A stretch of DNA of 64,000 bases, taken from Candidatus Limnocylindria bacterium. Lineage in GTDB: Bacteria > Chloroflexota > Limnocylindria > P2-11E. The position numbers were made by a program, and so were the translations under genes. This document shows, piece by piece, positions 1 through 64,000 of this stretch. Every line of letters begins with the position of its first letter. Position 1 is the first letter of the stretch. The DNA lies in contig JBHEML010000004.1 in the NCBI GenBank assembly GCA_046262615.1, forward strand, positions 5,596 through 69,595. Reading direction: 5' to 3'. The notes beneath the pieces are model-generated. The model did no database searches and had not been told where the DNA came from. It saw nothing but the letters and a program-made list of their open reading frames with translations.

Positions 1-39
1 CGCCCCGCGTCGCTCCGCGCCCGGGTGGCCGGGTGGTGA
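1..39 (+). CDS. possible 3' end of ribosomal protein S14 (partial, runs off window)
   Basis: Frame 1 reads ...RARVAGW* with TGA at 37-39 overlapping the S8 start. The position fits the conserved L5-S14-S8 order. Only 12 codons are visible and similarity is weak. Confidence 0.3.
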
Positions 40-455
40 CGCCGAAGAAGGGACGCCCGCGTGGCGGCGGACCGCCGAGCGACCCCGTGGGGGACATGCT
101 GACGCGGATCCGTAACGGCGTCGCCGCGCGGCACCAGTCGGTGACCATGCCGTCCAGCAGGTTGAAGGCCGAGGTCGCGCGCATCCTCAAGAGCGAGGGC
201 TTCATCGCCGGGTTCGAACAGCAGGGTGGCCAGCTCGTGCTGCGCCTGCGGTACGTCGGCGGCAAGGTGCCGGCGGTCGCGGGGCTGCGGCGGATCAGCC
301 GGCCCGGGCTCCGCGTCTACCGGCGCAAGACCGAGATGCCGCGCGTCCTCGGCGGCCTGGGGGTCGCGATCGTCTCGACGTCATCTGGGCTCATGACCGG
401 CCGGGAGGCCGAGCGCAAGGGCCTCGGAGGGGAAGTCGTCGCGCATGTGTGGTGA
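33..455 (+). CDS. rpsH: 30S ribosomal protein S8
   Basis: [13 protein letters not shown]...[30 protein letters not shown] 33/36 is the only start upstream of the conserved N-terminus. Confidence 0.95.
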
Positions 456-458
456 GGC

Positions 459-1010
459 ATGAGCAGGATCGGCAAGCTGCCGGTCGTCGTTCCGGCGGGC
501 GTGGATGTGGCGATCGAGGGCCAGGCGGTCACCGTCAAGGGCCCGAAGGGCGAGTTGCACCGCACGTTCCATCCGCTCGTCGCTCTTGCGCGGCGCGACG
601 GCACCGTCGCGGTCGACAGGACGAACGAGACGCAGCAGGCGCGCGCCCTCCACGGGCTGTCTCGGACCCTGCTGGCCAACATGGTCGTCGGAGTGACCTC
701 AGGGTTCGCGCGCGACCTCGAGATCAGCGGCACCGGCTACCGTGCGGCGCTCGCCGGCAAGAAGCTCCAGCTCTCACTCGGCTTCTCGCACCCGGTCGAG
801 ATAGATCCGCCGGCGGGGATCGCGTTCTCGCTCGACACTCCGCAGAAGCTGAAGGTGTCGGGGATCGACAAGGAGCTCGTGGGGGAGATCGCCGCGCGCA
901 TCCGCGCGCTGCGCGTTCCGGATCCATACAAGGCGAAGGGCGTGAAGTACGCGGGCGAGCGCATCCGGCGGAAGGCCGGGAAGGCCGGCAAGGTCGGCGC
1001 GAAGGCATGA
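459..1010 (+). CDS. rplF: 50S ribosomal protein L6
   Basis: [17 protein letters not shown]...VKGPKGEL...[11 protein letters not shown]. Synteny S8-L6-L18. Confidence 0.97.
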
Positions 1011-1020
1011 GGAGGTCGGC

Positions 1021-1371
1021 ATGACCGCGACACGGCTGGTGGCGCGCGCGCGGCGCCACGCGCGCGTCCGGCAGCGCGTCCGCGGGTCGGCCCAGAGGCC
1101 CCGGCTCGCGGTGTTCCGCTCGGTGACGCACATCTACGCGCAGCTCATCGACGACGAATCGGGCCGCACGCTCGCCGCTGCTTCGACTCTCGAAGCCAAG
1201 GACGCGACGGGCTCGAAGATCGAGCGGGCGCAGTCGGTTGGCGCGCGGTTGGCGGACAAGGCAAAGGCAGCCGGCATCGCCGGCGTGGTGTTCGACCGCG
1301 GCGGGTACCGCTACCACGGCCGCGTGCGCGCGCTGGCCGAGGCCGCGCGGTCCTCAGGGTTGGAGTTCTAG
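1021..1371 (+). CDS. rplR: 50S ribosomal protein L18
   Basis: [32 protein letters not shown]...[20 protein letters not shown]. Confidence 0.97.
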
Positions 1372-1372
1372 C

Positions 1373-1903
1373 GTGGCGCGGATAGAGACGAACCGCCTCG
1401 AGCTGACCGAGCGCGTCGTCCAGATAAACCGCGTTTCGAAGGTCGTCAAGGGCGGCCGGCGGTTCAGCTTCTCGGCGATCGTCGTCGTGGGGGACGGACG
1501 CGGGCACGTCGGCGCGGGCCTCGGGAAGGCGGACGAGGTTCCCGACGCGATCAAGAAAGGCGTCGAGGATGCGAAGAAGCACGTCATGCTCGTCCCGCTG
1601 CTGGATCGGACGATCCCGCACCAGGTGACGGCGGACTTCGGCGCGGCTCGCGTTCTGCTCCGGCCCGCGTCGAAGGGCACGGGCGTGATCGCCGGAGGCT
1701 CGGTGCGCGCGGTCGTCGAGTCGGCCGGGATCCACGACATCCTGTCGAAGTCGCTCGGCAGCTCGAACCCGGTGAACGTCGTGCGCGCCGCCATGCGCGC
1801 CCTCGAACAGCTGCGCTCGCCCGAGCGCATACGCGAGCTGCGCGGCCTCACGCCTCCGGCGCCCAAGCCCGAGCCGGACGCTGCGCTGGCGGTCGCCGAG
1901 TGA
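1373..1903 (+). CDS. rpsE: 30S ribosomal protein S5
   Basis: GTG at 1373, 1 nt after the rplR stop. [30 protein letters not shown]. The track ORF from 1238 is over-extended. Confidence 0.95.
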
Positions 1904-2085
1904 GCGAAGTGCGCATCCACCGGCACAAGAGCGCCATCGGCGAGAAGGTCGAGGCGCGGCGCACACTCGCGGCCCTCGGACTGCGCCGGACGGGCTCGCG
2001 TGTCGTGCACGAGGACTCGCCCGCGCTACGCGGGATGCTCCGGAAGGTGGCGCACCTCGTCACCGTGGAGGAGGGGAAGTCGTGA
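1900..2085 (+). CDS. rpmD: 50S ribosomal protein L30
   Basis: 61 aa, [25 protein letters not shown] overlap with rpsE. Confidence 0.93.
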
Positions 2086-2531
2086 AGCTCCACGAGCTCA
2101 AGCCGCCAAAGGGCAGCCGGCGTCCGACCCGGCGGCTCGGCCGCGGGACCGGCGCCGGGCAGGGCAAGACGGCGGGTCGCGGCACGAAGGGGCAGCTCGC
2201 CCGGAGCGGCCCCGGCCTGCCGGCTTGGTTCGAGGGCGGCCAGACGCCGCTGCACATGCGCGTTCCGAAGCTGCGCGGCTTCACCAACCGGTTCCGCCGC
2301 GACTACGTGGCCGTCAACGTCGGCGTCCTCGGCCAGTACGCCGTTGACGGCAGGGTCTCGCCCGAGAGCCTCGCGGCGAAGGGCCTCATCGGGGCCGCGC
2401 GCAAGGTGAAGATCCTCGGTGAGGGCTCGCCCGACGGCGCACTAGAGGTCCGCGCCCACGCCGTCTCGGCCACGGCCCGCCGCAAGGTCGAGGCCGCGGG
2501 CGGTTCCGTGGTACTCATCGAGGGCGACTGA
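2082..2531 (+). CDS. rplO: 50S ribosomal protein L15
   Basis: [14 protein letters not shown]...GRGTGAGQGKTAGRGTKGQ. GTGA overlap with rpmD. Confidence 0.96.
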   Translation: MKLHELKPPKGSRRPTRRLGRGTGAGQGKTAGRGTKGQLARSGPGLPAWFEGGQTPLHMRVPKLRGFTNRFRRDYVAVNVGVLGQYAVDGRVSPESLAAKGLIGAARKVKILGEGSPDGALEVRAHAVSATARRKVEAAGGSVVLIEGD

Positions 2532-2536
2532 CAGCG

Positions 2537-3820
2537 GTGAGCATGTTCACCGCGCTCATCGATGCCTTCCGCGCGCCGGACCTGCGCAACAAGATCCTGT
2601 TCACGCTCGGGATGCTCGTCGTGTTCCGGTTCCTCGCGCACGTCCCGCTTCCCGGCGTCGACCAGGCGCAGCTCGCCAACGTGCTTCAGAACAACCAGCT
2701 TCTGAACCTGCTCGACCTATTCTCCGGGGGCGGCCTCGCGCGATTGTCGGTGGTCGCGCTCGGGGTGAACCCCTACATCAACGCCTCGATCATCATGACG
2801 CTCCTCAACCAGACGATCCCCGCGCTCGAGCGCCTCTCGAAGGAGGGCGAGTTCGGGCGCAACAAGATCAACCAGTACACGCGCATCCTCACCGTGCCGC
2901 TCGCGTTGCTCCAGGGCACGGGCATCGCGATCTTCTTCAAGAACTCCGGCGTCATCAGCGAGTTCGGCCTCGGAAGCATCGGCCTCACGATCGCGATCCT
3001 CGCGACGCTGACCGCCGGCACGCTCATCCTGATGTGGCTCGGGGAGTTGATCAGCGAGAACGGCATCGGCAACGGGATCAGCTTCATCATCTTCGCCGGG
3101 ATAGTGGGCCGGCTGCCCACGACGGTGGCGCAGACAGTCCAGGTGCAGGAGAACTACCTGCTTCTCGGCGTGTACGCGCTCATCGCCGTGGGCGTGATCG
3201 GAGCGATCATCTTCATCCAGGAGGGCCAGCGTCGGATCCCGGTCCAGTACGCCAAGCGCGTCCGCGGGACGCGGATGTATTCGGGCGGTTCGACGCACAT
3301 ACCGCTGCGGGTCAACAGCGCGGGCGTGATCCCGATCATCTTCGCGATCTCGATCCTGCTGCTGCCGACGCAGATCGCGCAGTACTTCACGAACAGCGAG
3401 ACGGAATGGCTGCGCAACCTGTCAACGGGGATCGTCGGCGCCTTCCAGAACGCCTTCCTCTACAACAGCCTGTACTTCCTCCTGGTCGTGGCGTTCACCT
3501 TCTTCTACACGGCCTTCACCTTCGTACCGAACGACGTGGCGGACAACATCCGGCGCTACGGCGGATTCATCCCGGGCATCCGCCCCGGCCGGCCGACGGC
3601 GGAGTTCCTCGGACGGGTCGTCACGCGCATCACCATCGCCGGCGCGCTCTTCCTCGGGATCGTCGCGGTCATGCCGACCCTTGTGGGCGACCTCACCGGC
3701 GTGCAGACCCTGCGCCTCGGCGGCACGAGCATCCTGATCGTCGTCGGCGTGGTCGTCGAGACGATGAAGCAGCTGGAGGCGCAGCTGCTGATGCGGAGCT
3801 ACGAGGGCTTTATCCAATAG
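2537..3820 (+). CDS. secY: preprotein translocase subunit SecY
   Basis: 427 aa polytopic protein. LRNKILFTLGMLVVFRF..HVPLPGV...GGTSILIVVGV. Position after rplO. Confidence 0.97.
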   Translation: MSMFTALIDAFRAPDLRNKILFTLGMLVVFRFLAHVPLPGVDQAQLANVLQNNQLLNLLDLFSGGGLARLSVVALGVNPYINASIIMTLLNQTIPALERLSKEGEFGRNKINQYTRILTVPLALLQGTGIAIFFKNSGVISEFGLGSIGLTIAILATLTAGTLILMWLGELISENGIGNGISFIIFAGIVGRLPTTVAQTVQVQENYLLLGVYALIAVGVIGAIIFIQEGQRRIPVQYAKRVRGTRMYSGGSTHIPLRVNSAGVIPIIFAISILLLPTQIAQYFTNSETEWLRNLSTGIVGAFQNAFLYNSLYFLLVVAFTFFYTAFTFVPNDVADNIRRYGGFIPGIRPGRPTAEFLGRVVTRITIAGALFLGIVAVMPTLVGDLTGVQTLRLGGTSILIVVGVVVETMKQLEAQLLMRSYEGFIQ

Positions 3821-4501
3821 GTGGCCATGCCGACGCCCGCACGCCCGGACGGGGAGCTCATCTTCATCGGCCCGCCAGGCGTGGGCAAGGGAACGCAGGC
3901 GCGGCTCCTCGCGGATCGCCACGGATGGCTGCACCTGGCGACGGGAGACCTCTTCCGCGAGCACGTCCGCCTCGGGACCGAGCTCGGCAAACTCGCCGAG
4001 ACGTACATGAGCAAGGGCGCGTACGTGCCGGATGAGATCACCGTGGGCATGGTGCGGTCGCGGCTCGCCGAGACCGACGGCGCGCGGCGGGTGATCTTCG
4101 ACGGCTTCCCACGCACCGTCGCGCAGGCCGAGGCGCTCGACGCGCTGCTCGAACCGCTCGGCCGTCACGTGGACCGCGTGGTCCTCATCGAGGTGCCCAG
4201 AGACGAGCTTCTGCGGCGCGTCGGCGCGCGCGCGACGTGCACGAATTGCCAGACGGCGTACTCGCTCGCCGTTCGGCCACCGACGGTCAGCGGGGTGTGC
4301 GATCGCTGCGGTGGACCTGTCGTCGCGACCGCCCGCGCTGACGACGCGCCCGAGGTCGTGCGGCGGCGGCTCGAGGTATACGAGGCGCAGACGAAGCCGG
4401 TCGTGGAGCATTACGACGGACGCGGCCTCCTCTGGCGCGTGGACGGGGTCGGCAGCATGAACGACGTGACCGGGCGACTGTTCAAGGCGATCGCCGCGTG
4501 A
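3821..4501 (+). CDS. adk: adenylate kinase (Cys4 zinc lid)
   Basis: P-loop GPPGVGKGTQ. Lid CTNC...CDRC. Synteny secY-adk-map. Confidence 0.96.
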   Translation: MAMPTPARPDGELIFIGPPGVGKGTQARLLADRHGWLHLATGDLFREHVRLGTELGKLAETYMSKGAYVPDEITVGMVRSRLAETDGARRVIFDGFPRTVAQAEALDALLEPLGRHVDRVVLIEVPRDELLRRVGARATCTNCQTAYSLAVRPPTVSGVCDRCGGPVVATARADDAPEVVRRRLEVYEAQTKPVVEHYDGRGLLWRVDGVGSMNDVTGRLFKAIAA

Positions 4502-5268
4502 TCACGCTGAAGACGCCGGCGGATACGGCGCGGATGCGGGAAGCGGGCCTGGTGGTCGCGGCGATGCTGGCGCGATGCCGCGCGGCGCTGCGTCCGAGCA
4601 TCACCACACTCGAGCTCGACCGGATCGCGGCCGAGGAGCTCCGGCGCCACGGCGCGACGTCGTCGTTCCTCGGCTACTACGGCTACCCCGCGACGATCTG
4701 CACCTCCGTCAACGACGAGATAGTCCACGGGATCCCGAGCCGACGGAAGCTCCGCGAGGGCGACATCGTTGGCATCGACGCCGGCGCGATCGTCGACGGA
4801 TGGCACGCTGACGCCGCCATCACGCTGCCCGTTGGCGAGGTCGCGCCCGAGGCGGCGCGCCTGATGGCGGTCACCGAGGAGGCGCTACGGCGCGGGATCG
4901 CTGCCGCGAGGGTCGGGGGCCGTCTCGGCGACATCGGAGCCGCAGTGCAGCGCCACGCCGAGAGCGAGGGCTACTCGGTCGTCCGCAACTACGTCGGGCA
5001 CGGGATCGGACGGGCGATGCATGAGGAGCCCCAGGTGCCGAACTACGGAGCTCCTGACCGGGGCCTGGCGATCCGCGAGGGGCTCTGCATCGCCATCGAG
5101 CCGATGCTGAACATCGGCCAGCCGGGCACGCGGACGCTCGAGGACCAGTGGACGGTGGTGACCGCCGACGGCAGCCTCTCGGCGCACTTCGAGCACACGC
5201 TCTGGTGCACCGCCGCCGGGCCTGTGGTGCTCACGGTGGCGGACGGGTCGGAAGCGGTCGCCGCATGA
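4498..5268 (+). CDS. map: type I methionine aminopeptidase
   Basis: GYYGYPATICTSVNDEIVHGIP...DGWHADAAIT...VGHGIGRAMHEEP. GTGA overlap with adk. Confidence 0.96.
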   Translation: MITLKTPADTARMREAGLVVAAMLARCRAALRPSITTLELDRIAAEELRRHGATSSFLGYYGYPATICTSVNDEIVHGIPSRRKLREGDIVGIDAGAIVDGWHADAAITLPVGEVAPEAARLMAVTEEALRRGIAAARVGGRLGDIGAAVQRHAESEGYSVVRNYVGHGIGRAMHEEPQVPNYGAPDRGLAIREGLCIAIEPMLNIGQPGTRTLEDQWTVVTADGSLSAHFEHTLWCTAAGPVVLTVADGSEAVAA

Positions 5269-5380
5269 CCGTTCGGCGTACGGTCGCTGGCACCGTGTGC
5301 GTGGAGGGTGCCGCCATGCCCGCCCCGAGCGCGCCGGCCGCCGCACGAGCGGACATGGCGTATTTGCGCGCAGCCAAGGG

Positions 5381-5409
5381 TTGCGGGCGGCGGGCTATTT
5401 TGGTACATT
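5381..5409 (+). promoter_or_regulatory. candidate sigma-70-type promoter upstream of infA
   Basis: TTGCGG (5381-5386), 17-nt spacer, TACATT (5404-5409), in the only AT-richer stretch of the 190-bp map-infA gap. Pattern match only. Confidence 0.2.
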
Positions 5410-5457
5410 TTTCGCTCCCGTGGCCGCGTGCCGCGGAGCTTTTTGTGTCTGGAGCGT

Positions 5458-5694
5458 ATGGCAACAAGTAGATCCAGCAACAAGGACGTCATCGAAGTGG
5501 AGGGCACCGTGGCCGAGGCTCTCCCGAACGCCATGTTCAAGGTCGACCTGCAGAACGGCCACGCGGTCCTCGCTCACATCTCGGGGAAGATGCGCATGAA
5601 CTTCATCCGCGTCGTTCCCGGCGACAAGGTGCTCGTGGAGCTCTCGCCGTACGACCTGAAACGGGGCCGGATCACGCGGCGCGTGCGGTACTGA
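5458..5694 (+). CDS. infA: translation initiation factor IF-1
   Basis: ATG 5458 preceded by [54 protein letters not shown]. The track ORF from 5308 is over-extended. Confidence 0.95.
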
Positions 5695-5727
5695 TGGACG
5701 CGATGCCGCTGCCGGCGGCGGGGACGA

Positions 5728-5886
5728 CGAACTGCGACACGCCGCTACGAGTCGTGGAATCACGCGGGACCGCACCGAACGAAGACGAGCACATAACGAA
5801 GGGCGCACGAAGTGAGGACAGGCCGCTACGAGTCGTGGAATCACGCGGGACCGCAGCGAACGATCGACAGCACAACGAAGGGCGCC
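5728..5886. repeat. tandem direct duplication, 2 x ~80 bp, in the infA-rpmJ spacer
   Basis: Unit A is 5728-5807 and unit B is 5808-5886. An identical 34-nt core gccgctacgagtcgtggaatcacgcgggaccgca occurs at 5741-5774 and 5822-5855. The flanks are ~80% similar and both units end in acgaagggcgc. Confidence 0.9.
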
Positions 5887-5895
5887 TTTAGGTAA

Positions 5896-6009
5896 ATGAA
5901 GGTAAGAGCCTCCGTCAAAAAGCGCTGTGACAAGTGCAAGATCATCCGGCGGGAGGGCGTGATCCTCGTGATCTGCCCTGAGCCGAAACACAAGCAGAGG
6001 CAGGGATAG
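5896..6009 (+). CDS. rpmJ: 50S ribosomal protein L36
   Basis: Below the ORF-track size cutoff. Hand translation: [37 protein letters not shown]. Zinc-ribbon type, between infA and rpsM. Confidence 0.93.
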
Positions 6010-6011
6010 CG

Positions 6012-6395
6012 ATGGCTCGGATCGCAGGCGTCGACATACCCCGCGAGAAGCGCGTTGACGTGTCGCTGCGCTACATCTTCGGCATCGGGCCGACGACCGC
6101 CCGGCAGGTCCTCGACGACGCGCGGATCGCGCACGGCATTCGGGTGCGCGACCTCACGGAGCCACAGATCTCGCGGATCCGCGAGCTGATCGACCGCGGC
6201 TTCACCGTCGAGGGTGACCTTCGGCGGGAGATCGCGCTCAACATCAAGCGGCTGCAGGAGATCAACAGCTACCGCGGCCTTCGGCACCGCCGCGGCCTGC
6301 CGACGCGCGGGCAGCGCACCCGGACCAACGCGCGCACCCGCCGAGGGGCACGGAAGACAGTGGCCGGGCGCAAGAAGGCGGTCTCCAAGACCTAG
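6012..6395 (+). CDS. rpsM: 30S ribosomal protein S13
   Basis: [15 protein letters not shown]...[27 protein letters not shown]. Confidence 0.97.
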
Positions 6396-6465
6396 CACGG
6401 CCGCGACGGCGGCCCCCGCGAACCTGCCGGCGTGAAGACGCAGAGCAAGCGACGAAGGATGTGAC

Positions 6466-6909
6466 TTGGCACAGGAAGCAGCCACCAAACCCGCGGCGCG
6501 GCAAGCACCAGCCGAGGCGGAGCAGCCGAAGCCGGCGCCACGCCGCAAGCGCGAGAAGCGCGTCGTGCCACGGGGCGCCGCGCATATCCGCGCGTCCTTC
6601 AACAACACCATCGTCTCGCTCACGGACCCGGCGGGGAACGTGCTTGCGTGGTCCTCCGCCGGCGCATCCGGCTGGAAGGGCTCTCGCAAGAGCACGCCGT
6701 ACGCCGCTCAGATCACCGCGGAGAACGCCGCGAAGAAGGCCATCGAGCAGGGTCTGAAGACCGTCGAGGTTTTCGTCCGCGGCCCCGGTGCCGGCCGTGA
6801 GGCGGCGATACGGGCTCTCGAGGCGTCCGGGCTCGAGGTGACCGCCATCACCGATGTCACCCCGATCCCGCACAACGGCTGCCGCGCGCCGAAACGGCGC
6901 CGGGTCTAG
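6466..6909 (+). CDS. rpsK: 30S ribosomal protein S11 (N-terminal extension)
   Basis: TTG start with [27 protein letters not shown]...TPYAAQ...[17 protein letters not shown]. Confidence 0.95.
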
Positions 6910-6938
6910 CTGCCGGACGGGTAGGAGAGGAGCAGGAG

Positions 6939-7562
6939 ATGGCGCGCTACACCGGTCCGGTCTGCAGGCTGTGCCGCCGCGAGGCGACGAAGCTCTATCT
7001 CAAGGGTGAGAAGTGCGTGACGAAGTGCACGCTCGAGAAGCGCAATTCGCCTCCCGGCATGCACCAGCAGCGGCGCCGCAAGGTCTCCGACTTCGCGCTC
7101 CAGCTTCGTGAGAAGCAGAAGCTGCGGCGGATATTCGGTGTCCTCGAGGCGCAGATGAAGCTGAGCTTCGAACGTGCCACCGAGCGCAAGGGGGCGACGG
7201 GGGACGTGCTGCTCCAGTTGCTCGAGAGCCGGCTCGACAACGTCGTGTACCGCGCCGGATTCGCGAAATCGCGCGCCCAGGCGCGGCAGTTGGTGACGCA
7301 CGGGCACATCACCGTGAAAGGCCGGCGGGCGAAAACGCCGAGCAGCGCCGTGAGTGCCGGCGACGTCGTCGCGGTGCACGAGTCCAGCCGCGGGTCGAGC
7401 TACTTCAAGGAGATGGTCGCGTGGGCCAAGACGCAGGTGCGTCCGGGCTGGCTCGAAGTCGACCCCGAGGCCTTCACCGCCCGGGTGCTCGCGCTGCCAT
7501 CGCGGCGCGAGATCGAGACCCAGGTCGACACCCAGCTCATCGTCGAGCACTACTCGCGGTGA
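6939..7562 (+). CDS. rpsD: 30S ribosomal protein S4
   Basis: MARYTGPVCRLCRREATKLYLKGEKC...LESRLDNVVYRAGFA.SRAQARQLVTHGH. Confidence 0.97.
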   Translation: MARYTGPVCRLCRREATKLYLKGEKCVTKCTLEKRNSPPGMHQQRRRKVSDFALQLREKQKLRRIFGVLEAQMKLSFERATERKGATGDVLLQLLESRLDNVVYRAGFAKSRAQARQLVTHGHITVKGRRAKTPSSAVSAGDVVAVHESSRGSSYFKEMVAWAKTQVRPGWLEVDPEAFTARVLALPSRREIETQVDTQLIVEHYSR

Positions 7563-7594
7563 ACGTGCGCCGGTAGCGTCAGGAAGGAAGAACG

Positions 7595-8719
7595 ATGTCC
7601 ATCGTGGAACTCGAGTACCCCAAGATCGAGCGAGTCGAAGGCGACGACCGCTACGCGAAGTTCGTGTGCGAGCCGCTGCCGGCCGGATACGGGACGACCC
7701 TCGGCAACTCGCTGAGACGGGTCCTGCTCAGCTCTCTCCCCGGCGCGGCCATCACCGCCGCGCGCGTGCGCGGAGTGGCGCACGAGTTCTCGACCATCCC
7801 AGGGGTGAAGGAGGACGTCGTCCAGATCGTCCTCAACCTGAAGCTGGTCCGCGTGCGCTCGTTCGCCGGTGAGCCGGTGACCCTCACCCTCGAGAAGGAG
7901 GGTCCGGGGGACGTCACGGCCGCGGACATCGCGACGACGAGCGACATCGAGATCGTCAACCCCGAGGCTCACATCGCCACCCTGGAACCCGAAGCGTCGC
8001 TGTGGATGGAGCTGACCGTGGAGACCGGCCGTGGCTTCCACGCGGCGGATCGCAAGGAGGGCCTGCCGATCGGCGTCATCCCGATCGACGCGCTATTCAG
8101 CCCGGTCCGCAAGGTGAACTTCAATGTCGAGAACACGCGGGTCGGCCAGGTCACGAACTACGACCGGCTCATCCTCGAGGTCTGGACCGACGCGACGACA
8201 CCTCCCGACGAGGCCGTGGCGCAGGGCTCGCAGATCCTCGTGCAGCAATTTTCGCTGTTCTCCGGGCTCACCCGTACGCCGGCCGCGCTCGCCACGCCGG
8301 TCGCGGGGAACGGCAGCGCGCTGCCGCCGGCCATCGCCGACATGCCGATCGAGGACCTGGACCTGCCGCAGCGCGCCTTCAACTCCCTGAAGCGGCACGG
8401 CATCACGAAGGTCGGTCAGCTGCTCCAGACCCCAGACGAGGAACTCCTCCGGATGCGCAATTTCGGAAAGAAGTCGCTCGACGAGATCAAGGAGCGGCTC
8501 GTGTTCCGCGGGCTCGTGGATGCGCCCGCGACCACCGACGAGCAGGCCGACGAGGTCGAGTTCGTCCTGTCATCAGTGGGCGACCTCCCAGCGGACGCCG
8601 TGGACGAGGCCGCGGCGCTCGTGGAGGACGCCCCCAAGTCGGAGACGGACCTTCCGGCCGACGACGTCGGATCCGAATCCGATGTCGACCTCTTCGACGA
8701 CGATGAGGAAGAGCGGTAG
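7595..8719 (+). CDS. rpoA: DNA-directed RNA polymerase subunit alpha (long acidic C-terminal tail)
   Basis: GTTLGNSLRRVLLSSLPGAAIT. CTD DLPQRAFNSLKRHGITKVGQL. Roughly the last 50 aa are D/E-rich. Confidence 0.96.
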   Translation: MSIVELEYPKIERVEGDDRYAKFVCEPLPAGYGTTLGNSLRRVLLSSLPGAAITAARVRGVAHEFSTIPGVKEDVVQIVLNLKLVRVRSFAGEPVTLTLEKEGPGDVTAADIATTSDIEIVNPEAHIATLEPEASLWMELTVETGRGFHAADRKEGLPIGVIPIDALFSPVRKVNFNVENTRVGQVTNYDRLILEVWTDATTPPDEAVAQGSQILVQQFSLFSGLTRTPAALATPVAGNGSALPPAIADMPIEDLDLPQRAFNSLKRHGITKVGQLLQTPDEELLRMRNFGKKSLDEIKERLVFRGLVDAPATTDEQADEVEFVLSSVGDLPADAVDEAAALVEDAPKSETDLPADDVGSESDVDLFDDDEEER

Positions 8720-9246
8720 TGCCGCACCAGGCGCATCAGCGAACTTTCGGCCGGACCAGCGGTCATCGCCGGGCGATGCTGCGGAATCTCACGCTGTCTG
8801 TGCTGCGTTACGAGCGCGTCAAGACGACCGAGGCGAAGGCGAAGGAGGTCCGCGGCTTCGTCGACAGGATGATCAACCTCGGTAAGGACGGCTCGCTGTC
8901 CGCCCGCCGCCGCGCGCTCGCGTGGCTGCCGGAGCCGGAGATCGTCGAGAAGGTGTTCACCGACCTCGCCGCGCGCTATCCGACAAGGAACTCGGGCTAC
9001 CTCCGGCTCTCGCACCTGAGCCGTCGCGTCGGCGACAGCGCCCCGCTCATGCTCCTCGAGCTTGTTCCCGGGGTGGAGGAGGAGAAGGAGACCGAGAAGC
9101 GCACGGAGGCGGCGGCGCGGCCCAGGCGCCGTCTCAGGCTGCCGACCAGGCGGCGTGCGGCGCCTGCCGCCGAGGAGGCCGCGGCGACGACGCCAGCGCC
9201 CGCCAGGCGCCGCGCGGCCAAGCCGGCGGGGGAGGAGAAGGCCTAA
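8719..9246 (+). CDS. rplQ: 50S ribosomal protein L17 (basic/Ala-rich C-terminal extension)
   Basis: GRTSGHRRAMLRNLTLSVLRYERVKTTEAKAKEVR. About 55 aa of extra R/A/E-rich tail. Confidence 0.94.
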   Translation: MPHQAHQRTFGRTSGHRRAMLRNLTLSVLRYERVKTTEAKAKEVRGFVDRMINLGKDGSLSARRRALAWLPEPEIVEKVFTDLAARYPTRNSGYLRLSHLSRRVGDSAPLMLLELVPGVEEEKETEKRTEAAARPRRRLRLPTRRRAAPAAEEAAATTPAPARRRAAKPAGEEKA

Positions 9247-9263
9247 CGCCGCACTGGAAGGCG

Positions 9264-10028
9264 ATCGTCGCGTACGACGGCACGCGCTACGCCGGCTTCC
9301 AGGTCCAGCCGAACGCGCCGACCATCCAAGGGGAGCTCGAGCGGGCGCTCGGGAGCCTGTGCTCGGAGGCCGTGCGGGTCACGGGTGCTGGCAGGACGGA
9401 CGCCGGAGTCCACGCGACGGGACAGACGATCAGCTTCACGACGAGCGTCGCGCTCGACGGCGCGACGATCCGGAGGGGGGTAAACGCCCTCCTTCCCGCG
9501 GACATCGCGGTACCGGCGCTCGAACCGGCAGGGGACGGCTTCCACGCCCGGTTCTCGGCGACGGGCCGCGCATACGAATACCGGATATGGAACGGCCCCG
9601 TGCGCCGGCCACTGCAACGCCTGCACGAGCAATGGATCCCTCAGGCGCTCGACCGCGCGGCGCTAGACCTTGCGGCGGCGGCGCTGGTCGGCACACACGA
9701 CTTCGCCGCGTTCGCGGCAGGCCCAGGCGGAGTGAGGACGGTCCGGCGGGCGGAGTGGACGGGGCCCGACGACGGCGGGCTCCGGTTCGCGATAGAGGCG
9801 GACGCGTTCCTCCGCGGGATGGTCAGAGCGATCGTCGGTACATTGCTGTGGGTCGGGCGGGGGAAGATCCCGCCGGAGCGGTTCGCCGACATCCTCGGCA
9901 GCCGCGACCGCGCGCAGGCCGGGCCGAGTGCCCCGCCGGCGGGGCTCTGCCTGGTGGGGGTGCGGTATGAAGCGGGGATCGGGCCAGGCGCGCACGAAGA
10001 CGAAGAAGGAGCCGGTGACGAGGAATGA
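9264..10028 (+). CDS. truA: tRNA pseudouridine(38-40) synthase TruA (start codon unresolved)
   Basis: [18 protein letters not shown]...[14 protein letters not shown]. The frame is open from 8922, but no ATG/GTG/TTG lies near the conserved N-terminus. The coordinate given is the in-frame ATC. The true start is probably 9243-9264. Confidence 0.8.
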
Positions 10029-10471
10029 GCGGGAATAAGACGCACGCGGTGAAGGCGGGCGACATCGAGCGCGGCTGGCGCGTCGTCGACGCGGAAGGCC
10101 AGACGCTCGGACGCCTCGCCACGCGCATCGCCGTCATCCTCCGGGGCAAGCACAAGCCGACTTTCTCGATGCACCTCGACGTAGGCGACCCGGTCATCGT
10201 CGTCAACGCGTCGAAGATCAAGGTCACCGGGAAGAAGCTGACCGACAAGCAGTACATCCGCCATTCGGGTTATCCGGGTGGGCTGAAGTCCGAGACGCTG
10301 GAGCGGCTCCTCCGGCGCCGCCCCGAAGAGGTCGTGAGGCGCGCGGTACGCGGGATGCTCCCGCAGAACCGGCTGGGCGACAAGACCGCGCGCAAGCTCC
10401 ACGTCTACGCCGGGCCCGACCATCCGCACGCCGCCCAGAAGCCCGAGCGGCTCGCCGAGGAGGAACGATGA
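10025..10471 (+). CDS. rplM: 50S ribosomal protein L13
   Basis: [30 protein letters not shown]...[14 protein letters not shown] overlap with truA. Confidence 0.97.
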
Positions 10472-10863
10472 AGAGCACGCCCTACTTCCAGGGAACGGGA
10501 CGCCGGAAGACGAGCATCGCCCGCGTGCGGCTCGTTCCCGGGGAGGGCACCGTGATCGTCAACGGCAAGCCGCTCGAGGAATTCTTCGGCCGTGACGGCG
10601 CCACGGAGCTCGCCATCCAGCCCTTTGTCGTCACGAACACCGCGCGCCGTTTCAACGTCATGATCAAGGTCGAGGGGGGCGGCGTCTCGGGACAGGTCGG
10701 GGCCATCTCGCACGGGATATCGCGCGCGCTCCTCCAGGTGGACCCCGACAACCGGCCCGCGCTGCGGCGCGCCGGCCTCCTGACGCGCGACCCGCGCGCG
10801 AAGGAGCGTAAGAAGCCCGGGCTGAAGAGGGCGCGCAAGGCGCCGCAGTACACCAAGCGCTAG
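10468..10863 (+). CDS. rpsI: 30S ribosomal protein S9
   Basis: [17 protein letters not shown]...[19 protein letters not shown]...[17 protein letters not shown]. Confidence 0.97.
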
Positions 10864-10901
10864 GACTGCCGCGCCGCCCCAGGCAGGCGCACACTATCCC
10901 C

Positions 10902-11444
10902 ATGTCCAGCGGCCACGACTTCAACTACCGGGTCGCCCTCGCCGCCGGCCTGCGGTGCCTCGAGAGCGGCCGCCTGCGCCACGCGGAGGAGCAGTTCCGC
11001 TATCTCGTCGCCGCGTTCCCGCACGACGAGGACGGCTACCGGGGGCTCGCGAGGGTCCAGGCCCGGTCGCACGAACAAGCCGCCGCGCTCGGGACGCTGC
11101 GCGACGGCGCCGCCGCGCTCGCGAGATCGGGCCGCCGGACCGGCGCGATCGCGCTCCTGCGGGATGCGGTGCTTCTGGCGCCGCGCGACCTGCCGGCGCA
11201 CCGTCGCCTGGGCGCGGCGCTCGCCCTGGCGGGAGACATCGATGCCGCGATCGTCGAGTACCGCCGCTTCATCCGCGAGGTGGCCGCGGCCGGCGATACC
11301 GAACGCGCGACCCTCGAGGCGAGGTACGCGGCCGAGATCCTGCCCGAATCGCGGGACCTCTTCTCGCTCCATGAAGCGGCGGGCGGAACCGCGGACACGG
11401 GCGCTCGCCGCGAAGAGCTGGACCGCCTTTCGCGAACGGTGTAG
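10902..11444 (+). CDS. TPR-like helical repeat protein, function unknown
   Basis: Ala/Leu/Arg-rich helical repeats (GRLRHAEEQFRYLV..P.DEDGYRGLA; AIVEYRRFI). High GC3. Confidence 0.6.
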   Translation: MSSGHDFNYRVALAAGLRCLESGRLRHAEEQFRYLVAAFPHDEDGYRGLARVQARSHEQAAALGTLRDGAAALARSGRRTGAIALLRDAVLLAPRDLPAHRRLGAALALAGDIDAAIVEYRRFIREVAAAGDTERATLEARYAAEILPESRDLFSLHEAAGGTADTGARREELDRLSRTV

Positions 11445-11456
11445 GTCCGGCCAGGG

Positions 11457-12296
11457 GTGTTCTCGGTCGACCGCATCGGTGAGGAGATCGCGGCCCTCCT
11501 GCACGGCGGCACGTTCGGCTGGAACAACGTCCTGGACATCGCCCTTGTCGCCATCTTCGTCTACTACCTCCTGGTTCTCATCCGGGGCACCCGCGCGGTC
11601 CAGCTCCTCCTCGGGGTACTGGTGCTCGTCGGCATCTACGGCGTCGCCAAGCTCCTCGGTCTCACTCTGACCGCGCTCGTCCTCCAGGTCCTCTCGCTCT
11701 CAGCCCTCGTCGCGATCCCCGTCATCTTCCAACCCGAGCTGCGCCGCGCCCTCGGCCAGATCGGGCGGCTGGGCCCGCTCAACCGCCTGCTCGGCCCGAC
11801 GTCCGACGAGGAATTCGACGGCACCATCGAGGAGCTCGTTCGTGCGGCTCTGCTGATCAGCCGCGCCGGACATGGAGCGCTCATCGTGATCGAGCGGACG
11901 ACGGGGCTCCAGGATTACAGCGAGACCGGCGTGCCTGTTAACGGGAAGCTGACGGCGGAGCTGCTCGCGTCCATCTTCATGGTGCGCTCGCCCCTCCACG
12001 ACGGCGCCGTGATCATCCGCGGCGCGACGATCGTGGCAGCGGCGTGTCTGCTGCCGCTCGAGGAGACGCCCGAGCGCCTCTCGCACCGCTACGGAATGCG
12101 GCACCGCGCGGCGCTGAGCATCAGTGCGCAGACGGACGCCATCGTCCTCGTCGTCTCCGAAGAGACGCAGGCCATCTCCCTCGCGAGCAACGGGCGGATC
12201 ATCGGCGGACTCGACGAGGAGCGGCTGCGCCGGGTGCTGAGCTCGCTCCTGCGAAGCCGGCTCCAGCCGCTGCCGTTCCGGTCGAAGGCGTCGTAG
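11457..12296 (+). CDS. cdaA: diadenylate cyclase CdaA (c-di-AMP synthase)
   Basis: Three N-terminal TM helices plus a DAC domain: GHGALIVIER...SPLHDGAVIIRG..IVAAACLLPL...YGMRHRAALSIS..TDAIVLVVSEET. Confidence 0.92.
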   Translation: MFSVDRIGEEIAALLHGGTFGWNNVLDIALVAIFVYYLLVLIRGTRAVQLLLGVLVLVGIYGVAKLLGLTLTALVLQVLSLSALVAIPVIFQPELRRALGQIGRLGPLNRLLGPTSDEEFDGTIEELVRAALLISRAGHGALIVIERTTGLQDYSETGVPVNGKLTAELLASIFMVRSPLHDGAVIIRGATIVAAACLLPLEETPERLSHRYGMRHRAALSISAQTDAIVLVVSEETQAISLASNGRIIGGLDEERLRRVLSSLLRSRLQPLPFRSKAS

Positions 12297-12332
12297 TGCG
12301 GGCCGGGTCCGCGCGGGCCGGCCGGTAGCGCG

Positions 12333-13589
12333 ATGCGCGCCCCCACCCATCCCGCGTTCGCACTCCGGCGCTTCCGGCCCACCCGGGCGGTTCTCCGCGA
12401 TTTTCCGCTCAAGGCGGCCGCGGCCATCGTCGCCGTCGTGCTGTGGGCGGTCGTCGTGCAATCGGCGCCCCGCGAGGTCACCGTCGCGTTCGACGGCCGC
12501 GTTCCCGTGGAGCGGCCCGAGGTGCCGGCCGGTGTGGTCCTGCGCGGTCAGCTCGGCGACGTCGGCGTCAGGCTCCGCGGGCCCGAGGGCGTCGCCGACC
12601 GGGTCGCGCTCGCCGACCTCAAAGCGAGCATCGACCTCTCCGGCGTCGACCCGGCGCGGTCGGAACCGCAGGAGGCACCAGTCCGCGTCACCGCGACGGA
12701 CGCGCGGGTGAAGGTGCTGGAGGTCGTGCCGCCGACCATCGCCGTGCGGCTCGAGCGCATCACGTCCCGCCAGGTCGCCATCCAGGCTCGCCTGGGCAAC
12801 GAGCCGGCCAAGGGCACCGTCGCCGGAGAGGCGACGTTCGTCCCGGCCGAGGTGACGCTCACCGGGGCCGAGAGCGTGGTCGCGGCGGTGGCCGCCGTCT
12901 ATGCCAACGTCCGCTTCGGCGATGCCGCGGTGGACGTCATCCAGTCGGTGCAGCCGACCGCCGTCGATGCGTCGGGTCAGGTCGTCAGCGGCGTGGCCTT
13001 CGACCCCGCCGCGGTGCGCGTGTCGATCCCCGTCCTGCCGAGCGCGACGACGCGCACCGTGCCCGTCCTATGGACGGTCCGGGGCGCCGCGGCGGCCGGG
13101 TACTGGATCTCCCGGATCGCCACCGACCCGGTCGCCGTGACGCTTCAGGGATCAGCGGCGGCGCTCGGTGCGCTCGACCACGTGGAGACGGGACCCGTGG
13201 ACGTCACCGGGATCTCAGCGAACAGGACCGTGCGAGTGCCGCTCGTGCTGCCCGATGGTGTCGCCGCGCTCCGCCAGCAGGAGGCCGTGGTCTCGCTGAC
13301 GGTCGTCCCGCTCACCGGCAGCCGGCCGTTCCCCTTGGTGGCCGTGCAGGTCACGGGGCTCGGGGCCGGGCTTTCGGCCGACCTCGACCAGAGGACGGTC
13401 GAGCTGATGCTCACTGGCACCGTCGGTGCATTGGCAGGCGTCGGTGCTGAACAGGTGACCGCGACGGTCGACGCGTCCGGCAAGCCCGCGGGGACGTACG
13501 TCGTCGACGTCCAGGTGCGGGTGCCCCAGGGCGCGGCGATCCAGACCGTCCAGCCCGCCAAGGTCACCCTGACGATCAAGCCCAGGTGA
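12333..13589 (+). CDS. cdaR: CdaR (YbbR-domain) regulator of CdaA
   Basis: N-terminal TM helix followed by repeated YbbR-like beta modules. Conserved cdaA-cdaR-glmM position. Confidence 0.8.
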   Translation: MRAPTHPAFALRRFRPTRAVLRDFPLKAAAAIVAVVLWAVVVQSAPREVTVAFDGRVPVERPEVPAGVVLRGQLGDVGVRLRGPEGVADRVALADLKASIDLSGVDPARSEPQEAPVRVTATDARVKVLEVVPPTIAVRLERITSRQVAIQARLGNEPAKGTVAGEATFVPAEVTLTGAESVVAAVAAVYANVRFGDAAVDVIQSVQPTAVDASGQVVSGVAFDPAAVRVSIPVLPSATTRTVPVLWTVRGAAAAGYWISRIATDPVAVTLQGSAAALGALDHVETGPVDVTGISANRTVRVPLVLPDGVAALRQQEAVVSLTVVPLTGSRPFPLVAVQVTGLGAGLSADLDQRTVELMLTGTVGALAGVGAEQVTATVDASGKPAGTYVVDVQVRVPQGAAIQTVQPAKVTLTIKPR

Positions 13590-14920
13590 CCCGCCTCTTC
13601 GGCACCGATGGCGTGCGGGGCGTCGCCAACGTCGAGCTGACTCCCGAGCTCGCGCTGCGCCTCGGCCGCGCCGCGGGCCATGTTCTCGGCGGAGCCGCGA
13701 ACCGCGTCGTGATCGGCCGCGACACCCGCCGATCGGGACGGATGCTCGAGAGCGCGCTGGCGGCGGGGCTCTGCTCCGTCGGCTCCGAGGTCCGGCTGGT
13801 CGGCCACATCCCGACCCCCGGTCTCGCGTACCTGGCTCGCGCCCACGATTTCGTGGCGGGAGCGGTCATAAGCGCGTCGCACAACCCGGCCGCGGACAAT
13901 GGCATCAAGTTCTTCGACCATCGCGGCCTCAAGCTTCCCGACGCGCTCGAAGACCGCATCGAGGCTCTCATGACCGGCGACGACGGGCTGCCCCGTCCGA
14001 CCCGCGACGACATCGGCCTGGTGGGCGATTCCCGTGGGCTGGTGCGCGAATACGAGGACTGGCTTCTCGGGCTCGCCCCGCCTCTCGCGGGGCTGCGCGT
14101 CGTGCTCGACTGCGCGAACGGATCGACGTACCGCGTGGCTCCCGCCGTCTTCGCCCATGCCGGTGCCGAGGTCCTTACGCTCTTCGATACTCCGGACGGC
14201 GCGAACATCAACGCGGGCTGCGGCAGCACGCATCCGGCCGCGCTGCAGCGCGCGGTGGTGGAGCGGGGCGCGGCCATCGGTTTTGCCTTCGATGGCGACG
14301 GCGACAGGGTGATGACGGTCGACCACACCGGAGCGCTGCACGACGGGGACACCGTCCTCGCGATCGCCGCGCGGCACTTCGCGCGCAGCGGCCGCCTCGA
14401 TCCGCGGCTGATCGTCGGGACAGTGATGTCCAACGGCGGACTCGAGGCGACGCTGGCGCGCGACGGCATCGGCCTCGTGCGGGCGCCCGTCGGCGACCGC
14501 TACGTGTGGGAAGAGCTCGAGCGGCGCGACGCCCAGTTCGGCGGCGAGCCCTCCGGGCACGTCATCTTCCGGCGCTACGCGACGACGGGCGACGGGATCC
14601 TGACGGCGCTCGAGCTGCTGCACCTGCTGCGCGCGGAAGGCCGGAGCCTCGCCGACATGGCCGGCGAGATCGAGCGCTGGCCGCAGGTCACGCGCAACGT
14701 CGTCGCTCCCGGCCGCCGTTCGTGGCGCGAGCAGGCTGGTTTCACCGACGCGGTGACCGCGGCCGAAACGAGCCTCGGGAGCGGTGGACGGCTCGTCATC
14801 AGGGCCTCCGGCACCGAGCCTGTGCTTCGCATCATGGTCGAGGCGCGCGACGCCCGTCTGGCGGAGCGGCTCGCCGACGAGCTCGGCGCGGCCGCATCCG
14901 CCCACCTCGGACAGGCGTAG
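13586..14920 (+). CDS. glmM: phosphoglucosamine mutase
   Basis: LFGTDGVRGVAN...ISASHNPAADNGIKFF...FDGDGDR...GGEPSGH. GTGA overlap with cdaR. Confidence 0.96.
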   Translation: MTRLFGTDGVRGVANVELTPELALRLGRAAGHVLGGAANRVVIGRDTRRSGRMLESALAAGLCSVGSEVRLVGHIPTPGLAYLARAHDFVAGAVISASHNPAADNGIKFFDHRGLKLPDALEDRIEALMTGDDGLPRPTRDDIGLVGDSRGLVREYEDWLLGLAPPLAGLRVVLDCANGSTYRVAPAVFAHAGAEVLTLFDTPDGANINAGCGSTHPAALQRAVVERGAAIGFAFDGDGDRVMTVDHTGALHDGDTVLAIAARHFARSGRLDPRLIVGTVMSNGGLEATLARDGIGLVRAPVGDRYVWEELERRDAQFGGEPSGHVIFRRYATTGDGILTALELLHLLRAEGRSLADMAGEIERWPQVTRNVVAPGRRSWREQAGFTDAVTAAETSLGSGGRLVIRASGTEPVLRIMVEARDARLAERLADELGAAASAHLGQA

Positions 14921-14925
14921 CGGCC

Positions 14926-16770
14926 GTGTGCGGGATCGTCGGCTACGTCGGACCGCGGGAGGCGCTGCCCATCCTGATGTCCGGACTTCGCCACCTCGAA
15001 TACCGGGGCTACGACTCGGCGGGCGTGGCGCTCCAGCGGGACGGCGTGCTGGAGGTCCGCCGGGCCGAGGGCAAGCTCGCGAACCTGTCGGTCCTGGTCG
15101 CGCAGCAGCCGCTCGAGGGCACGACCGGCATCGGCCACACGCGCTGGGCGACGCACGGCCGCCCGACGGAGCAGAACGCCCACCCGCACGTCGATTGCGG
15201 CTCGGTGACCGCGGTCATCCACAACGGGATCATCGAGAACTTCGAGGAGCTGAAGCGCCCGCTCGAGGAAGCCGGGCACCGCTTCACGTCGGATACGGAC
15301 ACCGAGGTGGTCGTCCATCTCCTCGAGGACGAGCTCGCGCGCGGGGGAACGCTGGAGGCGGCCGCGCTCGCCGTGCTGCCCCGCCTCGAGGGTGCGGCCG
15401 CCCTTGCCTTCCTCTCCGCGTCCGACCCGGGCAAGATCGTGGCGGCCCGCATCAGCAACGCGGGCGCCGTCATCATCGGCCACGGCGAAGGCGAGAACTT
15501 CATCGCGTCCGATATCCCCGCGCTCCTCGAACACACCAGGCGCGTGACGTTCCTCGAGCAGGGCGAGCTCGTGATCGTGACGGCCGAGGGCGTGGACGTC
15601 CGAGGGTTCGACGGCGAGCCGCGGAGCCGGCCGGCGCAGACGATCGCGTGGGATCCGATCTCGGCGGCAAAGGCGGGATACAAGCACTTCATGCTGAAGG
15701 AGATCCACGAGCAGCCGCGCGCGATCTCCGACACGCTTCTCGGCCGCGTAGAGCGTGGCACCGGGCGCGTGGTCTTCGATCGCGATCTGCGCATGGACGA
15801 GGCGTACGTGAAAAGCCTCGCTCGCATCACGTTCGTCGCGTGCGGGACCGCGTTCCACGCCGCGCTCATCGGCAAGTACCTCATCGAGCGCCTCGCGCAC
15901 ATACCGTGCGACGTGGAGATCGCCTCCGAATACCGCTACCGGGAACCGGTGGTCGTGCCGGGGCAGCTGGTGATCGCCATGACGCAGTCGGGCGAGACCG
16001 TCGACACCCTCGCCGCGATGGAAGAAGCTCGCGCCCGCGGCGCGCGACTACTTACATTCGTGAACGTCGTCGGCAGCCAGGCCAGCCGGACCGCCGATGA
16101 CGTCATCTACCTGCACGCCGGCCCTGAGATCGCCGTAGCGTCGACGAAGGCGTACACGAGCATGCTCGTCGATCTCTACCTGTTCGCGTTGTACCTCGCG
16201 CAGCGCCGGGAAACGATCGGGCGCGAGGCGTCGCGCGACATGCTCGCGGAGGCGTTCCACCTGCCGACGCTCGTCGATGCGGTCCTGGGCGAGGAGCCGA
16301 AGGTCCGCGCGCTCGCGTATAAGTACCACGAGGCGCGCGACTTCCTGCACCTGGGACGCGGCGTGAATTATCCGACCGCGCTCGAGGGAGCCCTCAAGCT
16401 CAAGGAGCTCTCATACATCCACGCCGAGGGGACCGCCGCTGGTGAGATGAAGCATGGGATCAACGCGCTCATCGACCAGCACCTGCCGGTCGTCGCGATC
16501 GCGCTGCGCGGGGCGATGTACAAGAAGATGCTCTCGAACATCCAAGAGGTCCGGGCTCGCGCCGGCGTGGTCATCGCGCTCGCCCACGACGACGATACCG
16601 AGATCGCCCGGCACGCCGACGAGGTCATCCGCATCCCGCGGACGAACGAGCTGCTGTCGCCCGCGCTCGCAATCGTGCCGCTGCAGCTCCTCGCTTACCA
16701 CGTGTCGGACCGCCGCGGCAACGACGTCGACCAGCCGCGGAACCTCGCCAAATCGGTGACCGTGGAGTGA
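14926..16770 (+). CDS. glmS: glutamine--fructose-6-phosphate aminotransferase
   Basis: GTG 14926 followed by the catalytic Cys: (M)CGIVGYVG...HTRWATHG. C-terminal SIS domains, ...KSVTVE*. The track ORF from 14506 is over-extended. Confidence 0.96.
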   Translation: MCGIVGYVGPREALPILMSGLRHLEYRGYDSAGVALQRDGVLEVRRAEGKLANLSVLVAQQPLEGTTGIGHTRWATHGRPTEQNAHPHVDCGSVTAVIHNGIIENFEELKRPLEEAGHRFTSDTDTEVVVHLLEDELARGGTLEAAALAVLPRLEGAAALAFLSASDPGKIVAARISNAGAVIIGHGEGENFIASDIPALLEHTRRVTFLEQGELVIVTAEGVDVRGFDGEPRSRPAQTIAWDPISAAKAGYKHFMLKEIHEQPRAISDTLLGRVERGTGRVVFDRDLRMDEAYVKSLARITFVACGTAFHAALIGKYLIERLAHIPCDVEIASEYRYREPVVVPGQLVIAMTQSGETVDTLAAMEEARARGARLLTFVNVVGSQASRTADDVIYLHAGPEIAVASTKAYTSMLVDLYLFALYLAQRRETIGREASRDMLAEAFHLPTLVDAVLGEEPKVRALAYKYHEARDFLHLGRGVNYPTALEGALKLKELSYIHAEGTAAGEMKHGINALIDQHLPVVAIALRGAMYKKMLSNIQEVRARAGVVIALAHDDDTEIARHADEVIRIPRTNELLSPALAIVPLQLLAYHVSDRRGNDVDQPRNLAKSVTVE

Positions 16771-17153
16771 ATTCTGGTCCCGCGGCAGTGGGGATCGACA
16801 TCATCGAGACGGGGCGCATCAAAAGGGTGCTGGAGAAGCATCCTGACCGGTTCCTGCGGCGCGTGTACACCGAGTGGGAGCAGGCGTACTGCAGGCGCGA
16901 CGTGCTGCACCTCGCCGGACGGTGGGCCGCGAAGGAGGCGGTGTCGAAGGTGCTGGGTCTGGGCGTTCGCGGCGTCGGCTGGCGGGAGATCGAGATCAGG
17001 CGCACGCCGTATGGCCAGCCCACCGTGACGCTGCATGGGCGGGCGGACGCGCGCCGCCGGGCGCTGGGCCTCGCCGAGCCGCTCACCGTGAGCATCTCGC
17101 ACATCCGCGAGCTCGCGGTGGCAGTCGCGATCGGGATCGGGACCGCCGGCTGA
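16767..17153 (+). CDS. acpS: holo-[acyl-carrier-protein] synthase
   Basis: VGIDIIE..RI...RWAAKEAVSKVLG...LTVSISH. GTGA overlap with glmS. Confidence 0.9.
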   Translation: MNSGPAAVGIDIIETGRIKRVLEKHPDRFLRRVYTEWEQAYCRRDVLHLAGRWAAKEAVSKVLGLGVRGVGWREIEIRRTPYGQPTVTLHGRADARRRALGLAEPLTVSISHIRELAVAVAIGIGTAG

Positions 17154-18037
17154 ACGAGGCGTCCCCCGCCAACCTGGACATCCGCGCCGTCCGCGCGGTG
17201 CTGCGGCCGCTGCCGCCCACCTCGGGAAAGGAAGCGCGCGGCCGCGTCGTCGTCGTCGGCGGATCGCTCCGCTATCCGGGCGCGCTGCTGCTCGCATCGC
17301 GGGCCGCGAACCGGTGCGGCGCCGGGGTGGTCACCGCCGCCGCGGCGCGTTCGGTCGTCGAGGCGGCGCTCGGACTCGATCCCAACATCACCCTCTTCCC
17401 GCTGGCCGAATCGCAGCCCGGCACCGTGGCCATCGGCGCCGCCGCGCAGCTGGCGACGCTGCTTGGCGAAAAGATCCGCGCTCTACTCATCGGCCCCGGG
17501 CTCGCGCACGCGACCGGCACCGACGACTTCGTCGCGGCGGTGCTCCGCAACGCGCGCGGCGTGGCGACCGTCGTCGACGCGGACGGCCTGAACGCGCTCG
17601 CCCGCACGGAGCGCTGGCCCGCGCTGCTGCCCGCGAAGAGCGTGCTGACCCCCCACGACGGCGAGGCCGCGCGCCTGGCCGGCCGCGTCGTCCCCACGGG
17701 CGCCGCGCGCATCTCCTTCGCCGAGCGGCACGCGCGCGACTGGAAGGCCGTCGTCGTCCTCAAGGGAGCGACGACCGTCGTGACCGACGGCCGGCGAACG
17801 CTGGTGCTCGACGCGCCGAATCCCGCGCTCGGCGTCGGAGGGTCGGGGGACGTCCTCGGCGGCGCGATCGCCGCGTTCCTCGCCCGGGGCCTCGCGCCGC
17901 TGGCGGCCGCAACGGCCGCCGTGTGGGCGCACGGTCGCGCGGGGGCTCTCCTGGCGGCGGAGGTCGGCGAGAGCGGGTCGTTGGCAAGCGACATCGCGGA
18001 CGCGCTCCCACGGGCGCTTCGCGAGGTGCTGTCCTGA
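17150..18037 (+). CDS. nnrD: ADP-dependent NAD(P)H-hydrate dehydratase (YjeF_C/NnrD). Probable CTG start; first canonical start is GTG 17198.
   Basis: LPPTSGKEARGRVVVVGGS..YPGALLLA..AA.R.GAG...GSGDVLGG. N-terminal similarity extends to the CTG in the CTGA overlap with acpS. Confidence 0.85.
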   Translation: MNEASPANLDIRAVRAVLRPLPPTSGKEARGRVVVVGGSLRYPGALLLASRAANRCGAGVVTAAAARSVVEAALGLDPNITLFPLAESQPGTVAIGAAAQLATLLGEKIRALLIGPGLAHATGTDDFVAAVLRNARGVATVVDADGLNALARTERWPALLPAKSVLTPHDGEAARLAGRVVPTGAARISFAERHARDWKAVVVLKGATTVVTDGRRTLVLDAPNPALGVGGSGDVLGGAIAAFLARGLAPLAAATAAVWAHGRAGALLAAEVGESGSLASDIADALPRALREVLS

Positions 18038-19200
18038 CCGTTCCCTTCCGCGCGACGCACGTGGAGGTCGACCTGGACGCGATCGCCGCCAACGTCGCGG
18101 CGATCGCCGCCCACGCGAAGGCCGACGTGATCGCCGTGGTGAAGGCCGACGCGTACGGGCATGGAGCCGAGGCTGTCTCGGAAGCGGCGGTGTCCGCGGG
18201 AGCGGCGCTGCTCGCCGTCGCGACGGTGGAGGAGGGCATGGCGCTGCGCGCCGCCGGCATCGACGCGCCGGTCCTTGTGCTCCTCGGCGCCGCGACCCGC
18301 GCCGAGGCGGACGCGGCGATCGCAGCGGGTCTGACGTCGGTCGTGTGGGATCCCGAGCGCGCGGAACTGCTCGCGGCCGCGGCGCGCGCGGCGCGCACCA
18401 GAGCGAGCGTCCATTTCAAGGTCGACACGGGGCTGACCCGCCTGGGGTCGCTTCTGGATGCCGCGGCCGCGAACTACCGGGAGACGGCGCGCCTGGACGG
18501 GCTCCAGATCGATGGCGCGATGACGCACTACGCCACCGCGGACGACCCCGACCCGGCGTTCGCCGAAGAGCAGTCGCGGCGGTTCGCCCACTTCGTCGAT
18601 GCACTTCCGTCCCGACCCCGCTGGGTGCACGCGTCGGCGAGCGCGGGCGCCGCGGTGCTCGGCGCCGGTCAGGGCTGCAACGCCGTGCGGCCAGGCATCG
18701 CGCTGTACGGGATCGCGCCGGCCGCGCACCTCGCCGGCCGGATCCGCCTCCGACCTGCGCTCACCTGGAGATCCGCCGTGCTGCGCGTCGCGGACGTTCC
18801 GGCGGGCACGGGCGTCTCGTACGGCCATGAGTACCGGCTCGAGCGAGCGGGCCGCATTGCGACGATCCCGGTGGGCTACGGCGATGGACTGCCGCGCGTG
18901 TTCGGCCGTTCCGGGCGGGTCCTCGTGGGTGGCGCGGCGCTGCCCCTCGCGGGCCGCGTCTGCATGGACCTCGTGATGGTGGACGTGACCGCCCAGCCGG
19001 GCGTGCGCGAAGGGGACGAGGTCGTCCTGATCGGCGAGCAGGGCGACGCCGCGTCGTCCGCGGACGACGTCGCCGCCGCGTGCGGCACCATCAGCTACGA
19101 GGTGCTGACCAATATCCGCTCCCGGGTCCCGAGGCGCTACGTCGCCCGCGGCAGGGTCGTCGCGACGAAGACCCTCGTCGGCGGTCACGCCCGATGTTGA
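18034..19200 (+). CDS. alr: alanine racemase. Probable CTG start; first canonical start is GTG 18061.
   Basis: PFRATHVEVDLDAIAANV...AVVKADAYGHG...YGHEY...IPVGYGDG. CTGA overlap with nnrD. Confidence 0.9.
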   Translation: MTVPFRATHVEVDLDAIAANVAAIAAHAKADVIAVVKADAYGHGAEAVSEAAVSAGAALLAVATVEEGMALRAAGIDAPVLVLLGAATRAEADAAIAAGLTSVVWDPERAELLAAAARAARTRASVHFKVDTGLTRLGSLLDAAAANYRETARLDGLQIDGAMTHYATADDPDPAFAEEQSRRFAHFVDALPSRPRWVHASASAGAAVLGAGQGCNAVRPGIALYGIAPAAHLAGRIRLRPALTWRSAVLRVADVPAGTGVSYGHEYRLERAGRIATIPVGYGDGLPRVFGRSGRVLVGGAALPLAGRVCMDLVMVDVTAQPGVREGDEVVLIGEQGDAASSADDVAAACGTISYEVLTNIRSRVPRRYVARGRVVATKTLVGGHARC

Positions 19201-21134
19201 TGTGGCGCCTGAGCGCCGGGCCGGTGCTGAGGAGCGGGGCGCTCATCGTCGCGGCTCTGACGGTGATCGCCGGCTGCACGCCGGCGACGGTCGCGCCGAG
19301 CGCGCCGCCGAGCGCCGTGCCGTCGGGTCCGCGGCCCCCGGAGACCGAGGACATGACCGCGCGGCTCAAGGCGAACGAGCTGCCTGCGGCCGACCTCTTT
19401 GACCTCGTGCGCCGGCTCAAGGGCCTCGATGGCACGCCCGCGGGTCCCTTCGAGCCCGTGCGGACGACGCCACCCGACGAGTCGGTCGGCACGGCCGCGC
19501 AGTTCTGGACCTACGACTTCGACGCCAAGCGCAACACGCGGGTGACGGCGACGCTGCGCCTCGAGACCGAGCACGCGAAGTGGTGGATCGCGAACGACGT
19601 GACGGTCGACGAGGCCAGGCTACGGACGACGGCGGATGTCTTCGAGACCCGCATCTACCCGACCGACCGGCGCGTGTACGGCGAGGAGTGGTCGCCCGGG
19701 ATCGACGGCGATCCGCGGTTGTCGATCATCGTGGCCCGGATCCCGGGACGCGCCGCCGGCTACTTCAGCTCAGCGGACGAGTACCCCGTGTGGACGAACC
19801 AGTACTCGGCGGAGCGTGAGCTCATCTATATCAATTCCCTCGCCGCGCGGTTCGCCACGGATTCCCTGTACAGCGTCCTCGCGCACGAGTTCTGTCACAT
19901 GATCCAATTCAACAAGAGGACGCGCTCGGTCGTGTGGTTCAACGAAGGACAGGCGCAGCTCTGCGAGCGGCTCAACGGCGTGGGCGCGGGCTTCGAGGCG
20001 AACTTCCTCCGCGAGCCGGATACCCAGCTGAACGATTGGCCGGAGCTCGACGACACCGCGATCCTGCACTACGGCGGCAGCTTCCTGTTCCTCGAATACC
20101 TGCGTGAGCGAGCCGGCGGCGAGGCGCTGATCGATGCCTTCATGTCAACGGGCATCGATACGCCCGCCGACCTCGACGCCGTCCTGCGCGCGCGCGGTCA
20201 GCCCGCGCTCGAGGAACTGTTCGCGGACTTCGTCGCCGCAAACGCGTTCGTCGGCGCCGGTGCAGCCGAGCCGCTCACGTACACGGGACTGCGGGTCGCA
20301 TCGCCGGCGACGGCGACCGGCCAGGATCGTCTCGCGTCCGGGGCCTCGCTGCGCTCGTCGGTGCATCAGTACGCCGCGCGCTACGTCGAGCTGCCCAAGT
20401 CGCCGGTGCACGTGACGTTCAGCGGCGCCCGCGCCGCGCGGGTGATCCCCACCTCGGCGCATTCGGGCAAGGCGTTCTGGTGGTCGGATCGCGCCGATGG
20501 GATCGACAGCACGCTCACGAGGACGGTCGACCTGCATGGCGTCACGGCGCCGAAGCTCTCCTTCTGGACGTGGTACGAGCTCGAGCGGGACTTCGACTAC
20601 GCGTACGTCGCCGTCTCCGCGGACGGCGGCGCGCATTGGAAGACGCTGCCATCGGAGGCGACCACCACGAGCGATCCGAACGGGAGCAACCTCGGGAACG
20701 GATTCACCGGGACATCGGGCGGTGCCGTGCCCTCATGGATCCAGCAGACCATCGACCTCGCGCCATACGCGGACCAGCGCATCCTTGTGCGCTTCGAAGC
20801 GGTCACCGATGGCGCGCTCAACCTCAACGGCTTCGCGGTCGACGACATCGAGATACCACAGGCGGGCCTCCGCGACGACGCCGAGGCCGCCGCCGAGTGG
20901 GAGGCGCATGGCTTCATCCGGTCCACGAACGTCCTCGCGCAGCGCTACGTCGTGCAGCTCTTGCGCTTCGGTTCCACTCCGGCGCTGCAGCGCTGGTCGG
21001 TGGACGACGGGACGCTCCAGTTCGACCTCGACGCCAGCGGGGACCGCCGCGCTCCGCTTCTCGCGGTCACCGGCCTCGCGCCGCGGACGACCGAGGTCGC
21101 GCCGTTCGAGCTCAAGGCGGACGCGCGGCCGTGA
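19194..21134 (+). CDS. secreted lipoprotein, MA-clan (gluzincin-like) zinc metallopeptidase
   Basis: Lipobox LTVIAGC after MLMWRLSAGPVL... The motif is HEFCHMIQF...WFNEGQAQ (HExxH + NEG). About 250 aa of C-terminal beta-rich region. Confidence 0.75.
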   Translation: MLMWRLSAGPVLRSGALIVAALTVIAGCTPATVAPSAPPSAVPSGPRPPETEDMTARLKANELPAADLFDLVRRLKGLDGTPAGPFEPVRTTPPDESVGTAAQFWTYDFDAKRNTRVTATLRLETEHAKWWIANDVTVDEARLRTTADVFETRIYPTDRRVYGEEWSPGIDGDPRLSIIVARIPGRAAGYFSSADEYPVWTNQYSAERELIYINSLAARFATDSLYSVLAHEFCHMIQFNKRTRSVVWFNEGQAQLCERLNGVGAGFEANFLREPDTQLNDWPELDDTAILHYGGSFLFLEYLRERAGGEALIDAFMSTGIDTPADLDAVLRARGQPALEELFADFVAANAFVGAGAAEPLTYTGLRVASPATATGQDRLASGASLRSSVHQYAARYVELPKSPVHVTFSGARAARVIPTSAHSGKAFWWSDRADGIDSTLTRTVDLHGVTAPKLSFWTWYELERDFDYAYVAVSADGGAHWKTLPSEATTTSDPNGSNLGNGFTGTSGGAVPSWIQQTIDLAPYADQRILVRFEAVTDGALNLNGFAVDDIEIPQAGLRDDAEAAAEWEAHGFIRSTNVLAQRYVVQLLRFGSTPALQRWSVDDGTLQFDLDASGDRRAPLLAVTGLAPRTTEVAPFELKADARP

Positions 21135-22015
21135 AGCCGGTTCGCACCGCGGTGATCCCGGCCGGCGGGCTCGGCACGCGGTTCCTGCCGTTCAGCCGCA
21201 GCGTTCCGAAGGAGCTGCTCCCGCTCGTCGACACGCCCGTGATCGACCTGGTGGTCAGCGAATGTGCGGCCTCGGGCGTCGAGCGCGTGATCATCGTCGG
21301 AGCGCCGGGGAAGGAATCGCTGCTGTCGTACTTCCGCCCGAACGAGCGGCTCGCCCGCCGACTGGAAGCGGAGGGCCGCCATGGCGAGCTCGGCGCGCTG
21401 CGCCGTCCGGAGCGTCTCGCCGAGGTGACGCTCGTCGTCCAGGAGGAGCCGAAAGGCAACGGCCACGCCGTCCTGGTCGCACGGGACGCCGTCGGCGACG
21501 AGCCATTCGTGATGCTCTGGGGCGACGACATCGTGGTCGGCGGCGACCCCGCCGCGGGCCAGCTCATCGCCGCACGCGAGCGGCTGAGCGGCGGCAGCGT
21601 GGCCGCCGCGATCCGAGTCCCGTGGAGGGACACGTCGCGGTACGGGATCCTCGCCGGAGACCGCATCGACGAACGCACCATCCGCGTGCGTTCCATCGTC
21701 GAAAAGCCGCCCGAGGGCGAGGCACCCAGCGACCTCGCGTCCGTCCACGGCTACCTCCTCGAGCCGGCCATCTTCGACGTCCTCGAGGACCTGTCACCGG
21801 GAAAGTCGGGCGAGGTATGGCTCAGCGATGCCGTGTCGCGGCTCTCAACGCGCACTCCGGTGTGGGGACTCGAGCTGAGCGGCCGGCGGTACGACACGGG
21901 GGACCGGGGCGGCTACGTGCAGGCGTTCGTGGACCAGGCGCTCGCCCGTGAAGACACCGGTCCCGGGCTCCGCGCCCACCTCGTGGACCGGGGCTGGCGC
22001 CCGCCCGACCTCTAG
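21131..22015 (+). CDS. galU: UTP--glucose-1-phosphate uridylyltransferase
   Basis: GTGA overlap start. AVIPAGGLGTRFLPFSRSVPKELLPLVD.PVI...KGNGHAV. Confidence 0.9.
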   Translation: MKPVRTAVIPAGGLGTRFLPFSRSVPKELLPLVDTPVIDLVVSECAASGVERVIIVGAPGKESLLSYFRPNERLARRLEAEGRHGELGALRRPERLAEVTLVVQEEPKGNGHAVLVARDAVGDEPFVMLWGDDIVVGGDPAAGQLIAARERLSGGSVAAAIRVPWRDTSRYGILAGDRIDERTIRVRSIVEKPPEGEAPSDLASVHGYLLEPAIFDVLEDLSPGKSGEVWLSDAVSRLSTRTPVWGLELSGRRYDTGDRGGYVQAFVDQALAREDTGPGLRAHLVDRGWRPPDL

Positions 22016-22091
22016 ACGGACCAGCGGGCGCGACCCATGTTGGGCGCGGCCGGCTCTTGCTACGATCGGGCCGTCCCCTGTTGTCCATCGC

Positions 22092-23240
22092 GTGTTTCGG
22101 CACGCCATCGTCGACAGGGAGCGCGGGGAGGTGGCGATCACAGAGCCAGGCGCACGCACGCGCGTCCTTCGCGGCGCGCGAACGCTCCTGCTGCTCTGCG
22201 CCGCCGGCGGCGCGTCCATCTTCGCCATCAGCTCGTCGGGTGTCCGCGCGGCGGCCGGCGCCGACGGTATTCGCATCGGCCCAGCGGCGCGCGCGAGCAC
22301 CGTGTCGCGCTCGCGTCCGCTCGCGGCGGCAGACGTCGTCAGGAGGGTGACGATCGACATCGACGGGCTCCCGGCGCCCGTCGATGTCAGGACGGGTTCG
22401 ACCGTCGCTGAGGCGCTCACGAGGTTGGGGATCGTCCTTGGGCCGGCGGATGCGCTCTCTGTGCCGCCCGAGACAGAGCTCGCCGAAGGTTCGTCCGTGG
22501 TACTCGATCGTGGCATCCCGATCACGCTCGTCGATGGCGGCGTCGCGCAGCCCGTGCGGAGCCCGAAGGGCACGCTGGCCGACCTCTTGAGCCTCTATCG
22601 CGTGGTCCTTGCTCCCCAGGACGCGCTGGACCGCCCGACCGATACGCCCATCGCCGCGGGCGACGTCGTTCGTATCACGCGCGTGGTCGAGCGGGAGGCG
22701 GTGCAGGTCCTCCCCGCGCCCTTCGCGGTCCAGTACCGCGACGACGCGACGGTCGACGAGGGCACCGAGACGGTGGAGCGCCCGGGCGCGGCCGGCGAGC
22801 TGGTCCAGACATGGCTGATCCGCTACGTCGACGGCGTCGAGGCCTCGCGGGCGTTGGTCGGGACCGCGACCGCGCGGGAAGCGGTAGACGAGGTGCGCGT
22901 GCGCGGGACCCGCGCGCGGGCACAGGCGTCCACGCCGGCCGCCAGCTCTCCGGCGGCGCCGGGGGACATCCGGGGGATCATCATCGCCGCCGCGGCGCGC
23001 TGGGGAGCGAACGCTGACCAGCTCCTGCGCGTCGCCTACTGCGAGAGCGGCTACAACCCGAACGCGTACAACGGCATCCTCGGGGCTTCGGGCCTGTTCC
23101 AGATCATCCCGGGCACGTGGGCCGCTAACAGCGTGCGCGCCGGCTACGGCGGCGCGAGCGTCTTTGACCCGGTCGCCAACGCGAACGTCGCCGCGTACAT
23201 GTTCTCAGTGGGCCAAGCTGGTCAGTGGGTGTGCAAGTAA
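22092..23240 (+). CDS. G5-domain cell-wall hydrolase (RpfB/YabE-like: TM, 2x DUF348, G5, SLT-type transglycosylase)
   Basis: G5-like VVEREAV..LPAPF...TETVERPGAAGE. C-terminus YCESGYNPNA...ASGLFQIIPGTW. Start is GTG 22092 or GTG 22131 (AGGGAG RBS). Synteny with rsmA-ispE. Confidence 0.8.
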   Translation: MFRHAIVDRERGEVAITEPGARTRVLRGARTLLLLCAAGGASIFAISSSGVRAAAGADGIRIGPAARASTVSRSRPLAAADVVRRVTIDIDGLPAPVDVRTGSTVAEALTRLGIVLGPADALSVPPETELAEGSSVVLDRGIPITLVDGGVAQPVRSPKGTLADLLSLYRVVLAPQDALDRPTDTPIAAGDVVRITRVVEREAVQVLPAPFAVQYRDDATVDEGTETVERPGAAGELVQTWLIRYVDGVEASRALVGTATAREAVDEVRVRGTRARAQASTPAASSPAAPGDIRGIIIAAAARWGANADQLLRVAYCESGYNPNAYNGILGASGLFQIIPGTWAANSVRAGYGGASVFDPVANANVAAYMFSVGQAGQWVCK

Positions 23241-23274
23241 CGACGTAGCCCGCAGAGGCCCTTAGCCTCTTCCG

Positions 23275-24126
23275 ATGGAGCTCAGCGATCCGCGCGCGCT
23301 GCGCGCGCTGCTCGACAGGCACGGCGTCCGAGCGGCAAAGCGCTATGGGCAGCATTTCCTGGTCGATCGCTCTGTCCTCCGGGCGATCATCGACGCGGCC
23401 GAGATCGGCAGCGACGACGACGTGCTGGAGGTCGGCCCAGGCCCTGGCGTGCTCACCCGCGCGCTGTCGGAACGCGCCCGGTCCGTCGCCGCGGTCGAGG
23501 CGGATCCGCGGATGCTCGACCTCGCTCGCGAGGCGCTGGCGGACCGGGGCAACGTCCTTCTCGCGCATGCGAACGCGCTCGAGGTCGACCTGTACGCGGT
23601 CGGACCGTCTCCGCCGACGCGGATCGTCGCGAACCTGCCGTACCGCATCACGTCGCCGCTGCTCGAGCGCTTCCTTGCCCATCCGCGCCGGCCACCGCTG
23701 GTCGTCGTCCTGGTGCAGGAAGAGGTCGCCCGGCGGATCGTCGCGGACCCGAGCGACGCGCGCGAGCGCGGCTACCTTTCGGTCTTCGTCCAAGCCTTCG
23801 CGGAGCCCCGCATCGTGCGCCGCGTTCCCGCGCGCGCGTTCCGCCCGCCCCCCAAGGTCGGCTCCGCCGTCGTCGCCATGCGGACCCGCGCCGTCCCGGC
23901 CTTCGCGCCGCTCGACCAGCGCCGGTTCCTGCGCCTGGTCAGCGACGCCTTCCGCCACCGCCGGAAGCAGCTCGGCAGCGCGCTGACCTTCGAGGCGGGG
24001 GCGTCTAGGGAGGCGGCCGCACGGGCGCTTTCGGCGGCTGGCATCGAACCGCGCCGGCGGCCGGAAGAGCTCTCGATGGCGGAGTGGGTGGCGCTCGCGG
24101 GCGCCATGGGCGTGCCCCCCGCATGA
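23275..24126 (+). CDS. rsmA: 16S rRNA (adenine1518/1519-N6)-dimethyltransferase
   Basis: KRYGQHFLVD......VLEVGPGPGVLT...ANLPYRITSP. Confidence 0.95.
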   Translation: MELSDPRALRALLDRHGVRAAKRYGQHFLVDRSVLRAIIDAAEIGSDDDVLEVGPGPGVLTRALSERARSVAAVEADPRMLDLAREALADRGNVLLAHANALEVDLYAVGPSPPTRIVANLPYRITSPLLERFLAHPRRPPLVVVLVQEEVARRIVADPSDARERGYLSVFVQAFAEPRIVRRVPARAFRPPPKVGSAVVAMRTRAVPAFAPLDQRRFLRLVSDAFRHRRKQLGSALTFEAGASREAAARALSAAGIEPRRRPEELSMAEWVALAGAMGVPPA

Positions 24127-24163
24127 AAGGGGATGGAGCGCTCGCCCCGGGCCGACGACGGCG

Positions 24164-25036
24164 GTGAGCCGAAGCGTCGCGATCCTCGCCCCGGCGAAAG
24201 TGAACCTCACGCTCGAGGTCCTCGGGCGCCGTCCCGACGGGTACCACGAGCTGCGCGGGATGTTCGCGACGATCGGACTGGCCGACCGCGTCCGTGTCGC
24301 TCCGTCGCCCCGGTTGGACGTGCGGATCGTTCCGCCGCTGGCCGACCACGATGGGGACGACCTCGCCACGCGCGCGCTTCGCGCCATCGCCGAGGCCACC
24401 GGCCGCGACCCGCGCGCCGCTGTGCGCGTCCGCAAGCGGATCCCGGTGGCTGCGGGACTCGGGGGCGGATCGAGCGACGCGGCAGCGGTGCTTCACGCGC
24501 TGGCCGCGCTCTGGCGCGTCGACGGGATCGACCTCGTCACGCTCGGCGCGCGGGTCGGATCCGATGTGCCGTTCTTCGCGGCGCGCGTCCCATTCGCCGC
24601 CGTCTCGGGACGGGGTGAGATCGTGCGGCCGGTCCCCGCCCCGGCTGACGCGTTGTGGCTGGCGCTCGTGACCCTCAGGGCGAGGCTCTCGACGGCCGCG
24701 GTCTTCGCATCCCACCAACAGGTGGCGCCGCGCGAGGGTGCTGCCACAGCCCACCTCGTCGACGCGTTCGCGCGCGGCACGGCCGACGCGGCGACGATCC
24801 GACGCCTCGCCCGCAACGACCTTCTCGCAGCCGCCGAGCGCCTCGCGCCCGCGATTGCCGGCGCCCGCTCCCGGGCGGCGGCGCACGGCATAGCGCTCCA
24901 CCTTTCGGGCAGCGGGCCGAGCCTCTTCGCGGTGGCGGACGATCGCGGCGATGCCCTGCGCACCGCGCGGATCCTTCGCCGGCTGGGTCTTCGCGCCCGC
25001 GCCACCGTCCTCGGGTACGTGGCCGACGCGCCGTGA
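24164..25036 (+). CDS. ispE: 4-diphosphocytidyl-2-C-methyl-D-erythritol kinase
   Basis: APAKVNLTLEVLGRRPDGYHEL...KRIPVAAGLGGGSSDAAAVL...GSGPSLF. Confidence 0.93.
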   Translation: MSRSVAILAPAKVNLTLEVLGRRPDGYHELRGMFATIGLADRVRVAPSPRLDVRIVPPLADHDGDDLATRALRAIAEATGRDPRAAVRVRKRIPVAAGLGGGSSDAAAVLHALAALWRVDGIDLVTLGARVGSDVPFFAARVPFAAVSGRGEIVRPVPAPADALWLALVTLRARLSTAAVFASHQQVAPREGAATAHLVDAFARGTADAATIRRLARNDLLAAAERLAPAIAGARSRAAAHGIALHLSGSGPSLFAVADDRGDALRTARILRRLGLRARATVLGYVADAP

Positions 25037-25203
25037 GCGGCGTGCGGCGACCGGTGCCGTCCGTGCGCGTTTGAGTTCGGGAGTCCTGGCGAACGCTTCG
25101 AACGCGGCCGCGAACGTCGGGCGGGAACGCCCGCGGGTCAAAGTCTCGCGCGGCCGACCGAGCGCTGTCACTCTAAGGTGTGCGCGTGGAACCGAAGGGT
25201 GAC

Positions 25204-25542
25204 ATGACGGTGCGACAGGCCGGGCAGAAGGGCGGCAACTCCACCGCGGGCAAGCACGGCTCGTCCTTTTACCGGGAGATCGGAAAGCGCGGCGGGCAGG
25301 CCCGCAAGGGACAGCTCGGGCCCGGCGGCTACGCGAGCCTCGGGCGCAAAGGTGGCGAGGCGCGGAAGACCCAGCTCGGCGCCGAGGGCTACTCGAGGCT
25401 CGGCCGCAAGGGCGGCGAAGCGCGCAAGAGCCAGCTCGGACCTGAGGGTTACGCCCAGCTGGGCCGCAAGGGCGGCCGGCGCGTCGCCGAGCTCATCCGC
25501 AGGGGAAAGGGATCCGACCAGGGCGGCGACCAGGGAAGCTGA
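25204..25542 (+). CDS. KGG-repeat general stress protein (GsiB/YciG-like)
   Basis: Four copies of [18 protein letters not shown] 25204 with AAGGG RBS (the track starts at GTG 25180). Confidence 0.8.
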
Positions 25543-25568
25543 CACTACACTTTGGCCCCATGTCCCTT

Positions 25569-25639
25569 TGGGGCGTGGCCAAGTGGTAAGGCAGCGGACT
25601 TTGGATCCGCTATCCCAGGTTCGAATCCTGGCGCCCCAG
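25569..25639 (+). tRNA. tRNA-Gln (anticodon UUG)
   Basis: Hand-folded cloverleaf: acceptor UGGGGCG/CGCCCCA (U1-A72), anticodon stem GCGGA/UCCGC, loop CUUUGGA, T-arm CCAGG-UUCGAAU-CCUGG, G73. CCA not encoded. Confidence 0.9.
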
Positions 25640-25667
25640 CCCGCCCGCTGATCTCCGCCCTCCCCCG

Positions 25668-27023
25668 ATGACCGAGATCGCGTTCGTCCTCGCAGGCGGG
25701 CTCAGCACGCGGATGCGCTCGAAGGTGTCCAAGGTGCTCCACCCGATCGCCGGCAGGCCGCTGCTCGCGCACGTGCTCGAAACGTGCGCTCGCCTGGGCG
25801 CCCGTCCGGTGGTCGTGCTCTCGGGGGGGAGTGAGGCCGCGAGGGCGCTGGTGCCCGAGACCGGGAGCGTCGTCATCCAGGAGCCGCCGCATGGGACGGG
25901 GCATGCCGTCCAGGTGGCGCTCGCCGAGACGACCGAGGAGACCGGACGCGCCTACCTCGTGTACGGGGACACGGTCCTCGTACGCCCCCAGACGCTGAGC
26001 CGCATGTCCGCGCTCCTGGACGAGCGCGACGCGGTGCTGACGATCCTCACCGGCGAGGGTCTGCCGAGTTACGGCCGGGTCATCCGCGGCGCCGGCGGCG
26101 ACGTCGAGCGGATCGTCGAGGTGCGCCTGGCGACCGCCGAGGAGCGCGCGCTGACGGAGCGGAACCTCGGCGCGTACGCGGTCGACCTCGCGTGGCTGCG
26201 CGCCGCGGCGGAGCGCCTGGTGCCCAACGACACGGGGGAGATCTTTTTCACCGACGTCGTCGCGCTTGCGAGGTTGGACGGCCGCCGCGTCGCCGCGCTG
26301 CGCACCGACGATCCGACCGAGGGACTCGGCGTCAACACGCGCGCCGAGCTCGCGCGCGTCGAGAAGGCGCTGCGCGACCGGATCCGCGAACGTCACATGC
26401 TCGCGGGCGTCACGCTTCGCGATCCCGGCTCGACGGACATCGACGCGGACGTGGAGATCGGCGAGGACACCGTCGTGGACCGCGGATGTGTGCTCGAGGG
26501 GCGGACGCGCATCGGAGGGGAATGCCGGATCGGTCCCTATGCCGTGATCCGCGACTCCATCCTCGGCGAGCGCTGCCGCGTCGAGGCCTCCGTCCTGGAG
26601 GGCGCGACGCTCGAGGATGAGGTGCGCATCGGGCCGTACTCGCACCTGCGGCCCGGCGCCTACCTCGAACGCGGCGTCGAGATGGGCAACTTCGGCGAGG
26701 TCAAGAACGCGCGGCTGCGCTCGCGGACGAAGATGCATCACTTCTCGTACGTCGGCGATGCCGAGATCGGCGAGCGCGTGAACATCGGCGCAGGGACGAT
26801 CACGCTCAACTACGACGGCGTTCGCAAACACCGGACCGAGGTCGGCGACGACGCCTTCATCGGGTCGGACACCCTGCTGCGCGCGCCGGTGCGGGTGGGA
26901 AAGGGCGCGGCGACCGGTGCGGGCGCGGTGGTCACGAAGGATGTGCCCGACGGCATGCTGGCGGTGGGTATGCCCGCGCGAGCCATCAAGAAGGCGGCGC
27001 CCCGCCCGCGGCGGGCCGAATGA
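25668..27023 (+). CDS. glmU: bifunctional GlcNAc-1-P uridyltransferase / GlcN-1-P acetyltransferase
   Basis: LAGGLSTRMRS...HGTGHAV. C-terminal left-handed beta-helix hexapeptide repeats: ...NYDG..KH.T.VGD.AFIGS. Confidence 0.95.
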   Translation: MTEIAFVLAGGLSTRMRSKVSKVLHPIAGRPLLAHVLETCARLGARPVVVLSGGSEAARALVPETGSVVIQEPPHGTGHAVQVALAETTEETGRAYLVYGDTVLVRPQTLSRMSALLDERDAVLTILTGEGLPSYGRVIRGAGGDVERIVEVRLATAEERALTERNLGAYAVDLAWLRAAAERLVPNDTGEIFFTDVVALARLDGRRVAALRTDDPTEGLGVNTRAELARVEKALRDRIRERHMLAGVTLRDPGSTDIDADVEIGEDTVVDRGCVLEGRTRIGGECRIGPYAVIRDSILGERCRVEASVLEGATLEDEVRIGPYSHLRPGAYLERGVEMGNFGEVKNARLRSRTKMHHFSYVGDAEIGERVNIGAGTITLNYDGVRKHRTEVGDDAFIGSDTLLRAPVRVGKGAATGAGAVVTKDVPDGMLAVGMPARAIKKAAPRPRRAE

Positions 27024-28336
27024 GCGGCGCGGACTTCCAGTTCCTCTCGCTCGAGCTGCTGCTCGTCGCGATCCTCGCGGTGCTCGCGGCAAGCGAGTCC
27101 GCCCTCCACGCCATCAGGCGGCCGCATCTCATCGAGCAGCTCGCCGAGCGTGGCCGTCGGGGCCGCCGGGCGGGCACGATGGGCAGCAGATCCATCGAGT
27201 ACCTCGCGGCGATCCAGGTCAGCGAGTTCTTCGTGACCTTCGCGTACGCGGGTATCGGGGCCGCGTTCATCGCCCCGCGGCTATCCCAGCTGCTGCGCTT
27301 CTTCTTCGGCATCGAAGCCTTCTTCGGCGACATTTCCGCCGTGGTCGTGACCGTCGCGATCCTGTCGCTGGTCGCGGTGCTGGGCGGTCTCTTCGTCCCG
27401 CGCGCGATCGGCGCGCGCCACTCCCAGGCCGTCCTCCTGGTGCTCGTGTGGCCGATCCTCTTCGTCACATGGGTAACGCGCCCTCTCGTGGCGGTGCTGT
27501 TCTTCCTGACCCAGATGCTGACCCGGCCGTTCGGCGCCAATCCGAGCTCGGGGACGCTCGTCAGCGAGGAGGAGATCAGGGCACTCGTCGAGACCGGCGA
27601 GGAGCAGGGGGTGCTCGAAGAGAGCGAGCGCGACATGATCGATTCTGTGTTCGCGCTCAGCGAGAAGCACGTGCACGAGGTGATGGTCCCTCGCACCGAC
27701 ATCGTCGCGCTGGACGTGCACACGCCCGGCGACGCGGTGCTCGAACAGATCGTCAAGGTCGGCCATTCCCGGATCCCGGTCTTCGAGGGGTCGCCGGACT
27801 CGATCATCGGCGTGCTCTACGTGAAGGACGTCTTCCGCCGGCTGGCGCGCGGCGAGAGACCCGATGATCTGCGGCGGTATGTGCGGCCGGCGCAGTTCGT
27901 CCCAGAAACGAAGAAGGTCGACGAGCTCCTGCGCGAGATGCAGCGCGAGAAAGTCCACATGGCCATCGTCGTCGATGAATACGGCGGCACCGCCGGGCTG
28001 GTGACGATCGAGGATCTCGTCGAGGAGATCGTGGGAGAGATCCGCGACGAGTACGACGTCGAGCAGGAGCTGGTGCTGCCGGTCTCCGAGCACGAGGCGC
28101 TCATGGACGGGCGCGTGCCGTTCGAGGACGTGCGCGAGACCTTCGACATCGACCTCGAGCAATCGGACGACTACGACACTCTCGCCGGATTCATCGTCGA
28201 CCGGCTCGGCCGGTTTCCCAAGGTCGGCGAGATCGTCCAGCACGGGGATGTGAAGTTCGTCGTGGAGAGCGTGGACGGACGGCGCATCCGGCGCGTGCGC
28301 GTTCTGCGGTCGGTCGCCGTCACGCAGGGCTCGTGA
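27020..28336 (+). CDS. CNNM/hemolysin-family membrane protein (DUF21-CBS pair-CorC_HlyC)
   Basis: N-terminal 4 TM helices. VMVPRTDIV...[20 protein letters not shown]...[26 protein letters not shown]. Confidence 0.9.
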
Positions 28337-28788
28337 TCGCCCAGGCCGGGCCGCTCGGTCCCGGAGACGAGGCGCTCATCCGCGTGGCCGCGCTGGCCCG
28401 CGAGCGCGCCTACGCGCCGTACTCCCGGTACCGGGTGGGTGCCGCCGTGCGGAGCCGCCGGAACCGGATCTACGGCGGGGCGAATGTCGAGAACGCGTCG
28501 TACGGCCTCACCGTGTGCGCCGAGCGCTGCGCCGTCTTCGCCGCCGTGGCCGCGGGCGAGACGCGGGACTACGACGCGGTCGCCATCGTCGTGGGGGGCG
28601 ATCGCCTGCCGTCGCCCTGCGGGGCCTGCCGGCAGGTGCTCGCAGAGTTCTCGCCGGACGTGCGCGTCGTCCTCGCGACGACGGGAGGCCTTCGCGGCAT
28701 CACGACGCTCGGCGCGCTGCTCCCGGACGCGTTCTCGGCCGCCGCGCTCGCTGGCGATCCCCCTGCGAGCATGAAGACGGAGACGTAG
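28333..28788 (+). CDS. cdd: cytidine deaminase
   Basis: YAPYSRYRVGAAV...NVENASYGLTVCAERCAVF...PCGACRQVLAEF. Confidence 0.92.
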   Translation: MIAQAGPLGPGDEALIRVAALARERAYAPYSRYRVGAAVRSRRNRIYGGANVENASYGLTVCAERCAVFAAVAAGETRDYDAVAIVVGGDRLPSPCGACRQVLAEFSPDVRVVLATTGGLRGITTLGALLPDAFSAAALAGDPPASMKTET

Positions 28789-28908
28789 GGGACACGACGC
28801 CCGGCACCCCGCGCTCGCGAACGGCCGTGCGCCATGCGCTCCCGCGCGGGCGAACGGCCGCACCCGGGTCAGCCGGTGTCAGCGGGGCGCGACGGGCCCC
28901 GGCGCCGG

Positions 28909-29427
28909 TCAGCGCGCCGGCGTCTGTGCGTCCGTGAGCGCGCGATAGAAGCGGGTCGCGCCGGTCATCGCGAGATCGCGCAGTCCCTCGGAGATGCGCT
29001 CCTCCGAGTGGACGCCAGCGGACTCGATCCGGATGACGCCGTAGTCGCGGAGGAGCGACAGCGGGAACGGGCGCTGCAGGCTTGCGTCCTGGATCCGCTC
29101 GAGAAGCAGCGCCGATTGGTTGCGATCGAACACTCCCCAGCGCGCGATGACGCGCCGGTCCGTCAGCACGAACCACCGGGAGCGCCACCTGATCCAGCGG
29201 ATCAGGAGCAGCAGCGCGTACACCGTGGCGGCCACGGCGAGCGCGCCACCCGCGACCCGGAGGTCCGCGTCGCGCCACAGGTAGCCTGCGACGAGCGCCG
29301 CGATCGCGATCAGCACGACCTGCGGCTCCCAGAGATAGAGCGGCCGCGTCGCCACGAGGACGTGCTCGTCGGGTTCGAGCACCACGTCGCGCGGGATCCC
29401 GTGCGAGGACGATCGTGAGGTCGCCAC
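28909..29427 (-). CDS. bacterial PH-domain (YdbS/DUF304-like) membrane protein
   Basis: Two TM helices followed by WFVLTDRRVIARWGVFDRN...IQDASLQRP...YGVIRIESAG. GTG start. Confidence 0.75.
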   Translation of the reverse strand: MATSRSSSHGIPRDVVLEPDEHVLVATRPLYLWEPQVVLIAIAALVAGYLWRDADLRVAGGALAVAATVYALLLLIRWIRWRSRWFVLTDRRVIARWGVFDRNQSALLLERIQDASLQRPFPLSLLRDYGVIRIESAGVHSEERISEGLRDLAMTGATRFYRALTDAQTPAR

Positions 29428-29665
29428 GGCCCGGACAGCGTAGCGGCACGCTGGTCGTCTCCGCGATGCCGGCGCGACATCCCGCCGTCGTCACGAACGA
29501 TCCCGAGGCCTGGTGTGCGGCGCGGTCGAACGCCTCGATGGGGCGCGCGACCGCGATGGACTCGGCCGCGATGTGATGCCGGCGGACAGCGGACCTGCCC
29601 GAAAGTGAACGAGCAAGGAACTCGACGCCGGCGAGCGCGGGCACCCTTAGGGACGGTGGCGCACC

Positions 29666-30724
29666 TCAGGCGGTCGCGACCGCCGGCGGCGACTCCACGG
29701 CTCCCGTGGCCGCGTCGACGAGGCGCTCGAGGAGGCTCAGCGGCTCGCTCGCGCCGGCGAGCGCCCGGATGCCGCGCAGTCCGTGCAGCGCGCGGCTGCG
29801 GTGCTCGCCGATCTCGCGCTCGATGACCGCGCGCACCTCGAGCGTGTCCAGGATCTCCCGTATCCGCTCGACGTCCTCCGTGGGAAGAGGTGCGGGGGAC
29901 TCGAAAAGCCCGGCCAGGATCGCCCGCGTGCGCGGGCTGCCGCGCTCGAAGGCCAGCACCACGGGAAGAGTCTTCTTGCGCTTCACGAGATCGTTCATCT
30001 GGAGCTTTCCCGTGCGCTCGGATGTCCCCCAGATCCCGAGCAGGTCGTCGTGCGCCTGGAACGCCTGTCCGAAGTCCTCGCCGAACCGAGCGAGCGCCGC
30101 CCGGACGTCGTCATCGTCGCTCGCGAGCACCGCGGCGCCCTCGACCGACGCGGCGATCAGGGCGCCGGTCTTCTTCGCGACCATCGAGCGGTAGCGGTCG
30201 GCGGTCACGTCCGTCCGGGACTCGAAGCTGATGTCCAGGAACTGGCCTTCGCAGACGCGGACGCACGCACGATCGATCTCGCCCACGAAGTCGAGGATCC
30301 GCTCCGCAGGGAACCCTCTTCCGCGGAGCCGCTGCACAGCGTGCCGGGACACGGCGTACATGCCGTCGCCGGCGTTGATGGCCTGCGGGACGCCCCACAC
30401 CGACCATGCCGTCGGCCGATGGTGCCGGGTCGGATCCTGGTCCTCGATGTCGTCGTGGATCAGCGTGAAGTTGTGGAGCAGCTCGACGGCGGCGGCGGCG
30501 GGAAGGACGGGCCGAAGGTCGCCGGTCATCGCCTCGAAAACGAGTCCGCAGAGGAGCGGGCGCAGCCGCTTCCCGGTGCGACGATCCGCATCGAGGCCGA
30601 GGTGGTACAGCATCATCCCGTAGAACGGCTGCAGCGCCGGCTCGGCTTCGGAGAGCATCGAGCGGATCTCTTCATCGATGGCCGCGATTCGCGCGTCGAA
30701 CACTCCCGTCATCGCTGCCACCAT
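29666..30724 (-). CDS. polyprenyl diphosphate synthase (GGPP-synthase family)
   Basis: LLHNFTLIHDDIEDQD (first Asp-rich motif) and FQAHDDLLGIWG. Start taken at MVAAMTG (30724), because the track start at 30889 would run through the recO start. Confidence 0.88.
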   Translation of the reverse strand: MVAAMTGVFDARIAAIDEEIRSMLSEAEPALQPFYGMMLYHLGLDADRRTGKRLRPLLCGLVFEAMTGDLRPVLPAAAAVELLHNFTLIHDDIEDQDPTRHHRPTAWSVWGVPQAINAGDGMYAVSRHAVQRLRGRGFPAERILDFVGEIDRACVRVCEGQFLDISFESRTDVTADRYRSMVAKKTGALIAASVEGAAVLASDDDDVRAALARFGEDFGQAFQAHDDLLGIWGTSERTGKLQMNDLVKRKKTLPVVLAFERGSPRTRAILAGLFESPAPLPTEDVERIREILDTLEVRAVIEREIGEHRSRALHGLRGIRALAGASEPLSLLERLVDAATGAVESPPAVATA

Positions 30725-30755
30725 TCGCGATTCTAGGACTCCACCGGGGGCTAAC

Positions 30756-31541
30756 ATGGCCGTGATGGGCTCACGCACATACCGTGCCGAGGCGATCGTC
30801 CTGCGCACGCTCGACCTCGGTGAAGCGGATCGGATACTCACGCTCCTCACGCGGCACTTCGGGAAGGTGCACGCGATCGCGAAGGGCATCCGCAGGCCGA
30901 CGAGCCGTCTGGCCGGTCACGCGGAGCCGCTGTCGCACGCGACGTATCAGCTCGCGCGGGGCCGGAACCTCGACGTGCTCACCGGCGCGGAGCCGCGCGC
31001 CACATACCGCACGCTGCGCGAGGACCTCTCGCTCATTGCTGCCGCCTGGTATGTCGCCGAGCTCGCGGATCGCTTCTCTGTGGAGCGCGCACCCTCCGCT
31101 CCGCTCTTCGAGCTCGTCGAGACCGCGCTCCGTCACCTCGAGGCGGGCTTCGCTCCGGCGCTCATCTGCCGCTGGTTCGACCTGCACCTGCTCGACCGCG
31201 CGGGGTTCCGTCCGGAGCTCGCGGCTTGCGTGCGCTGCCGGCGTCGGCCGGAGGAGCTCGTGAATTCCTGGAACGCGGCGGAGGGTGGACTCGTCTGCGC
31301 GGGCTGTTCGGGGGCGCTTCCCGGTTCGGTCGACCTGTCGGTCCGCGCGCTGAAGTCGCTGCGGTTCCTGCTCGTCACGGATTTCGACGCCGCCTCAAAG
31401 CTGCGCGTCGAGGGCACGCTCGCCCTCGAGCTCGAGCGCCACCTGCGGGGTTTCCTGCACGAGGTGCTCGACCGGGAGATCCACGCGGCCCGCCTTATCG
31501 ACGACCTCGTGCGCTTCCGGCCCGCCGCCGCATCGGCATGA
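30756..31541 (+). CDS. recO: DNA repair protein RecO
   Basis: AEAIVLRTLDLGEADRILTLLTRHFGKVHAIAKG.RR. C-terminal Cys cluster C.RC...CAGC. Confidence 0.9.
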   Translation: MAVMGSRTYRAEAIVLRTLDLGEADRILTLLTRHFGKVHAIAKGIRRPTSRLAGHAEPLSHATYQLARGRNLDVLTGAEPRATYRTLREDLSLIAAAWYVAELADRFSVERAPSAPLFELVETALRHLEAGFAPALICRWFDLHLLDRAGFRPELAACVRCRRRPEELVNSWNAAEGGLVCAGCSGALPGSVDLSVRALKSLRFLLVTDFDAASKLRVEGTLALELERHLRGFLHEVLDREIHAARLIDDLVRFRPAAASA

Positions 31542-32926
31542 CGGCGGCGGACCCTGTGCGCTCCGCGGCGGACCCGGCCGTGATGGACAAGGTCGTGTCG
31601 CTCGCCAAGCGCAGGGGCTTCGTCTTTCCCTCGAGCGAGATCTACGGCGGTGCCGCTTCCACATGGGACTTCGGCCCCCTTGGCGTCGAGCTGAAGAACA
31701 ACGTGAAGCGGGCGTGGTGGCGGGCGATGGTGCAGCTGCGCGACGACATCGTCGGCCTTGATGCGGCGATCCTCATGCACCCGCGCGTGTGGGAAGCGTC
31801 GGGCCATGTGGAGAACTTCACCGATCCGCTCGTCGAGTGCCGGAACTGCCGCCATCGCTACCGCATGGACGAGCTGCCGAACGGTGAAGCGCTCGCGGAT
31901 GCGTGGCGCAGCGGCTCCGCCGACCTCTCCTCCACCGCGTGCCCGAACTGCGGCGAGCGCAAGCTCACCGACCCGCGGCGCTTCAACCTCATGTTCAAGA
32001 CCTTCGTCGGCCCCGCGGAGGACTCGGCCTCCGTCGCGTGGCTGCGCCCCGAGACCGCTCAGGGCATCTACGTGAACTTCGAGAACGTGCAGCAGTCCGC
32101 GCGCCGGCGGTTGCCGTTCGGCATCGCGCAGATCGGCAAGGCGTTCCGCAACGAGATCACCCCGAAGAACTTCATCTTCCGGTCGCTCGAGTTCGAGCAG
32201 ATGGAGATGCAGTACTTCTGCCGGCCGGTGGAGGCGGCGCCCGCCTACGAACACTGGCTGGCGCGACGTCAGGCCTGGTACGCGGACTTGGGCATGTCGG
32301 CCGGCCTGCTGCGCGTCCGCGAGCACGCCGAGAACGAGCGCGCGCACTACGCGGCGAGCGCGGTCGACATCGAGTTCCACTACCCGTTCGGCTGGAAAGA
32401 GCTCGAGGGCGTGCACTATCGGACGGACTTCGATCTTCGCCGCCACGCCGAGTTCGCGGGCCGCGATCTCTCGTACTTCGACGACGTGCGCGGCGAGCGA
32501 TTCGTCCCGCACGTCGTCGAGACGTCCGTCGGCGCGGACCGTGCGACGCTGTCCTTCCTATGCGCGGCGTATGACGAGGAACCCGACAAGGACGGCACGC
32601 GGGTGGTGCTGCGACTGCATCCGTCGCTGGCGCCGTACAAGGTCGCCGTCCTGCCGCTGTCGAAGAAGCCGGAGCTGAGCGAGGCGGCTCGACGCGTGTG
32701 GGCCGAGCTGCGGCCGCACTTCATGACCACGTACGACGACACGCAGGCCATCGGCCGCAGGTACCGCCGGCAGGACGAGATCGGCACGCCGTTCTGCGTC
32801 ACAGCGGACTTCGAGACGCTGAACGACCAACAGGTGACGATCCGTGACCGCGACGACATGTCGCAGGTGCGCGTGCCTATCGTGGAGGTCGCCGCGTGCG
32901 TGAGGGAGCGGCTGGGCCTCGCCTGA
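31538..32926 (+). CDS. glyQS: glycine--tRNA ligase (class II, alpha2 type)
   Basis: LAKRRGFVFPSSEIYGG....WDFGPLGVELKNNVK..WW...GKAFRNEI.P.NFIFR..EFEQMEMQYF. ATGA overlap with recO. Confidence 0.95.
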   Translation: MTAADPVRSAADPAVMDKVVSLAKRRGFVFPSSEIYGGAASTWDFGPLGVELKNNVKRAWWRAMVQLRDDIVGLDAAILMHPRVWEASGHVENFTDPLVECRNCRHRYRMDELPNGEALADAWRSGSADLSSTACPNCGERKLTDPRRFNLMFKTFVGPAEDSASVAWLRPETAQGIYVNFENVQQSARRRLPFGIAQIGKAFRNEITPKNFIFRSLEFEQMEMQYFCRPVEAAPAYEHWLARRQAWYADLGMSAGLLRVREHAENERAHYAASAVDIEFHYPFGWKELEGVHYRTDFDLRRHAEFAGRDLSYFDDVRGERFVPHVVETSVGADRATLSFLCAAYDEEPDKDGTRVVLRLHPSLAPYKVAVLPLSKKPELSEAARRVWAELRPHFMTTYDDTQAIGRRYRRQDEIGTPFCVTADFETLNDQQVTIRDRDDMSQVRVPIVEVAACVRERLGLA

Positions 32927-33008
32927 CCTGACCCTCGGCGCCGTCGCTGAGATCGCGCTGCTGGGGCTCCTGTTCACGATCGGCGCGCGCACGCCTCTTG
33001 TCGCGCTC

Positions 33009-33722
33009 ATGGCGTTTCGCCGGGAGCGCAACCTCGTCGGGCTCCTCCTGCCGCAGGCTCTGTTCGCGGTCGCGGCCATCGCCGTCGCGCCGATCCTGGC
33101 GAGCGACGTGAGCCGGGACCTCGCGGTCGGCACGGCCGCACTGGCCGCCGCGCCCGGGCTCGTTCGCGGTGAGCGCTTGGCGGAAGCACTGGGCGGAAGG
33201 CGGGACGCGGCGGCGGCCTTCTTCACCGGGACGCTGTTGGTGACGCTGCTCATCGTCCAGCCGGCGCTGGGGCGGTTCGCGACCGCGGCTGGTCCGGGCA
33301 TCGGCGGTGTGGCGCTCGCCCTGGGCGGGGGAGCGGCGCTGGCCGCGATGCTGCCAACGGTGCGCGACCTGCTGCTGGCGCCGCTGCGGTGGGCCGAGAC
33401 GATCTTCGCCGCCTTGCTCGCGGCCACGACCGCGATCGCCGCGCTCTCGTCCGGGCCGCCGCCGCTCTGGGCGTTCGCCGCGGCCGCCGGGGTGCTCGTC
33501 CTCGGTACCGGCGGTGCCCTCGTGGCGTCGTGGATCGGCGGGGCTCGAGCGGCGTCTGTCGTGGCGGGAGCAGGGACCCGCGACCCCGCTATCGCCGGCG
33601 CCTTCTGCCTCTCGGCCTCCGCCCCGGCTGCGGCCGCGGTGCCGCTCGCCTACGGCCTCATGCTGCTCGCGGCGGCCGCGCTGGCGATCGCCGCGCGCCG
33701 CGCGCGCGCCGTCCGAACCTAG
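33009..33722 (+). CDS. Ala-rich polytopic membrane protein, function unknown
   Basis: Several hydrophobic helices, high GC3. The open frame continues upstream to CTG 32928 and would add one more hydrophobic helix. Confidence 0.5.
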   Translation: MAFRRERNLVGLLLPQALFAVAAIAVAPILASDVSRDLAVGTAALAAAPGLVRGERLAEALGGRRDAAAAFFTGTLLVTLLIVQPALGRFATAAGPGIGGVALALGGGAALAAMLPTVRDLLLAPLRWAETIFAALLAATTAIAALSSGPPPLWAFAAAAGVLVLGTGGALVASWIGGARAASVVAGAGTRDPAIAGAFCLSASAPAAAAVPLAYGLMLLAAAALAIAARRARAVRT

Positions 33723-33766
33723 GTAAAACTCCCCACGCCGGTTGCGCCCTGGAGCGCCCGGCGCGA

Positions 33767-34417
33767 GTGTCAGTCGCGGTGGCGCTGCCTCTGATAACGA
33801 CGTTGGTCGCGGCGGTCTTCGCGCTCTTCGTCCTCTCGCAGTGGGCACGCAAACGCAAGCCCTACCAGCTCGTCTGGGGCATCGGCCTGCTCATGTTCGC
33901 CCTCGCTGCGGGCGCCGGACTGGTGGCGCGCACGTCGGGAGTGGGTGAGGCCGATTACCGAATCTTCTACCTCTTCGGCGCGATCCTCAATGTCGCCTGG
34001 CTCGGGCTCGGGACCGTGTACCTCCTCGCGCCCCGCCGCGCCGCCCACGCCGCGCTGACCGCCGTGACTCTGCTCAGCGTCGTCTCGGCACTGGTGGTGT
34101 TCTCCACGCCGGTCGATGTCGCGGCGGCCGGCGATACCGGCCGGGGTTTCCAGGACGCGCCGTTGCCCCGCGTGCTGGCCGGCATCGGCAGCGGCATCGG
34201 CAGCCTGGTGCTGATCGGCGGGGCGCTCTGGTCGGCCTGGCGTTTCATGCGGCGCAGGCACCAGGGACGCCGCGCCCTCGCGAACGTCATCATCGCGGCG
34301 GGCGTCCTGGTCGTCGCCGCCGGCGGGACCGCCGCCTTCACCGGAGCCGGCGGGATCCTCGAGACGACGAACCTCGTCGGCATCGCCGTCATGTTCGCGG
34401 GGTTCCTGCTGGTCTGA
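33767..34417 (+). CDS. polytopic membrane protein, function unknown
   Basis: GTG 33767. About 6 TM helices (LPLITTLVAAVFALFVL..., GIGLLMFALAAGAGLV...). The track ORF from 33389 is over-extended. Confidence 0.6.
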   Translation: MSVAVALPLITTLVAAVFALFVLSQWARKRKPYQLVWGIGLLMFALAAGAGLVARTSGVGEADYRIFYLFGAILNVAWLGLGTVYLLAPRRAAHAALTAVTLLSVVSALVVFSTPVDVAAAGDTGRGFQDAPLPRVLAGIGSGIGSLVLIGGALWSAWRFMRRRHQGRRALANVIIAAGVLVVAAGGTAAFTGAGGILETTNLVGIAVMFAGFLLV

Positions 34418-34452
34418 TCCGCATCCATTCGCGCGGCGCCGCCGCGCCGGCG

Positions 34453-34941
34453 CTACCCGCTACTTGTCCTGTCCTGGGTGCCCTTCTGCTTCTCGTCGTC
34501 CCGGAGAAGGCGGGTGACGAGCTGCCGCGCGGCGAGCGTCGCGCCCGCGGTCAGCCCGGCGGTCGCCGCCTCCCAGACCGCCCGCTGCGCGCGCGGTCCC
34601 TGTTCGACCTGGCCGATCTCCTCTCGGAGCTGTTCGCGCAGCCGCTTCCTGGCACGGCCGCGCAGCTTGTCCACGCGGCCGCCGAGGCGCTCGATCACTC
34701 GCTCGATCTCGTTGTCCGGACGGCGCTGCCGCGACTCCCGAACGCGGCGGACGACCCCGACGATACCGAGCGCGGCGACGGATCCGAGCGTGCCGAAGAC
34801 GGCGACAGGCTGCCGCCGCGCGAGCGCGCGCGGGTCGGCATCGGCCTTCGCCCGAGCGAGCAACCGATCCAGATCGGCGTCGATGTGCCCGCGAAGCTCG
34901 GCTAGCTCGCGGTGCGTCCGCGCAGACGGGCTTTCGCCCAT
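34453..34941 (-). CDS. DUF3618-like coiled-coil/membrane protein
   Basis: ATG 34941 with strong GAAGGAGA RBS. Charged helical N-terminus, one TM helix (VAVFGTLGSVAALGIVGVV), charged C-terminus. Confidence 0.7.
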   Translation of the reverse strand: MGESPSARTHRELAELRGHIDADLDRLLARAKADADPRALARRQPVAVFGTLGSVAALGIVGVVRRVRESRQRRPDNEIERVIERLGGRVDKLRGRARKRLREQLREEIGQVEQGPRAQRAVWEAATAGLTAGATLAARQLVTRLLRDDEKQKGTQDRTSSG

Positions 34942-35330
34942 GCGACCGTCTCCTTCACCGATGCGATGGACCGCTGCGGTCCATGCAGCTCGAGCCGCTT
35001 GTATCCCATGTAGCCCGTGATGCCGGCAGCCACCCCGAAGATCACCGTGACGATCAGCGCGCTCGCCCAGAGCGGGAGGAAGAGGGCGATGAGCGCGACG
35101 ATCAGCACCGTCAGTCCGACGACGAAGAAGAGCGCCAGGGCCGCCGCGATCCCGAACCACTTGACCGCCCGCAGGTTCGCCCGGACGATCTCGCTTATCT
35201 CCTGGCGCGGCAGCTCCAGCTGCTTGCGGACATACGTGCGCACGTTCGTGCGGATCCGCCCGAGAAGCGCGCCGTAGCCGGTGCCGCTATCCATTCCGGC
35301 GGACTCTACAGGTTCCGACGCGGTCTGCAC
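34902..35330 (-). CDS. Holin-X / phage-holin-family-3-like small membrane protein (actinobacterial stress-cluster type)
   Basis: Two TM helices: WFGIAAALALFFVVGLTVLIVALIALFL, WASALIVTVIFGVAAGITGYMGY. Overlaps the downstream DUF3618 gene by 40 nt. Confidence 0.7.
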   Translation of the reverse strand: MQTASEPVESAGMDSGTGYGALLGRIRTNVRTYVRKQLELPRQEISEIVRANLRAVKWFGIAAALALFFVVGLTVLIVALIALFLPLWASALIVTVIFGVAAGITGYMGYKRLELHGPQRSIASVKETVAWAKARLRGRTAS

Positions 35331-35405
35331 CGCGCCGGCGGCGCGGCACTGACGCTGCGGGATGCGCGACGTCCCGCGCGTGACCGCGGCGCGGATGGTG
35401 GGTGG

Positions 35406-35891
35406 TCAACGTCGCGCCGGCCGCTCGGGAGCTTCCCGGAGCGCAGTGGCGATCCACGCGCGCGCCAGCCGGTGCAACGCGGCGTACGCGTCCCACGTCA
35501 TGCGCGCCCATCGCTCGACCGCCCGGGCGTGCTCCGCAGGGTCGCCCACGGCGAGGACGTCGGCGATCGTCATGGCGCCCCGCTGCGCCGGCACGGCCGG
35601 TCTCTCGACCGGCGAGCCTCCGCTCAACCAGCGCTGCACCGCGGCGTTCGTCGTCTCGGAGCCTTCGAACTCGACTCCGCAGCAGAGCCCCGTCAGATGC
35701 GCCGCGAAGGATTTCGCCGACCGGCCGTACCGATCGGGGTGCTGCATCGCGTACACGTCTACGGCGAGGCGGTGCACCCGCGCGTACCGCACGTCCGAGA
35801 GCGCCTGCAGCGTCATCTCTTCGAAGAGCGCCTGGCATCCCTCCGTGCCGCCTTCGATCGCGAGGCCGCAGCCGGCACAGCTGTCAGTCAT
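35406..35891 (-). CDS. hypothetical protein with N-terminal CxxC (DUF5946-like)
   Basis: [10 protein letters not shown]...[11 protein letters not shown]...[13 protein letters not shown]. Start at ATG 35891. The track ORF to 36653 is over-extended across the ppdK promoter region. Confidence 0.6.
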
Positions 35892-36126
35892 GCCAAGGGT
35901 GCCCTGGGGTCGAAGATCCGCAAAGCGCGAAAGTACGCGCCGCAGAAACCGCGGTCCCGCGTGAGCAGGCGGTCCGCCTGCATCTGCGCGTGAGCTCCGA
36001 CCAGGAAGTGCGCCACGATCCTCATTGCGATCGTACGTTTTCCCACGACCCGCGTCCGAATCGGAGCCTCCGCGGTACCCGCCAGGGGTCCGCGGCCGGC
36101 CGGAGCGATGCGGCGACCTGGCATCT

Positions 36127-36145
36127 GCGAGAATCGCGTTCTCGC
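36127..36145 (+). promoter_or_regulatory. inverted repeat GCGAGAA-N5-TTCTCGC upstream of ppdK (operator or 5'UTR hairpin candidate)
   Basis: Perfect 7-bp arms at 36127-36133 and 36139-36145, 26 nt upstream of the ppdK ATG. Confidence 0.2.
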
Positions 36146-36170
36146 GAGAAGTGCCGCCGGAGGACCTGTC

Positions 36171-38903
36171 ATGCCGACCCGCACCGCGCGACGCCCAGCC
36201 CCGCGCAAGGCCGCCACGACGAAGTGGGTCTACCTGTTCGCCGACGGCAAGGCGCAGGGCAGCGCGAAGATGCGGGACCTCCTGGGCGGCAAGGGCGCGG
36301 GCTTGGCGGAGATGACGAACGTCGGCCTGCCGGTGCCGCCGGGCTTCACCATCACGACCGCGGCGTGCAACGCCTACTTCGCGGCGCGAAAGCGCCTGCC
36401 CGACGGGCTCTGGGAACAGGTCGAGCGCGGACTGGCGACGATCGAACGCGCGACCGGGAAGCGCTTCGGCGACGCCACCGATCCGCTGCTGGTGTCCGTC
36501 CGTTCGGGAGCCGCGCAATCGATGCCCGGCATGATGGACACCGTCCTCAACCTGGGACTTACCGACGAGACGCGCCGCGGCCTCGCCGCGCTGACGCGTA
36601 ACGAGCGGTTCGCTCTCGACGCGCACCGGCGCTTCATCCAGATGTTCGCGCACATCGTGCTCGAGATCGACGCCGACAAGTTCGCGAAGGCGCTTGATGA
36701 GGCCAAGAAGCGAAGCGGCGCGGCGAGTGATGCGGAACTCTCACGCGACCAGCTGAGGCGGCTCGTCGACCGGTTCAAGAGCATCGTCCAGGAGGCGAAG
36801 GGCGAACCTTTCCCCTCGGATCCGCGCGCGCAGCTGCGCCTCGCGGTCGAGGCGGTATTCCGATCGTGGTTCGGAAAGCGGGCGGTCGACTACCGGGCGG
36901 CGATGAAGATCCCGGACGACCTCGGCACTGCGGTGAACGTCCAGTCGATGGTGTTCGGGAACATGGGCGACGACTCGGGCACCGGCGTCGCCTTCACCCG
37001 CGATCCCAACACGGGGGAGCACGTGCTGTACGGCGAGTACCTCCTCAACGCGCAGGGCGAGGACGTCGTCGCCGGGATCCGGACGCCCGAGAAGATCGCG
37101 ACGCTGCGCACCCAGCTGCCGCCGGTCTACCGCCAGTTCGAGCAGATCGCGAAGAAGCTGGAGCGCCACTACCGCGACGTCCAGGACCTGGAGTTCACGA
37201 TCGAGCGCGGCAAGCTCTACATGCTCCAGACGCGTGCCGCGAAGCGGACCGCGCGCGCCGCGGTGCGCATCGCGACAGAGATGGTCCGCGAGCGCGTGCT
37301 CACCCGGGAGGAGGCGCTGCAACGGGTCGAGCCGTCGCAGGTCGAGCAGCTCCTGTTGCCCAGGTTCGACCCTCGCGAGGTGGAGGCGGCGCGCGCGGCC
37401 GGGCGCTACCTCGCCAAGGGCCTGAACGCGTCGCCGGGCGCCGCGACCGGAAAGGCCGTGTTCGACGCCGACCGCGCGGTCGAGCTGAAGGGCGCGAAAG
37501 AGCTCGTCGTGCTGGTCCGGCCCGAGACGAGTCCCGACGACTTTCACGGGATGGTCGCGGCCACGGGCATCCTCACCGCGCGGGGCGGCTCCACGAGCCA
37601 CGCCGCGGTCGTTGCGCGCGGCCTCGGCCTCCCGTGCGTTGCCGGGTGCTCGGCGCTATCGATCGACCTCGCGAAGCGCGAGATGCGCGTGGGCGAGGCG
37701 GTCATCAGGGAGGGCGAGGCCATCTCGATCGATGGCACGACGGGGGAGGTCTTCAAGGGCGAGCTGCCGACGATCGAGCCGACGTTCGAGGACGAGAAGG
37801 AGCTCATCCGGCTCCTCTCGTGGGCGGACAAGGTGCGCCGCCTCGGGGTCTGGGTGAACGCCGACACGCCAGAGGAGTGCGCGCAGGCGCGGCTGTTCGG
37901 GGCGGAGGGCGTCGGGCTCGCCCGGACGGAGCACATGTTCCGGCAGGCCGAACGCCTACCGCACGTCCAGGACATGATCATGGCCGACAGCGAGGACGGC
38001 CGCCGCGCGGCGCTCGCGAAGCTGCTGCCCTTCCAGCAGGGCGACTTCCGCGAGATGTTCAAGGCGATGAACGGCCTGCCCGTTGTGATCCGGCTCATCG
38101 ACCCTCCCCTGCACGAGTTCCTGCGCGAGTTCGCCGACGTTGACATCGACATCGCGGTTGCGGAGGCCACGGGCAAAGAGGGGCCGGACCTCGAGGAAAA
38201 GCGCGCGATCCACCGCCGCCTCCAGCAGCTGCACGAGGACAACCCGATGCTCGGGCTCCGCGGTTGCAGGCTCCTCTTGGTCTACCCCGAGATCCTCGAG
38301 ATGCAGATCCGCGCGATCCTCGGCGCCGCGGCGGACGTGGCCGAGCGTCGCGTCGTCGCGAAGCCGGAGATCATGATGCCGCTCGTCGGGACGATGGGTG
38401 AGCTCGATCGCCTGCACGAGCAGGTGTACGCCGTCGCTGAGGCCGTGGAGGGCGAGAGAGGGAGGCGCATCCCCTTCAAGTTCGGCACCATGATCGAGAT
38501 CCCGCGCGCGTGCATCATCGCCGACCAGATCGCCACGAAGACGGAATTCTTCTCCTTCGGCACCAACGACCTGACCCAGACCGTGCTCGGGATCTCGCGC
38601 GACGACGCGCAGAAGAGCTTCCTGACGCGCTACGTCGAGCAGAAGATCATCGCGGACGACCCGTTCCAGGTGATCGACCGTGAGGGAGTCGGCGCGATGA
38701 TGCGCATGGGGGTGGAGCGTGGGCGTGAGACGAAGCCGGATCTCAAGGTGGGCATCTGCGGCGAGCACGCGGGAGAGTCGAGCAGCGTCGCGTTCTGCCA
38801 TGACATCGGCCTGACGTACGTGTCGCCGTCGACGTTCCGCGTGCCGGCGGCGCGCCTCGCGGCCGCCCAGGCCGCGCTGGCGTCGCCGGCGCGCGACCGC
38901 TAG
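36171..38903 (+). CDS. ppdK: pyruvate, phosphate dikinase
   Basis: KWVYLFADG...[15 protein letters not shown]...[18 protein letters not shown] (phospho-His)...[11 protein letters not shown]...GICGEH. Confidence 0.96.
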
Positions 38904-38932
38904 AAGCGGCGGTCCGCGTAGCCTTTAGGGCG

Positions 38933-40021
38933 GTGGCCACCCAGACCGATCCGCTCGCGCGACTGTCGCGGACGAGGTCCGTCGCCGCGCTCCGGATCCG
39001 CGAGCGGCACGAGGAGCTGGAGGCGCGGGAGCTCGCGGTCGCGGGAACGCGGTCGGCGGCGGCCGAGCGCGACGTCCCCGAGGATCCCTCGCCCACGCGC
39101 ACCGCGTTCGAGATCGACCGCGACCGCATCGTCCACAGCAAGGCCTTCCGCCGCACCAAACACAAGACGCAGGTGTTCCTCGCGCCCGTCGGCGACCACT
39201 ACCGCACGCGCCTCACGCACATCCTCGAGGTGAATCAGATCGGCCGCGCGATGGCGAGCGCGCTCCGCCTCAACGAGCACCTCGTGGAGGCGACCTCTCT
39301 CGGCCATGATATCGGCCACACCCCCTTCGGCCACGTGGGCGAGGAGCTGCTCGCGAGATTCCTCCCTGACGGCTTCCGGCACAACGAGCAGAGCGTGCGG
39401 ATCGTCGAAAAGCTCGAGAAGAACGGCCGAGGGTTGAACGTCACGCGACAGGTCCGCGACGGCATCCTCAAACACAGCGCCCCGACGGAGGGCGGCCTCG
39501 AGACCCCCGCGTGGGGAGTTCCCGCCACCGCGGAAGGGTGGGTCGTCCGTTTCGCCGACAAGATCGCCTACCTGCACCACGACACGGATGACGCGATGCG
39601 CGCGGGGATCATCGACGAGGAGGACATCCCGCGCGAGGTCCGGTCGGCGCTAGGCCACAGCCGCGCCGAGCGGCTGGACACGATGGTGTACGACGTCATC
39701 GTGAACTCGTACGAGCAGCACGAGGTGGCGATGAGCGCCGAGGTGCTCGAGGCGACCAACGCGCTGCGCGACTGGATGTTCGACAACGTGTATCTCGCCG
39801 GTCCCGCGAAAACCGAGGACACGAAGGCGCAGGGGGTCCTGTGGGATCTCCTCGAACACTTCGAGCGCTTCGCCGACCGGATGCCGGCGGAGCACCAGCG
39901 CATCGCGGCCGACGAGGGCGTCAAGCGCGCCGTGGCCGACTACGTCGCGGGTATGACCGACGGCTATGCGCTCGACATGTACGAGAGCCTGTTCATCCCG
40001 GCCGCGTGGAGCCGGCGCTGA
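38933..40021 (+). CDS. dgt: dGTPase-like HD-domain triphosphohydrolase
   Basis: RTAFEIDRDRIVHSKAFRR...RTRLTHILEV.QI.R...GHDIGHTPFGH. Synteny dgt-dnaG. Confidence 0.9.
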   Translation: MATQTDPLARLSRTRSVAALRIRERHEELEARELAVAGTRSAAAERDVPEDPSPTRTAFEIDRDRIVHSKAFRRTKHKTQVFLAPVGDHYRTRLTHILEVNQIGRAMASALRLNEHLVEATSLGHDIGHTPFGHVGEELLARFLPDGFRHNEQSVRIVEKLEKNGRGLNVTRQVRDGILKHSAPTEGGLETPAWGVPATAEGWVVRFADKIAYLHHDTDDAMRAGIIDEEDIPREVRSALGHSRAERLDTMVYDVIVNSYEQHEVAMSAEVLEATNALRDWMFDNVYLAGPAKTEDTKAQGVLWDLLEHFERFADRMPAEHQRIAADEGVKRAVADYVAGMTDGYALDMYESLFIPAAWSRR

Positions 40022-40032
40022 CGGGGGTCTGA

Positions 40033-41870
40033 CTGCCCGGGGACTTCGACCTTGTCAAGGAGCGGGTGGACCTGGTCCAGCTCGTGGGCGAGCGCGTGTC
40101 GCTGCGCAGGGCGGGGCACACTTTCAAGGGGCTGTGTCCCTTCCACGCCGAGAAGACGCCGTCGTTCACCGTCGATCCGGACCGCCGGACGTACAAGTGC
40201 TTCGGGTGCGGCGAGGGAGGCGACGCGTTCGACTGGATGATCAGGATGGAAGGTCTCGACAAGGCGGGCGCGCTGACCACGCTCGCCGAGCGGGCGGGCG
40301 TGGAGCTCACCCGGCGCACGGCCACAGAGGGCGAGCGCGAAAAGCGCCTCCGCAGCGCCCACGAGACGGCGCACTTCTACTTCCGTCAGGCGCTTCGCGG
40401 GACCGATCCGGGCAGGGCGGCCGCGGCGTACCTGGAACGACGCGGCATCGCGGCGAAGAGCGGCGAGGCGTTCGGTCTCGGCTACGCCCCCGAGCAGCGG
40501 GACGGACTCGTGTCGTACCTGCGCCGGAAGGGCTTCAGCGACGACGAGAGCCTTGGTGCGGGGCTGGCGGTGGCCACCGAGCGCAGCGGCCTGATGGACC
40601 GGTTCCGCGACCGGCTCATCGTCCCGATACGCGATGGCCGCGGCCGCATCATCGCGTTCGGGGGGCGCGCCATGCGGCCGGATCAGCCCGCGAAGTACAT
40701 CAACTCCCCGCAGACCCTGCTATTCAACAAGAGCGCCACGCTGTACGCGCTCGACGCGGCCCGGGCGGCCATCCGCCGCGCCGGGCGGGCGGTGATCGTC
40801 GAGGGCTACTTCGACGCGATCGTCGCGCACCAGGAAGGTTTCGACACCGTCGTGGCGTCGATGGGCACCGCACTCACGGAGGATCAGTACCGGGTCCTCG
40901 AGGCCATGAAGATCGAGAGGGCGGTGGTCGCCTTCGACGCCGACGAGGCCGGGAGCCGGTCCGCGGAGTCGCGCGGCCGCGAGCTCGCACGTGTCGCGCG
41001 GCGGGCCAGCCAGCGCGCCGGGCGGGGCGCTCTCTCAGCCCGCACCGGGCTCGGCGTGTACGTCGCGCTCCTGCCTGGTGGGGACCCCGACGAGCTGATC
41101 CGGCAAGATCGTGACGCCTTCGCCGCGGTGATCGAGGCGGCGAAGCCGGCCCTCGAGTTCGTCATCGAGCGGACGGCCGGCCGCCACGACCTCGGCGGCC
41201 CGGACGGCCGGCGGCGTTTCCTGGCGGAGGCGCTGCCGCTGCTCGCCGACGAGCCCGACGCGCTGACACGGGAGCTGTACCTCGGCATGCTGTCGCGGCT
41301 GACGGGCGTCGAGCAGGATGCCCTCCGCCGGAGCGCTGCCGCGGATCCTGCGGGCGGCGATCGCCCGGCGCGCCGGGCGCCTCAGGCGGGCTCGCCGGAG
41401 GCGGGCGTCCCCGCCCCGATGAAACAAATCGCTGTCGCGGAGCGTTACCTGATGGCACTATTAGCGCAGTTCCCGGAGGAAGCGGAGCGCGTCGAGCTGG
41501 CACCAGACGACCTGACCGACCCGGAGCACAGGGAGATCTTCGAGCTGCTGCGAGCGGGTGAACGTCCAAGTGCTGGCTTTCCTGCCGAGTTGGCCGGTGC
41601 CCTCCAGGCCGCGTCCAGCGGGGCCGTGGAGGCGTCGGGCATCGACCCGGAGCAGGCCGCGCTGGCGATCGGCACGGCAGCGCTGCGCCTGCGGGAACGG
41701 AACCTGCGGCACCGGCTGTCGGTGGCGCGGGCATCGCTGGCGCGCGACACCGGCGAAACGGACGCTGTCGACACCGAGGTCGCCCGCCTGGGCGAGGAGC
41801 TCGACGCGCTGATGAGAGCGCGCGAGCGGCGGGGACGCCGCGCCGGGAATGAGGAACGGGAAGAGGATCG

Positions 41871-41874
<4 letters not shown>
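40033..41874 (+). CDS. dnaG: DNA primase. Probable CTG start; first canonical start is GTG 40066.
   Basis: Zinc ribbon [15 protein letters not shown]....[26 protein letters not shown]-terminal similarity ([15 protein letters not shown]) begins at the CTG directly after an in-frame TGA. Confidence 0.93.
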
Positions 41875-43531
<1,657 letters not shown>

Positions 43532-43532
<1 letters not shown>

Positions 43533-43726
43533 TGGTGGACCAGGGCGAGCTCGAGCGCCTCGGCTCGGCCCTGCGGCTGGCGGAATCCGCGCTGGAGGAG
43601 GCGCTCGAAGCGGCCGAGAACCTCGGAAGCTTCGACCGGCGCTTCGACGTGCCGCGCGCCATCGGCGGCGCGCAGCGGCTGATCGCTAACGCGAACGAGG
43701 CGGTGGACGCCGCGCGGGTCAGGTAG
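43532..43726 (+). CDS. small helical hypothetical protein (64 aa)
   Basis: GTG start overlapping the rpoD stop. High GC3. No recognisable family. Confidence 0.4.
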
Positions 43727-43758
43727 TCAGCGACCATAGGCCCGGCCTGCTGCCCTTC

Positions 43759-44265
43759 TCAGCGCGCGCCGCTGCGAGGGCGGCCGGCCGCCGGCCGAGG
43801 TGACCCGGTGGCGGCTGCGAGCCGCCACGGGGTGTCCGCGGGCAACGCTTCCCGAAGCAGCGGCTCCAGCGTGACGATGTAGCGCGCCAGCCGCGCGGCG
43901 ACTTCGTCCCGCACGCGTTCATCGAGAACGCGGAGCGGCACGCTCTCCCAGATCCGCGCCCATCCGCGATCCCACTCCTCCAGTCGCACGTCCGGCCCCA
44001 GGCCGCGGTGGATCGCGCGCTGGTGGCCGCGGAAGGCGCCGAGGAGCCGCTCGTTCGTGAGCGGGTCAGCCTCGAAGTGCAGGCCAAGCTCCAAGAGCGA
44101 CTGGCGCCGGCGGAGCCAGCACTCGTAGTGGAGCGCGCGGTTGCCGTACCAGAACTGCACCAGCGAGGAGCCCGCGCTCTGCCGCGGGCCAGACAGTGCC
44201 GCGGGCAACAGCGGCAGCAGCGCCGGCCCGACGCCGCCCAGAAAGGAACGCGAGGAGAGCGTCAC
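43759..44265 (-). CDS. hypothetical protein
   Basis: 168 aa, high GC3, downstream of the GNAT gene on the same strand. No confident family assignment. Confidence 0.55.
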   Translation of the reverse strand: MTLSSRSFLGGVGPALLPLLPAALSGPRQSAGSSLVQFWYGNRALHYECWLRRRQSLLELGLHFEADPLTNERLLGAFRGHQRAIHRGLGPDVRLEEWDRGWARIWESVPLRVLDERVRDEVAARLARYIVTLEPLLREALPADTPWRLAAATGSPRPAAGRPRSGAR

Positions 44266-44281
44266 GCGCCGCGTATCCCGG

Positions 44282-45178
44282 TCAGAGGATGATCGGTGGG
44301 CTGAAGGCGATGAACCGGTCGAATCGCCCGAACGGTGAGCTCGACATCAGGACGTTCACCCAGGGATCGATGCGAAAGCGACGGCCGAGCAGGTGCCGGA
44401 CGGCCACGGAGTTGGGCGCCGGAACCTCGAGCTCGAGCCGGTCGAGACCCATGCTCGCGGCGCGACTCTCTACATGCAGCAGGATCTGGGGCAGGTCATT
44501 CGGATCCAGCGCCGCGACGGGACCCGCGCCCGCCCGGCCCACGAAGGCAAAACCGATCGCGGCGCCGTCGCGCAGGTAGAGGTGACCCTCGCGCCCGGAC
44601 AGGAGCCACTGGATCTCGTCTTCTCCGCGTTCGAAGCCGATCACGGCGCGCTCGATGTTCCCGATCGCCGAGATGTGCGCGGCGTCGCCGGCGATCTCGG
44701 TGGACCGCAGGTCACCGGGATCCGTGCGCGCGGGAGCACCGCCCATCGTGAGGATCGGGAAGCGCGCCACGGTGTCGGATCCGTAGTACAGCGCGAGCGC
44801 CCGGACGTCGGTCGTCGCGATGATGACCCGCACCTCACCGCGCCGGAGTGGAAAGGCGCGCTCGAGCAGCGTGCGGCCGACCCCACCCGACTGCAGTCCG
44901 GGACGGACGAAGAACTCGGTCAGCTCGAACAGGCCGCCGCGCTCGACCGAGCGCGCGAAACCGATGAGCTCCCGCGTGTCGCGCTCCTGGGCGACCCACC
45001 ACTCGGCGGCGTGTTCCGCCAGACGCTGGTAGAGCGCCTGGAACGAACGCCACGCCTCATCCGCGCTCACCGGCACGGGCGTCCCGCGGCGCTGGCCGAG
45101 GTCCAGCACCGCCTCCCACAGGAGGTCGTGGCAGGCTCTGGTGTCGTCCGGCGTTCCCCGGCGGAGCACGGCACCCAT
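44282..45178 (-). CDS. GNAT-family N-acetyltransferase (two-domain)
   Basis: ATG 45178 with GGAGG RBS. ...VRPGLQSGGVGRTLLERA (acetyl-CoA loop Q/RxxGxG). The track start at 45316 would overlap the upstream gene. Confidence 0.75.
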   Translation of the reverse strand: MGAVLRRGTPDDTRACHDLLWEAVLDLGQRRGTPVPVSADEAWRSFQALYQRLAEHAAEWWVAQERDTRELIGFARSVERGGLFELTEFFVRPGLQSGGVGRTLLERAFPLRRGEVRVIIATTDVRALALYYGSDTVARFPILTMGGAPARTDPGDLRSTEIAGDAAHISAIGNIERAVIGFERGEDEIQWLLSGREGHLYLRDGAAIGFAFVGRAGAGPVAALDPNDLPQILLHVESRAASMGLDRLELEVPAPNSVAVRHLLGRRFRIDPWVNVLMSSSPFGRFDRFIAFSPPIIL

Positions 45179-45201
45179 GCCCGCCTCCGGAGTGTCGGGA
45201 A

Positions 45202-45525
45202 CTAGCCGACCGACGCCGCGTGCTCCAGCCAGTAGACGGCCGCGAACAGCAAAGCCGCGGCGGCGCCCTGGGCCGCCAGCACCGTCAGCGTCAGCCGCGG
45301 CGCCTGCGGGAGCCATCTCACGGCGAAATACGCCATGACCACGAGCTGCACCGGCATGAGCAGCTGGAAGAGATGCGCCTCCGTCCCTTCATCGGGCTCG
45401 ATGGCGGTCCCGTGCAGGATGACGTGGCGCACGAAGAGAACGACCAGGAGGGCCGATATCGTCAGCGGAAGCCAGGCGCTCCACTCCGCGAGCGGGGACG
45501 ACCGTCCCGGCATCGCCTTCTCCAT
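45202..45525 (-). CDS. small membrane protein, function unknown
   Basis: MEKAMPG... followed by three hydrophobic helices. High GC3. Confidence 0.5.
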   Translation of the reverse strand: MEKAMPGRSSPLAEWSAWLPLTISALLVVLFVRHVILHGTAIEPDEGTEAHLFQLLMPVQLVVMAYFAVRWLPQAPRLTLTVLAAQGAAAALLFAAVYWLEHAASVG

Positions 45526-45769
45526 CGCTCGAGATGCTATGCGGAGCACACCGTCACGCTCACGGTGGGGGCGGGATCGCGGCTGCCGCAAATGGACGCG
45601 TACAGCGATATGTCGCGCGCTTCTTCGGCTCGCACGATCTTCGGTTCCATGAACGCTCCGTTCGCGGCCGCGGTCGGACTCGTGACAGTAGAATGGCCGC
45701 TCGGAGCGGACACTCGGAGCGGCACGACGGTCGTGCGGAGAGAGCAGGTGAGGTAAGCTCCGCTAACGT

Positions 45770-46043
45770 TCCTCGGTAGCTCAGCGGTAGAGCAGGCGGC
45801 TGTCGATGGCAGCCCTCTGGGGAAACCCAGGGGTGTAACTGGGTGAATTGACGGGAACCCTAAAGCGCGCAAGCGCCATGGCGATCCGCAGCCAAGCCCG
45901 GAGAAACGCTCCGGGAAGGTTCAGAGACTATGCGCCCGGCACCTAAGACCGCACGGGTGATGGTGAAGAGATAGTCCGTGCCCGGGGGAAATCCCGGGGT
46001 TCATGTAACCGCTTGGTCGGAGGTTCGAATCCTCCCCGAGGAG
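45770..46043 (+). tRNA. tRNA-Asn (anticodon GUU) interrupted by a group I intron. Exons are 45770-45803 and 46006-46043.
   Basis: Joined exons give a perfect 72-nt cloverleaf: acceptor UCCUCGG/CCGAGGA, D-arm GCUC-AGCGGUA-GAGC, anticodon stem GGCGG/CCGCU, loop CU-GUU-AA, T-arm GGAGG-UUCGAAU-CCUCC, discriminator G73. CCA not encoded. Confidence 0.9.
45804..46005 (+). ncRNA. group I intron (small IC3/Azoarcus-like, ORF-less, 202 nt)
   Basis: 5' exon ends in U paired to G (P1 GGCUGU 45798-803 / GCAGCC 45809-14). Last intron nt is G (46005). P2-P9 can all be drawn. Core CAGAGACUA (45922-30) pairs with UAGUC (45972-76). Confidence 0.88.
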
Positions 46044-46046
46044 CAC

Positions 46047-46078
46047 GATCGGCACGCACGGGCGTGCCGATCACTTTC
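46047..46078 (+). terminator. hairpin after tRNA-Asn (candidate intrinsic terminator)
   Basis: Perfect 11-bp stem GATCGGCACGC/GCGTGCCGATC with 4-nt loop (46047-46072), followed by ACTTTCG. The U-tract is short. Confidence 0.4.
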
Positions 46079-46085
46079 GATGTGA

Positions 46086-46703
46086 ATGAATGACCTGAGC
46101 GCCGCCGAGATGCGCCTTCTCCGGCAGATGCGCACTCCGGAGCGGGTCCAGGAGTACCTCGACGGGCTGACCTACAACGTCGAGACGCATGGCGAGACGC
46201 TGCGGTCGCCGCGCCGCGTCATGCGCGATCGCACGGCGCACTGCGCGGAGGGTGCATTCCTCGCGGCGGCCGCGTTCCGCGTGCACGGCAGGTCTCCGCT
46301 GCTGGTCGATCTCGAGTCGATCCGTGACGACGACCACGTGCTGGCCGTCTTCCGCGAACGGGGCAAATGGGGCGCGGTCGCGACCTCGAAGTTCGCCGGT
46401 CTTCGCTACCGTGCTCCCGTCTACCGCACCTTGCGCGAGCTGGTGATGTCGTACTTCGAGCAGTACTACAACTGGGACGGCGAGCGGACGCTTCGCGCCT
46501 ACTCGCGAGCGGTCTCGCTCGCGCGTTTCGACCGCATCGGCTGGATGACCGCCGAGGACGACCTCTGGCCGATCGTCGAGCACCTCGAACGCATCCCGCA
46601 CATCCCGTTGATGGACGGCGCCAGCGCGCGGCGCCTGCCTCGCCTCGATGCGCGTTCGTACCGCTCGGGCCTGGTGGGTGCGCCCCGAGCAGGACACCAC
46701 TGA
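46086..46703 (+). CDS. hypothetical protein, possibly transglutaminase-like/papain-fold (Cys...His pattern)
   Basis: TAHCAEGAFLAAAAFRVHG...DDDHVLAVFRERGKWGAVATS resembles the Cys and His/Asp segments of transglutaminase-like folds. Pattern-level inference only. Confidence 0.55.
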   Translation: MNDLSAAEMRLLRQMRTPERVQEYLDGLTYNVETHGETLRSPRRVMRDRTAHCAEGAFLAAAAFRVHGRSPLLVDLESIRDDDHVLAVFRERGKWGAVATSKFAGLRYRAPVYRTLRELVMSYFEQYYNWDGERTLRAYSRAVSLARFDRIGWMTAEDDLWPIVEHLERIPHIPLMDGASARRLPRLDARSYRSGLVGAPRAGHH

Positions 46704-46782
46704 GCTGCGCGACGCTCGACGCGCGGCAGGCTCGTCTGTTACGTTCGCGGCCGCGCACAGCGATCGCGGAGGAGGGGCGCGC

Positions 46783-47343
46783 ATGCTTCGTACGATCGCG
46801 GTCGTCGAGGACAGGCCGTGGTTGATGCTCGCTCTGATCTTCGCTGCCACGCTCGTCTTCGGGTTCGTGATCCAGGCCGCCGGCAGCGCGTACCTCCGCT
46901 GGACGGCCGACCCGATCGCCCTGAAATACCGGACGACGCTGTCGTACACCTCGGCGATCGTCGGCGACGCAGTGCTGCTCCCGCTCGCGAACGTCTTCAT
47001 CGCCAGCCAGCTCGCGCTGTGGCGGCGCCGCCCGCGGGTCGCTGAGCTCGCGGGGGCTCTGCTCGCGGGGGCGACGCTGACTGTCGCGGTGCACCTGTAC
47101 CAGGCGGCGAACGCCCTCCTGAACTGGACGATGCTGGCCCCGTACTCTTGGACTCCTCTCGGCTATCTCCATGCGGGGTTCATGTGGGCGGAGCTGTCGC
47201 TGGTGGTCTTCTTCTGGGGCCAGGTCGCGCTGGTCGCCAAGGAACAGCCGCGGGCGATCTTCTCGCACCGCATCCTCATGGTCGTGCTCTGCAGCGTCGT
47301 CTTCCTGCGGCTGCTGCTGCGCGACTACGGATACTTCGCTTAG
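46783..47343 (+). CDS. polytopic membrane protein, function unknown
   Basis: ATG 46783 with GGAGGAGG RBS. 5-6 TM helices. The track ORF from 46648 is over-extended. Confidence 0.6.
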   Translation: MLRTIAVVEDRPWLMLALIFAATLVFGFVIQAAGSAYLRWTADPIALKYRTTLSYTSAIVGDAVLLPLANVFIASQLALWRRRPRVAELAGALLAGATLTVAVHLYQAANALLNWTMLAPYSWTPLGYLHAGFMWAELSLVVFFWGQVALVAKEQPRAIFSHRILMVVLCSVVFLRLLLRDYGYFA

Positions 47344-47359
47344 GCATCGACCGCGCGGC

Positions 47360-48772
47360 TCAGCGCTCGAAGATCTTCCCCGGATTCATGATGTGCTGCG
47401 GGTCGAGCGCGTCCTTCACGCGCTGCATGACGTCGAGCGAAGCGCCGTGCTCCGCCCGCATGTAGCGTTGCCGGACCGCACCGGTGCCGTGTTCACCGGT
47501 CACCGTGCCGCCGACCTCCAGCGCGAGCTCGTGCAGGCGGTGCGCGAATGTGTCGGCGCGCCGCACCTCGTCCGGATCGTGCGGATCGATGAGGATCGCC
47601 GAGTGCACGTTCCCGTCGCCGAAGTGGCCGTAGAACAGCACCGCGATACCGGCGTCGGCCGCGAGCTCGCGCGCGCGGCGGATCGTCTCGGGGATGGCCG
47701 TCAGCGGCACCGCGAGATCCTCGCCCGCGAAGATGCGGTGTTTGTCCGGATGCGCGAGCGCCGCCGCCGCGGCCAATCCGCTGCGGGCGGCCCATAGCCG
47801 CGCGACCTCCTCCTCGGTCTCGGCGGAGGTCGTGACCGTGGCGCGCCGACGGAGGATCCCGTCGACGTGTCTAGCCGCCGCATCCACGGAGTCCGCGGTC
47901 CCCTCCACCTCGACGAAGAGCACGGCCTCGCCGTCCGGCAGCCCCAGCTGCGGGCGGTACAGGCGGATGGCTTCGGCGGCGCTGCGATCGAGCAGCTCGG
48001 CGGTCGCGGGCAGGATCCCCGCCGCGAAGAGATCGTCCAGCGAGCCAACGGTGTCCTCGAGCGTCGCGTACGCGGCAAGCACGACCGCCCGCGCCGCGGG
48101 GCGCGGCTGCACACGGAGCCGAAGACGCGTTGCGATCCCGAGAGTGCCCTCCGAACCGACGAACAGCTTTGTCAGGTCGATGCCGCTCGACGACTTCAGC
48201 GCCTTCGACCGCTGCCCTCCCGTGACGATCACGGAGCCATCGGCGAGGACCACCTCGACGCCCAGGACATACGCCGACGTCGTGCCCCAGCGCACGGCGT
48301 GTGGCCCGCTCGCGTTGTTCGCCACCATGCCGCCGAGCGTGCACGCCCGTCCACTGCCGGGATCCGGCGGAAAGAACAGCCCGCGCGACGCGAGAGCGGC
48401 CTGGAAGTCCGCGAACACAAGTCCCGGTTGCACGGTCGCTTGCAGGTTGCGCCGGTCGATCTCGAGGATGCGGCGCATCCGCGCGAACGAGATGACGATG
48501 CCTCCCTGTGCCGGGACGGCCCCGCCCGTTTGACCCGTTCCGCCGCCGCGGGGCACGACCGGCGTTGCCGTGGCGGCCGCGACCCGCACGGTGGCCGCCA
48601 CCTCCTCGGTCGTCTCCGGAACGACCACGACATCGGGCAGCCGCAGCTGGCGCAGCGACCAGAACGAGGCGTCGTACGCGTAGGGGAGGATGGTGGAAGC
48701 GTCGTCCAGGACGCGATCCTCCGGAAGCACCTCGCGCAGGCGCGCCCCGAGCGACGCGGTGACCGCCGGCAT
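47360..48772 (-). CDS. FAD-linked oxidase (GlcD / D-lactate dehydrogenase family)
   Basis: FAD_binding_4 segment PRGGGTGQTGGAVP. C-terminus GEHGTG..R..YM...MQRVK.ALDP..IMNPGKIF. Confidence 0.9.
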   Translation of the reverse strand: MPAVTASLGARLREVLPEDRVLDDASTILPYAYDASFWSLRQLRLPDVVVVPETTEEVAATVRVAAATATPVVPRGGGTGQTGGAVPAQGGIVISFARMRRILEIDRRNLQATVQPGLVFADFQAALASRGLFFPPDPGSGRACTLGGMVANNASGPHAVRWGTTSAYVLGVEVVLADGSVIVTGGQRSKALKSSSGIDLTKLFVGSEGTLGIATRLRLRVQPRPAARAVVLAAYATLEDTVGSLDDLFAAGILPATAELLDRSAAEAIRLYRPQLGLPDGEAVLFVEVEGTADSVDAAARHVDGILRRRATVTTSAETEEEVARLWAARSGLAAAAALAHPDKHRIFAGEDLAVPLTAIPETIRRARELAADAGIAVLFYGHFGDGNVHSAILIDPHDPDEVRRADTFAHRLHELALEVGGTVTGEHGTGAVRQRYMRAEHGASLDVMQRVKDALDPQHIMNPGKIFER

Positions 48773-50192
48773 CGGCCCTTATCCTAGGTGCATCAAGAGC
48801 ATCTCTCCGCACGTCAGCACGCACGATCTCGACACGTGCATTTCGTGCGGCCTCTGCCTGAACGACTGTCCGACCTATCGGGTCCTTGAGGACGAAGCCG
48901 ACTCTCCGCGGGGCCGTATCCAGCTCATCCGCCTCTTGGTGAGTTCGGAAGCGCCACCCGCCGCGGGCCTCGTCGGGCACCTCGAGGCGTGCCTGGTCTG
49001 CCGCGCGTGCGAGACCGTGTGTCCGTCGAATGTGCCGTTCGGCCGGATCATGGAGGGGGCGCGGGAGGTGCTCAGCGAGCGCCACCGGAGCGGTCTGCGC
49101 ACCCGGCTGGCGCGTCGCGTGGGACTCGTGGTCCTCGCGCGGCCCCGCTTGGTCGGGGCGGCGACGGCGGCGGCGCGCGTGTACGCCGCCAGTGGAGTCC
49201 AGAGCGTCGTGCGCCGCTGGCGGCTCCTCCCGCGGACGCTGTCGGCGATGGAGTCGCTGCTGCGGCGCCCCGAGGGCGCCGGCTTCCGCCCCGGCGCCCG
49301 ATCCGCGCGACCGGCATCCGCGGGGGCGCCGACGGCCCGGGCCGCGCCACCGCAGCGCGGCGGTGTCGAGTTCTTCGCGGGATGCGTGATGCGGTCGGCA
49401 TTCGGAGACAGCGACCGCGCGACCGTGCGCGTCCTCGAGCGCAGCGGGTACGAAGTGAGCGCACCCGCCGCGCAGGTCTGCTGCGGGGCGCTCCACGCGC
49501 ACGCGGGTGACGGCCGCGGAGCGCGGCTGCTCGCGAAGAAGAATGTCGTCGCCTTCGGAGATGGCGACACGCGCATCGTCGCGAATGCCGCCGGTTGCGG
49601 CGCCCACCTCAAGGCGTACGGCGAGTTGCTCGCAGGGGCTCCCTTGTGGCGCGACCGGGCACGGCGATTCGCGGCCCGCGTGAGCGACGCGAGCGAGATC
49701 GCGATCCCCCGCATGGGCGCGCTCAGTGACGGCGCGCCACGCCACGCCGCGCGTCTCGACTCCGCTGCGGGGGACGCTGTGCGCGGGCCGTCGCCGGCGC
49801 TCCGTGTCGTCTACCAGGACGCGTGCCACCTCGCGCATGGCCAGGGCATCCGCCGCCAGCCCCGCGACCTTCTGCGCGCGCTGCCCGGCGTCCAGCTCGT
49901 GGAGATCGCCGACGGCGAGCGCTGCTGCGGTAGCGCCGGCATCTACAACCTCACGCATCCGACCGTCGCCCGCGAGCTCCAGCGGGAGAAGGTCGAGGCG
50001 ATCGCGGCGGCGCGGCCGGACGTGGTCGTGAGCGCGAACCCTGGCTGCATACTCCAGATCGAGGCGGGTCTGCGAGAGGCCGGGCTGCGAGTCCCCGTGG
50101 TACACCTCATGCGCTTCCTCGACGACCCGGCCACCGCCGTCAGGCTGACCCCAAACCCTTCAAGCGGGATCAGGCAAAAAGTGCGAAAATAG
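48759..50192 (+). CDS. (Fe-S)-binding oxidoreductase subunit, GlcF/heterodisulfide-reductase-like (2x CxxCxxCxxxCP + CCG domains)
   Basis: CISCGLCLNDCPTY and CLVCRACETVCPS. Later CCG motifs (QVCCGA, ERCCGSAG). GTG 48759 is the only canonical start upstream of the first cluster, and it overlaps the divergent glcD start by 14 nt. Confidence 0.85.
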   Translation: MTAGIGPYPRCIKSISPHVSTHDLDTCISCGLCLNDCPTYRVLEDEADSPRGRIQLIRLLVSSEAPPAAGLVGHLEACLVCRACETVCPSNVPFGRIMEGAREVLSERHRSGLRTRLARRVGLVVLARPRLVGAATAAARVYAASGVQSVVRRWRLLPRTLSAMESLLRRPEGAGFRPGARSARPASAGAPTARAAPPQRGGVEFFAGCVMRSAFGDSDRATVRVLERSGYEVSAPAAQVCCGALHAHAGDGRGARLLAKKNVVAFGDGDTRIVANAAGCGAHLKAYGELLAGAPLWRDRARRFAARVSDASEIAIPRMGALSDGAPRHAARLDSAAGDAVRGPSPALRVVYQDACHLAHGQGIRRQPRDLLRALPGVQLVEIADGERCCGSAGIYNLTHPTVARELQREKVEAIAAARPDVVVSANPGCILQIEAGLREAGLRVPVVHLMRFLDDPATAVRLTPNPSSGIRQKVRK

Positions 50193-50199
50193 TGTCGTC

Positions 50200-50511
50200 A
50201 TGAGCGTCTCTCGTTCCACCTACCGACACCGCCTCAGCTCCGAAGACGTGCGCAAGGGCCGCATCCTGATCACCAAGGACGCTTGGAAGCTCTTCCCCGA
50301 TCCCGGCGAGAAGGTCGCGCTGCGGATCGGCGCGCGCCGCTTCGACGCCGAGATCAAGGCCGAGCGCTGCGAGTGCGTGCCGCCGCAGCACGAGCACTAC
50401 CACTTGCTCTGCTCCGCGCTCAAGGGACAGACGGGCTTCAAGGCGAACGCGCTCGTCGTGATCGCCCGCGACTCCGACGGTGGCTACCGCTTCGTCGAGG
50501 AGCGCGGCTAA
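50200..50511 (+). CDS. small protein with B3 / EcoRII-N-like pseudobarrel signature (putative DNA-binding)
   Basis: HRLSSEDVRKGRILITKDAWKLFPDPGEKVALRI...FKANALVVIARDSDGGYRF follows the B3 pattern (L-T/S-x-SDV...RL-x-IPK..A...FP...; ...GD.V.F.R). Starts 7 nt after the glcF-like stop. Confidence 0.55.
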   Translation: MSVSRSTYRHRLSSEDVRKGRILITKDAWKLFPDPGEKVALRIGARRFDAEIKAERCECVPPQHEHYHLLCSALKGQTGFKANALVVIARDSDGGYRFVEERG

Positions 50512-50521
50512 ACTGACGGCC

Positions 50522-50926
50522 GTGGCGGTCTACGTCCTTATCCACGTGTTCGGCACGGTGCGCGACGAACTGGACCGCTCTGAGAGCGGCAAGCGTTCGT
50601 ATTCTGGCTGGCTGCGGCGCTTCGTCGCGGATACGCCACCGCGCATCACCGAGATCGCCCGGCTCGTGGACCTCCTCGGCGAGCACGGCTGGAAGCTCAG
50701 CGGCTCGCCGTATGACTGCGACGTCATGCTCGAGAGGGGGGTGACGCGCGAACTGGCCGAGCAGGAGCTGCGCCGCGCGGAGATATGGGATCGCCTCGTG
50801 AAGGTCGCCTCGCCCGACGACGACGGCCACGCCGTCTGGAAGGAACATCCCGAAGGCCGGACGGGGGCGCCGCGGCGCCGCCGGCGCGTGCGCCGTCCCC
50901 CGACGCGCGAGCAGGGCGGCAGCTAG
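50522..50926 (+). CDS. hypothetical protein (Arg-rich C-terminus)
   Basis: GTG 50522 (or GTG 50480, overlapping the upstream gene). High GC3. No family recognised. Confidence 0.45.
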   Translation: MAVYVLIHVFGTVRDELDRSESGKRSYSGWLRRFVADTPPRITEIARLVDLLGEHGWKLSGSPYDCDVMLERGVTRELAEQELRRAEIWDRLVKVASPDDDGHAVWKEHPEGRTGAPRRRRRVRRPPTREQGGS

Positions 50927-50932
50927 CCGAGT

Positions 50933-51925
50933 TTGCCCCACCCGCTCGGCGACGAGCTCACCGAGCTCCACGTGCATCTCGGCGGCGCGGTCGATCCAGC
51001 GGCGATGTGGCGCCTCGCGCACGCGCAGGGGATCCGCCTTCCGACCAAGGATTACTGGGAGTTCGTCGACCTCATTACCGTGCGGAAGGGCGCGCGCAAG
51101 TCGTTCGAGGCCTACCTCGCGCTGTTCCACCTGACCGAGCTCATCCAGTCGAGCCCGCTCGCCGTCGAGGAGTCTGTCTACCAGGTCGTCAGCGGCGCTT
51201 ACCGCAAGGCGAACATCACCACGCTCGAGCTGCGGTTCAACCCGATGAAACGTAACCGGGGAGGCGAGCAGGACCTCGACCACATCATCGTCGCGTCGAC
51301 CCGCGGCCTCGACCGCGCGCGCCTCGAGTATCCCGTCCGCGCCGGTTTGATCCTCTGCCTCGACCGCACCTTCGACCTCGCGCTCAACCAGATCATCGTC
51401 GACAAGGCGATCGCGTACCGCGACCGGGGCATCGTGGCGATCGACATCGCCGGCGGACGCAACGCCGCGTTCCGGTATCGCGACTACGCGGACATCTTCG
51501 CGCGCGCGCGCTCCGTCGGCTTGGGGCTCACGGTGCACGCGGGAGAGGACGAGGACTGGCATTCCGTCGATGAGGTGGTCGAGCACCTGCGGCCGGACCG
51601 TATCGGCCACGGCATCCATGCGGCGCAGGATGCGGGCCTCTGTGACCGCCTCGCCGAGCAGGGCATCCATCTCGAGATCTGCCCTTCGTCGAACCTGGAC
51701 AGCGGCGTCGTGAAGGACGTGCGGGAGCTCGCTGCGTTCATCGCGACGTTCCGCGAGCACCACGTGCACTTCAGCTTCAACACCGATGGCCCGGAGATGC
51801 TGGAGACGACGCTGCGGGAGGAGCTGCGCTTCGCTGTCCGAAGCGGCCTCGTGTCCAAGGAGGAGCTGGCGCAGTGCGGCGAGTGGGCGCGGGAGGCATC
51901 GTTCGTGCGGAACGGCCGAGCGTGA
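50933..51925 (+). CDS. add: adenosine deaminase family protein
   Basis: TELHVHLGGA...ELRFNPMKRN...VHAGE...RIGHGI...EICPSSN...FNTDGP (metal and catalytic motifs). TTG start. Confidence 0.88.
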   Translation: MPHPLGDELTELHVHLGGAVDPAAMWRLAHAQGIRLPTKDYWEFVDLITVRKGARKSFEAYLALFHLTELIQSSPLAVEESVYQVVSGAYRKANITTLELRFNPMKRNRGGEQDLDHIIVASTRGLDRARLEYPVRAGLILCLDRTFDLALNQIIVDKAIAYRDRGIVAIDIAGGRNAAFRYRDYADIFARARSVGLGLTVHAGEDEDWHSVDEVVEHLRPDRIGHGIHAAQDAGLCDRLAEQGIHLEICPSSNLDSGVVKDVRELAAFIATFREHHVHFSFNTDGPEMLETTLREELRFAVRSGLVSKEELAQCGEWAREASFVRNGRA

Positions 51926-52155
51926 GGTCGGACCGAGCGGCGCTGCTGCGCCTCCTTCTCGTGTGCGCCGGCTGGGCCGTGGGCGCGGTGGTCGCCTACG
52001 GGCTGGGCCTGCGCCTTCTGGACCCATTGCCGTCCGCGCTCGCCGCGGCCGGCGTGTACGCCGCCACCGGCCCGGTGCTCGCCGCGCCGACGCGGCGCCA
52101 CGACGTTCGCTACTGGCGGGGGCGCCCCATCGACCAGACGCGCTGGCGGCGCTGA
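51922..52155 (+). CDS. small two-TM membrane protein, hypothetical
   Basis: GTGA overlap with add. LLRLLLVCAGWAVGAVVAYGLGL... High GC3. Confidence 0.4.
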   Translation: MRSDRAALLRLLLVCAGWAVGAVVAYGLGLRLLDPLPSALAAAGVYAATGPVLAAPTRRHDVRYWRGRPIDQTRWRR

Positions 52156-52168
52156 CGCGGGTTCGCGC

Positions 52169-52597
52169 TCACTTGCCGGACTCGGTGTCCGCCGCGGGCG
52201 CCGCGACGCGGGCCGCCACGCCCTCTGTCCCCGGCTTCACGCCGGGACGTGCGCCGAACGACGACGCGCGAAGGACGTCCATCTCGGAGCCGTTGTCGGG
52301 ACGCACGACGAATGGGGCGAGTGCCCAGACGATGTTGCGAAGGGGGATGGGGTCCTCGATAGCGCGCCCGAAGCGGGCCGTTACGAAGCCCAGGTACTCG
52401 TTGGGCCCGACGAGCCGGCGGACCTCCACGCGCTCGGTCGCGGCGGCCGGGACACAGTCGGCGTGCGTGAGCGCGAAGCCGCGGTCCGCCTGCCCGGCGG
52501 CCGTCCAGGACACGATCGCCTCGGCCGGCGCGACGGCGCGCCCGCAGCCGTCGCACACGAGGTCGTATTCGCTCACGCCGACGGCGACTATAGCCAC
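52169..52597 (-). CDS. hypothetical protein with N-terminal CxxC
   Basis: GTG 52597 with GAAGGA RBS. VSEYDLVCDGCGRAV...THADCVP. Divergent from the AOR gene (18-bp gap). Confidence 0.5.
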   Translation of the reverse strand: MAIVAVGVSEYDLVCDGCGRAVAPAEAIVSWTAAGQADRGFALTHADCVPAAATERVEVRRLVGPNEYLGFVTARFGRAIEDPIPLRNIVWALAPFVVRPDNGSEMDVLRASSFGARPGVKPGTEGVAARVAAPAADTESGK

Positions 52598-52615
52598 TGA
52601 CAGAATGGTCCTTCG

Positions 52616-54373
52616 ATGAGCCAGCGCTACGGGTCCTGGGGCCGCATCCTCCGCGTCGACCTCACGCGCGGCACCACCGCCGTCGAGGAGATGGACGAGG
52701 AGACGTTCCGCCTGCATCCCGGCGGGCGTGCGCTCATCGCCCACTACCTGCTGCGCGAGGTCCCGGCCGGCGTGGATCCCCTCGCTCCCGGGAACGTGCT
52801 GGTCTTCGCCATGGGCGTGCTCACTGGCACGCCGCTGTCCGGCGCCTCCCGGCACGCCGTCGGCGCGAAATCCCCGCTCTCCGGCGGCTTCGGCGAGGCG
52901 GAGGTAGGCGGATTCTGGGGCGCGGAGCTCAAGCGCGCGGGCTGGGACGGGATCGTGGTCACGGGCGCGGCCGCCTCTCCCGTGTACCTCTGGATCAAGG
53001 ACGACGCGGTGGAGCTGCGCGACGCCTCCCATCTATGGGGGCTCGAGGTAATGGATACCGAGGAGACGCTGAAGGCCGAGGTGGGCGAGCGCCTCGCGCG
53101 CGTCTGCGAGATCGGCCCCGCGGGCGAGAACCGCGTTCGCATCGCCGGGATCGTGAACGACTTCAAGGACATCGCGGGCCGCGGCGGGCTCGGCGCGGTG
53201 ATGGGAAGCAAGAAGCTGAAGGCGATAGTGGTGAAGGGGAGCCGGATCCTGCCGCTCGCCGATCCGCCGAAGGTGAAGGAGGTCGGCCGCTGGGTCGCGG
53301 ACACCCTGCAGCAGTCGCATTGGGCATTCCACAACTTCGGCACCGGCATGGGTCTCGACGGCTACACGCGCGTCGGTGGCATGGCCGTGCGCAACTACGA
53401 GGGAGGACCTTTCGAGGAGGCGGCCGAGATCAGCGCCGAGGCGCTTGTCGAGAAGGGCTATCGCGTCAAGATGGAGGCCTGCTGGGCGTGCGCGGTTCGC
53501 TGCAAGAAGGTCGTGAAGATGGAGCAGCCCTACCAGATCGACCCGAAGTACGGCGGTCCCGAATTCGAGTCGATCGCGGCGCTCGGGTCGGACTGCGGCG
53601 TCGGCGACCTCGCGCTGATCGCCAAGGCGAACGAGCGTTGCAACGCGGTCGGTATCGACACGATCTCCTACGGCGCGATCGTCGCGTGGGCGATGGACCT
53701 GCGGAAGCACGGCATCCTGCCCGACGCGGAGCTCGACGGCGAGCCGCTGGAGTTCGGGAATGGGATGGCGGTGCTCAACGGCGTCGACGCCGTCGCGCAC
53801 CGGCGGGGCCTCGGCGCGGTGCTGGCCGAGGGCTCGGTCAGGGCTGCCCGCGAGCTCGGCGGCGCGGAATGGTTGACCGCGGTGAAGGGTCTCGAGATCG
53901 CGATGCACGATCCCCGGCAGCGCACCGAATACGGACGGCAGGTGCGCATCTCGTACGCGACGAGCCCGAGCGGCGGCGACCACATGAACTCGAACCTGCC
54001 CTCGCGCAGCATGCGCAACACCGTCGGGATGTGCTTTTTCCTCAAGTACGACGACCCGAAGATGGCGGACATCGTCAACGCCGTGACCGGCTGGGGACTC
54101 GACGAGGCGCAGCTGCTCGACCACGGGGAGCGCGCGCTCGCCCTCGCGCGTCTCTTCAACCTGCGCGAGGGCTTCGGGACCGCCGACGACGCGCTACCCG
54201 CCCGCGTGATGGGGCCGCACGTGTCGGGGGTGCTGTCCAAGGTGCGCCTCGACGCTGACGACCTCGCGGTCAAGATCCGCGAGTACTACCGGGAGCGGGG
54301 CTGGAGCGACGATGGCGTGCCCCTGCCCGCCACTCTCGAGCGCCTGGGGATCGCGGAGTACGCGACGGCGTGA
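52616..54373 (+). CDS. aor: aldehyde:ferredoxin oxidoreductase family (tungsten/molybdopterin, 4Fe-4S)
   Basis: GRILRVDLT...GGR.L....L...V.....PL.P.N.L.FA.G.LTGT....ASR..V.AKSPL.GG.GE...GG. AOR_N plus AOR C-terminal domains; Cys ligands C.AC..RCKK. Confidence 0.9.
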   Translation: MSQRYGSWGRILRVDLTRGTTAVEEMDEETFRLHPGGRALIAHYLLREVPAGVDPLAPGNVLVFAMGVLTGTPLSGASRHAVGAKSPLSGGFGEAEVGGFWGAELKRAGWDGIVVTGAAASPVYLWIKDDAVELRDASHLWGLEVMDTEETLKAEVGERLARVCEIGPAGENRVRIAGIVNDFKDIAGRGGLGAVMGSKKLKAIVVKGSRILPLADPPKVKEVGRWVADTLQQSHWAFHNFGTGMGLDGYTRVGGMAVRNYEGGPFEEAAEISAEALVEKGYRVKMEACWACAVRCKKVVKMEQPYQIDPKYGGPEFESIAALGSDCGVGDLALIAKANERCNAVGIDTISYGAIVAWAMDLRKHGILPDAELDGEPLEFGNGMAVLNGVDAVAHRRGLGAVLAEGSVRAARELGGAEWLTAVKGLEIAMHDPRQRTEYGRQVRISYATSPSGGDHMNSNLPSRSMRNTVGMCFFLKYDDPKMADIVNAVTGWGLDEAQLLDHGERALALARLFNLREGFGTADDALPARVMGPHVSGVLSKVRLDADDLAVKIREYYRERGWSDDGVPLPATLERLGIAEYATA

Positions 54374-54439
54374 CGCGCGGGTGTCGGCGCGTGATCCCGC
54401 GCACTACGCGCGACGCGCTGACCTGAGGCCGCGGCCTGC

Positions 54440-55009
54440 GTGGCATCGCGCCCCGACCACCGCGACGTGCCCCCGGCGGAGTACGCGTTCGCGCCGCTGC
54501 GCGTAGAGGACCTCTCCCTGGCCGAGCGGTGGCTCCGCGAGCCGCACGTGCGGCGGTGGTGGGACGAAGGCGAGGCGGGCTATCCCGCTGGAACGCTCGC
54601 GGAATACAGGCGGGCGATCGATGGCCAGGATCCGACGCGGATGTTCGTCGTCGCGATCGACAGGCGGCCCGCCGGGCTCATCCAGTCATACCTGGTCGGC
54701 GATCACCCGGAGTACGCAGCCGCCCTCGCGCTCGAGTGGCCGGCAGTGGGCGTCGACCTCTTCATCGGCGAACCGGGGCTGCTCGGGCTCGGGCACGGCC
54801 CGACGCTGCTGCGGCGCTTCCTGCGCGACGTCGTCTTCGCCGAGTACGACGTCGAGCGCTGCGTGATCGGGCCCTCCCTCGACAACATCCCCGCCATACG
54901 CGCGTACGAGAAGGCGGGATTTCGCCACTTCCGCGACGCGCAGGTGCCCGGCGAACCGACCGCCGAGCACCTCATGATCATGACCCGGGGGGAGGCGCTC
55001 GCGGGCTGA
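54440..55009 (+). CDS. GNAT acetyltransferase (AAC(6')/MbtK-IucB-like, Acetyltransf_8 type)
   Basis: FAPLRVEDLSLAERWLREPHVRRWWDE...GLGHGP.LLR.F...N..AIRAYEKAGF. Confidence 0.8.
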   Translation: MASRPDHRDVPPAEYAFAPLRVEDLSLAERWLREPHVRRWWDEGEAGYPAGTLAEYRRAIDGQDPTRMFVVAIDRRPAGLIQSYLVGDHPEYAAALALEWPAVGVDLFIGEPGLLGLGHGPTLLRRFLRDVVFAEYDVERCVIGPSLDNIPAIRAYEKAGFRHFRDAQVPGEPTAEHLMIMTRGEALAG

Positions 55010-55069
55010 CGTCGCGCGGTGGCACCGCACGGGCGGTCCAGACGCACCTGGGGCACCATGCACGCGGCG

Positions 55070-55744
55070 ATGCGCATCCTGCTGACGGGTTTCGAGCCGT
55101 TCGCCGGGCGGGGCATCAACCCGTCGTGGGAAGCGGTGCGCGAGCTGGACGGCGAGATCGTCGCGGGTGCGTGGATACGCGCGCTGCGCGTACCGGTCGT
55201 CTGGCGCCGATCGGTGGAGAAGATCGTCGCTGAGCTGGAGCGGGAGCCGGTCGACGCGCTCGTCATCGGCGGCCTCGCGTACGGGCGCGCGTCGGTCAAC
55301 GTCGAGGCGCTCGCGCACGCGATCGGGGACGCGCCGTGGGCCCCAGACAACGAGGGCCGGGCGCTCGCCGCCTCCCGCAGCGATGACGGCACATCGGGAC
55401 CTGACGCGCTCCTCGCCACCGCGCCGGTACGCGCGATCGCCGCCGCGCTGAACGCGAATGGGATCCCTGCCGTCGTCTCGTGGGACGGCGGCGCGTTCGT
55501 GAGCAATGCGACGCTCTACGGGGCGCTGCGTCACGCCCGCGACGCCGGCCTCAGCCTGCGCACCACGTACCTGCATGTCCCGGCGATCCCCGAGATGACC
55601 ACTGGCACGGCGACGCCGTCGCTCCCGCTGCGCGTGATCGTGCGTGCCTTCCGCATCGCGTGCGAGACGGTGGCGACGCACGACGGGCCCGACCTCCCGC
55701 TGCGACGGTGGCCGACCGCTCTGCCGCCGCTCGAAGCCGGTTGA
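55070..55744 (+). CDS. pcp: pyroglutamyl-peptidase I (C15) homologue with Ser in place of the catalytic Cys
   Basis: MRILLTGFEPFAGRGINPSWEAV...VNVE.LA...DGGAFVSNATLYG...YLHVP. The Glu and His positions are retained; the nucleophile codon is AGC (55502-55504). Confidence 0.85.
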   Translation: MRILLTGFEPFAGRGINPSWEAVRELDGEIVAGAWIRALRVPVVWRRSVEKIVAELEREPVDALVIGGLAYGRASVNVEALAHAIGDAPWAPDNEGRALAASRSDDGTSGPDALLATAPVRAIAAALNANGIPAVVSWDGGAFVSNATLYGALRHARDAGLSLRTTYLHVPAIPEMTTGTATPSLPLRVIVRAFRIACETVATHDGPDLPLRRWPTALPPLEAG

Positions 55745-55788
55745 GCGCAGCGTGCCATCATTCCCGCGCGTGCTGGGAGGTCGTCGAC

Positions 55789-56577
55789 GTGGGTCTGCTC
55801 GAGGGTAAACGCGCTCTGGTCATGGGAGTGGGGAACAAGCGGAGCATCGCGTGGGGCATCGCGTCCGCGTTCCAGCGGGAGGGTGCGCAGCTCGCCTTCA
55901 ACTATGCGACGGACAGGCTGAAGGACAATGTCGTCGACCTCGTGAACTCGCTGCCCGACCACGACGGCATCCCGGTGATGCCGTGCGACGTCACGAAGCA
56001 GGACGAGGTCGACGCTCTCTTCGCGCACCTTCGTGCCCGGTGGGGGAGTCTCGACGTCCTCGTCCACTCGATCGCGTTCTCGCCGGTGGACGAGCTGCGC
56101 AATCGCTTCGTCGAGATCTCACGCGAGGGCCTCGGGACCACCATCGAGATCAGCGCCTACTCGCTGATCGGGCTGTGCCGCGCCGCGCTCCCGCTGTTCG
56201 AGGCCGCAGGTGGCGGATCGGTGATGTCCCTCACCTTCAATGCCGTCGAGCGGGTCGTGCCGAGCTACAACGCGATGGCGATGGCCAAGGCGGTGCTGGA
56301 GGCCGAGACCCGGTACCTCGCCGCGGACCTCGGTCCGTCCAACATCCGAGTGAACGCGATCTCCGCGGGACCTCTGAAGACGCTCGCCGGCAGCGCCGTC
56401 AAGGGGATATCGGCGGCGCGCGACCTCATGGAGCTGAAGGCGCCGCTGCGGAGGAACATCACCCAGGACGAGGTCGGCAACGTCGCCGTCTTTCTCGCGG
56501 GCGAGATGTCGCGCTGCGTCACGGGGGCGACGATCTTCGCCGACAATGGATTCAATATCCTGGGCGTAAGCTCGTAG
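55789..56577 (+). CDS. fabI: enoyl-[acyl-carrier-protein] reductase (NADH), FabI
   Basis: GTG 55789 with GGGAGG RBS. LLEGKRALVMGV.N.RSIAWGIA......GA.LAF.Y...HSIAF....Y.VMA.AKA.LE...RVNAISAGP.KT. Confidence 0.93.
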   Translation: MGLLEGKRALVMGVGNKRSIAWGIASAFQREGAQLAFNYATDRLKDNVVDLVNSLPDHDGIPVMPCDVTKQDEVDALFAHLRARWGSLDVLVHSIAFSPVDELRNRFVEISREGLGTTIEISAYSLIGLCRAALPLFEAAGGGSVMSLTFNAVERVVPSYNAMAMAKAVLEAETRYLAADLGPSNIRVNAISAGPLKTLAGSAVKGISAARDLMELKAPLRRNITQDEVGNVAVFLAGEMSRCVTGATIFADNGFNILGVSS

Positions 56578-56616
56578 CCGCGCGCGGTCCCTCCGACCGT
56601 TAGCATTCGCCGCCGA

Positions 56617-57819
56617 GTGAGGGCCGTCCGACTCTTCGCGCTTTTTTCAGCGGTCACTGGCGCGCTGCTGGTCGCGTCGGGCACACCCGCGCTCGCTGCC
56701 GATACCCGCCAAGGCCAGGCGATCACCGTGGCCGCGGGCGAGACGATCGACGACGATCTCTACGCGTTCGCCGGGACGATCGCGATCCTTGGCACCGTAC
56801 GCGGCGACGTCGTCGCGTTCGGCGGCACCGTGACGGTCGACGGGACGGTCGGGGGAGACCTGATCGCGGGAGCCGGTACGACGACGGTCCGTGGGCAGAT
56901 CGCCGGGAGCGTTCGCGTCGCGTCGGGCAACGTGACCATCGACGGCCGCGTCGGCGAGGACGTACTCGTGGGCAGCGGCACGCTCAACGTCGGCCCCGGC
57001 GGGCGCATCGGCCGCGACGTGCTCGCCGCCGGCGGCACCGCGATCGTGAGCGGCGAGATCGCGCGGAACGTGCGCGGCGCGATGGGCGATGCGACGCTCG
57101 ACGGAAGGATCGGCGGGGACACCGTCCTCGACGTCGGGACGCTGCGGCTCGGCGATCGCGCCGCGCTCGAGGGCGGGCTCGTGTACACGAGCGAGCGGGA
57201 GGCGGAGCGGGCCGCCGGCGCGACGGTCCGCGGGACCGTCGAACGACGCACCCCGCCGCGCGCGGCGCAGAGCGATCCGACGACGCGCACCGTCGGCGTC
57301 GTCGTCGATTGGCTTCGCGGGTTCGTGGCGTTCGCGGTCCTCGGCCTGGTGATGCTGCTCGTCCTGCCCGCGGCCATACGCCGTTCGGCCGACACGCTCT
57401 CCACATCGCCGCTCGTCAGCCTCGGGATCGGGGCCGCCGTGCTCGTCGGCGTGCCGCTCGTCGCGCTGATCGTCTTCGTCCTCGGGCTCCTGGTCGGCGG
57501 CTGGTGGCTCGGCGCGCTTGCCCTCGCGCTCTACCTCGTCGCGATCGCGGCGAGCGTCCCCGTGGTGGCGCTCGCGATCGGAAGGTCGCTGTTCGCCGCC
57601 GTGCGCCGCGGAGACAGGGGCATCATCTGGGCGTTCCTGCTCGGCCTGGTGATCCTGCTGCTGGTCGCGGCGATCCCGGTCGTCGGTAGGATCGTCTACT
57701 TCGTCGCGATCCTCCTCGGCCTCGGAGCGCTGACGGTCGCCGCCCGCCGCCACCAGGCGCCCGCGGTCGCCCGGACCGATGCCTCCCTCACGCGCGTCTC
57801 GGGGCCCTCCTCGACCTAG
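56617..57819 (+). CDS. signal-peptide beta-helix repeat protein (bactofilin/polymer-forming-like repeats) with C-terminal 4-TM anchor
   Basis: Signal peptide ...ASGTPALAAD. About 10 tandem G..V.G[DN]V.. units (VRGDVVAFGGTVTVDGTVGGDLIAGAG...), followed by four hydrophobic helices. Confidence 0.7.
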   Translation: MRAVRLFALFSAVTGALLVASGTPALAADTRQGQAITVAAGETIDDDLYAFAGTIAILGTVRGDVVAFGGTVTVDGTVGGDLIAGAGTTTVRGQIAGSVRVASGNVTIDGRVGEDVLVGSGTLNVGPGGRIGRDVLAAGGTAIVSGEIARNVRGAMGDATLDGRIGGDTVLDVGTLRLGDRAALEGGLVYTSEREAERAAGATVRGTVERRTPPRAAQSDPTTRTVGVVVDWLRGFVAFAVLGLVMLLVLPAAIRRSADTLSTSPLVSLGIGAAVLVGVPLVALIVFVLGLLVGGWWLGALALALYLVAIAASVPVVALAIGRSLFAAVRRGDRGIIWAFLLGLVILLLVAAIPVVGRIVYFVAILLGLGALTVAARRHQAPAVARTDASLTRVSGPSST

Positions 57820-57869
57820 GGACGCGCGCCGGGGTCCCGGCACGGTCTGACCCGCGGCAACGAGTTACG

Positions 57870-58514
57870 TCAGCGGTCGAACCGGAAGCCGCGCAGCCAC
57901 GGCAGCTCAGCGCGGATCGTGGTCGGCCGGCCGTGGCCGGGATACACCGTCGTCTCAGGCGGCAGGGCCGCGACGCGTCGCAGGCTCGCCTCCATCTGAT
58001 CGGCGTCTCCGCCCGGCCGATCCACCCGGCCCACGTTCCCGGCGAACAGCACGTCCCCCGAGAACAGCAGGCCGTGCAGCGGCAGGTGGAAGCACGTCGA
58101 TCCCTCGGTGTGTCCGGGCGTGTGCAGCGCATGGAGCTGGGTGTCCGCGAGATACGGAAGAGCACCTTCCTCGATGAGGTCGTCGGCCACCGCGCGAACG
58201 GCCGCGGGGATGGCACCTGACGACCGGGTCGCGGCGAGCTCGAGCCGGTACGCGTCGGCGCGGTGGATCGCGAGCCGCGCCGCGGTCGCGCTCTTGACCG
58301 GCGCGTTGGCGAAGACGTGGTCGGGATGCCCATGTGTGTTCAGGATCTCGATGACCTTGACGCCCTGCTCCCGCACCGCCGCGAGCACCTCGCGCTCACC
58401 CATCGACGGATCGACGATGAGCGCCTCGTTCCGATCGTCGATGACGACGTACGCGCCGTTGTCGTACGGCGGGACACGAAAGGCGAGCACTTTCACCGTC
58501 GGAGCCTTGGTCAC
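57870..58514 (-). CDS. MBL-fold metallo-hydrolase (glyoxalase II-like)
   Basis: ILNTHGHPDH...HTPGHTEGS...GD.LF.G..GR.D. GTG start. Confidence 0.88.
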   Translation of the reverse strand: MTKAPTVKVLAFRVPPYDNGAYVVIDDRNEALIVDPSMGEREVLAAVREQGVKVIEILNTHGHPDHVFANAPVKSATAARLAIHRADAYRLELAATRSSGAIPAAVRAVADDLIEEGALPYLADTQLHALHTPGHTEGSTCFHLPLHGLLFSGDVLFAGNVGRVDRPGGDADQMEASLRRVAALPPETTVYPGHGRPTTIRAELPWLRGFRFDR

Positions 58515-58533
58515 AGCGTACTAACATCGCGCG

Positions 58534-60285
58534 ATGCGGGAGGCGGTCGAGAACACGGCACCGGCCGTCGGCGTCACGCTCGGTCGTCCGGCCATCCTGG
58601 CGAGCAAGCACATGGTCAGCTCGAGCCATTACCTGGCGTCGCTCGCGGGTCTGCGCATGTTCCCGCGTGGCGGTAGCGCCGTGGACGCGGGAGTCGCGGC
58701 CGGCGTCGCCCTTAACGTGATCGAGCGGCACCTCACAGACTTCGGCGGGGTCGCGCCGATCATGGTGTTCCGCCCGGGCATGACCGAGCCGGAGACGATC
58801 GACGGCCTCGGCCGCTGGCCGGCGAGTTGCGATCTCGCGACGTACCGCGCGCGGTTCGGCGACGAGATGCCGGTCGGCACCCCGCGTTCGGTCACGCCCG
58901 CGGCCGCGGATGCCTGGCTCACCGCGCTCGCGCGCCACGGGCGGCTGACGCTGGGGGAGGTGCTCGCGCCGTCGATCGAGCTCTGCGATGGCTTCCCCGT
59001 GTATCCGCGACTCGCTGCCGCGATCGCGCGCCTCGAGCACCAGCTGCGGGGCTGGCCATCCAGCGCGCGGGTGTTCCTCCCGCGAGGCCGCGCGCCCCGC
59101 GTCGGGGAGATCCTCGTACAGGAGGAGCTGGGAGGGCTGCTGCGGCGCCTCGCGGCGGTCGAGGCGGCGCACGCCGGACGCGGCCGCGGCGCGGCGATCA
59201 TGGCCGCGAGGGACGCGCTGTACCGCGGCGACATCGCCGGCGAGATCGCGGATTTCATGCGCGCACAGGGCAGCTGGCTGACGGCCGACGACCTCGCAGC
59301 ACAGCACGTGACGATCTCGCCGAGCGTGCGCACGACTTACCGCGGATTCGAGGTGCACGCCTGCGGCCCATGGAGCCAGGGACCGCTGGTGCCGATGACC
59401 CTGAACCTTCTCGAAGCTGACGATGTGGCTGGCTTCGGCCCGGGTTCCGTCCGGTTCCTGCACCGCTACACCGAGGCGATGAAGCTCGCGTGCGCCGACC
59501 GCGAGGCGTTCTTCGGCGACCCCGAGCAGGTCGACGTCCCGATCGCAGGACTGCTCGACAAGGGATACGCGGAGGAGCGTCGCGCGCTCATGCGGGACGA
59601 TCGTGCGTGGCCGGAGCTGCCACCGCCCGGAGATCCCTGGCGTTACGAGGGCAGGACCGGTGCGGCCGGGTTCCGTCCGCTCGCCGCTTCGGGAGTCGGC
59701 GCCCCCGACACCTCCTACGTGTGCGCGATGGACGCGGAAGGGAACGCGTTCTCGGCGACGCCCTCGGACCCGGGGCTTGGCGCCCCGCTCGTGCCCGGTC
59801 TCGGACTGATCGTCTCGACGCGGGGAGCGCAGCTGTGGACGACGCCGGGCCATCCCTCGGCGATCGCGCCGGGCAAGCGCCCGCGCCTGACGCCGAATCC
59901 CGCGCTGCTCATGCGCGATGGGCGCGCGTACATGCCCTTCGGCTGCCCGGGCGAGGACGCGCAATGCCAGGCGATGGTCCAGACCGTCTGCAACATCGTC
60001 GACTTTCGCATGGACGTTCAGCAGGCGATCGAAGCGCCCCGCGTGATCTCACGGAGCTTCCCCTGGTCGTTCCATCCCCACGCGTACGAGCCCGGCGTGC
60101 TGACGGTGGAGGACCGCATCCTCCCGGAGGTGCGCGAAGCGCTCGCCGCCCTGGGCCACCGCGTACGCACGCTGCCTTCGTTCACGCCGGCGGCGGCCGG
60201 CGTCTGCGCGATCCGCACGCTCGGCACGGGCGCGCTCGAGGGTGGCGCCGACCCGAGGCGGGAGAGCTATGCCGTCGGCTGGTGA
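58534..60285 (+). CDS. ggt: gamma-glutamyltransferase family protein
   Basis: GGSAVDA.VA....L.V.E. Autoprocessing nucleophile region APDTSYVCAMDAEGNAFS. C-terminus GGADPRRE..A.GW. Confidence 0.9.
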   Translation: MREAVENTAPAVGVTLGRPAILASKHMVSSSHYLASLAGLRMFPRGGSAVDAGVAAGVALNVIERHLTDFGGVAPIMVFRPGMTEPETIDGLGRWPASCDLATYRARFGDEMPVGTPRSVTPAAADAWLTALARHGRLTLGEVLAPSIELCDGFPVYPRLAAAIARLEHQLRGWPSSARVFLPRGRAPRVGEILVQEELGGLLRRLAAVEAAHAGRGRGAAIMAARDALYRGDIAGEIADFMRAQGSWLTADDLAAQHVTISPSVRTTYRGFEVHACGPWSQGPLVPMTLNLLEADDVAGFGPGSVRFLHRYTEAMKLACADREAFFGDPEQVDVPIAGLLDKGYAEERRALMRDDRAWPELPPPGDPWRYEGRTGAAGFRPLAASGVGAPDTSYVCAMDAEGNAFSATPSDPGLGAPLVPGLGLIVSTRGAQLWTTPGHPSAIAPGKRPRLTPNPALLMRDGRAYMPFGCPGEDAQCQAMVQTVCNIVDFRMDVQQAIEAPRVISRSFPWSFHPHAYEPGVLTVEDRILPEVREALAALGHRVRTLPSFTPAAAGVCAIRTLGTGALEGGADPRRESYAVGW

Positions 60286-61435
60286 GGACCCGCGCGTCGG
60301 CGCGTGGCGCGCGGAGTTCCCGATCACCGAGCAGTTGATCTATCTCAATAACTGCTCGCTCACCCCGCTGCCGCGCCGCGGCGAGGCGGCGCTCGCCGAG
60401 TACGCCAGGACGTGGTCCTCCCTCGGAGGCCGTGCCTGGTTCGATCACTGGGTCGGCGTCCTCGACGACCTGCGCGCGGATTTCGCCGGGGTCCTCGGTG
60501 CGGACGCCGGCGAGGTCGCGCTCGCTCCCGCAGCCTCGGCCGCGCTGGTCGGGGTCGCGTCCAGCTTCGACTACACAGGTCGCCCGAAGGTCGTGGTCTC
60601 GGACATGGACTTTCCCACCGACGGCCACACCTGGCTCGCGCTCGAGCGCGCCGGGGTCGAGGTCGAATTCGTCCGCAGCCCCGACCGAGTGCGCGTGCCG
60701 CTCGAGCTCTTCGAGCGGGCGGTGGACGATCGCACCGCGCTCGTGTGCACGGGACATGTGTACTACACGAGCGGTTGGATCCAGGACGTGAAGTCGCTCG
60801 CCGGCATCTGCCACCGGCGTGGCGCCGCACTCGTCGTCGACGCCTACCAGTCAATCGGTGCATTCCCGTTCGACGTTCACGACTCGGACGTGGACTTCCT
60901 CGTTGGAGGGACGCTGAAGTGGCTGATGGGTGGTCCAGGCATGGCCTTCCTGTATGCGCGAGCGGACCGCATCGCTGCCGCGCGGCCCACCGCCATCGGC
61001 TGGTGGGCGATGCGCGACCCGTTCACCTTCGACGTCGAGCACATCGACTACGCGCCGAGCGCCCGCCGGTTCGAGTACGGCACGCCCGCGGTCGCCGCGG
61101 CCTACACCGCGCGCGCCGGCATCGCGCTCCTGCGCGAGGTGGGGATCGACGTCGTGCGCGAGCGCCACAGAGCGCTCTCCCAGATCCTTGTCGAGGGGGC
61201 GCTCGAGCAGGGCTGGACCGTGCGCTGCCCGCGCGACGCGGAGGAGCGCACGCCGATCGTCACGCTCGAGCACTCCGACCCGCCCGCGGCGGTAGCGGCG
61301 CTGCGCGAGCGCGGGTGCATCGCGGACTACAGGCCGGGACTCGTCCGGCTCTCACCGCACTACTTCAACACGCCGGACGAGATGCGCCGCACGCTCGACC
61401 TGCTCGCCGGGATCCGCGAGGCCGTGCCCGCCTGA
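60269..61435 (+). CDS. class V aminotransferase-fold PLP-dependent enzyme
   Basis: IYLNNCSLTPLP...DFLVGGTLKWLMGGPG (PLP-Lys region). ATG 60269 preferred; the track starts at 60242. Confidence 0.8.
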   Translation: MPSAGEDPRVGAWRAEFPITEQLIYLNNCSLTPLPRRGEAALAEYARTWSSLGGRAWFDHWVGVLDDLRADFAGVLGADAGEVALAPAASAALVGVASSFDYTGRPKVVVSDMDFPTDGHTWLALERAGVEVEFVRSPDRVRVPLELFERAVDDRTALVCTGHVYYTSGWIQDVKSLAGICHRRGAALVVDAYQSIGAFPFDVHDSDVDFLVGGTLKWLMGGPGMAFLYARADRIAAARPTAIGWWAMRDPFTFDVEHIDYAPSARRFEYGTPAVAAAYTARAGIALLREVGIDVVRERHRALSQILVEGALEQGWTVRCPRDAEERTPIVTLEHSDPPAAVAALRERGCIADYRPGLVRLSPHYFNTPDEMRRTLDLLAGIREAVPA

Positions 61436-61451
61436 GGTCCGACGGCTCCGG

Positions 61452-61793
61452 TCAGCCCGCGCGGATCGCGGCCACCGCGGCGATGATGTCTCCGCCCGGG
61501 TCGGAGCCCTCGGAAAGCCCCGCTGCCACGCGCTCGCCCTCGATGACGTGGGCGCGCAGGCGCGCCGCGGGCACCAGCGGGTCGGCGAGGTTGCTCGCGT
61601 CGTTGTCGACGCCGTGCCGCTCGGCGATGAGACGCCGGACCTCTGCCCAATGGACGATGGCATCGCGATCCGGCTCGGGTAGCCGCGCGTACACCGCGAG
61701 GTCCACCAGGGCGGCGCGGTATGGCTCGAGCCGCTTGCGCTCGGTGCCCCGCGGGTGTTGCGCGGCCAGCGCGAGCTCGCGTTCGCCGATCAC
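61452..61793 (-). CDS. hypothetical protein (113 aa)
   Basis: High GC3. It fills an otherwise empty 414-bp gap and is convergent with the aminotransferase gene. No family recognised. Confidence 0.5.
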   Translation of the reverse strand: MIGERELALAAQHPRGTERKRLEPYRAALVDLAVYARLPEPDRDAIVHWAEVRRLIAERHGVDNDASNLADPLVPAARLRAHVIEGERVAAGLSEGSDPGGDIIAAVAAIRAG

Positions 61794-61849
61794 GCCGGTT
61801 CGTCCGGCTGCGCCGTCGTCACGATGACCCCGATGCTACGGTCGGATAG

Positions 61850-62884
61850 GTGGATCTCGTCGAACGCGCGCGCACCGAAGGCACCCCGCTGATCGACGGG
61901 GACCGCGCGACCTTCGTATGGGAGGGAGAAGGAGCACCGGTGCTCCTCGCAAGCTTTGCCGGGTGGGACCCGTCGCGCGGCGTGCGCCTCGAGCCGGCCG
62001 GGCCGGGCGTGTGGTCGCACATGGCGACGCTCCCGTCCGACGCGTACGTCGAGTACGCGTACGTCCGGGGGAGCGAGCGCGTCCGCGACCCGTTCAACGA
62101 CGCGCTCGTCCGCGGTGGCGTCGGGCCGCCCAATCACTTCTTCCGCATGCCCGAGAGCCGCCCATCCCCGTACACCGCGTGGCGCCGCGGGACGCCGCAC
62201 GGCGAGCTGACGCGTCACGAGATCGATCGCGGCCAGGGGCGGCGGCGGGCGGTCCACGTGTACCGGCCGCCTGCGACGGGTCCGTTCCCGCTGCTGGTCG
62301 TCCTCGATGGGCAGGATTACCTCCGCCGCGTGCGGCTCCCCACGATCGTGGACAACCTCGTCGCCGCGCGTCGGATGCGGCCGGTGGCCCTCGCGATGAT
62401 CGAGAACGCGCGCCGGGGACGCACGGCCGAATACGCGAGCAACGACTTCATGCTGCTTCCGCTGCTCGACACCGTGCTCCCGTTCGCGCGAGAGGTCCTG
62501 GCTCTCGACGAGCGTCCGGGCGCGCACGGCGTCATCGGAAGCTCGCTGGGCGGGCTCTTCGCGCTCTACGCCGGCCTGCGCGCTCCCGACATCTTCGGCC
62601 ACGTCCTCGCGCAGTCCGGCACCTACGCCATGGCCGGACGTGATTTCGTGGTACACGACCTGGTGCGGCACGGCCCCGTTCGGCAGCTGAAGGTGTGGCT
62701 CGACTGCGGGACGATGGAGCGCCTCATCGAAGGCAACCGCCGCATGTGCGCGCTGCTGCGCGAGCGTGGCTACGTGATGGAATACCGGGAGTTCAACGGC
62801 GGCCACAACTGGACGTCGTGGCGCGATGACGTGTGGCGCGGGCTCGAGTGGCTCTTCCCGCCGGCCGGGGAGGGCGGGGCGTGA
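61850..62884 (+). CDS. esterase-family alpha/beta hydrolase with N-terminal E-set/CBM48-like domain (enterochelin-esterase-like)
   Basis: ATFVWEG......SFAGWD...W......YVEYAYV. Then PLLVVLDGQDY...GSSLGGLFALYAG...F.GGHNW. Confidence 0.82.
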   Translation: MDLVERARTEGTPLIDGDRATFVWEGEGAPVLLASFAGWDPSRGVRLEPAGPGVWSHMATLPSDAYVEYAYVRGSERVRDPFNDALVRGGVGPPNHFFRMPESRPSPYTAWRRGTPHGELTRHEIDRGQGRRRAVHVYRPPATGPFPLLVVLDGQDYLRRVRLPTIVDNLVAARRMRPVALAMIENARRGRTAEYASNDFMLLPLLDTVLPFAREVLALDERPGAHGVIGSSLGGLFALYAGLRAPDIFGHVLAQSGTYAMAGRDFVVHDLVRHGPVRQLKVWLDCGTMERLIEGNRRMCALLRERGYVMEYREFNGGHNWTSWRDDVWRGLEWLFPPAGEGGA

Positions 62885-63408
62885 GGCTCACCGGCGCGAG
62901 CGCGCTCGACGGGGTGCGCGCCGGAGCCTCCCTCCAGGCCATCGTCGACCGCCATTCGATGGACGACATCGTCGCGGCCGTGCGCGACGCCAAGGCCGGC
63001 ATCCGATACGGCCTCGCCGCCGTCGACGACGTCGGGCTGCGACGGACCGCGGGCCTCGACCCGTGGTCGCTGGCCGAGGTCCTCGGGCACGCGCTCGGGT
63101 TCGATGAAGCGGCGCATGGCATCGCGCGCTCCCTGGCGCTCGGCCACGTTCCGGACGCAGGTCCGCCCTACGACGCGCCCGGACCCGCGGACGCGACCCG
63201 CGCGACGCTTATGGAGCGGCTTGCGGCGGCGGAGGCGCGCTTGGAAGAAACGCGCGTGCTGATGGCCGGCGGTCCGCGCCTGGCGCACCGGGACGTCGGT
63301 GAACTCGACGCCCGCGGCTGGGTCCTCTTCATCGGCGTCCACGACGCGCTGCATCTGCACCAGGCCGCTGCGATCGTGCGCACGAAGCCGCGGATGCCGC
63401 GAGCGTGA
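62881..63408 (+). CDS. DinB-family (DinB_2-like) four-helix-bundle protein
   Basis: GTGA overlap start. W.LAEVLGHA...F.GVHDALHLHQ (His triad pattern). Confidence 0.7.
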   Translation: MRLTGASALDGVRAGASLQAIVDRHSMDDIVAAVRDAKAGIRYGLAAVDDVGLRRTAGLDPWSLAEVLGHALGFDEAAHGIARSLALGHVPDAGPPYDAPGPADATRATLMERLAAAEARLEETRVLMAGGPRLAHRDVGELDARGWVLFIGVHDALHLHQAAAIVRTKPRMPRA

Positions 63409-63425
63409 GCGCGGACGGCGGGACG

Positions 63426-64000
63426 ATGGAGGACTCGCGCGCCGAGCGCGACATCCTCCTGCTCACGAAGACAGTCGCGGCGAACGAGTTCCCGGTCGAG
63501 CGGCCCGGGGTGCTCGGCGTGGACCGGGAGACTGGACGGCTCGTCCGGCTCATGCCGTTCCCGTGGAAGAACACCGACACCGACCCTCCGCTGCTGCGGT
63601 GGTCGTGGATCCACGCGCGCACCCAGCCGGCGGAGCGCGACCCCCGGCCCGAGTCGCTGAACGTCGATGGCGCGGTCGGCGCGACGGCGTACGTCGACGC
63701 CAAGGACGCGTGGCGCCTGCGGTGGCCATTCGTGCGCCCGCACATCTCGAGCTCCGTCGAGCAGCTCCAGGTACGCGCGCGCGCTGGCGAGGCGACGGCC
63801 GCGTTCGTCCGGCCGACGGCCGACGGCGATGTGATGCAGCTGCCGCTGCGGCTGCGCTTCCGGTGCGCGAGCGACGAGTGCGCGGCGCACCACGAGCTGC
63901 CCGTTCTCGACTGGGAGCTGAACGAGATGAGCCGCGCGACGCGCGAGCGTTACGGGCCGCAGTGGGCCACGCGCTTCCGGGAGACATGGGGCGCGCGGCT
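63426..64000 (+). CDS. hypothetical protein, 5' part only (open to window end)
   Basis: Not in the ORF track because it has no stop. Hand translation: MEDSRAERDILLLTKTVAANEFPVERPGVLGVDRETGRLVRLMPFPW...FRCASDECAAHHELPVLDWELNEM... High GC3. Alternative start at GTG 63405 (GTGA overlap with the DinB gene). Confidence 0.6.
   Translation, partial: MEDSRAERDILLLTKTVAANEFPVERPGVLGVDRETGRLVRLMPFPWKNTDTDPPLLRWSWIHARTQPAERDPRPESLNVDGAVGATAYVDAKDAWRLRWPFVRPHISSSVEQLQVRARAGEATAAFVRPTADGDVMQLPLRLRFRCASDECAAHHELPVLDWELNEMSRATRERYGPQWATRFRETWGAR

Follow-up and report, generated by a model that had tools for sequence, protein, structure and literature searches.

Two tRNA-like segments that lie 202 nt apart on the plus strand of the 64-kb stretch analysed here (the window) raise the question of whether they are halves of one gene and, if so, what separates them and how a mature tRNA could come of it. 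An earlier note on this DNA had read them as a tRNA-Asn(GUU) gene interrupted by a group I intron. We consider it very probable that the locus is indeed a tRNA-Asn(GUU) gene, split between U35 and U36 by a compact, Azoarcus-like (IC3-type) group I intron of the Asn.4Ug class that carries no ORF. As far as sequence can show, the locus has the defining features of group I introns, of the Asn.4Ug class and of the compact IC3 type.

The 5' exon (45770-45803, 34 nt, UCCUCGGUAGCUCAGCGGUAGAGCAGGCGGCUGU) contains the 5' strand of the acceptor stem, the D arm, the 5' strand of the anticodon stem and C32, U33, G34 and U35. The 3' exon (46006-46043, 38 nt, UAACCGCUUGGUCGGAGGUUCGAAUCCUCCCCGAGGAG), delimited by sequence reading and ARAGORN, supplies U36, A37 and A38, the 3' strand of the anticodon stem, the variable loop, the T arm, the 3' strand of the acceptor stem and the discriminator G46043. 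Joined as the earlier note had proposed, the two segments fold as a cloverleaf of 72 nt, identified by ARAGORN as tRNA-Asn(gtt). The stems are those that had been claimed, of 7 bp (acceptor), 4 bp (D), 5 bp (anticodon, one pair being G.U) and 5 bp (T), with a TTCGAAT T-loop, a CUGUUAA anticodon loop and a discriminator G. The spliced sequence thus combines a cloverleaf with anticodon GUU, U33, a purine at 37 and G73, as found in bacterial tRNA-Asn, and its UCC...GGAG ends, described earlier as typical of this tRNA, match those of intact genes. One of these, the intact tRNA-Asn of a syntenic locus (L125), scores 71.9 bits with the Rfam tRNA model and is identical to the spliced tRNA at 60/72 positions. 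CCA is not encoded at the 3' end of the split gene.

Beginning 4 nt past the discriminator, an 11-bp GC-rich perfect hairpin with an ACGG loop (46047-46072, plus strand; dG -22.8 kcal/mol, z = -3.6) is followed by ACUUUCG, and the same sequence occurs in the nearest relative (L082). From its sequence, this hairpin is probably a terminator or a 3' processing signal of the pre-tRNA. A scan of 45400-46300 found no sigma-70 consensus promoter; a TAGAAT box near 45697-45702, noticed by eye, is conserved in L082.

The 202 nt between the exons (45804-46005, plus strand, 62% GC) contain no ORF of more than 32 amino acids. A search with the Rfam group I intron model (RF00028), the check that the earlier note had put forward, returned a match to the full model (positions 1-253) at 45794-45998 on the plus strand, with 70.2 bits (E = 8.8e-16) against a gathering score of 50 bits. 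It is the sole group I match in the 64-kb window. The insertion point, CUGU/UAA, lies between anticodon positions U35 and U36. A structure model was drawn from the Rfam alignment, the seed alignment of Williams (bioRxiv 2020) and direct reading; all 64 of its 64 pairs are standard in the window intron, and the RNAfold centroid, computed without the model being supplied, recovers P2, P3, P5a, P6a, P8 and P9.

All the helices described here are on the plus strand. P1 (45798-45814) pairs GGCUGU at 45798-45803 with the internal guide GCAGCC at 45809-45814 across a 5-nt loop, CGAUG, and places the U45803.G45809 wobble at the 5' splice site, in agreement with the 6-bp P1 and the guide 5 nt downstream of the exon-end U read earlier. 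The splice-site U.G pair occurs in 33/33 relatives and the four inner pairs, CUGU/GCAG, are unvarying in 32-33 of the 33; these inner pairs are held constant by the Asn anticodon loop. P2 (45815-45832) is a 7-bp stem (45815-21/45826-32) capped by a GAAA tetraloop (45822-45825), with compensatory changes at 7/7 pairs and 93% of cells paired in the family alignment. The 5' strand of P3, CUGGGUG (45839-45845), pairs with CGCCCGG (45933-45939), with double changes at three pairs and 87% of cells paired. P4 (45849-45855/45885-45890, with a bulged A45851; 96.5% of cells paired and swaps between G-C and C-G at two pairs) encloses P5 (45859-60/45880-81) and P5a (45865-68/45873-76, GCAA loop). P6 (45892-93/45918-19) is extended by P6a (45897-45903/45909-45915), where compensatory changes occur at 7/7 pairs in the family and at two pairs in comparison with the intron of locus L047.

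The 5' strand of P7 (45924-45930), consisting of G45924, the bulged A45925 and GACUA (45926-45930), was placed by the Rfam alignment and is unvarying in 33/33 relatives; its 3' strand is UAGUCC (45972-45977). As had been noticed from the letters alone, the conserved core string CAGAGACUA (45922-45930) pairs here with UAGUC (45972-45976). P7, presumed to be the guanosine-binding helix, forms a pseudoknot with P3 in the modelled structure. P8 (45940-45965) comprises an outer stem (45940-43/45962-65) and an inner stem P8a (45948-50/45956-58), with 95.5% of cells paired and three covarying pairs. P9.0 (45978-80/46002-04; 74% of cells paired) is followed by P9 (45981-87/45992-98, GAAA loop at 45988-91; 7/7 pairs covarying, 92% of cells paired), and the intron ends, as claimed, in a G, the terminal omega-G at 46005. 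The internal loop of P5 (CCUAAAG/CAUGG) and a motif in P8 (CCUAAG/GAUGG) are near the canonical 11-nt tetraloop receptor, of which neither helix holds an exact copy, and by analogy with the Azoarcus intron they resemble tetraloop receptors. A search for P10 gave nothing convincing: the sole candidate pairs are U46006.G45808 and A46007-U45807, and no P10 is claimed because the positions matching these two vary in the family. The modelled intron thus holds only P1-P9, P5a, P6a and P8a, in a tRNA anticodon loop and with no P2.1 or P5abc extensions, as in the compact core of subgroup IC3.

Covariation in a MAFFT alignment of 33 shorter family members, scored on the 64-pair structure, points to a ribozyme fold that is conserved and covarying. 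Standard pairs occupy 86.7% of cells, against 69% with shuffled columns and 35-46% with slid partners. Covariation scores 0.466 as opposed to 0.08-0.13, and none of 500 shuffles attains the observed figures. Double, compensatory changes are present in P2, P3, P4, P6a, P8 and P9. The invariance of P7 and of G/UAA in the family is partly imposed, because the pattern used to find its members contained the P7 3' strand and G/UAA.

That pattern (P7 3' strand, G/UAA and T arm), scanned over species-representative genomes, returned at least 119 loci, to which ARAGORN exon boundaries combined with a U at -1 and a G at omega were applied as splice rule. At least 111 resolve to a tRNA-Asn(GUU) split at CUGU/UAA, as in the window. 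The other eight drew no call from ARAGORN in intron mode; several of these matches are near a locus or contig end, and an incomplete 5' exon is the likely explanation. The U at -1 and the omega-G occur in all 111 relatives listed, the G before TAA having been demanded by the search pattern. Among the matches listed, hosts are labelled as Patescibacteria/CPR lineages, Nitrospirota, Acidobacteriota, Elusimicrobia, Cyanobacteria, Clostridia, Proteobacteria, Planctomycetes, Methylomirabilota/Rokubacteria, Binatia, Chloroflexota and others. Two Asn.4Ug introns stand on short contigs labelled Woesearchaeota archaeon (L059) and Klebsiella pneumoniae MAG (L106); these contigs are probably mis-binned, and similar mis-binning of a Pacearchaeota MAG was suspected in the preprint of Williams.

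Intron lengths among the matches listed fall into two classes, of 179-361 nt (n=91, the window's included) and 519-610 nt (n=21). In the long class, at least 16 of the 21 introns listed carry a conserved ORF in the P1 loop (L002, L007, L008, L014, L018, L019, L020, L037, L060, L076, L077, L084, L088, L089, L103 and L119). This ORF encodes about 100-170 amino acids, starts 1-68 nt past the 5' splice site, overlaps the internal guide and P2 with its 3' end and has the motif CxxCGY...HH...CxNCHxExH. Searched singly against Pfam and PDB, the ORFs gave only sub-threshold HNH matches, and a profile search did modestly better. Ten of the 12 aligned ORFs have a sub-threshold match to Pfam HNH (best E 2.6e-4); in PDB, McrA and the endonuclease domain from a group II intron maturase match best. 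By these sequence likenesses, the Asn.4Ug family probably encodes its homing endonuclease in this HNH-like ORF. Among the matches listed it occurs in the 519-610-nt relatives only, whereas the window intron has none, and the latter is not autonomously mobile because it lacks an endonuclease ORF. One locus considered as a syntenic endonuclease-bearing allele (L108) was rejected as an unrelated 49%-GC contig with only the tRNA in common; its tRNA exons are identical to the intact L125 tRNA at 70/72 positions.

Group I introns also split tRNA genes in four viral contigs (L200-L203) from IMG/VR, of 51-543 kb. The interrupted gene is tRNA-Asn(GUU) in L200 and L201 and tRNA-Lys(UUU), at CUUU/UAA, in L202 and L203, with Rfam group I scores of 76.6 bits for L200 (1948-2178) and 84.8 bits for L202 (8262-8474). 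In L200 the split tRNA-Asn lies within an array of 35 tRNAs that also includes an intact tRNA-Asn at 2787-2861. According to a 2014 review, all phage group I introns then known lay in protein-coding genes.

The combination of intron and tRNA seen in the window is already catalogued in a preprint. Williams (bioRxiv 2020) enlarged the list of tRNA intron settings from the four classical ones (Leu.3Ug, Arg.5Ug, fMet.2Ug and Ile2.5Ug, all IC3) to 21, and the seed alignment of that work includes Pam37.Asn.4Ug, whose tRNA and insertion point are those of the window intron. With a split after the fourth nucleotide of the anticodon loop, a U at -1 and a G at omega, the window intron is, going by that source, a further Asn.4Ug case. 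Our literature search returned no peer-reviewed account of a group I intron in tRNA-Asn; the 2014 review gives general categories of group I introns only, and the 22-49-nt 'group I introns' of a 2017 cyanobacterial paper were set aside as too short for ribozymes. Besides the tRNA-Asn GUU host, the CUGU/UAA insertion, the U at -1 and the omega-G, the window intron has in common with the Pam37 seed sequence the core strings GUGAAUU, CAGAGACUA, GCGCCC and GAGAUAGUCC. The two differ in length (206 nt against 276 nt, counted from the CUGU/UGU exon end to the omega-G), and the window intron has none of the extra hairpins of Pam37, which stand in the P2-P3 interval and past the 5' strand of P7. About 50% of the columns of their alignment are identical, the window intron being GC-rich (62%).

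A close structural counterpart is the self-splicing IC3 intron of the Azoarcus sp. BH72 tRNA-Ile(CAU) gene (PMC13168695), for which crystal and cryo-EM structures exist. The two introns are of similar length (202 nt in the window, 205 nt in Azoarcus), both interrupt the anticodon loop, and 141/229 columns of their alignment are identical. The helix order P1-P2-P3-P4-P5-P6-P7-P3'-P8-P7'-P9 is common to both, as are GAAA loops on P2 and P9 and CCUAAG-type motifs in P5 and P8. The Azoarcus intron (Ile2.5Ug) is inserted after loop nucleotide 5, whereas that of the window follows nucleotide 4 of a different tRNA, and the internal guides are unlike because the tRNA and the insertion position differ. 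The window receptor motifs also depart from the canonical CCUAAG/UAUGG, and a bulged A interrupts the P4 of the window intron. Of the two, the Azoarcus intron is the one with demonstrated self-splicing. The Leu.3Ug introns of cyanobacterial and plastid tRNA-Leu(UAA) and the fMet.2Ug and Arg.5Ug introns are likewise group I IC3 elements in the anticodon loop with U-1 and omega-G, but they occupy other tRNAs and positions, and the Synechocystis fMet intron encodes its own endonuclease ORF, unlike the window intron.

Close relatives place the split gene in a conserved neighbourhood. The nearest is L082, a 2.9-kb contig from a MAG with the label Gemmatimonadales, which shows synteny with the window and an identity of 90-97%. 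The two do not differ at any of the 72 exon positions; their introns are 97% identical, with 3.5% divergence, and the adjacent sequence diverges by 5-6%. This pattern fits a working tRNA gene as far as sequence comparison goes, and by itself the pair gives little evidence of selection because the intron is not clearly more conserved than its neighbours. Of the seven substitutions in the L082 intron, one (A45811 to C) disrupts a P1 pair still present in the window. The L082 guide, GCCGCC, loses the U-3:A pair, and would match perfectly the exon sequence GGCGGC three nt upstream. An assembly error may explain the change, the coverage given in the contig name being 6x, or this copy may have a weakened or shifted P1. 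The two neighbourhoods also differ by larger segments. About 850 bp of the window (44353-45201, against position 1324 of L082), spanning most of a GNAT acetyltransferase ORF on the minus strand (44282-45316), are absent from L082, and about 770 bp of L082 (1919-2693, against 43735-43755 in the window) are absent from the window.

A metagenome scan with the protein encoded downstream of the split gene (46086-46703) recovered 80 syntenic loci. The closest downstream protein (79%) is that of L133, which has an Asn.4Ug intron 78% identical to the window's (Rfam 88.4 bits). In L133 about 2.3 kb (503-2825) lie between the split tRNA-Asn and the downstream homologous gene, against 43 nt in the window, and these extra 2.3 kb may be an insertion adjoining the tRNA gene. 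The gene order of L125 is that of the window, namely a sigma factor, the tRNA-Asn, the homologous gene, a membrane protein and a GlcD-like oxidase, and its tRNA-Asn is intact and directly upstream of the homologous gene. An intact tRNA-Asn stands at the syntenic locus in L120, L129, L162 and L164 as well. The window site is therefore the orthologous position of a working gene, and, as the intron is found in the nearest relatives (L082 and L133) and not in more distant ones, it represents a presence/absence polymorphism at one tRNA-Asn locus. A relative with no other similarity to the window is L047, from a MAG labelled Limnocylindria (Chloroflexota), whose intron is the second-closest among the matches listed: positions 560-835, aligned with 45767-46045 of the window, are 83% identical over the intron and 63/72 over the exons. 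Of the 12 pairs changed between the two introns, six are compensatory, four still pair and two are broken. Either transfer between phyla or an incorrect bin label could account for the likeness.

Three other explanations of the locus have to be weighed. Standard gene finders, as the earlier note had warned, do miss this gene: in the whole window ARAGORN in default mode reports only a tRNA-Gln (25568-25642), and neither this mode nor the Rfam tRNA model reports the split gene. According to its authors (PMC8450103), tRNAscan-SE 2.0 is not designed for group I intron detection either; the remark on standard finders is correct. The intron-detection run of ARAGORN that had also been suggested was only half successful. 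It found both halves, but set a 204-nt intron after position 29 and called the gene tRNA-Tyr(gta). The locus could on that output be a tRNA-Tyr(GUA) interrupted elsewhere in the anticodon arm, but in this placement the 5' splice site lacks a U.G pair and the intron a terminal G, the anticodon stem is left with 4 bp, and the program behind it applies no group I rules. The Rfam alignment instead sets P1 at GGCUGU/GCAGCC, with an unvarying guide segment GCAG complementary to CUGU, and intact tRNA-Asn genes, that of L125 among them, agree with the split gene in the tRNA body as well as in the UCC...GGAG ends. Run on the 111 split tRNA-Asn genes among the matches listed, the intron mode called 80 Asn, 21 Thr, nine Asp and one His, thus mistyping 31/111 because its splice point is chosen without group I rules. 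A tRNA-Tyr identity is accordingly exceedingly improbable. The chance that tRNA halves and intron were joined chimerically during assembly is equally slight. Nothing specific speaks for it beyond the fact that metagenome-derived sequence is always open to chimeras, and the same arrangement recurs with its flanks in the independently assembled L082 and L133, and the same architecture in 111 other genomes among the matches listed.

A more substantial alternative is that the intron no longer splices, so that the split gene is a pseudogene and an intact tRNA-Asn elsewhere serves the cell. A second tRNA-Asn could lie outside the 64-kb window, and on viral contig L200 a split and an intact copy do stand side by side; the P1 pair broken in L082 and an intron divergence near that of the flanks would also suit a decayed relic. 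Against this, the window copy has 64 modelled pairs that are standard throughout, an intact cloverleaf and exons that are the same as those of L082, and its changes relative to L047 are mostly compensatory. It is moreover syntenic with the intact tRNA-Asn of relatives, and ARAGORN found no second tRNA-Asn within the 64 kb. We regard decay as very unlikely, and retain the reading of a tRNA-Asn gene split by an Asn.4Ug group I intron.

Under this reading, transcription of the split gene would give a precursor of about 275 nt, whose intron is predicted to fold into P1-P9 with the P3/P7 pseudoknot. The guide GCAGCC would pair with the last six nucleotides of exon 1, C32-U35 included, and present U45803.G45809. 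Free guanosine held in P7 would then attack after U45803, G46005 would next occupy the guanosine pocket in P7, and the 3'-OH of exon 1 would attack after G46005, joining CUGU to UAA in the mature tRNA-Asn. By analogy with Azoarcus, docking of the GAAA loops, L2 to P8 and L9 to P5, could provide tertiary clamps. This pathway is modelled on the established group I mechanism, as summarised in the preprint of Williams (bioRxiv 2020), and on the Azoarcus pre-tRNA (PMC13168695). We infer from these models the catalysis, the tetraloop docking (by analogy) and the dependence of the cell on splicing.

In practical terms the finding corrects an annotation and adds a single data point on how introns are gained and lost. 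A genome like the source of the window would seem to have no tRNA-Asn, or would gain a spurious tRNA-Tyr, because default finders miss the locus and the intron mode of ARAGORN errs. The comparative set shows how widespread the under-annotated Asn.4Ug class is and brings no new mechanism, while a single syntenic locus, with alleles in intact, split and split-plus-insertion form, offers material for the study of intron gain and loss. Asn.4Ug may be a moving, cross-phylum and phage-borne element, driven by the HNH endonuclease of the P1 loop, of which the window copy may be a domesticated, ORF-less descendant; this is the weaker version of a stronger reading, in which the split gene is the organism's only tRNA-Asn and the guanosine- and Mg2+-dependent rate of splicing gates translation physiologically, rather than the intron being merely a tolerated selfish element. 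The stronger reading is very unlikely in our estimation. Given the synteny with intact orthologues and the 64 kb with no other tRNA-Asn, it is plausible that splicing is essential if the split gene is the only Asn tRNA, and were that so, every Asn codon of this organism would depend on ribozyme catalysis.

Follow-up and report, generated by a model that had tools for sequence, protein, structure and literature searches.

What is the 202-nt element that interrupts the tRNA-Asn(GUU) gene of an uncultured member of the Chloroflexota, and is it, as a sequence-only reading of the locus had proposed, a minimal ribozyme of the Azoarcus type? The gene lies at 45770–46043 of the 64,000-nt stretch of DNA that we analyzed (hereinafter the window), which comes from the MAG of a Candidatus Limnocylindria bacterium (2.17 Mb, 83.9% complete, 229 contigs), and the element, at 45804–46005 on the forward strand, splits the anticodon between nt 35 and 36 (G34 U35/U36). 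A search with Rfam cmscan recovered the Intron_gpI family (RF00028) at 45794–45998(+), with the full model matched at 70.2 bits (E 8.8e-16), above the gathering score of 50 bits. The match recurred in a scan of the whole MAG, where it is the single group I hit in 2.17 Mb, and a custom covariance model built from Limnocylindria copies (R1) scored the window intron at 229 bits. Similarity to the intronless tRNA-Asn contigs of other organisms stops exactly at 45803/45804, beyond which those contigs go on with TAACCG; together with the RF00028 match, this bears out both the group I assignment and the boundaries first proposed. The intron has a G+C content of 62%, and, as predicted, no ORF was found wholly within its 202 nt.

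The host gene is less readily recognized than its intron. ARAGORN called no tRNA at the locus with default settings; with introns allowed, it found the gene, misplaced the intron and called Tyr(GUA). We reject this call: a 5-nt variable loop and an Asn-like body speak against it, and CUGU/UAA is the only junction that both puts a U at −1 and ends the intron in a G. Joining every possible junction pair by brute force and passing the products to ARAGORN told us nothing, since the program accepts almost anything; we instead used a strict cloverleaf solver, which returned one best solution with the loop CUGU/UAA and the anticodon GUU. The body runs from U1 to A72 with G73 as discriminator, a combination of U1-A72 and G73 that we take to be Asn-like by comparison with E. 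coli tRNA-Asn, and CCA is not encoded in the gene. Directly 3′ of the tRNA lies an 11-bp hairpin, read by eye and conserved in four further sequences (L002, L007, L015 and L016), which is possibly a terminator or processing signal; a scan with the intrinsic-terminator consensus called nothing, this hairpin included, and a scan for sigma-70 promoters likewise found nothing.

A gene of this kind might be a decaying relic, a tRNA pseudogene whose intron has lost its activity, while the tRNA-Asn in use is encoded in the 16% of the genome that is missing from the assembly. A second tRNA-Asn gene is possible because the MAG is 84% complete, and the assembly, which is fragmented and lacks roughly half the tRNA species that one would expect, leaves room for one. 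The MAG itself yielded no uninterrupted tRNA-Asn, either with ARAGORN or with the pattern CTGTTAA...TTCRA (0 hits), which gave one hit in each of the seven intronless relatives tested. Intron-bearing relatives that are 90–95% complete also have no uninterrupted copy, whereas the intronless relatives have exactly one. Moreover, the core elements and the tRNA stems are all intact, and both the intron and its exons are conserved across genera with compensatory changes: among the intron-split genes the acceptor stems UCCUCGG, UCCCCGA, UCCGGUG and UCCCUGG are each accompanied by the matching 3′ strand. We accordingly regard decay as most improbable and treat the locus as an intact split gene.

The elements P1 to P9 and their joining segments cover all 202 nt, with no P2.1, P5abc, P7.1/7.2 or P9 extensions (Table 1). 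All of the proposed pairs (61/61) are standard pairs in the window sequence, and each helix listed in the sequence-only reading stood, with one adjustment: P8 and its receptor had been placed correctly but its extent was too short, the helix having two more pairs (within 45940–43 with 45962–65). C45804 and G45808 can extend P1, which RNAfold recovers as a 7-bp helix with a triloop. Plain minimum-free-energy folding of the whole intron gave a non-native structure (z = −2.05) because the core is a pseudoknot. By eye, P10 is weak and consists of a U·G and an A-U pair alone.

Table 1. Positions of the split tRNA-Asn gene, the elements of its group I intron and the downstream hairpin in the window.
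Feature	Position	Strand	Description
tRNA-Asn 5′ exon	45770–45803	+	nt 1–35: acceptor UCCUCGG, D arm, anticodon stem GGCGG, loop C32 U33 G34 U35; cloverleaf solver
Group I intron	45804–46005	+	202 nt, ORF-less; RF00028 70.2 bits, R1 229 bits
P1	45798–803 with 45809–814	+	GGCUGU(C)/(G)GCAGCC; U45803·G45809 wobble at 5′ splice site (after U45803); L1 GAU
P2	45815–21 with 45826–32	+	7–8 bp, L2 GAAA 45822–25; 7/7 pairs covary in 61 sequences
P3	45839–45 with 45933–39	+	Pseudoknot with P7; 4/7 pairs change on both sides (61 sequences)
P4	45849–55 with 45885–90	+	A45851 bulged; invariant in homologues; encloses J4/5 AAC
P5	C45859 C45860 with G45880 G45881	+	Receptor CCUAAA(G)...(C)CAUGG, 45859–65 and 45876–81
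P5a	45865–76	+	Hairpin GCGC-GCAA-GCGC; covaries
P6	45892–45919	+	CC/GG outer pairs; 45897–903 with 45909–15; loop AAACG; 7/7 inner pairs covary
P7	45924–45930 with 45972–77	+	45926–30/45972–76, plus G45924-C45977 across bulged A45925; strand G-A(bulge)-GACUA
P8	45940–45965	+	45940–43 with 45962–65; receptor CCUAAG 45942–47, GAUGG 45959–63
J8/7	45966–45971	+	AAGAGA into UAGUCC; matches Rfam consensus gAAGAUAUAGUC; invariant in Limnocylindria family
J7/9	45978–45979	+	GU; pairs with A46003 U46004 (P9.0) just 5′ of omega-G
P9	45981–87 with 45992–98	+	7 bp, L9 GAAA 45988–91; 7/7 pairs covary
Terminal G (omega-G)	46005	+	Last intron nt
tRNA-Asn 3′ exon	46006–46043	+	U36 A37 A38, stem CCGCU, variable loop UGGUC, T arm, acceptor CCGAGGA, discriminator G46043
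11-bp hairpin	46047–46072	+	GAUCGGCACGC-ACGG-GCGUGCCGAUC, directly 3′ of tRNA, then ACUUUCG; read by eye

Comparison with homologues supports this structure at two depths. Across 12 sequences from the Limnocylindria family, 97.9% of the cells are paired, with two-sided changes at 15 pairs. In the wider alignment of 61 tRNA-Asn introns from several phyla (A4), which was fitted to the structure of the model and hence leans towards it, 93.9% of the cells pair against 31–42% when the partners are slid, and two-sided changes occur in 745 cells, where shuffling averages 206 (a value of 745 was reached in 0 of 500 shuffles). The check for covariation that had been suggested thus comes out in favor of P2, P3, P5a, P6, P8 (whose base alternates between CA/UG, UG/CA and CG/CG) and P9, with P4 and P7 invariant or nearly so. 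P7, the guanosine-binding helix, lies outside model R1 and pairs in 96.8% of its cells in the 61 sequences. The wobble at the splice site is a U·G in 58 of these 61 homologues. At the other end of the intron, the P9.0 rule holds at 113 of 124 positions in 62 tRNA-Asn introns (shuffled mean 88.9; reached in 0 of 2000 shuffles), and the last nucleotide is a G in 63 of 63 solved homologues, the solver having demanded a G; this nucleotide is a G in 98.5% of the cases surveyed by Williams (2020; bioRxiv 10.1101/2020.01.27.920355).

The periphery is where the resemblance to Azoarcus had been noticed, and the two GAAA loops (L2 and L9) and the two near-canonical 11-nt receptors (in P8 and P5) are indeed present, both receptors deviating from the CCUAAG/UAUGG consensus as had been pointed out. 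In the P8 receptor the sole change is U7 to G (G·G for G6·U7); in the P5 receptor A45864·C45877 takes the place of the G6·U7 wobble, a change alternatively describable as an extra A. An A·C wobble can be isosteric with G·U. The residues of the 11-nt motif that contact GAAA (the C2:G10 pair, the U3·A8 handle and the A4-A5 platform; PMC2275092) are all kept in both window receptors. Further, among the 61 homologues, with kinship ignored, the P8 motif is found in 26 of the 33 introns with a GAAA L2 and in 10 of the 28 others (p=8e-4), and the P5 motif in 47 of the 52 with a GAAA L9 and in 5 of the 9 others (p=0.02), while the crossed combination L9/P8 shows no association (p=0.73). Loop type goes with the motif in precisely those helices that are partners in Azoarcus, where the contacts are TL2-TR8 and TL9-TR5 (10.1101/037895), and the fold is probably clamped in the same way, by docking of L2(GAAA) into P8 and of L9(GAAA) into P5. 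Since both receptors depart from the canonical motif and P2 is 2–3 bp shorter than in Azoarcus, the geometry of this docking is putative. The same features could be read differently: the secondary structure would be right but the peripheral contacts unlike those of Azoarcus, with motifs inherited without docking or with L2 and L9 docking elsewhere. The many homologues whose L2 is GUAA or GCAA and whose P8 lacks such a motif, which imply that the clamp is dispensable within the class, sit well with this alternative; the retention of every GAAA-contacting residue and the enrichment of each motif with GAAA in its Azoarcus-type partner loop do not, and we consider it unlikely.

Taken with the intact exons, these observations make it very probable that the anticodon of tRNA-Asn(GUU) is interrupted by a functional group I intron that lacks an ORF and is built on a minimal, Azoarcus-like plan; for this intron we infer self-splicing and the tertiary contacts. 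Following established group I chemistry, P1 would form between the 5′ exon end GGCUGU and the guide GCAGCC, presenting the U45803·G45809 wobble at the splice site; free guanosine held in P7 would attack after U45803; and omega-G46005, placed by P9.0 (GU 45978–79 with AU 46003–04), would then enter the same site, so that U35 is joined to U36 and the loop CUGUUAA is restored. Many organellar group I introns need a protein cofactor or chaperone, and the intron could be real yet depend on one for splicing in the cell. Its weak P10 and non-canonical receptors would suit such dependence, although nothing in the sequence demands a cofactor. Against it stand the complete core, the two tetraloop/receptor pairs, the 62% G+C content and the finding of no maturase-like gene either encoded in the intron or adjacent to it, as well as the self-splicing in vitro of closely similar minimal bacterial tRNA introns reported by Reinhold-Hurek and Shub (1992) and by Tanner and Cech (1996). 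We hold cofactor dependence to be quite unlikely and prefer autonomous splicing. Among the sequencing runs carrying this sequence there was no RNA run, the best matches being DNA-like contigs of relatives.

Outside the window, five or more sister genera within the same Limnocylindria family display an elaboration of this arrangement (14 sequences; hereinafter type B), in which the tRNA-Asn gene has, beside the full intron, 4–10 extra nucleotides (C...RYG) between U33 and G34, leaving a 2-nt micro-exon (G34 U35) between insert and intron. This gene is the only tRNA-Asn gene in those genomes. The insert has a splice-site helix of its own (GCU/C with GGGC), in which, as in the window P1, a C-G pair flanks the U33·G wobble, and in 14 of 14 sequences it carries a dinucleotide complementary to J7/9 (its own P9.0) followed by a terminal G. 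A pattern scan of metagenomes added four more distinct sequences among 120 hits, most of which are chance matches. We rejected several other readings of the insert. If the gene had the anticodon CAU/CGU/CCU, spliced after nt 35, an Asn body that is itself invariant would contain a changing 'anticodon', and a nucleotide other than U would stand at −1; if it were a tRNA-Thr(NGU) with an intron at 33/34, a G should precede NGU, which it does in only 5 of 14; were the extra nucleotides kept in the mature tRNA, the loop would be 11–17 nt and of variable length; and the insert is not complementary to the 3′ tail with which it might have paired. On these sequence features, the insert could quite possibly be a core-less mini-intron removed by the neighboring ribozyme, which would splice twice, a reading that we advance tentatively. 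Removal of the mini-intron first would recreate the window-type P1 exactly, whereupon the ribozyme would remove itself; the window intron would represent the state without the insert. Such a reaction has an engineered counterpart in trans-excision-splicing by group I ribozymes from the Testa laboratory, in which the excised segment can be as short as 1 nt and recognition is through P1, P9.0 and P10 (PMC2532722). In both, a group I core excises a short segment ending in G and rejoins its flanks, but trans-excision-splicing is engineered and acts in trans, whereas the proposed type-B reaction would be a natural one in cis. If true, type B would give group I excision-splicing its first natural example, would place a 2-nt micro-exon inside an anticodon, and would offer a simple system for studying the choice of a ribozyme between overlapping P1 registers.

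The proposal that the window intron is an independent natural variant did not survive comparison with other genomes. The class to which it belongs, Asn.4Ug, has already been catalogued (seed Pam37.Asn.4Ug; Williams KP, 2020; bioRxiv 10.1101/2020.01.27.920355) and is widespread: the same intron occupies the same site in 17 related genomes, R1 retrieved 49 tRNA-Asn introns of other phyla (52.6–137.8 bits, all end-to-end matches), and we found more than 75 Asn.4Ug examples in Patescibacteria, Gammaproteobacteria, Omnitrophota and Chloroflexota. The other phyla have more than 60 short copies and 14 with an HNH endonuclease gene. Literature searches for group I introns in tRNA-Asn by name gave organellar or irrelevant papers, the class being described in the Williams preprint, and reviews of 2014 and 2024 list bacterial tRNA group I introns for cyanobacteria and alpha/beta-proteobacteria only; members of the class are nonetheless frequent in Patescibacteria, Gammaproteobacteria and Chloroflexota. 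Split genes of this kind escape tRNA finders run with default settings. The window copy adds one more small natural ribozyme, rich in G+C and free of any ORF, whose two GAAA receptors depart slightly from the canonical form; with G·G or A·C where the canonical receptor closes with G·U, it can serve as a natural variant for work on folding and thermostability, although its value in this regard is modest.

Among known systems, the closest is the Asn.4Ug class itself, with which the window intron shares tRNA-Asn(GUU) as host, the site after the fourth loop nucleotide (CUGU/...g/UAA), the U·G wobble at −1, a G as last nucleotide, the P1 pairing CUGU/GCAG and a P3 of the NNGGGUG/CGCCCNN type. The seed differs in its length (~270 nt against 202 nt) and in an extra hairpin between P7 and P3′ that is missing from the window copy, whose host is a member of the Chloroflexota (Limnocylindria). 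Judged by its sequence, the window intron is a well-formed, ordinary member of this known class. Like the IC3 intron of the Azoarcus sp. BH72 pre-tRNA-Ile(CAU), it is ~200 nt long, ORF-less, G+C-rich and seated in a tRNA anticodon loop; the elements P1–P9 correspond in order one for one, L2 and L9 are GAAA in both, and receptors of the CCUAAG/UAUGG type lie at the same helix positions in P8 and P5 (CACCUAAG...AUGGUG), with 70% identity over 188 aligned nt. The two differ in tRNA and site (Ile2/CAU at 36/37 in Azoarcus; Asn at 35/36 in the window), in P2 (~10 bp against 8) and P9 (5 bp against 7), and in the receptors, both canonical in Azoarcus and neither in the window. They also differ in the core, which reads AAA in J3/4, UUCGGCG in P4 and GUAGAGACUA in P7 in Azoarcus but AAU, UGACGGG and UCAGAGACUA in the window. 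By our own reading of Williams' seed alignment, there being no official definition of an IC3 core signature, the four classical bacterial IC3 tRNA introns have AAA in J3/4, UUCGGGG in P4 and GUAGAGACUA in P7, a signature that the window intron lacks, its core being nearer to the general Rfam consensus than to these four. The earlier assignment to the Azoarcus/IC3 type therefore holds for element order and periphery but not for the core sequence, and, as this core is unlike that of the classical IC3 tRNA introns, 'Azoarcus-type' is an architectural statement; the absence of P5(a-d), a stated IC3 trait (PMC11835236), does fit the window intron. The cyanobacterial/plastid tRNA-Leu(UAA) intron (also IC3) is likewise a group I intron of a tRNA anticodon loop with the same general architecture, its Synechococcus seed being 72% identical to the window intron over 174 nt, but it lies at 34/35, is longer, has an extended P6 and P9, and belongs to another host lineage.

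A search of the window with the Rfam covariance models recovered a single group I intron (45794-45998, forward strand; 70.2 bits, gathering score 50, E 8.8e-16), which aligned to the Rfam model end to end; the whole assembly, a 2.17-Mb Limnocylindria (Chloroflexota) MAG in 229 contigs that is 84% complete, contained no other group I match. Joining the flanking exons yields the anticodon loop CUGUUAA with the anticodon GUU, in a tRNA body with U1-A72 and discriminator G73, as is typical of bacterial tRNA-Asn; these features set the intron boundaries and place the insertion between nucleotides 35 and 36. A strict cloverleaf solver likewise returned this placement (CUGU↓UAA, the arrow marking the intron site) as its single best solution. 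Further, metagenome contigs of other organisms match the 5′ exon through 45803 and then run straight into TAACCG; being uninterrupted tRNA-Asn genes, they mark the empty site. These observations confirm a group I intron interrupting a tRNA-Asn(GUU) gene. With default settings, ARAGORN called no tRNA at 45770-46043; when introns were allowed it called a tRNA-Tyr(GUA), detecting the gene and misplacing the intron. This is an annotation pitfall: a MAG annotated with this program would appear to be without tRNA-Asn. The gene does not encode CCA (CAC follows G46043), and its neighbors are unrelated: a GNAT acetyltransferase on the minus strand upstream, and a small ORF of no known function and a glcD-like FAD oxidase downstream.

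Features of the tRNA-Asn gene and its intron in the window, with related intron loci (L-numbers) in relatives and other genomes
Feature	Position or loci	Strand	Details
tRNA-Asn 5′ exon	45770-45803	+	UCCUCGG-UA-GCUC...GAGC-A-GGCGG-CUGU
Group I intron	C45804...G46005	+	202 nt, 62% G+C, between nt 35 and 36
tRNA-Asn 3′ exon	46006-46043	+	UAA-CCGCU-UGGUC-GGAGG...CCUCC-CCGAGGA-G
P1	45798-803 with 45809-814	+	U45803·G45809 wobble; extendable by C45804-G45808 over GAU triloop
P7	extends past bulged A45925 to G45924-C45977	+	read in window
P9.0	G45978 U45979 with A46003 U46004	+	immediately before terminal G46005
Type-B loci	L008-L011, L013-L017, L120, L216, L233, L270, L292		example L010:1465-1780:+
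HNH-bearing introns	L066, L069, L074, L085, L103, L116, L134, L140, L144, L149, L153, L159, L167, L168		L116: ORF 4910-5281
Planctomycetota tRNA(CAU) introns	L062, L068, L076, L083, L093, L107, L109, L110, L113, L123, L126, L128, L129, L132, L138, L160, L163, L170, L172		

Group I matches were present in 19 of 61 relatives, every one a member of either the window's family or the sister family; the 22 genomes that represent the class's other families had none. Seventeen of these matches are the same intron in the same tRNA-Asn, and those of the others that were checked lay in 23S and 16S rRNA genes. The rRNA introns (L019, L021 and L025, from relatives G009 and G016; also L018, L020, L022-L024, L026 and L027) number up to three per 23S gene, with one at the 3′ end of a 16S gene. 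No uninterrupted tRNA-Asn was found in the intron-bearing genomes, whereas each intronless relative tested (7/7) has exactly one; hence, the interrupted gene is the working tRNA-Asn gene, and on these genomic grounds its splicing should be essential. Three nucleotides past the tRNA end lies a perfect 11-bp hairpin, GAUCGGCACGC-ACGG-GCGUGCCGAUC (46047-46072), which is kept in several relatives (L002, L007, L015, L016) and has a weak U tract; it may serve as a terminator or processing signal. Upstream, a consensus scan recovered no sigma-70 site; -10-like hexamers occur 76 nt (TAGAAT, 45689-45694) and 11 nt (TAAGCT, 45754-45759) before the tRNA. In the relatives, TAGAAT, TAGACT or TAAACT precedes the tRNA by about 12-15 nt, a spacing suggestive of a very short leader.

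Each helix proposed in the sequence-only reading is present where that reading had put it, with 61/61 pairs standard, and, as that reading had held, no ORF lies wholly within the intron; P8 is also where it had been placed, but its extent was understated by two pairs (45940-43 with 45962-65). In a MAFFT alignment of 12 Limnocylindria copies, 97.9% of the cells pair, as against 28-49% in slid controls, and 15 pairs show changes on both sides. A covariance model built from this alignment (R1) retrieved 49 more tRNA-Asn introns from other phyla (52.6-137.8 bits). In a 61-sequence alignment, which is fitted to R1 and thereby biased toward the proposed structure, 93.9% of the cells pair (31-42% in slid controls), 745 cells show both-side changes (shuffled mean 206), and the covariation score is 0.48 (0.14 shuffled), with 0/500 shuffles as high for either of the latter two measures. 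Covariation is seen at nearly every pair of P2, P5a, P6, P8 and P9 and at 4/7 pairs of P3, while P4 and P7 hardly vary, the behavior expected of the catalytic core. P7 is 96.8% paired although it was left out of R1, and P9.0 covaries, with 113/124 positions pairing against a shuffled mean of 88.9 (0/2000 shuffles as high). Covariation, the check that the sequence-only reading had named, thus supports the proposed helices in both the 12- and 61-sequence alignments.

Against the canonical 11-nt tetraloop receptor (numbered C1 C2 U3 A4 A5 G6 / U7 A8 U9 G10 G11), the sole departure of the P8 motif, CCUAAG/GAUGG, is U7→G, and the P5 motif, CCUAAA(G)/(C)CAUGG, has A45864·C45877 in place of the G6·U7 wobble; both receptors are therefore off consensus, as had been claimed. 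The parts of the motif that contact GAAA, namely C2:G10, the U3·A8 handle and the A4-A5 platform (PMC2275092), are all kept in both. The P8 receptor is fully canonical in family members including L012, L008 and L011, which marks the window's GAUGG as a derived variant. The Azoarcus intron makes the contacts TL2-TR8 and TL9-TR5 (10.1101/037895), and the same partners had been proposed here. Across 61 homologues, in tests that take no account of phylogeny, the P8 motif is present in 26/33 with L2=GAAA versus 10/28 with another L2 (Fisher p=8e-4), the P5 motif in 47/52 with L9=GAAA versus 5/9 with another L9 (p=0.02), and the crossed pairing L9/P8 shows no association (p=0.73), a co-occurrence displaying the proposed specificity.

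In 9 of the 17 family copies, a GenBank MAG contig (L120) and four metagenome sequences, extra nucleotides separate U33 from G34; the variant belongs to sister genera of the window's genus. These type-B genes comprise 14 distinct sequences, GGCU-[CAUG, CACG, CGUG, CCACG, CCGUG or CAAAACCGUG]-GU-N-AAG-GGCAGCC, in which an insert of 4-10 nt (C...R-Y-G), absent from the window, lies 2 nt upstream of a full intron. In these genes the tRNA stems and the ribozyme cores have stayed intact, with compensatory changes, and no second tRNA-Asn gene was found in the genomes that carry them (completeness up to 95%); hence, the type-B gene must work. If retained, the insert would produce an anticodon loop of 11-17 nt. 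An alternative P1 register, picked by RNAfold in 3/4 of the type-B sequences folded, pairs G31 C32 U33 C(+1) with GGGC at the guide start, setting U33 in a U·G wobble with a C-G pair on the intron side, which is the geometry of the window's GU↓C with GGC. The first nucleotide of the insert is always C and the last always G. The two nucleotides before this final G are complementary to J7/9 in 14/14 sequences and change together with it (...GUG inserts with J7/9 AC in 4; ...AUG or ...ACG inserts with GU or AU in 10), the independent co-changes being few, probably a single double switch together with several C/U changes that are compatible; genuine intron 3′ ends follow the same P9.0 rule. The alternative P1, the C...G ends and the J7/9 complementarity suggest that the same ribozyme removes the insert at the RNA level. 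We hypothesize that the insert is a mini-intron at 33/34 with no core of its own and that G34 U35 forms a 2-nt micro-exon after it; the neighboring core would splice out the insert ahead of the main reaction, and this excision would leave a P1 of the same design as the window's (7 bp, AAG triloop). Such chemistry is plausible since engineered group I ribozymes excise short G-terminated segments in trans, down to 1 nt, via P1, P9.0 and P10 (PMC2532722). In a ribozyme-core tree the window's genus (L001, L007) adjoins the type-B variants with weak support, and presence of the insert requires at least two changes. The window's genus shares J7/9 GUG with many type-B variants and the exact 3′ tail UUCAUG with two type-B loci (L009, L015). 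Interest is modest for the window intron itself and higher for the type-B variant.

Reviews from 2014 and 2024 give bacterial tRNA group I introns for cyanobacteria and alpha/beta-proteobacteria only; 5292 such introns have been mapped in 21 settings, and the seed alignment includes 'Pam37.Asn.4Ug', exactly the setting of the window (Williams 2020, bioRxiv 10.1101/2020.01.27.920355). The window intron is thus not new as a kind, and since Tyr, Asp and Lys settings likewise use site 4 (10.1101/2020.01.27.920355), insertion between nucleotides 35 and 36 is by itself nothing unusual. Across 185,579 species genomes, a pattern scan matched at least 119 contigs. Among the matches listed are at least about 55 short tRNA-Asn CUGU↓UAA introns (181-465 nt), hosted by Patescibacteria (~30), Gammaproteobacteria (~11), and Omnitrophota, Planctomycetia and Chloroflexota. 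At least 14 further tRNA-Asn CUGU↓ introns of 515-630 nt, found in MAGs of Patescibacteria, Omnitrophota and Gammaproteobacteria, have a P1 loop that contains a gene for an HNH endonuclease (phrog_2255, E 9e-28; Pfam HNH score under the cut-off); its ORF of ~120 aa separates the 5′ splice site from the guide sequence. The codons for CANCH in this ORF (GCT AAC TGT CAC) imitate the CUGU strand of P1, misplacing the 5′ boundary in the model. Also among the matches listed are at least about 22 related introns at 36/37 (CUCAU↓AA) in Planctomycetota tRNA(CAU) with the acceptor GCGGCCC, which have a closely related core and the same CCGCAGCC...AAGGTTCAGAGACTA motif; their hosts include the cultured Tundrisphaera lichenicola P12 and Paludisphaera soli JC670, which would be open to experiment. 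The same core recurs in L115 and L143: a Proteobacteria MAG has it in tRNA-Lys(CUU) (CUCUU↓AA), and a Saccharibacteria MAG has it in an initiator-like tRNA(CAU) (CGCGGGG...CCCCGCAA). The window copy is an ORF-less member of a mobile, widespread intron class.

The analysis supports the overall interpretation that the sequence-only reading had put forward, its 'Azoarcus-type' label describing architecture and element order, with differences in core sequence, P2 and P9 lengths, host tRNA and site. Set beside Azoarcus olearius as it stands in Williams' seed alignment, the window intron has all its elements in collinear order and shares 70% identity across 188 nt, about equal to its 72% identity to a cyanobacterial tRNA-Leu intron. 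The Azoarcus intron occupies another tRNA at another site, and has a P2 of ~10 bp (8 bp in the window), a P9 of 5 bp (7 bp) and the core sequences AAA-UUCGGCG and GUAGAGACUA, where the window has AAU-UGACGGG and UCAGAGACUA. By this comparison the window intron is Azoarcus-like in architecture and probably in mechanism, a statement about architecture and not about the formal IC3 subgroup.

Follow-up and report, generated by a model that had tools for sequence, protein, structure and literature searches.

Whether a group I intron may lie within the anticodon of a bacterial tRNA-Asn gene, and whether such a host and insertion site are new, are the questions raised by positions 45770-46043 (+) of the window, by which we mean the whole stretch of 64,000 nucleotides that was analyzed. 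In this region, which belongs to the soil bacterium Candidatus Limnocylindria, a tRNA-Asn(GUU) gene is split at U35/U36 by a 202-nt group I intron. Based on sequence comparisons, we are highly confident that the gene is interrupted by a functional, ORF-less ribozyme of the Azoarcus type (IC3) belonging to the 'Asn.4Ug' class, a host and site that had already been catalogued in 2020 and that recur commonly among uncultured bacteria. The coordinates of the features are listed in Table 1.

Table 1. Features of the split tRNA-Asn gene, its intron and the neighboring genes (canonical pairs and double changes refer to the 28-sequence alignment)
Feature	Position	Strand	Description
168-aa hypothetical protein gene	43759-44265	-	Flanks tRNA-Asn
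GNAT acetyltransferase ORF, 344 aa	44282-45316	-	Between the 168-aa gene and tRNA-Asn
tRNA-Asn exon 1	45770..45803	+	nt 1-35: acceptor 5' strand, D arm, anticodon-stem 5' strand, C32 U33 G34 U35
Group I intron	45804..46005	+	202 nt, Azoarcus-like (IC3), without ORF; RF00028 match
P1 hairpin	45798..45814	+	G30-U35 plus C+1 (45798-45804) pairs with guide GGCAGCC (45808-45814)
P2 hairpin, GAAA tetraloop (L2)	45815..45832	+	98% canonical; 7/7 pairs with double changes
P3	45839-45845 with 45933-45939	+	99% canonical; encloses P4, P5, P5a and P6/P6a (45839..45939)
P4	45849-45855 / 45885-45890	+	100% canonical, invariant
P5/P5a	45859-45881	+	Receptor-like CCUAAAG...CAUGG plus GCAA hairpin; P5a 94% canonical, double changes
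P6/P6a	45891-45924	+	P6 100%, P6a 97% canonical; double changes in P6a
P7	45926-45930 with 45972-45976	+	GACUA with UAGUC; invariant in 28/28; pseudoknot with P3
P8/P8a	45940-45965	+	Within P7 (45926..45976); receptor-like CCUAAG...GAUGG; P8 100%, P8a 98% canonical, double changes
J7/9	45978-45980	+	GUG
P9 hairpin, GAAA loop	45981-45998	+	100% canonical, double changes
P9.0	G45978-U46004, U45979-A46003	+	Dinucleotide 5' of the omega-G pairs with the first 2 nt of J7/9
tRNA-Asn exon 2	46006..46043	+	U36 A37 A38, anticodon-stem 3' strand, variable loop, T arm, acceptor 3' strand, G73
205-aa ORF	46086-46703	+	Flanks tRNA-Asn

The split gene and its predicted spliced product

Exon 1 reads UCCUCGG-UA-GCUC-AGCGGUA-GAGC-A-GGCGG-CU-GU, its last base being 45803, and exon 2 reads U-AA-CCGCU-UGGUC-GGAGG-UUCGAAU-CCUCC-CCGAGGA-G, with CCA not being encoded. 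The intron between them begins with CGAUGGCAGCC... and ends with ...GGGGUUCAUG. The original prediction regarded the exon boundaries as unambiguous, and they may indeed be read directly from the sequence as ...GGCGG-CU-GU / CGAUGG...UUCAUG / U-AA-CCGCU (a slash marks a splice junction). Its placement of the intron inside the anticodon, between nt 35 and 36, is confirmed by the Rfam match described below and by the spliced product, since the joined exons (45770-45803 and 46006-46043) form a normal cloverleaf of 72 nt that ARAGORN identified as tRNA-Asn(gtt). The exact junction between U35 and U36 also bears out the view that the GUU anticodon is assembled only by splicing.

The split gene was seen neither by ARAGORN with default settings nor by the Rfam tRNA model, and was misread as tRNA-Tyr by ARAGORN with introns allowed. 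Exon 1 is kept in relatives, and the acceptor stem carries compensatory changes, which indicates that the tRNA is under selection. The presence of homologues in 16 related genomes and in further contigs rules out a chance resemblance or misassembly.

Directly 3' of the tRNA, positions 46044-46085 contain an 11-bp perfect inverted repeat, GAUCGGCACGC-ACGG-GCGUGCCGAUC, followed by ACUUUCG. A scan for promoter and terminator consensus sequences around the tRNA-Asn gene found nothing; the inverted repeat was not counted in the terminator scan because its U run is short.

Structure of the intron

The Rfam model Intron_gpI (RF00028) matched positions 45794-45998 over its full length (model positions 1-253) with a score of 70.2 bits (E 8.8e-16), the gathering score being 50. 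The match was reproduced in a scan of the whole genome, in which this intron was the sole match, with no other group I introns being found in the window's assembly. Helices were assigned by analogy with the Azoarcus tRNA-Ile intron, and a plain minimum-free-energy fold recovered P2, P3, P5a, P6a, P8, and P9 (z = -2.55). In an alignment of 28 sequences, which comprised 17 genome sequences (the window's own and 16 relatives) and 11 further contigs, P4, P5, P6, and P7 were invariant, compensatory double changes were carried by P2, P5a, P6a, P8, P8a, and P9, and canonical pairs accounted for 94-100% in P2-P9. By analogy, P7 would be the guanosine-binding helix.

P1 is formed by GGCUGUC and GGCAGCC, the 5' splice site (45803/45804) being marked by a U35·G wobble, and the minimum-free-energy fold of this segment has a value of -9.8 kcal/mol. 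Pairs in P1 were 89% canonical in the 28-sequence alignment, and U·G was present at the aligned splice-site position in 22 of the 28 sequences, the other six lacking it because of how the variable P1 loop was aligned. P1 had been suggested to sequester the anticodon and the 3' half of the anticodon stem before splicing; this holds for C32-U35 of the loop, but not for the stem, from which P1 takes G30-G31 of the 5' strand. At the other end of the intron, the tail UUCAUG terminates in the omega-G at 46005. This terminal G and the G/UAA junction were invariant in 17 aligned homologues as well as in the 28-sequence set, and the inner pair of P9.0 switches between U-A and C-G, being canonical in 25 of the 28 sequences.

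GAAA loops are present at 45822-45825 (P2) and 45988-45991 (P9). The motifs in P8 and P5, which we take to be receptor-like, were assigned by eye against the Azoarcus intron; the two loops probably dock into these motifs and thereby clamp the fold, as judged by analogy. The intron thus combines the features of group I, namely, an RF00028 score above the gathering score, U·G in P1, omega-G, and a covarying P3-P8 core with a P3/P7 pseudoknot, with those of subgroup IC3, namely, a length of 202 nt, a location in a tRNA anticodon loop, and predicted L2-P8 and L9-P5 tetraloop-receptor pairs, the docking of which we infer. No ORF was found within 45804-46005, and at 202 nt the intron is too short to encode a homing endonuclease.

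Proposed splicing pathway

We infer the splicing chemistry and the tertiary contacts from those of the Azoarcus and Tetrahymena introns. During the folding of the pre-tRNA, exon nucleotides G30-U35 would pair with the intron guide GGCAGCC to form P1, with the U35·G wobble marking the splice site, and a free guanosine bound in P7 would attack after U35. Held in place by the 2-bp P9.0, the terminal G (46005) would next occupy the guanosine site, and the 3'-OH of U35 would attack after 46005, which would join CUGU to UAA, create the GUU anticodon, and release the 202-nt intron with an added G. The sequencing runs found for the window are DNA metagenomes only.

Proteins are needed in vivo by many group I introns, and an intron that is real may likewise depend on a protein cofactor or an RNA chaperone for splicing in the cell. 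We consider such a dependence to be unlikely in the present case, against which stands the compact, GC-rich (62%) architecture of the Azoarcus type with two clamps and all core elements present. The Azoarcus intron is a robust self-splicer.

The original prediction also pointed to the order of queuosine modification at G34 relative to splicing. A search of the 84%-complete assembly for Tgt, using tblastn with an approximate E. coli query and two motif patterns, found none; this is a weak negative. Queuosine may be absent, in which case the question of order is moot in this organism. If Tgt exists, modification would more likely follow splicing, since U33-G34-U35, which Tgt recognizes, would be locked in P1 beforehand.

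Genomic context and distribution among relatives

The assembly to which the window belongs (G000) comprises 2.17 Mb in 229 contigs and is 83.9% complete. No other tRNA-Asn was found by ARAGORN among the 27 tRNAs of this assembly, in the missing 16% of which a second tRNA-Asn gene is possible, and, in the window's own genome, the two halves were all that a BLAST search with the spliced tRNA recovered. Homologues of a flanking protein are named Chloroflexota and Candidatus Limnocylindria. The 168-aa gene, which was matched in 27 loci by tblastn, and the 205-aa ORF flank tRNA-Asn in intron-bearing and intronless relatives alike, indicating that the tRNA-Asn locus is orthologous. Homologues of the GNAT ORF were not found by tblastn in the other related loci, except for a 23-residue fragment in contig L125, in a comparison limited by the extent of most related loci to approximately 1.5 kb on either side of the tRNA.

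The mapping of presence and absence by BLAST and the comparison of intronless alleles, both of which had been proposed with the original prediction, revealed a patchy intron at one syntenic locus. Full-length homologues of the split gene were detected in 16 of 60 related genomes, one of which belongs to a second family in the order, the others spanning eight genera of the host family. Intronless tRNA-Asn(GUU) genes were present in the other families of the class and also in eight genomes of the same family, with genera g6, g8, and g9 holding both states; the intronless alleles have the same flanking genes and occupy the same locus as the intron-bearing ones.

The lineages of the intron with its tRNA do not track genus labels in terms of identities or the tree, as exemplified by a difference of 25% between G004 and G033, both of g3, versus 9% between G010 (g9) and G016 (g8). 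This suggests that the interrupted gene has been exchanged within the family. Since a homing endonuclease is absent, the patchy distribution appears to reflect loss, the exchange of the whole interrupted gene, or both. Within single genus labels, we observed two intron-plus-tRNA lineages that were approximately 25% divergent, namely, G004/G019 versus G033/G025 in g3 and G034/G030 versus G006 in g5.

Contig L125 (NCBI JBBQYZ010000592.1) is 97% identical to 45770-46043, and its flanking proteins are 93-96% identical to those of the window. It is labeled Gemmatimonadales, which conflicts with the Limnocylindria names of the homologues. Its guide reads UGCCGCC in place of GGCAGCC, two substitutions by which the U33-A and C+1-G pairs of P1 are lost, and favors pairing with G27-C32 instead. 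This may reflect decay of the copy, an error, or an altered P1 register.

The substitutions in L125 weaken P1, and, thus, some copies may be decaying. If this were extended to the window, the split gene would be a relic, with functional tRNA-Asn coming from an intronless copy within the 16% that the assembly lacks; the 83.9% completeness of this metagenome-assembled genome, its 27 tRNAs by ARAGORN, and the intronless alleles in the same family may be cited in its favor. However, the ribozyme core is invariant, covariation across genera is seen both in the helices and in the tRNA acceptor stem, and the intronless alleles occupy the same syntenic locus, not a second one. Furthermore, the intron-bearing genomes, several of which are 91-95% complete, showed only the two halves and tRNA-Lys-like matches among the top-ranked matches listed, with some lower-identity matches being unassigned; the two tRNA-Lys-like matches that were checked were tRNA-Lys. 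We consequently regard a relic as very improbable and favor a functional split gene.

Prior description of the host and site

The original prediction did not recall tRNA-Asn(GUU) as a described host and tied its novelty to introns at tRNA-Asn 35/36 being neither catalogued nor common. Both points turned out otherwise. The seed alignment gpI.sto of Williams (2020; bioRxiv 10.1101/2020.01.27.920355) contains 'Pam37.Asn.4Ug'. The label 'Asn.4Ug' stands for tRNA-Asn as the host, insertion behind the 4th nucleotide of the anticodon loop, U(-1), and omega-G; the intron in the window, whose host is tRNA-Asn(GUU), has all of these features. The same alignment also has Wba81.Asp.4Ug, Mba143.Tyr.4Ug, and Mpe6.Lys.4Ug, and that work raised the number of tRNA intron classes from four classical ones to 21 (10.1101/2020.01.27.920355). 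Group I introns in the tRNA genes of Patescibacteria are also the subject of a 2025 preprint by Nakagawa and colleagues, which is cited in PMC12641178.

The class is also common. The core 17-mer GGAAGGTTCAGAGACTA exactly matched at least 119 public genome contigs in one-genome-per-species data, and 94 loci were resolved by reading junctions and by constrained splice enumeration. Among the matches listed, 71 of these 94 fit tRNA-Asn(GUU) 35/36 (TCC...CUGU/intron...G/UAA), mostly from Patescibacteria, Omnitrophota, and Planctomycetota, while the remaining resolved loci were mostly tRNA(CAU) 36/37, with a few tRNA-Asp(GUC) 35/36 or tRNA-Lys(CUU). Introns at tRNA-Asn 35/36 were found in Saccharibacteria, Paceibacterota, other Patescibacteria, Omnitrophota, Planctomycetota, MAGs of Gammaproteobacteria, and Limnocylindria.

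The same core was observed in tRNA-Asp(GUC) 35/36, tRNA-Lys(CUU) 36/37, and tRNA(CAU) 36/37 (L134, L178, and L069/L081/L106/L119, respectively), with L134 being from Campbellbacteria and L069/L081/L106/L119 from Isosphaeraceae (Planctomycetota). Asp.4Ug is in the Williams seed, the naming scheme of which also fits the Lys and CAU classes.

The proposal that bacterial group I introns had not been described at tRNA-Asn(GUU) 35/36 may draw on full-text searches, which returned no peer-reviewed description of tRNA-Asn as a host, and on the group I intron database used for validation by Williams (2020; 10.1101/2020.01.27.920355; reference 10 therein), which, according to that preprint, lists only four tRNA classes. 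With Pam37.Asn.4Ug catalogued and 71 of the 94 resolved contigs among the matches listed fitting the class, this proposal is almost certainly wrong. The intron is an ordinary, probably functional member of a catalogued class in what may be a new host lineage.

Related sequences with extra nucleotides between U33 and G34

Sixteen related sequences outside the window, which we call type B, have an insert of 4-10 nt (C...RYG) between U33 and G34. Nine are from genomes (G003, G004, G010, G016, G019, G023, G028, G030, and G034; loci L004-L012) and seven from metagenome contigs (L218, L235, L272, L294, L295, L304, and L312). The insert always lies directly after U33, with C as its first and G as its last nucleotide, and was CAUG in nine sequences, CACG and CGUG in two each, and CCACG, CCGUG, and CAAAACCGUG in one each. 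These sequences read GGCU-[C...G]-GU-NAAG-GGCAGCC, and their 3' junction is still G/UAACC. Their tRNA body resembles that of tRNA-Asn, with covariation in the acceptor stem. Among the top-ranked BLAST matches listed, type B genomes had only the two halves and tRNA-Lys-like matches, lower matches such as G023:C28 (2865-2923; 85% identity, query positions 7-65) and G030:C91 being unassigned.

A metagenome scan with AAGGGCAGCCCCTTGG yielded 120 matches, 115 of which were by chance and only five of which were introns. Look-ups via the conserved upstream gene yielded two new distinct type B sequences at three loci (L304, its near-duplicate L305, and L312), together with one type A sequence and one intronless allele.

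All single deletions in type B were scored with ARAGORN, which proved too permissive for this purpose; no single U/...G/ excision gave a 7-nt GUU loop. Several alternatives were rejected. Type B as tRNA(CAU), tRNA(CGU), or tRNA(CCU) with the splice in the insert was dismissed because this 'anticodon' varies among close relatives and the body stays Asn-like, and a 3' splice site upstream at GGG/GUU because that GU is unconserved (GAUU, GGUA). An anticodon loop of 5 or 11 nt would be non-functional, and the insert showed no covariation with the P5 receptor strand that would point to pairing between them.

The type B guide has an extra G (AAG-GGCAGCC), which was already contained in the pattern used to retrieve five of the type B contigs. 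The P1 fold places U33 in a U33·G wobble and pairs C+1 with the extra G, and this register has values of -2.0 to -9.2 kcal/mol versus -0.7 to -2.4 for a bulged ordinary register, the two being equal (-2.0) in three sequences. After the removal of the insert, the ordinary register becomes the best fold (-7.9 to -9.8), and GGCAGCC is complementary to the repaired GGCU-GU, such that it could serve as a template for ligating U33 to G34. The dinucleotide preceding the last G of the insert matches J7/9 in the same manner as that preceding the omega-G, with A-Y in the insert accompanying GU in J7/9 in 12 sequences and G-U accompanying AC in four (G010, G016, G028, and L218). These four G-U cases may represent one to three events, tree support there being only 32-71%, and the step from A-Y to G-U within the insert amounts to one A-to-G substitution.

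A tentative reading, which fits these features and which we consider possible but short of an even chance, is that the insert is a ribozyme-less mini-intron at 33/34 followed by a 2-nt micro-exon (G34 U35), that one ribozyme removes both the insert and itself, and that the state of the window's own copy arose secondarily by precise loss. The ribozyme would first cut after U33 at the U33·G wobble, with C+1 held by the extra guide G; the last G of the insert would then act as a surrogate omega-G in joining U33 to G34, and ordinary splicing at 35/36 would come after. In the tree, the basal lineages are of the ordinary type and type B is a derived clade. The window copy, G001, and L125 group next to L304, a type B contig, with support of 94-100, and, thus, the lineage of the window probably lost the insert precisely.

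Implications

The value of the window lies mainly in annotation. Since standard tRNA finders miss the split gene, genomes of this lineage seem to be without tRNA-Asn and score as less complete. The present results extend a catalogued class to a probable Limnocylindria (Chloroflexota) family and provide, at one syntenic locus, a clean series of presence and absence in which intron loss and exchange may be studied. Type B is the part that could matter more and the only part that merits further work. If one ribozyme excises both a 4-10-nt insert and itself, type B would represent a new means by which group I introns both tolerate and mend lesions in their host exon and a natural system for investigating splice-site choice.

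Comparison with known systems

The closest likeness is to Pam37.Asn.4Ug, with which the intron in the window shares the host, site, U(-1), omega-G, and the core motifs ...CAGAGACUA... and ...GAUAGUCC...; insertions lengthen the P1/P2 region of the seed member, whereas the window copy is minimal at 202 nt. The pre-tRNA-Ile(CAU) intron of Azoarcus sp. BH72 (approximately 205 nt, IC3) is similar in size and in its P1-P9 layout without peripheral domains, in the GAAA loops on P2 and P9, in the receptors of the CCUAAG/UAUGG type in P8 and P5, and in its location in the anticodon loop. However, its host is Ile2 (seed row 'Aol6.Ile2.5Ug') rather than Asn, its site is 36/37 rather than 35/36, and its P1 has 3 bp (CAU/GUG) rather than the 6-7 bp of the window, which include two anticodon-stem nucleotides.

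The cyanobacterial and plastid tRNA-Leu(UAA) introns (Leu.3Ug) and the tRNA-fMet introns (fMet.2Ug) belong to the same subgroup, lie in the anticodon loop, and are sporadic in occurrence, but interrupt other host tRNAs at 34/35 and 33/34, respectively. Some fMet introns encode a homing endonuclease, whereas the intron in the window is without an ORF. Type B resembles the tandem group I introns with mini-exons of fungal mitochondria in its very short exon pieces. Each of the fungal introns has its own ribozyme, whereas the 4-10-nt insert of type B would borrow the ribozyme that lies downstream.
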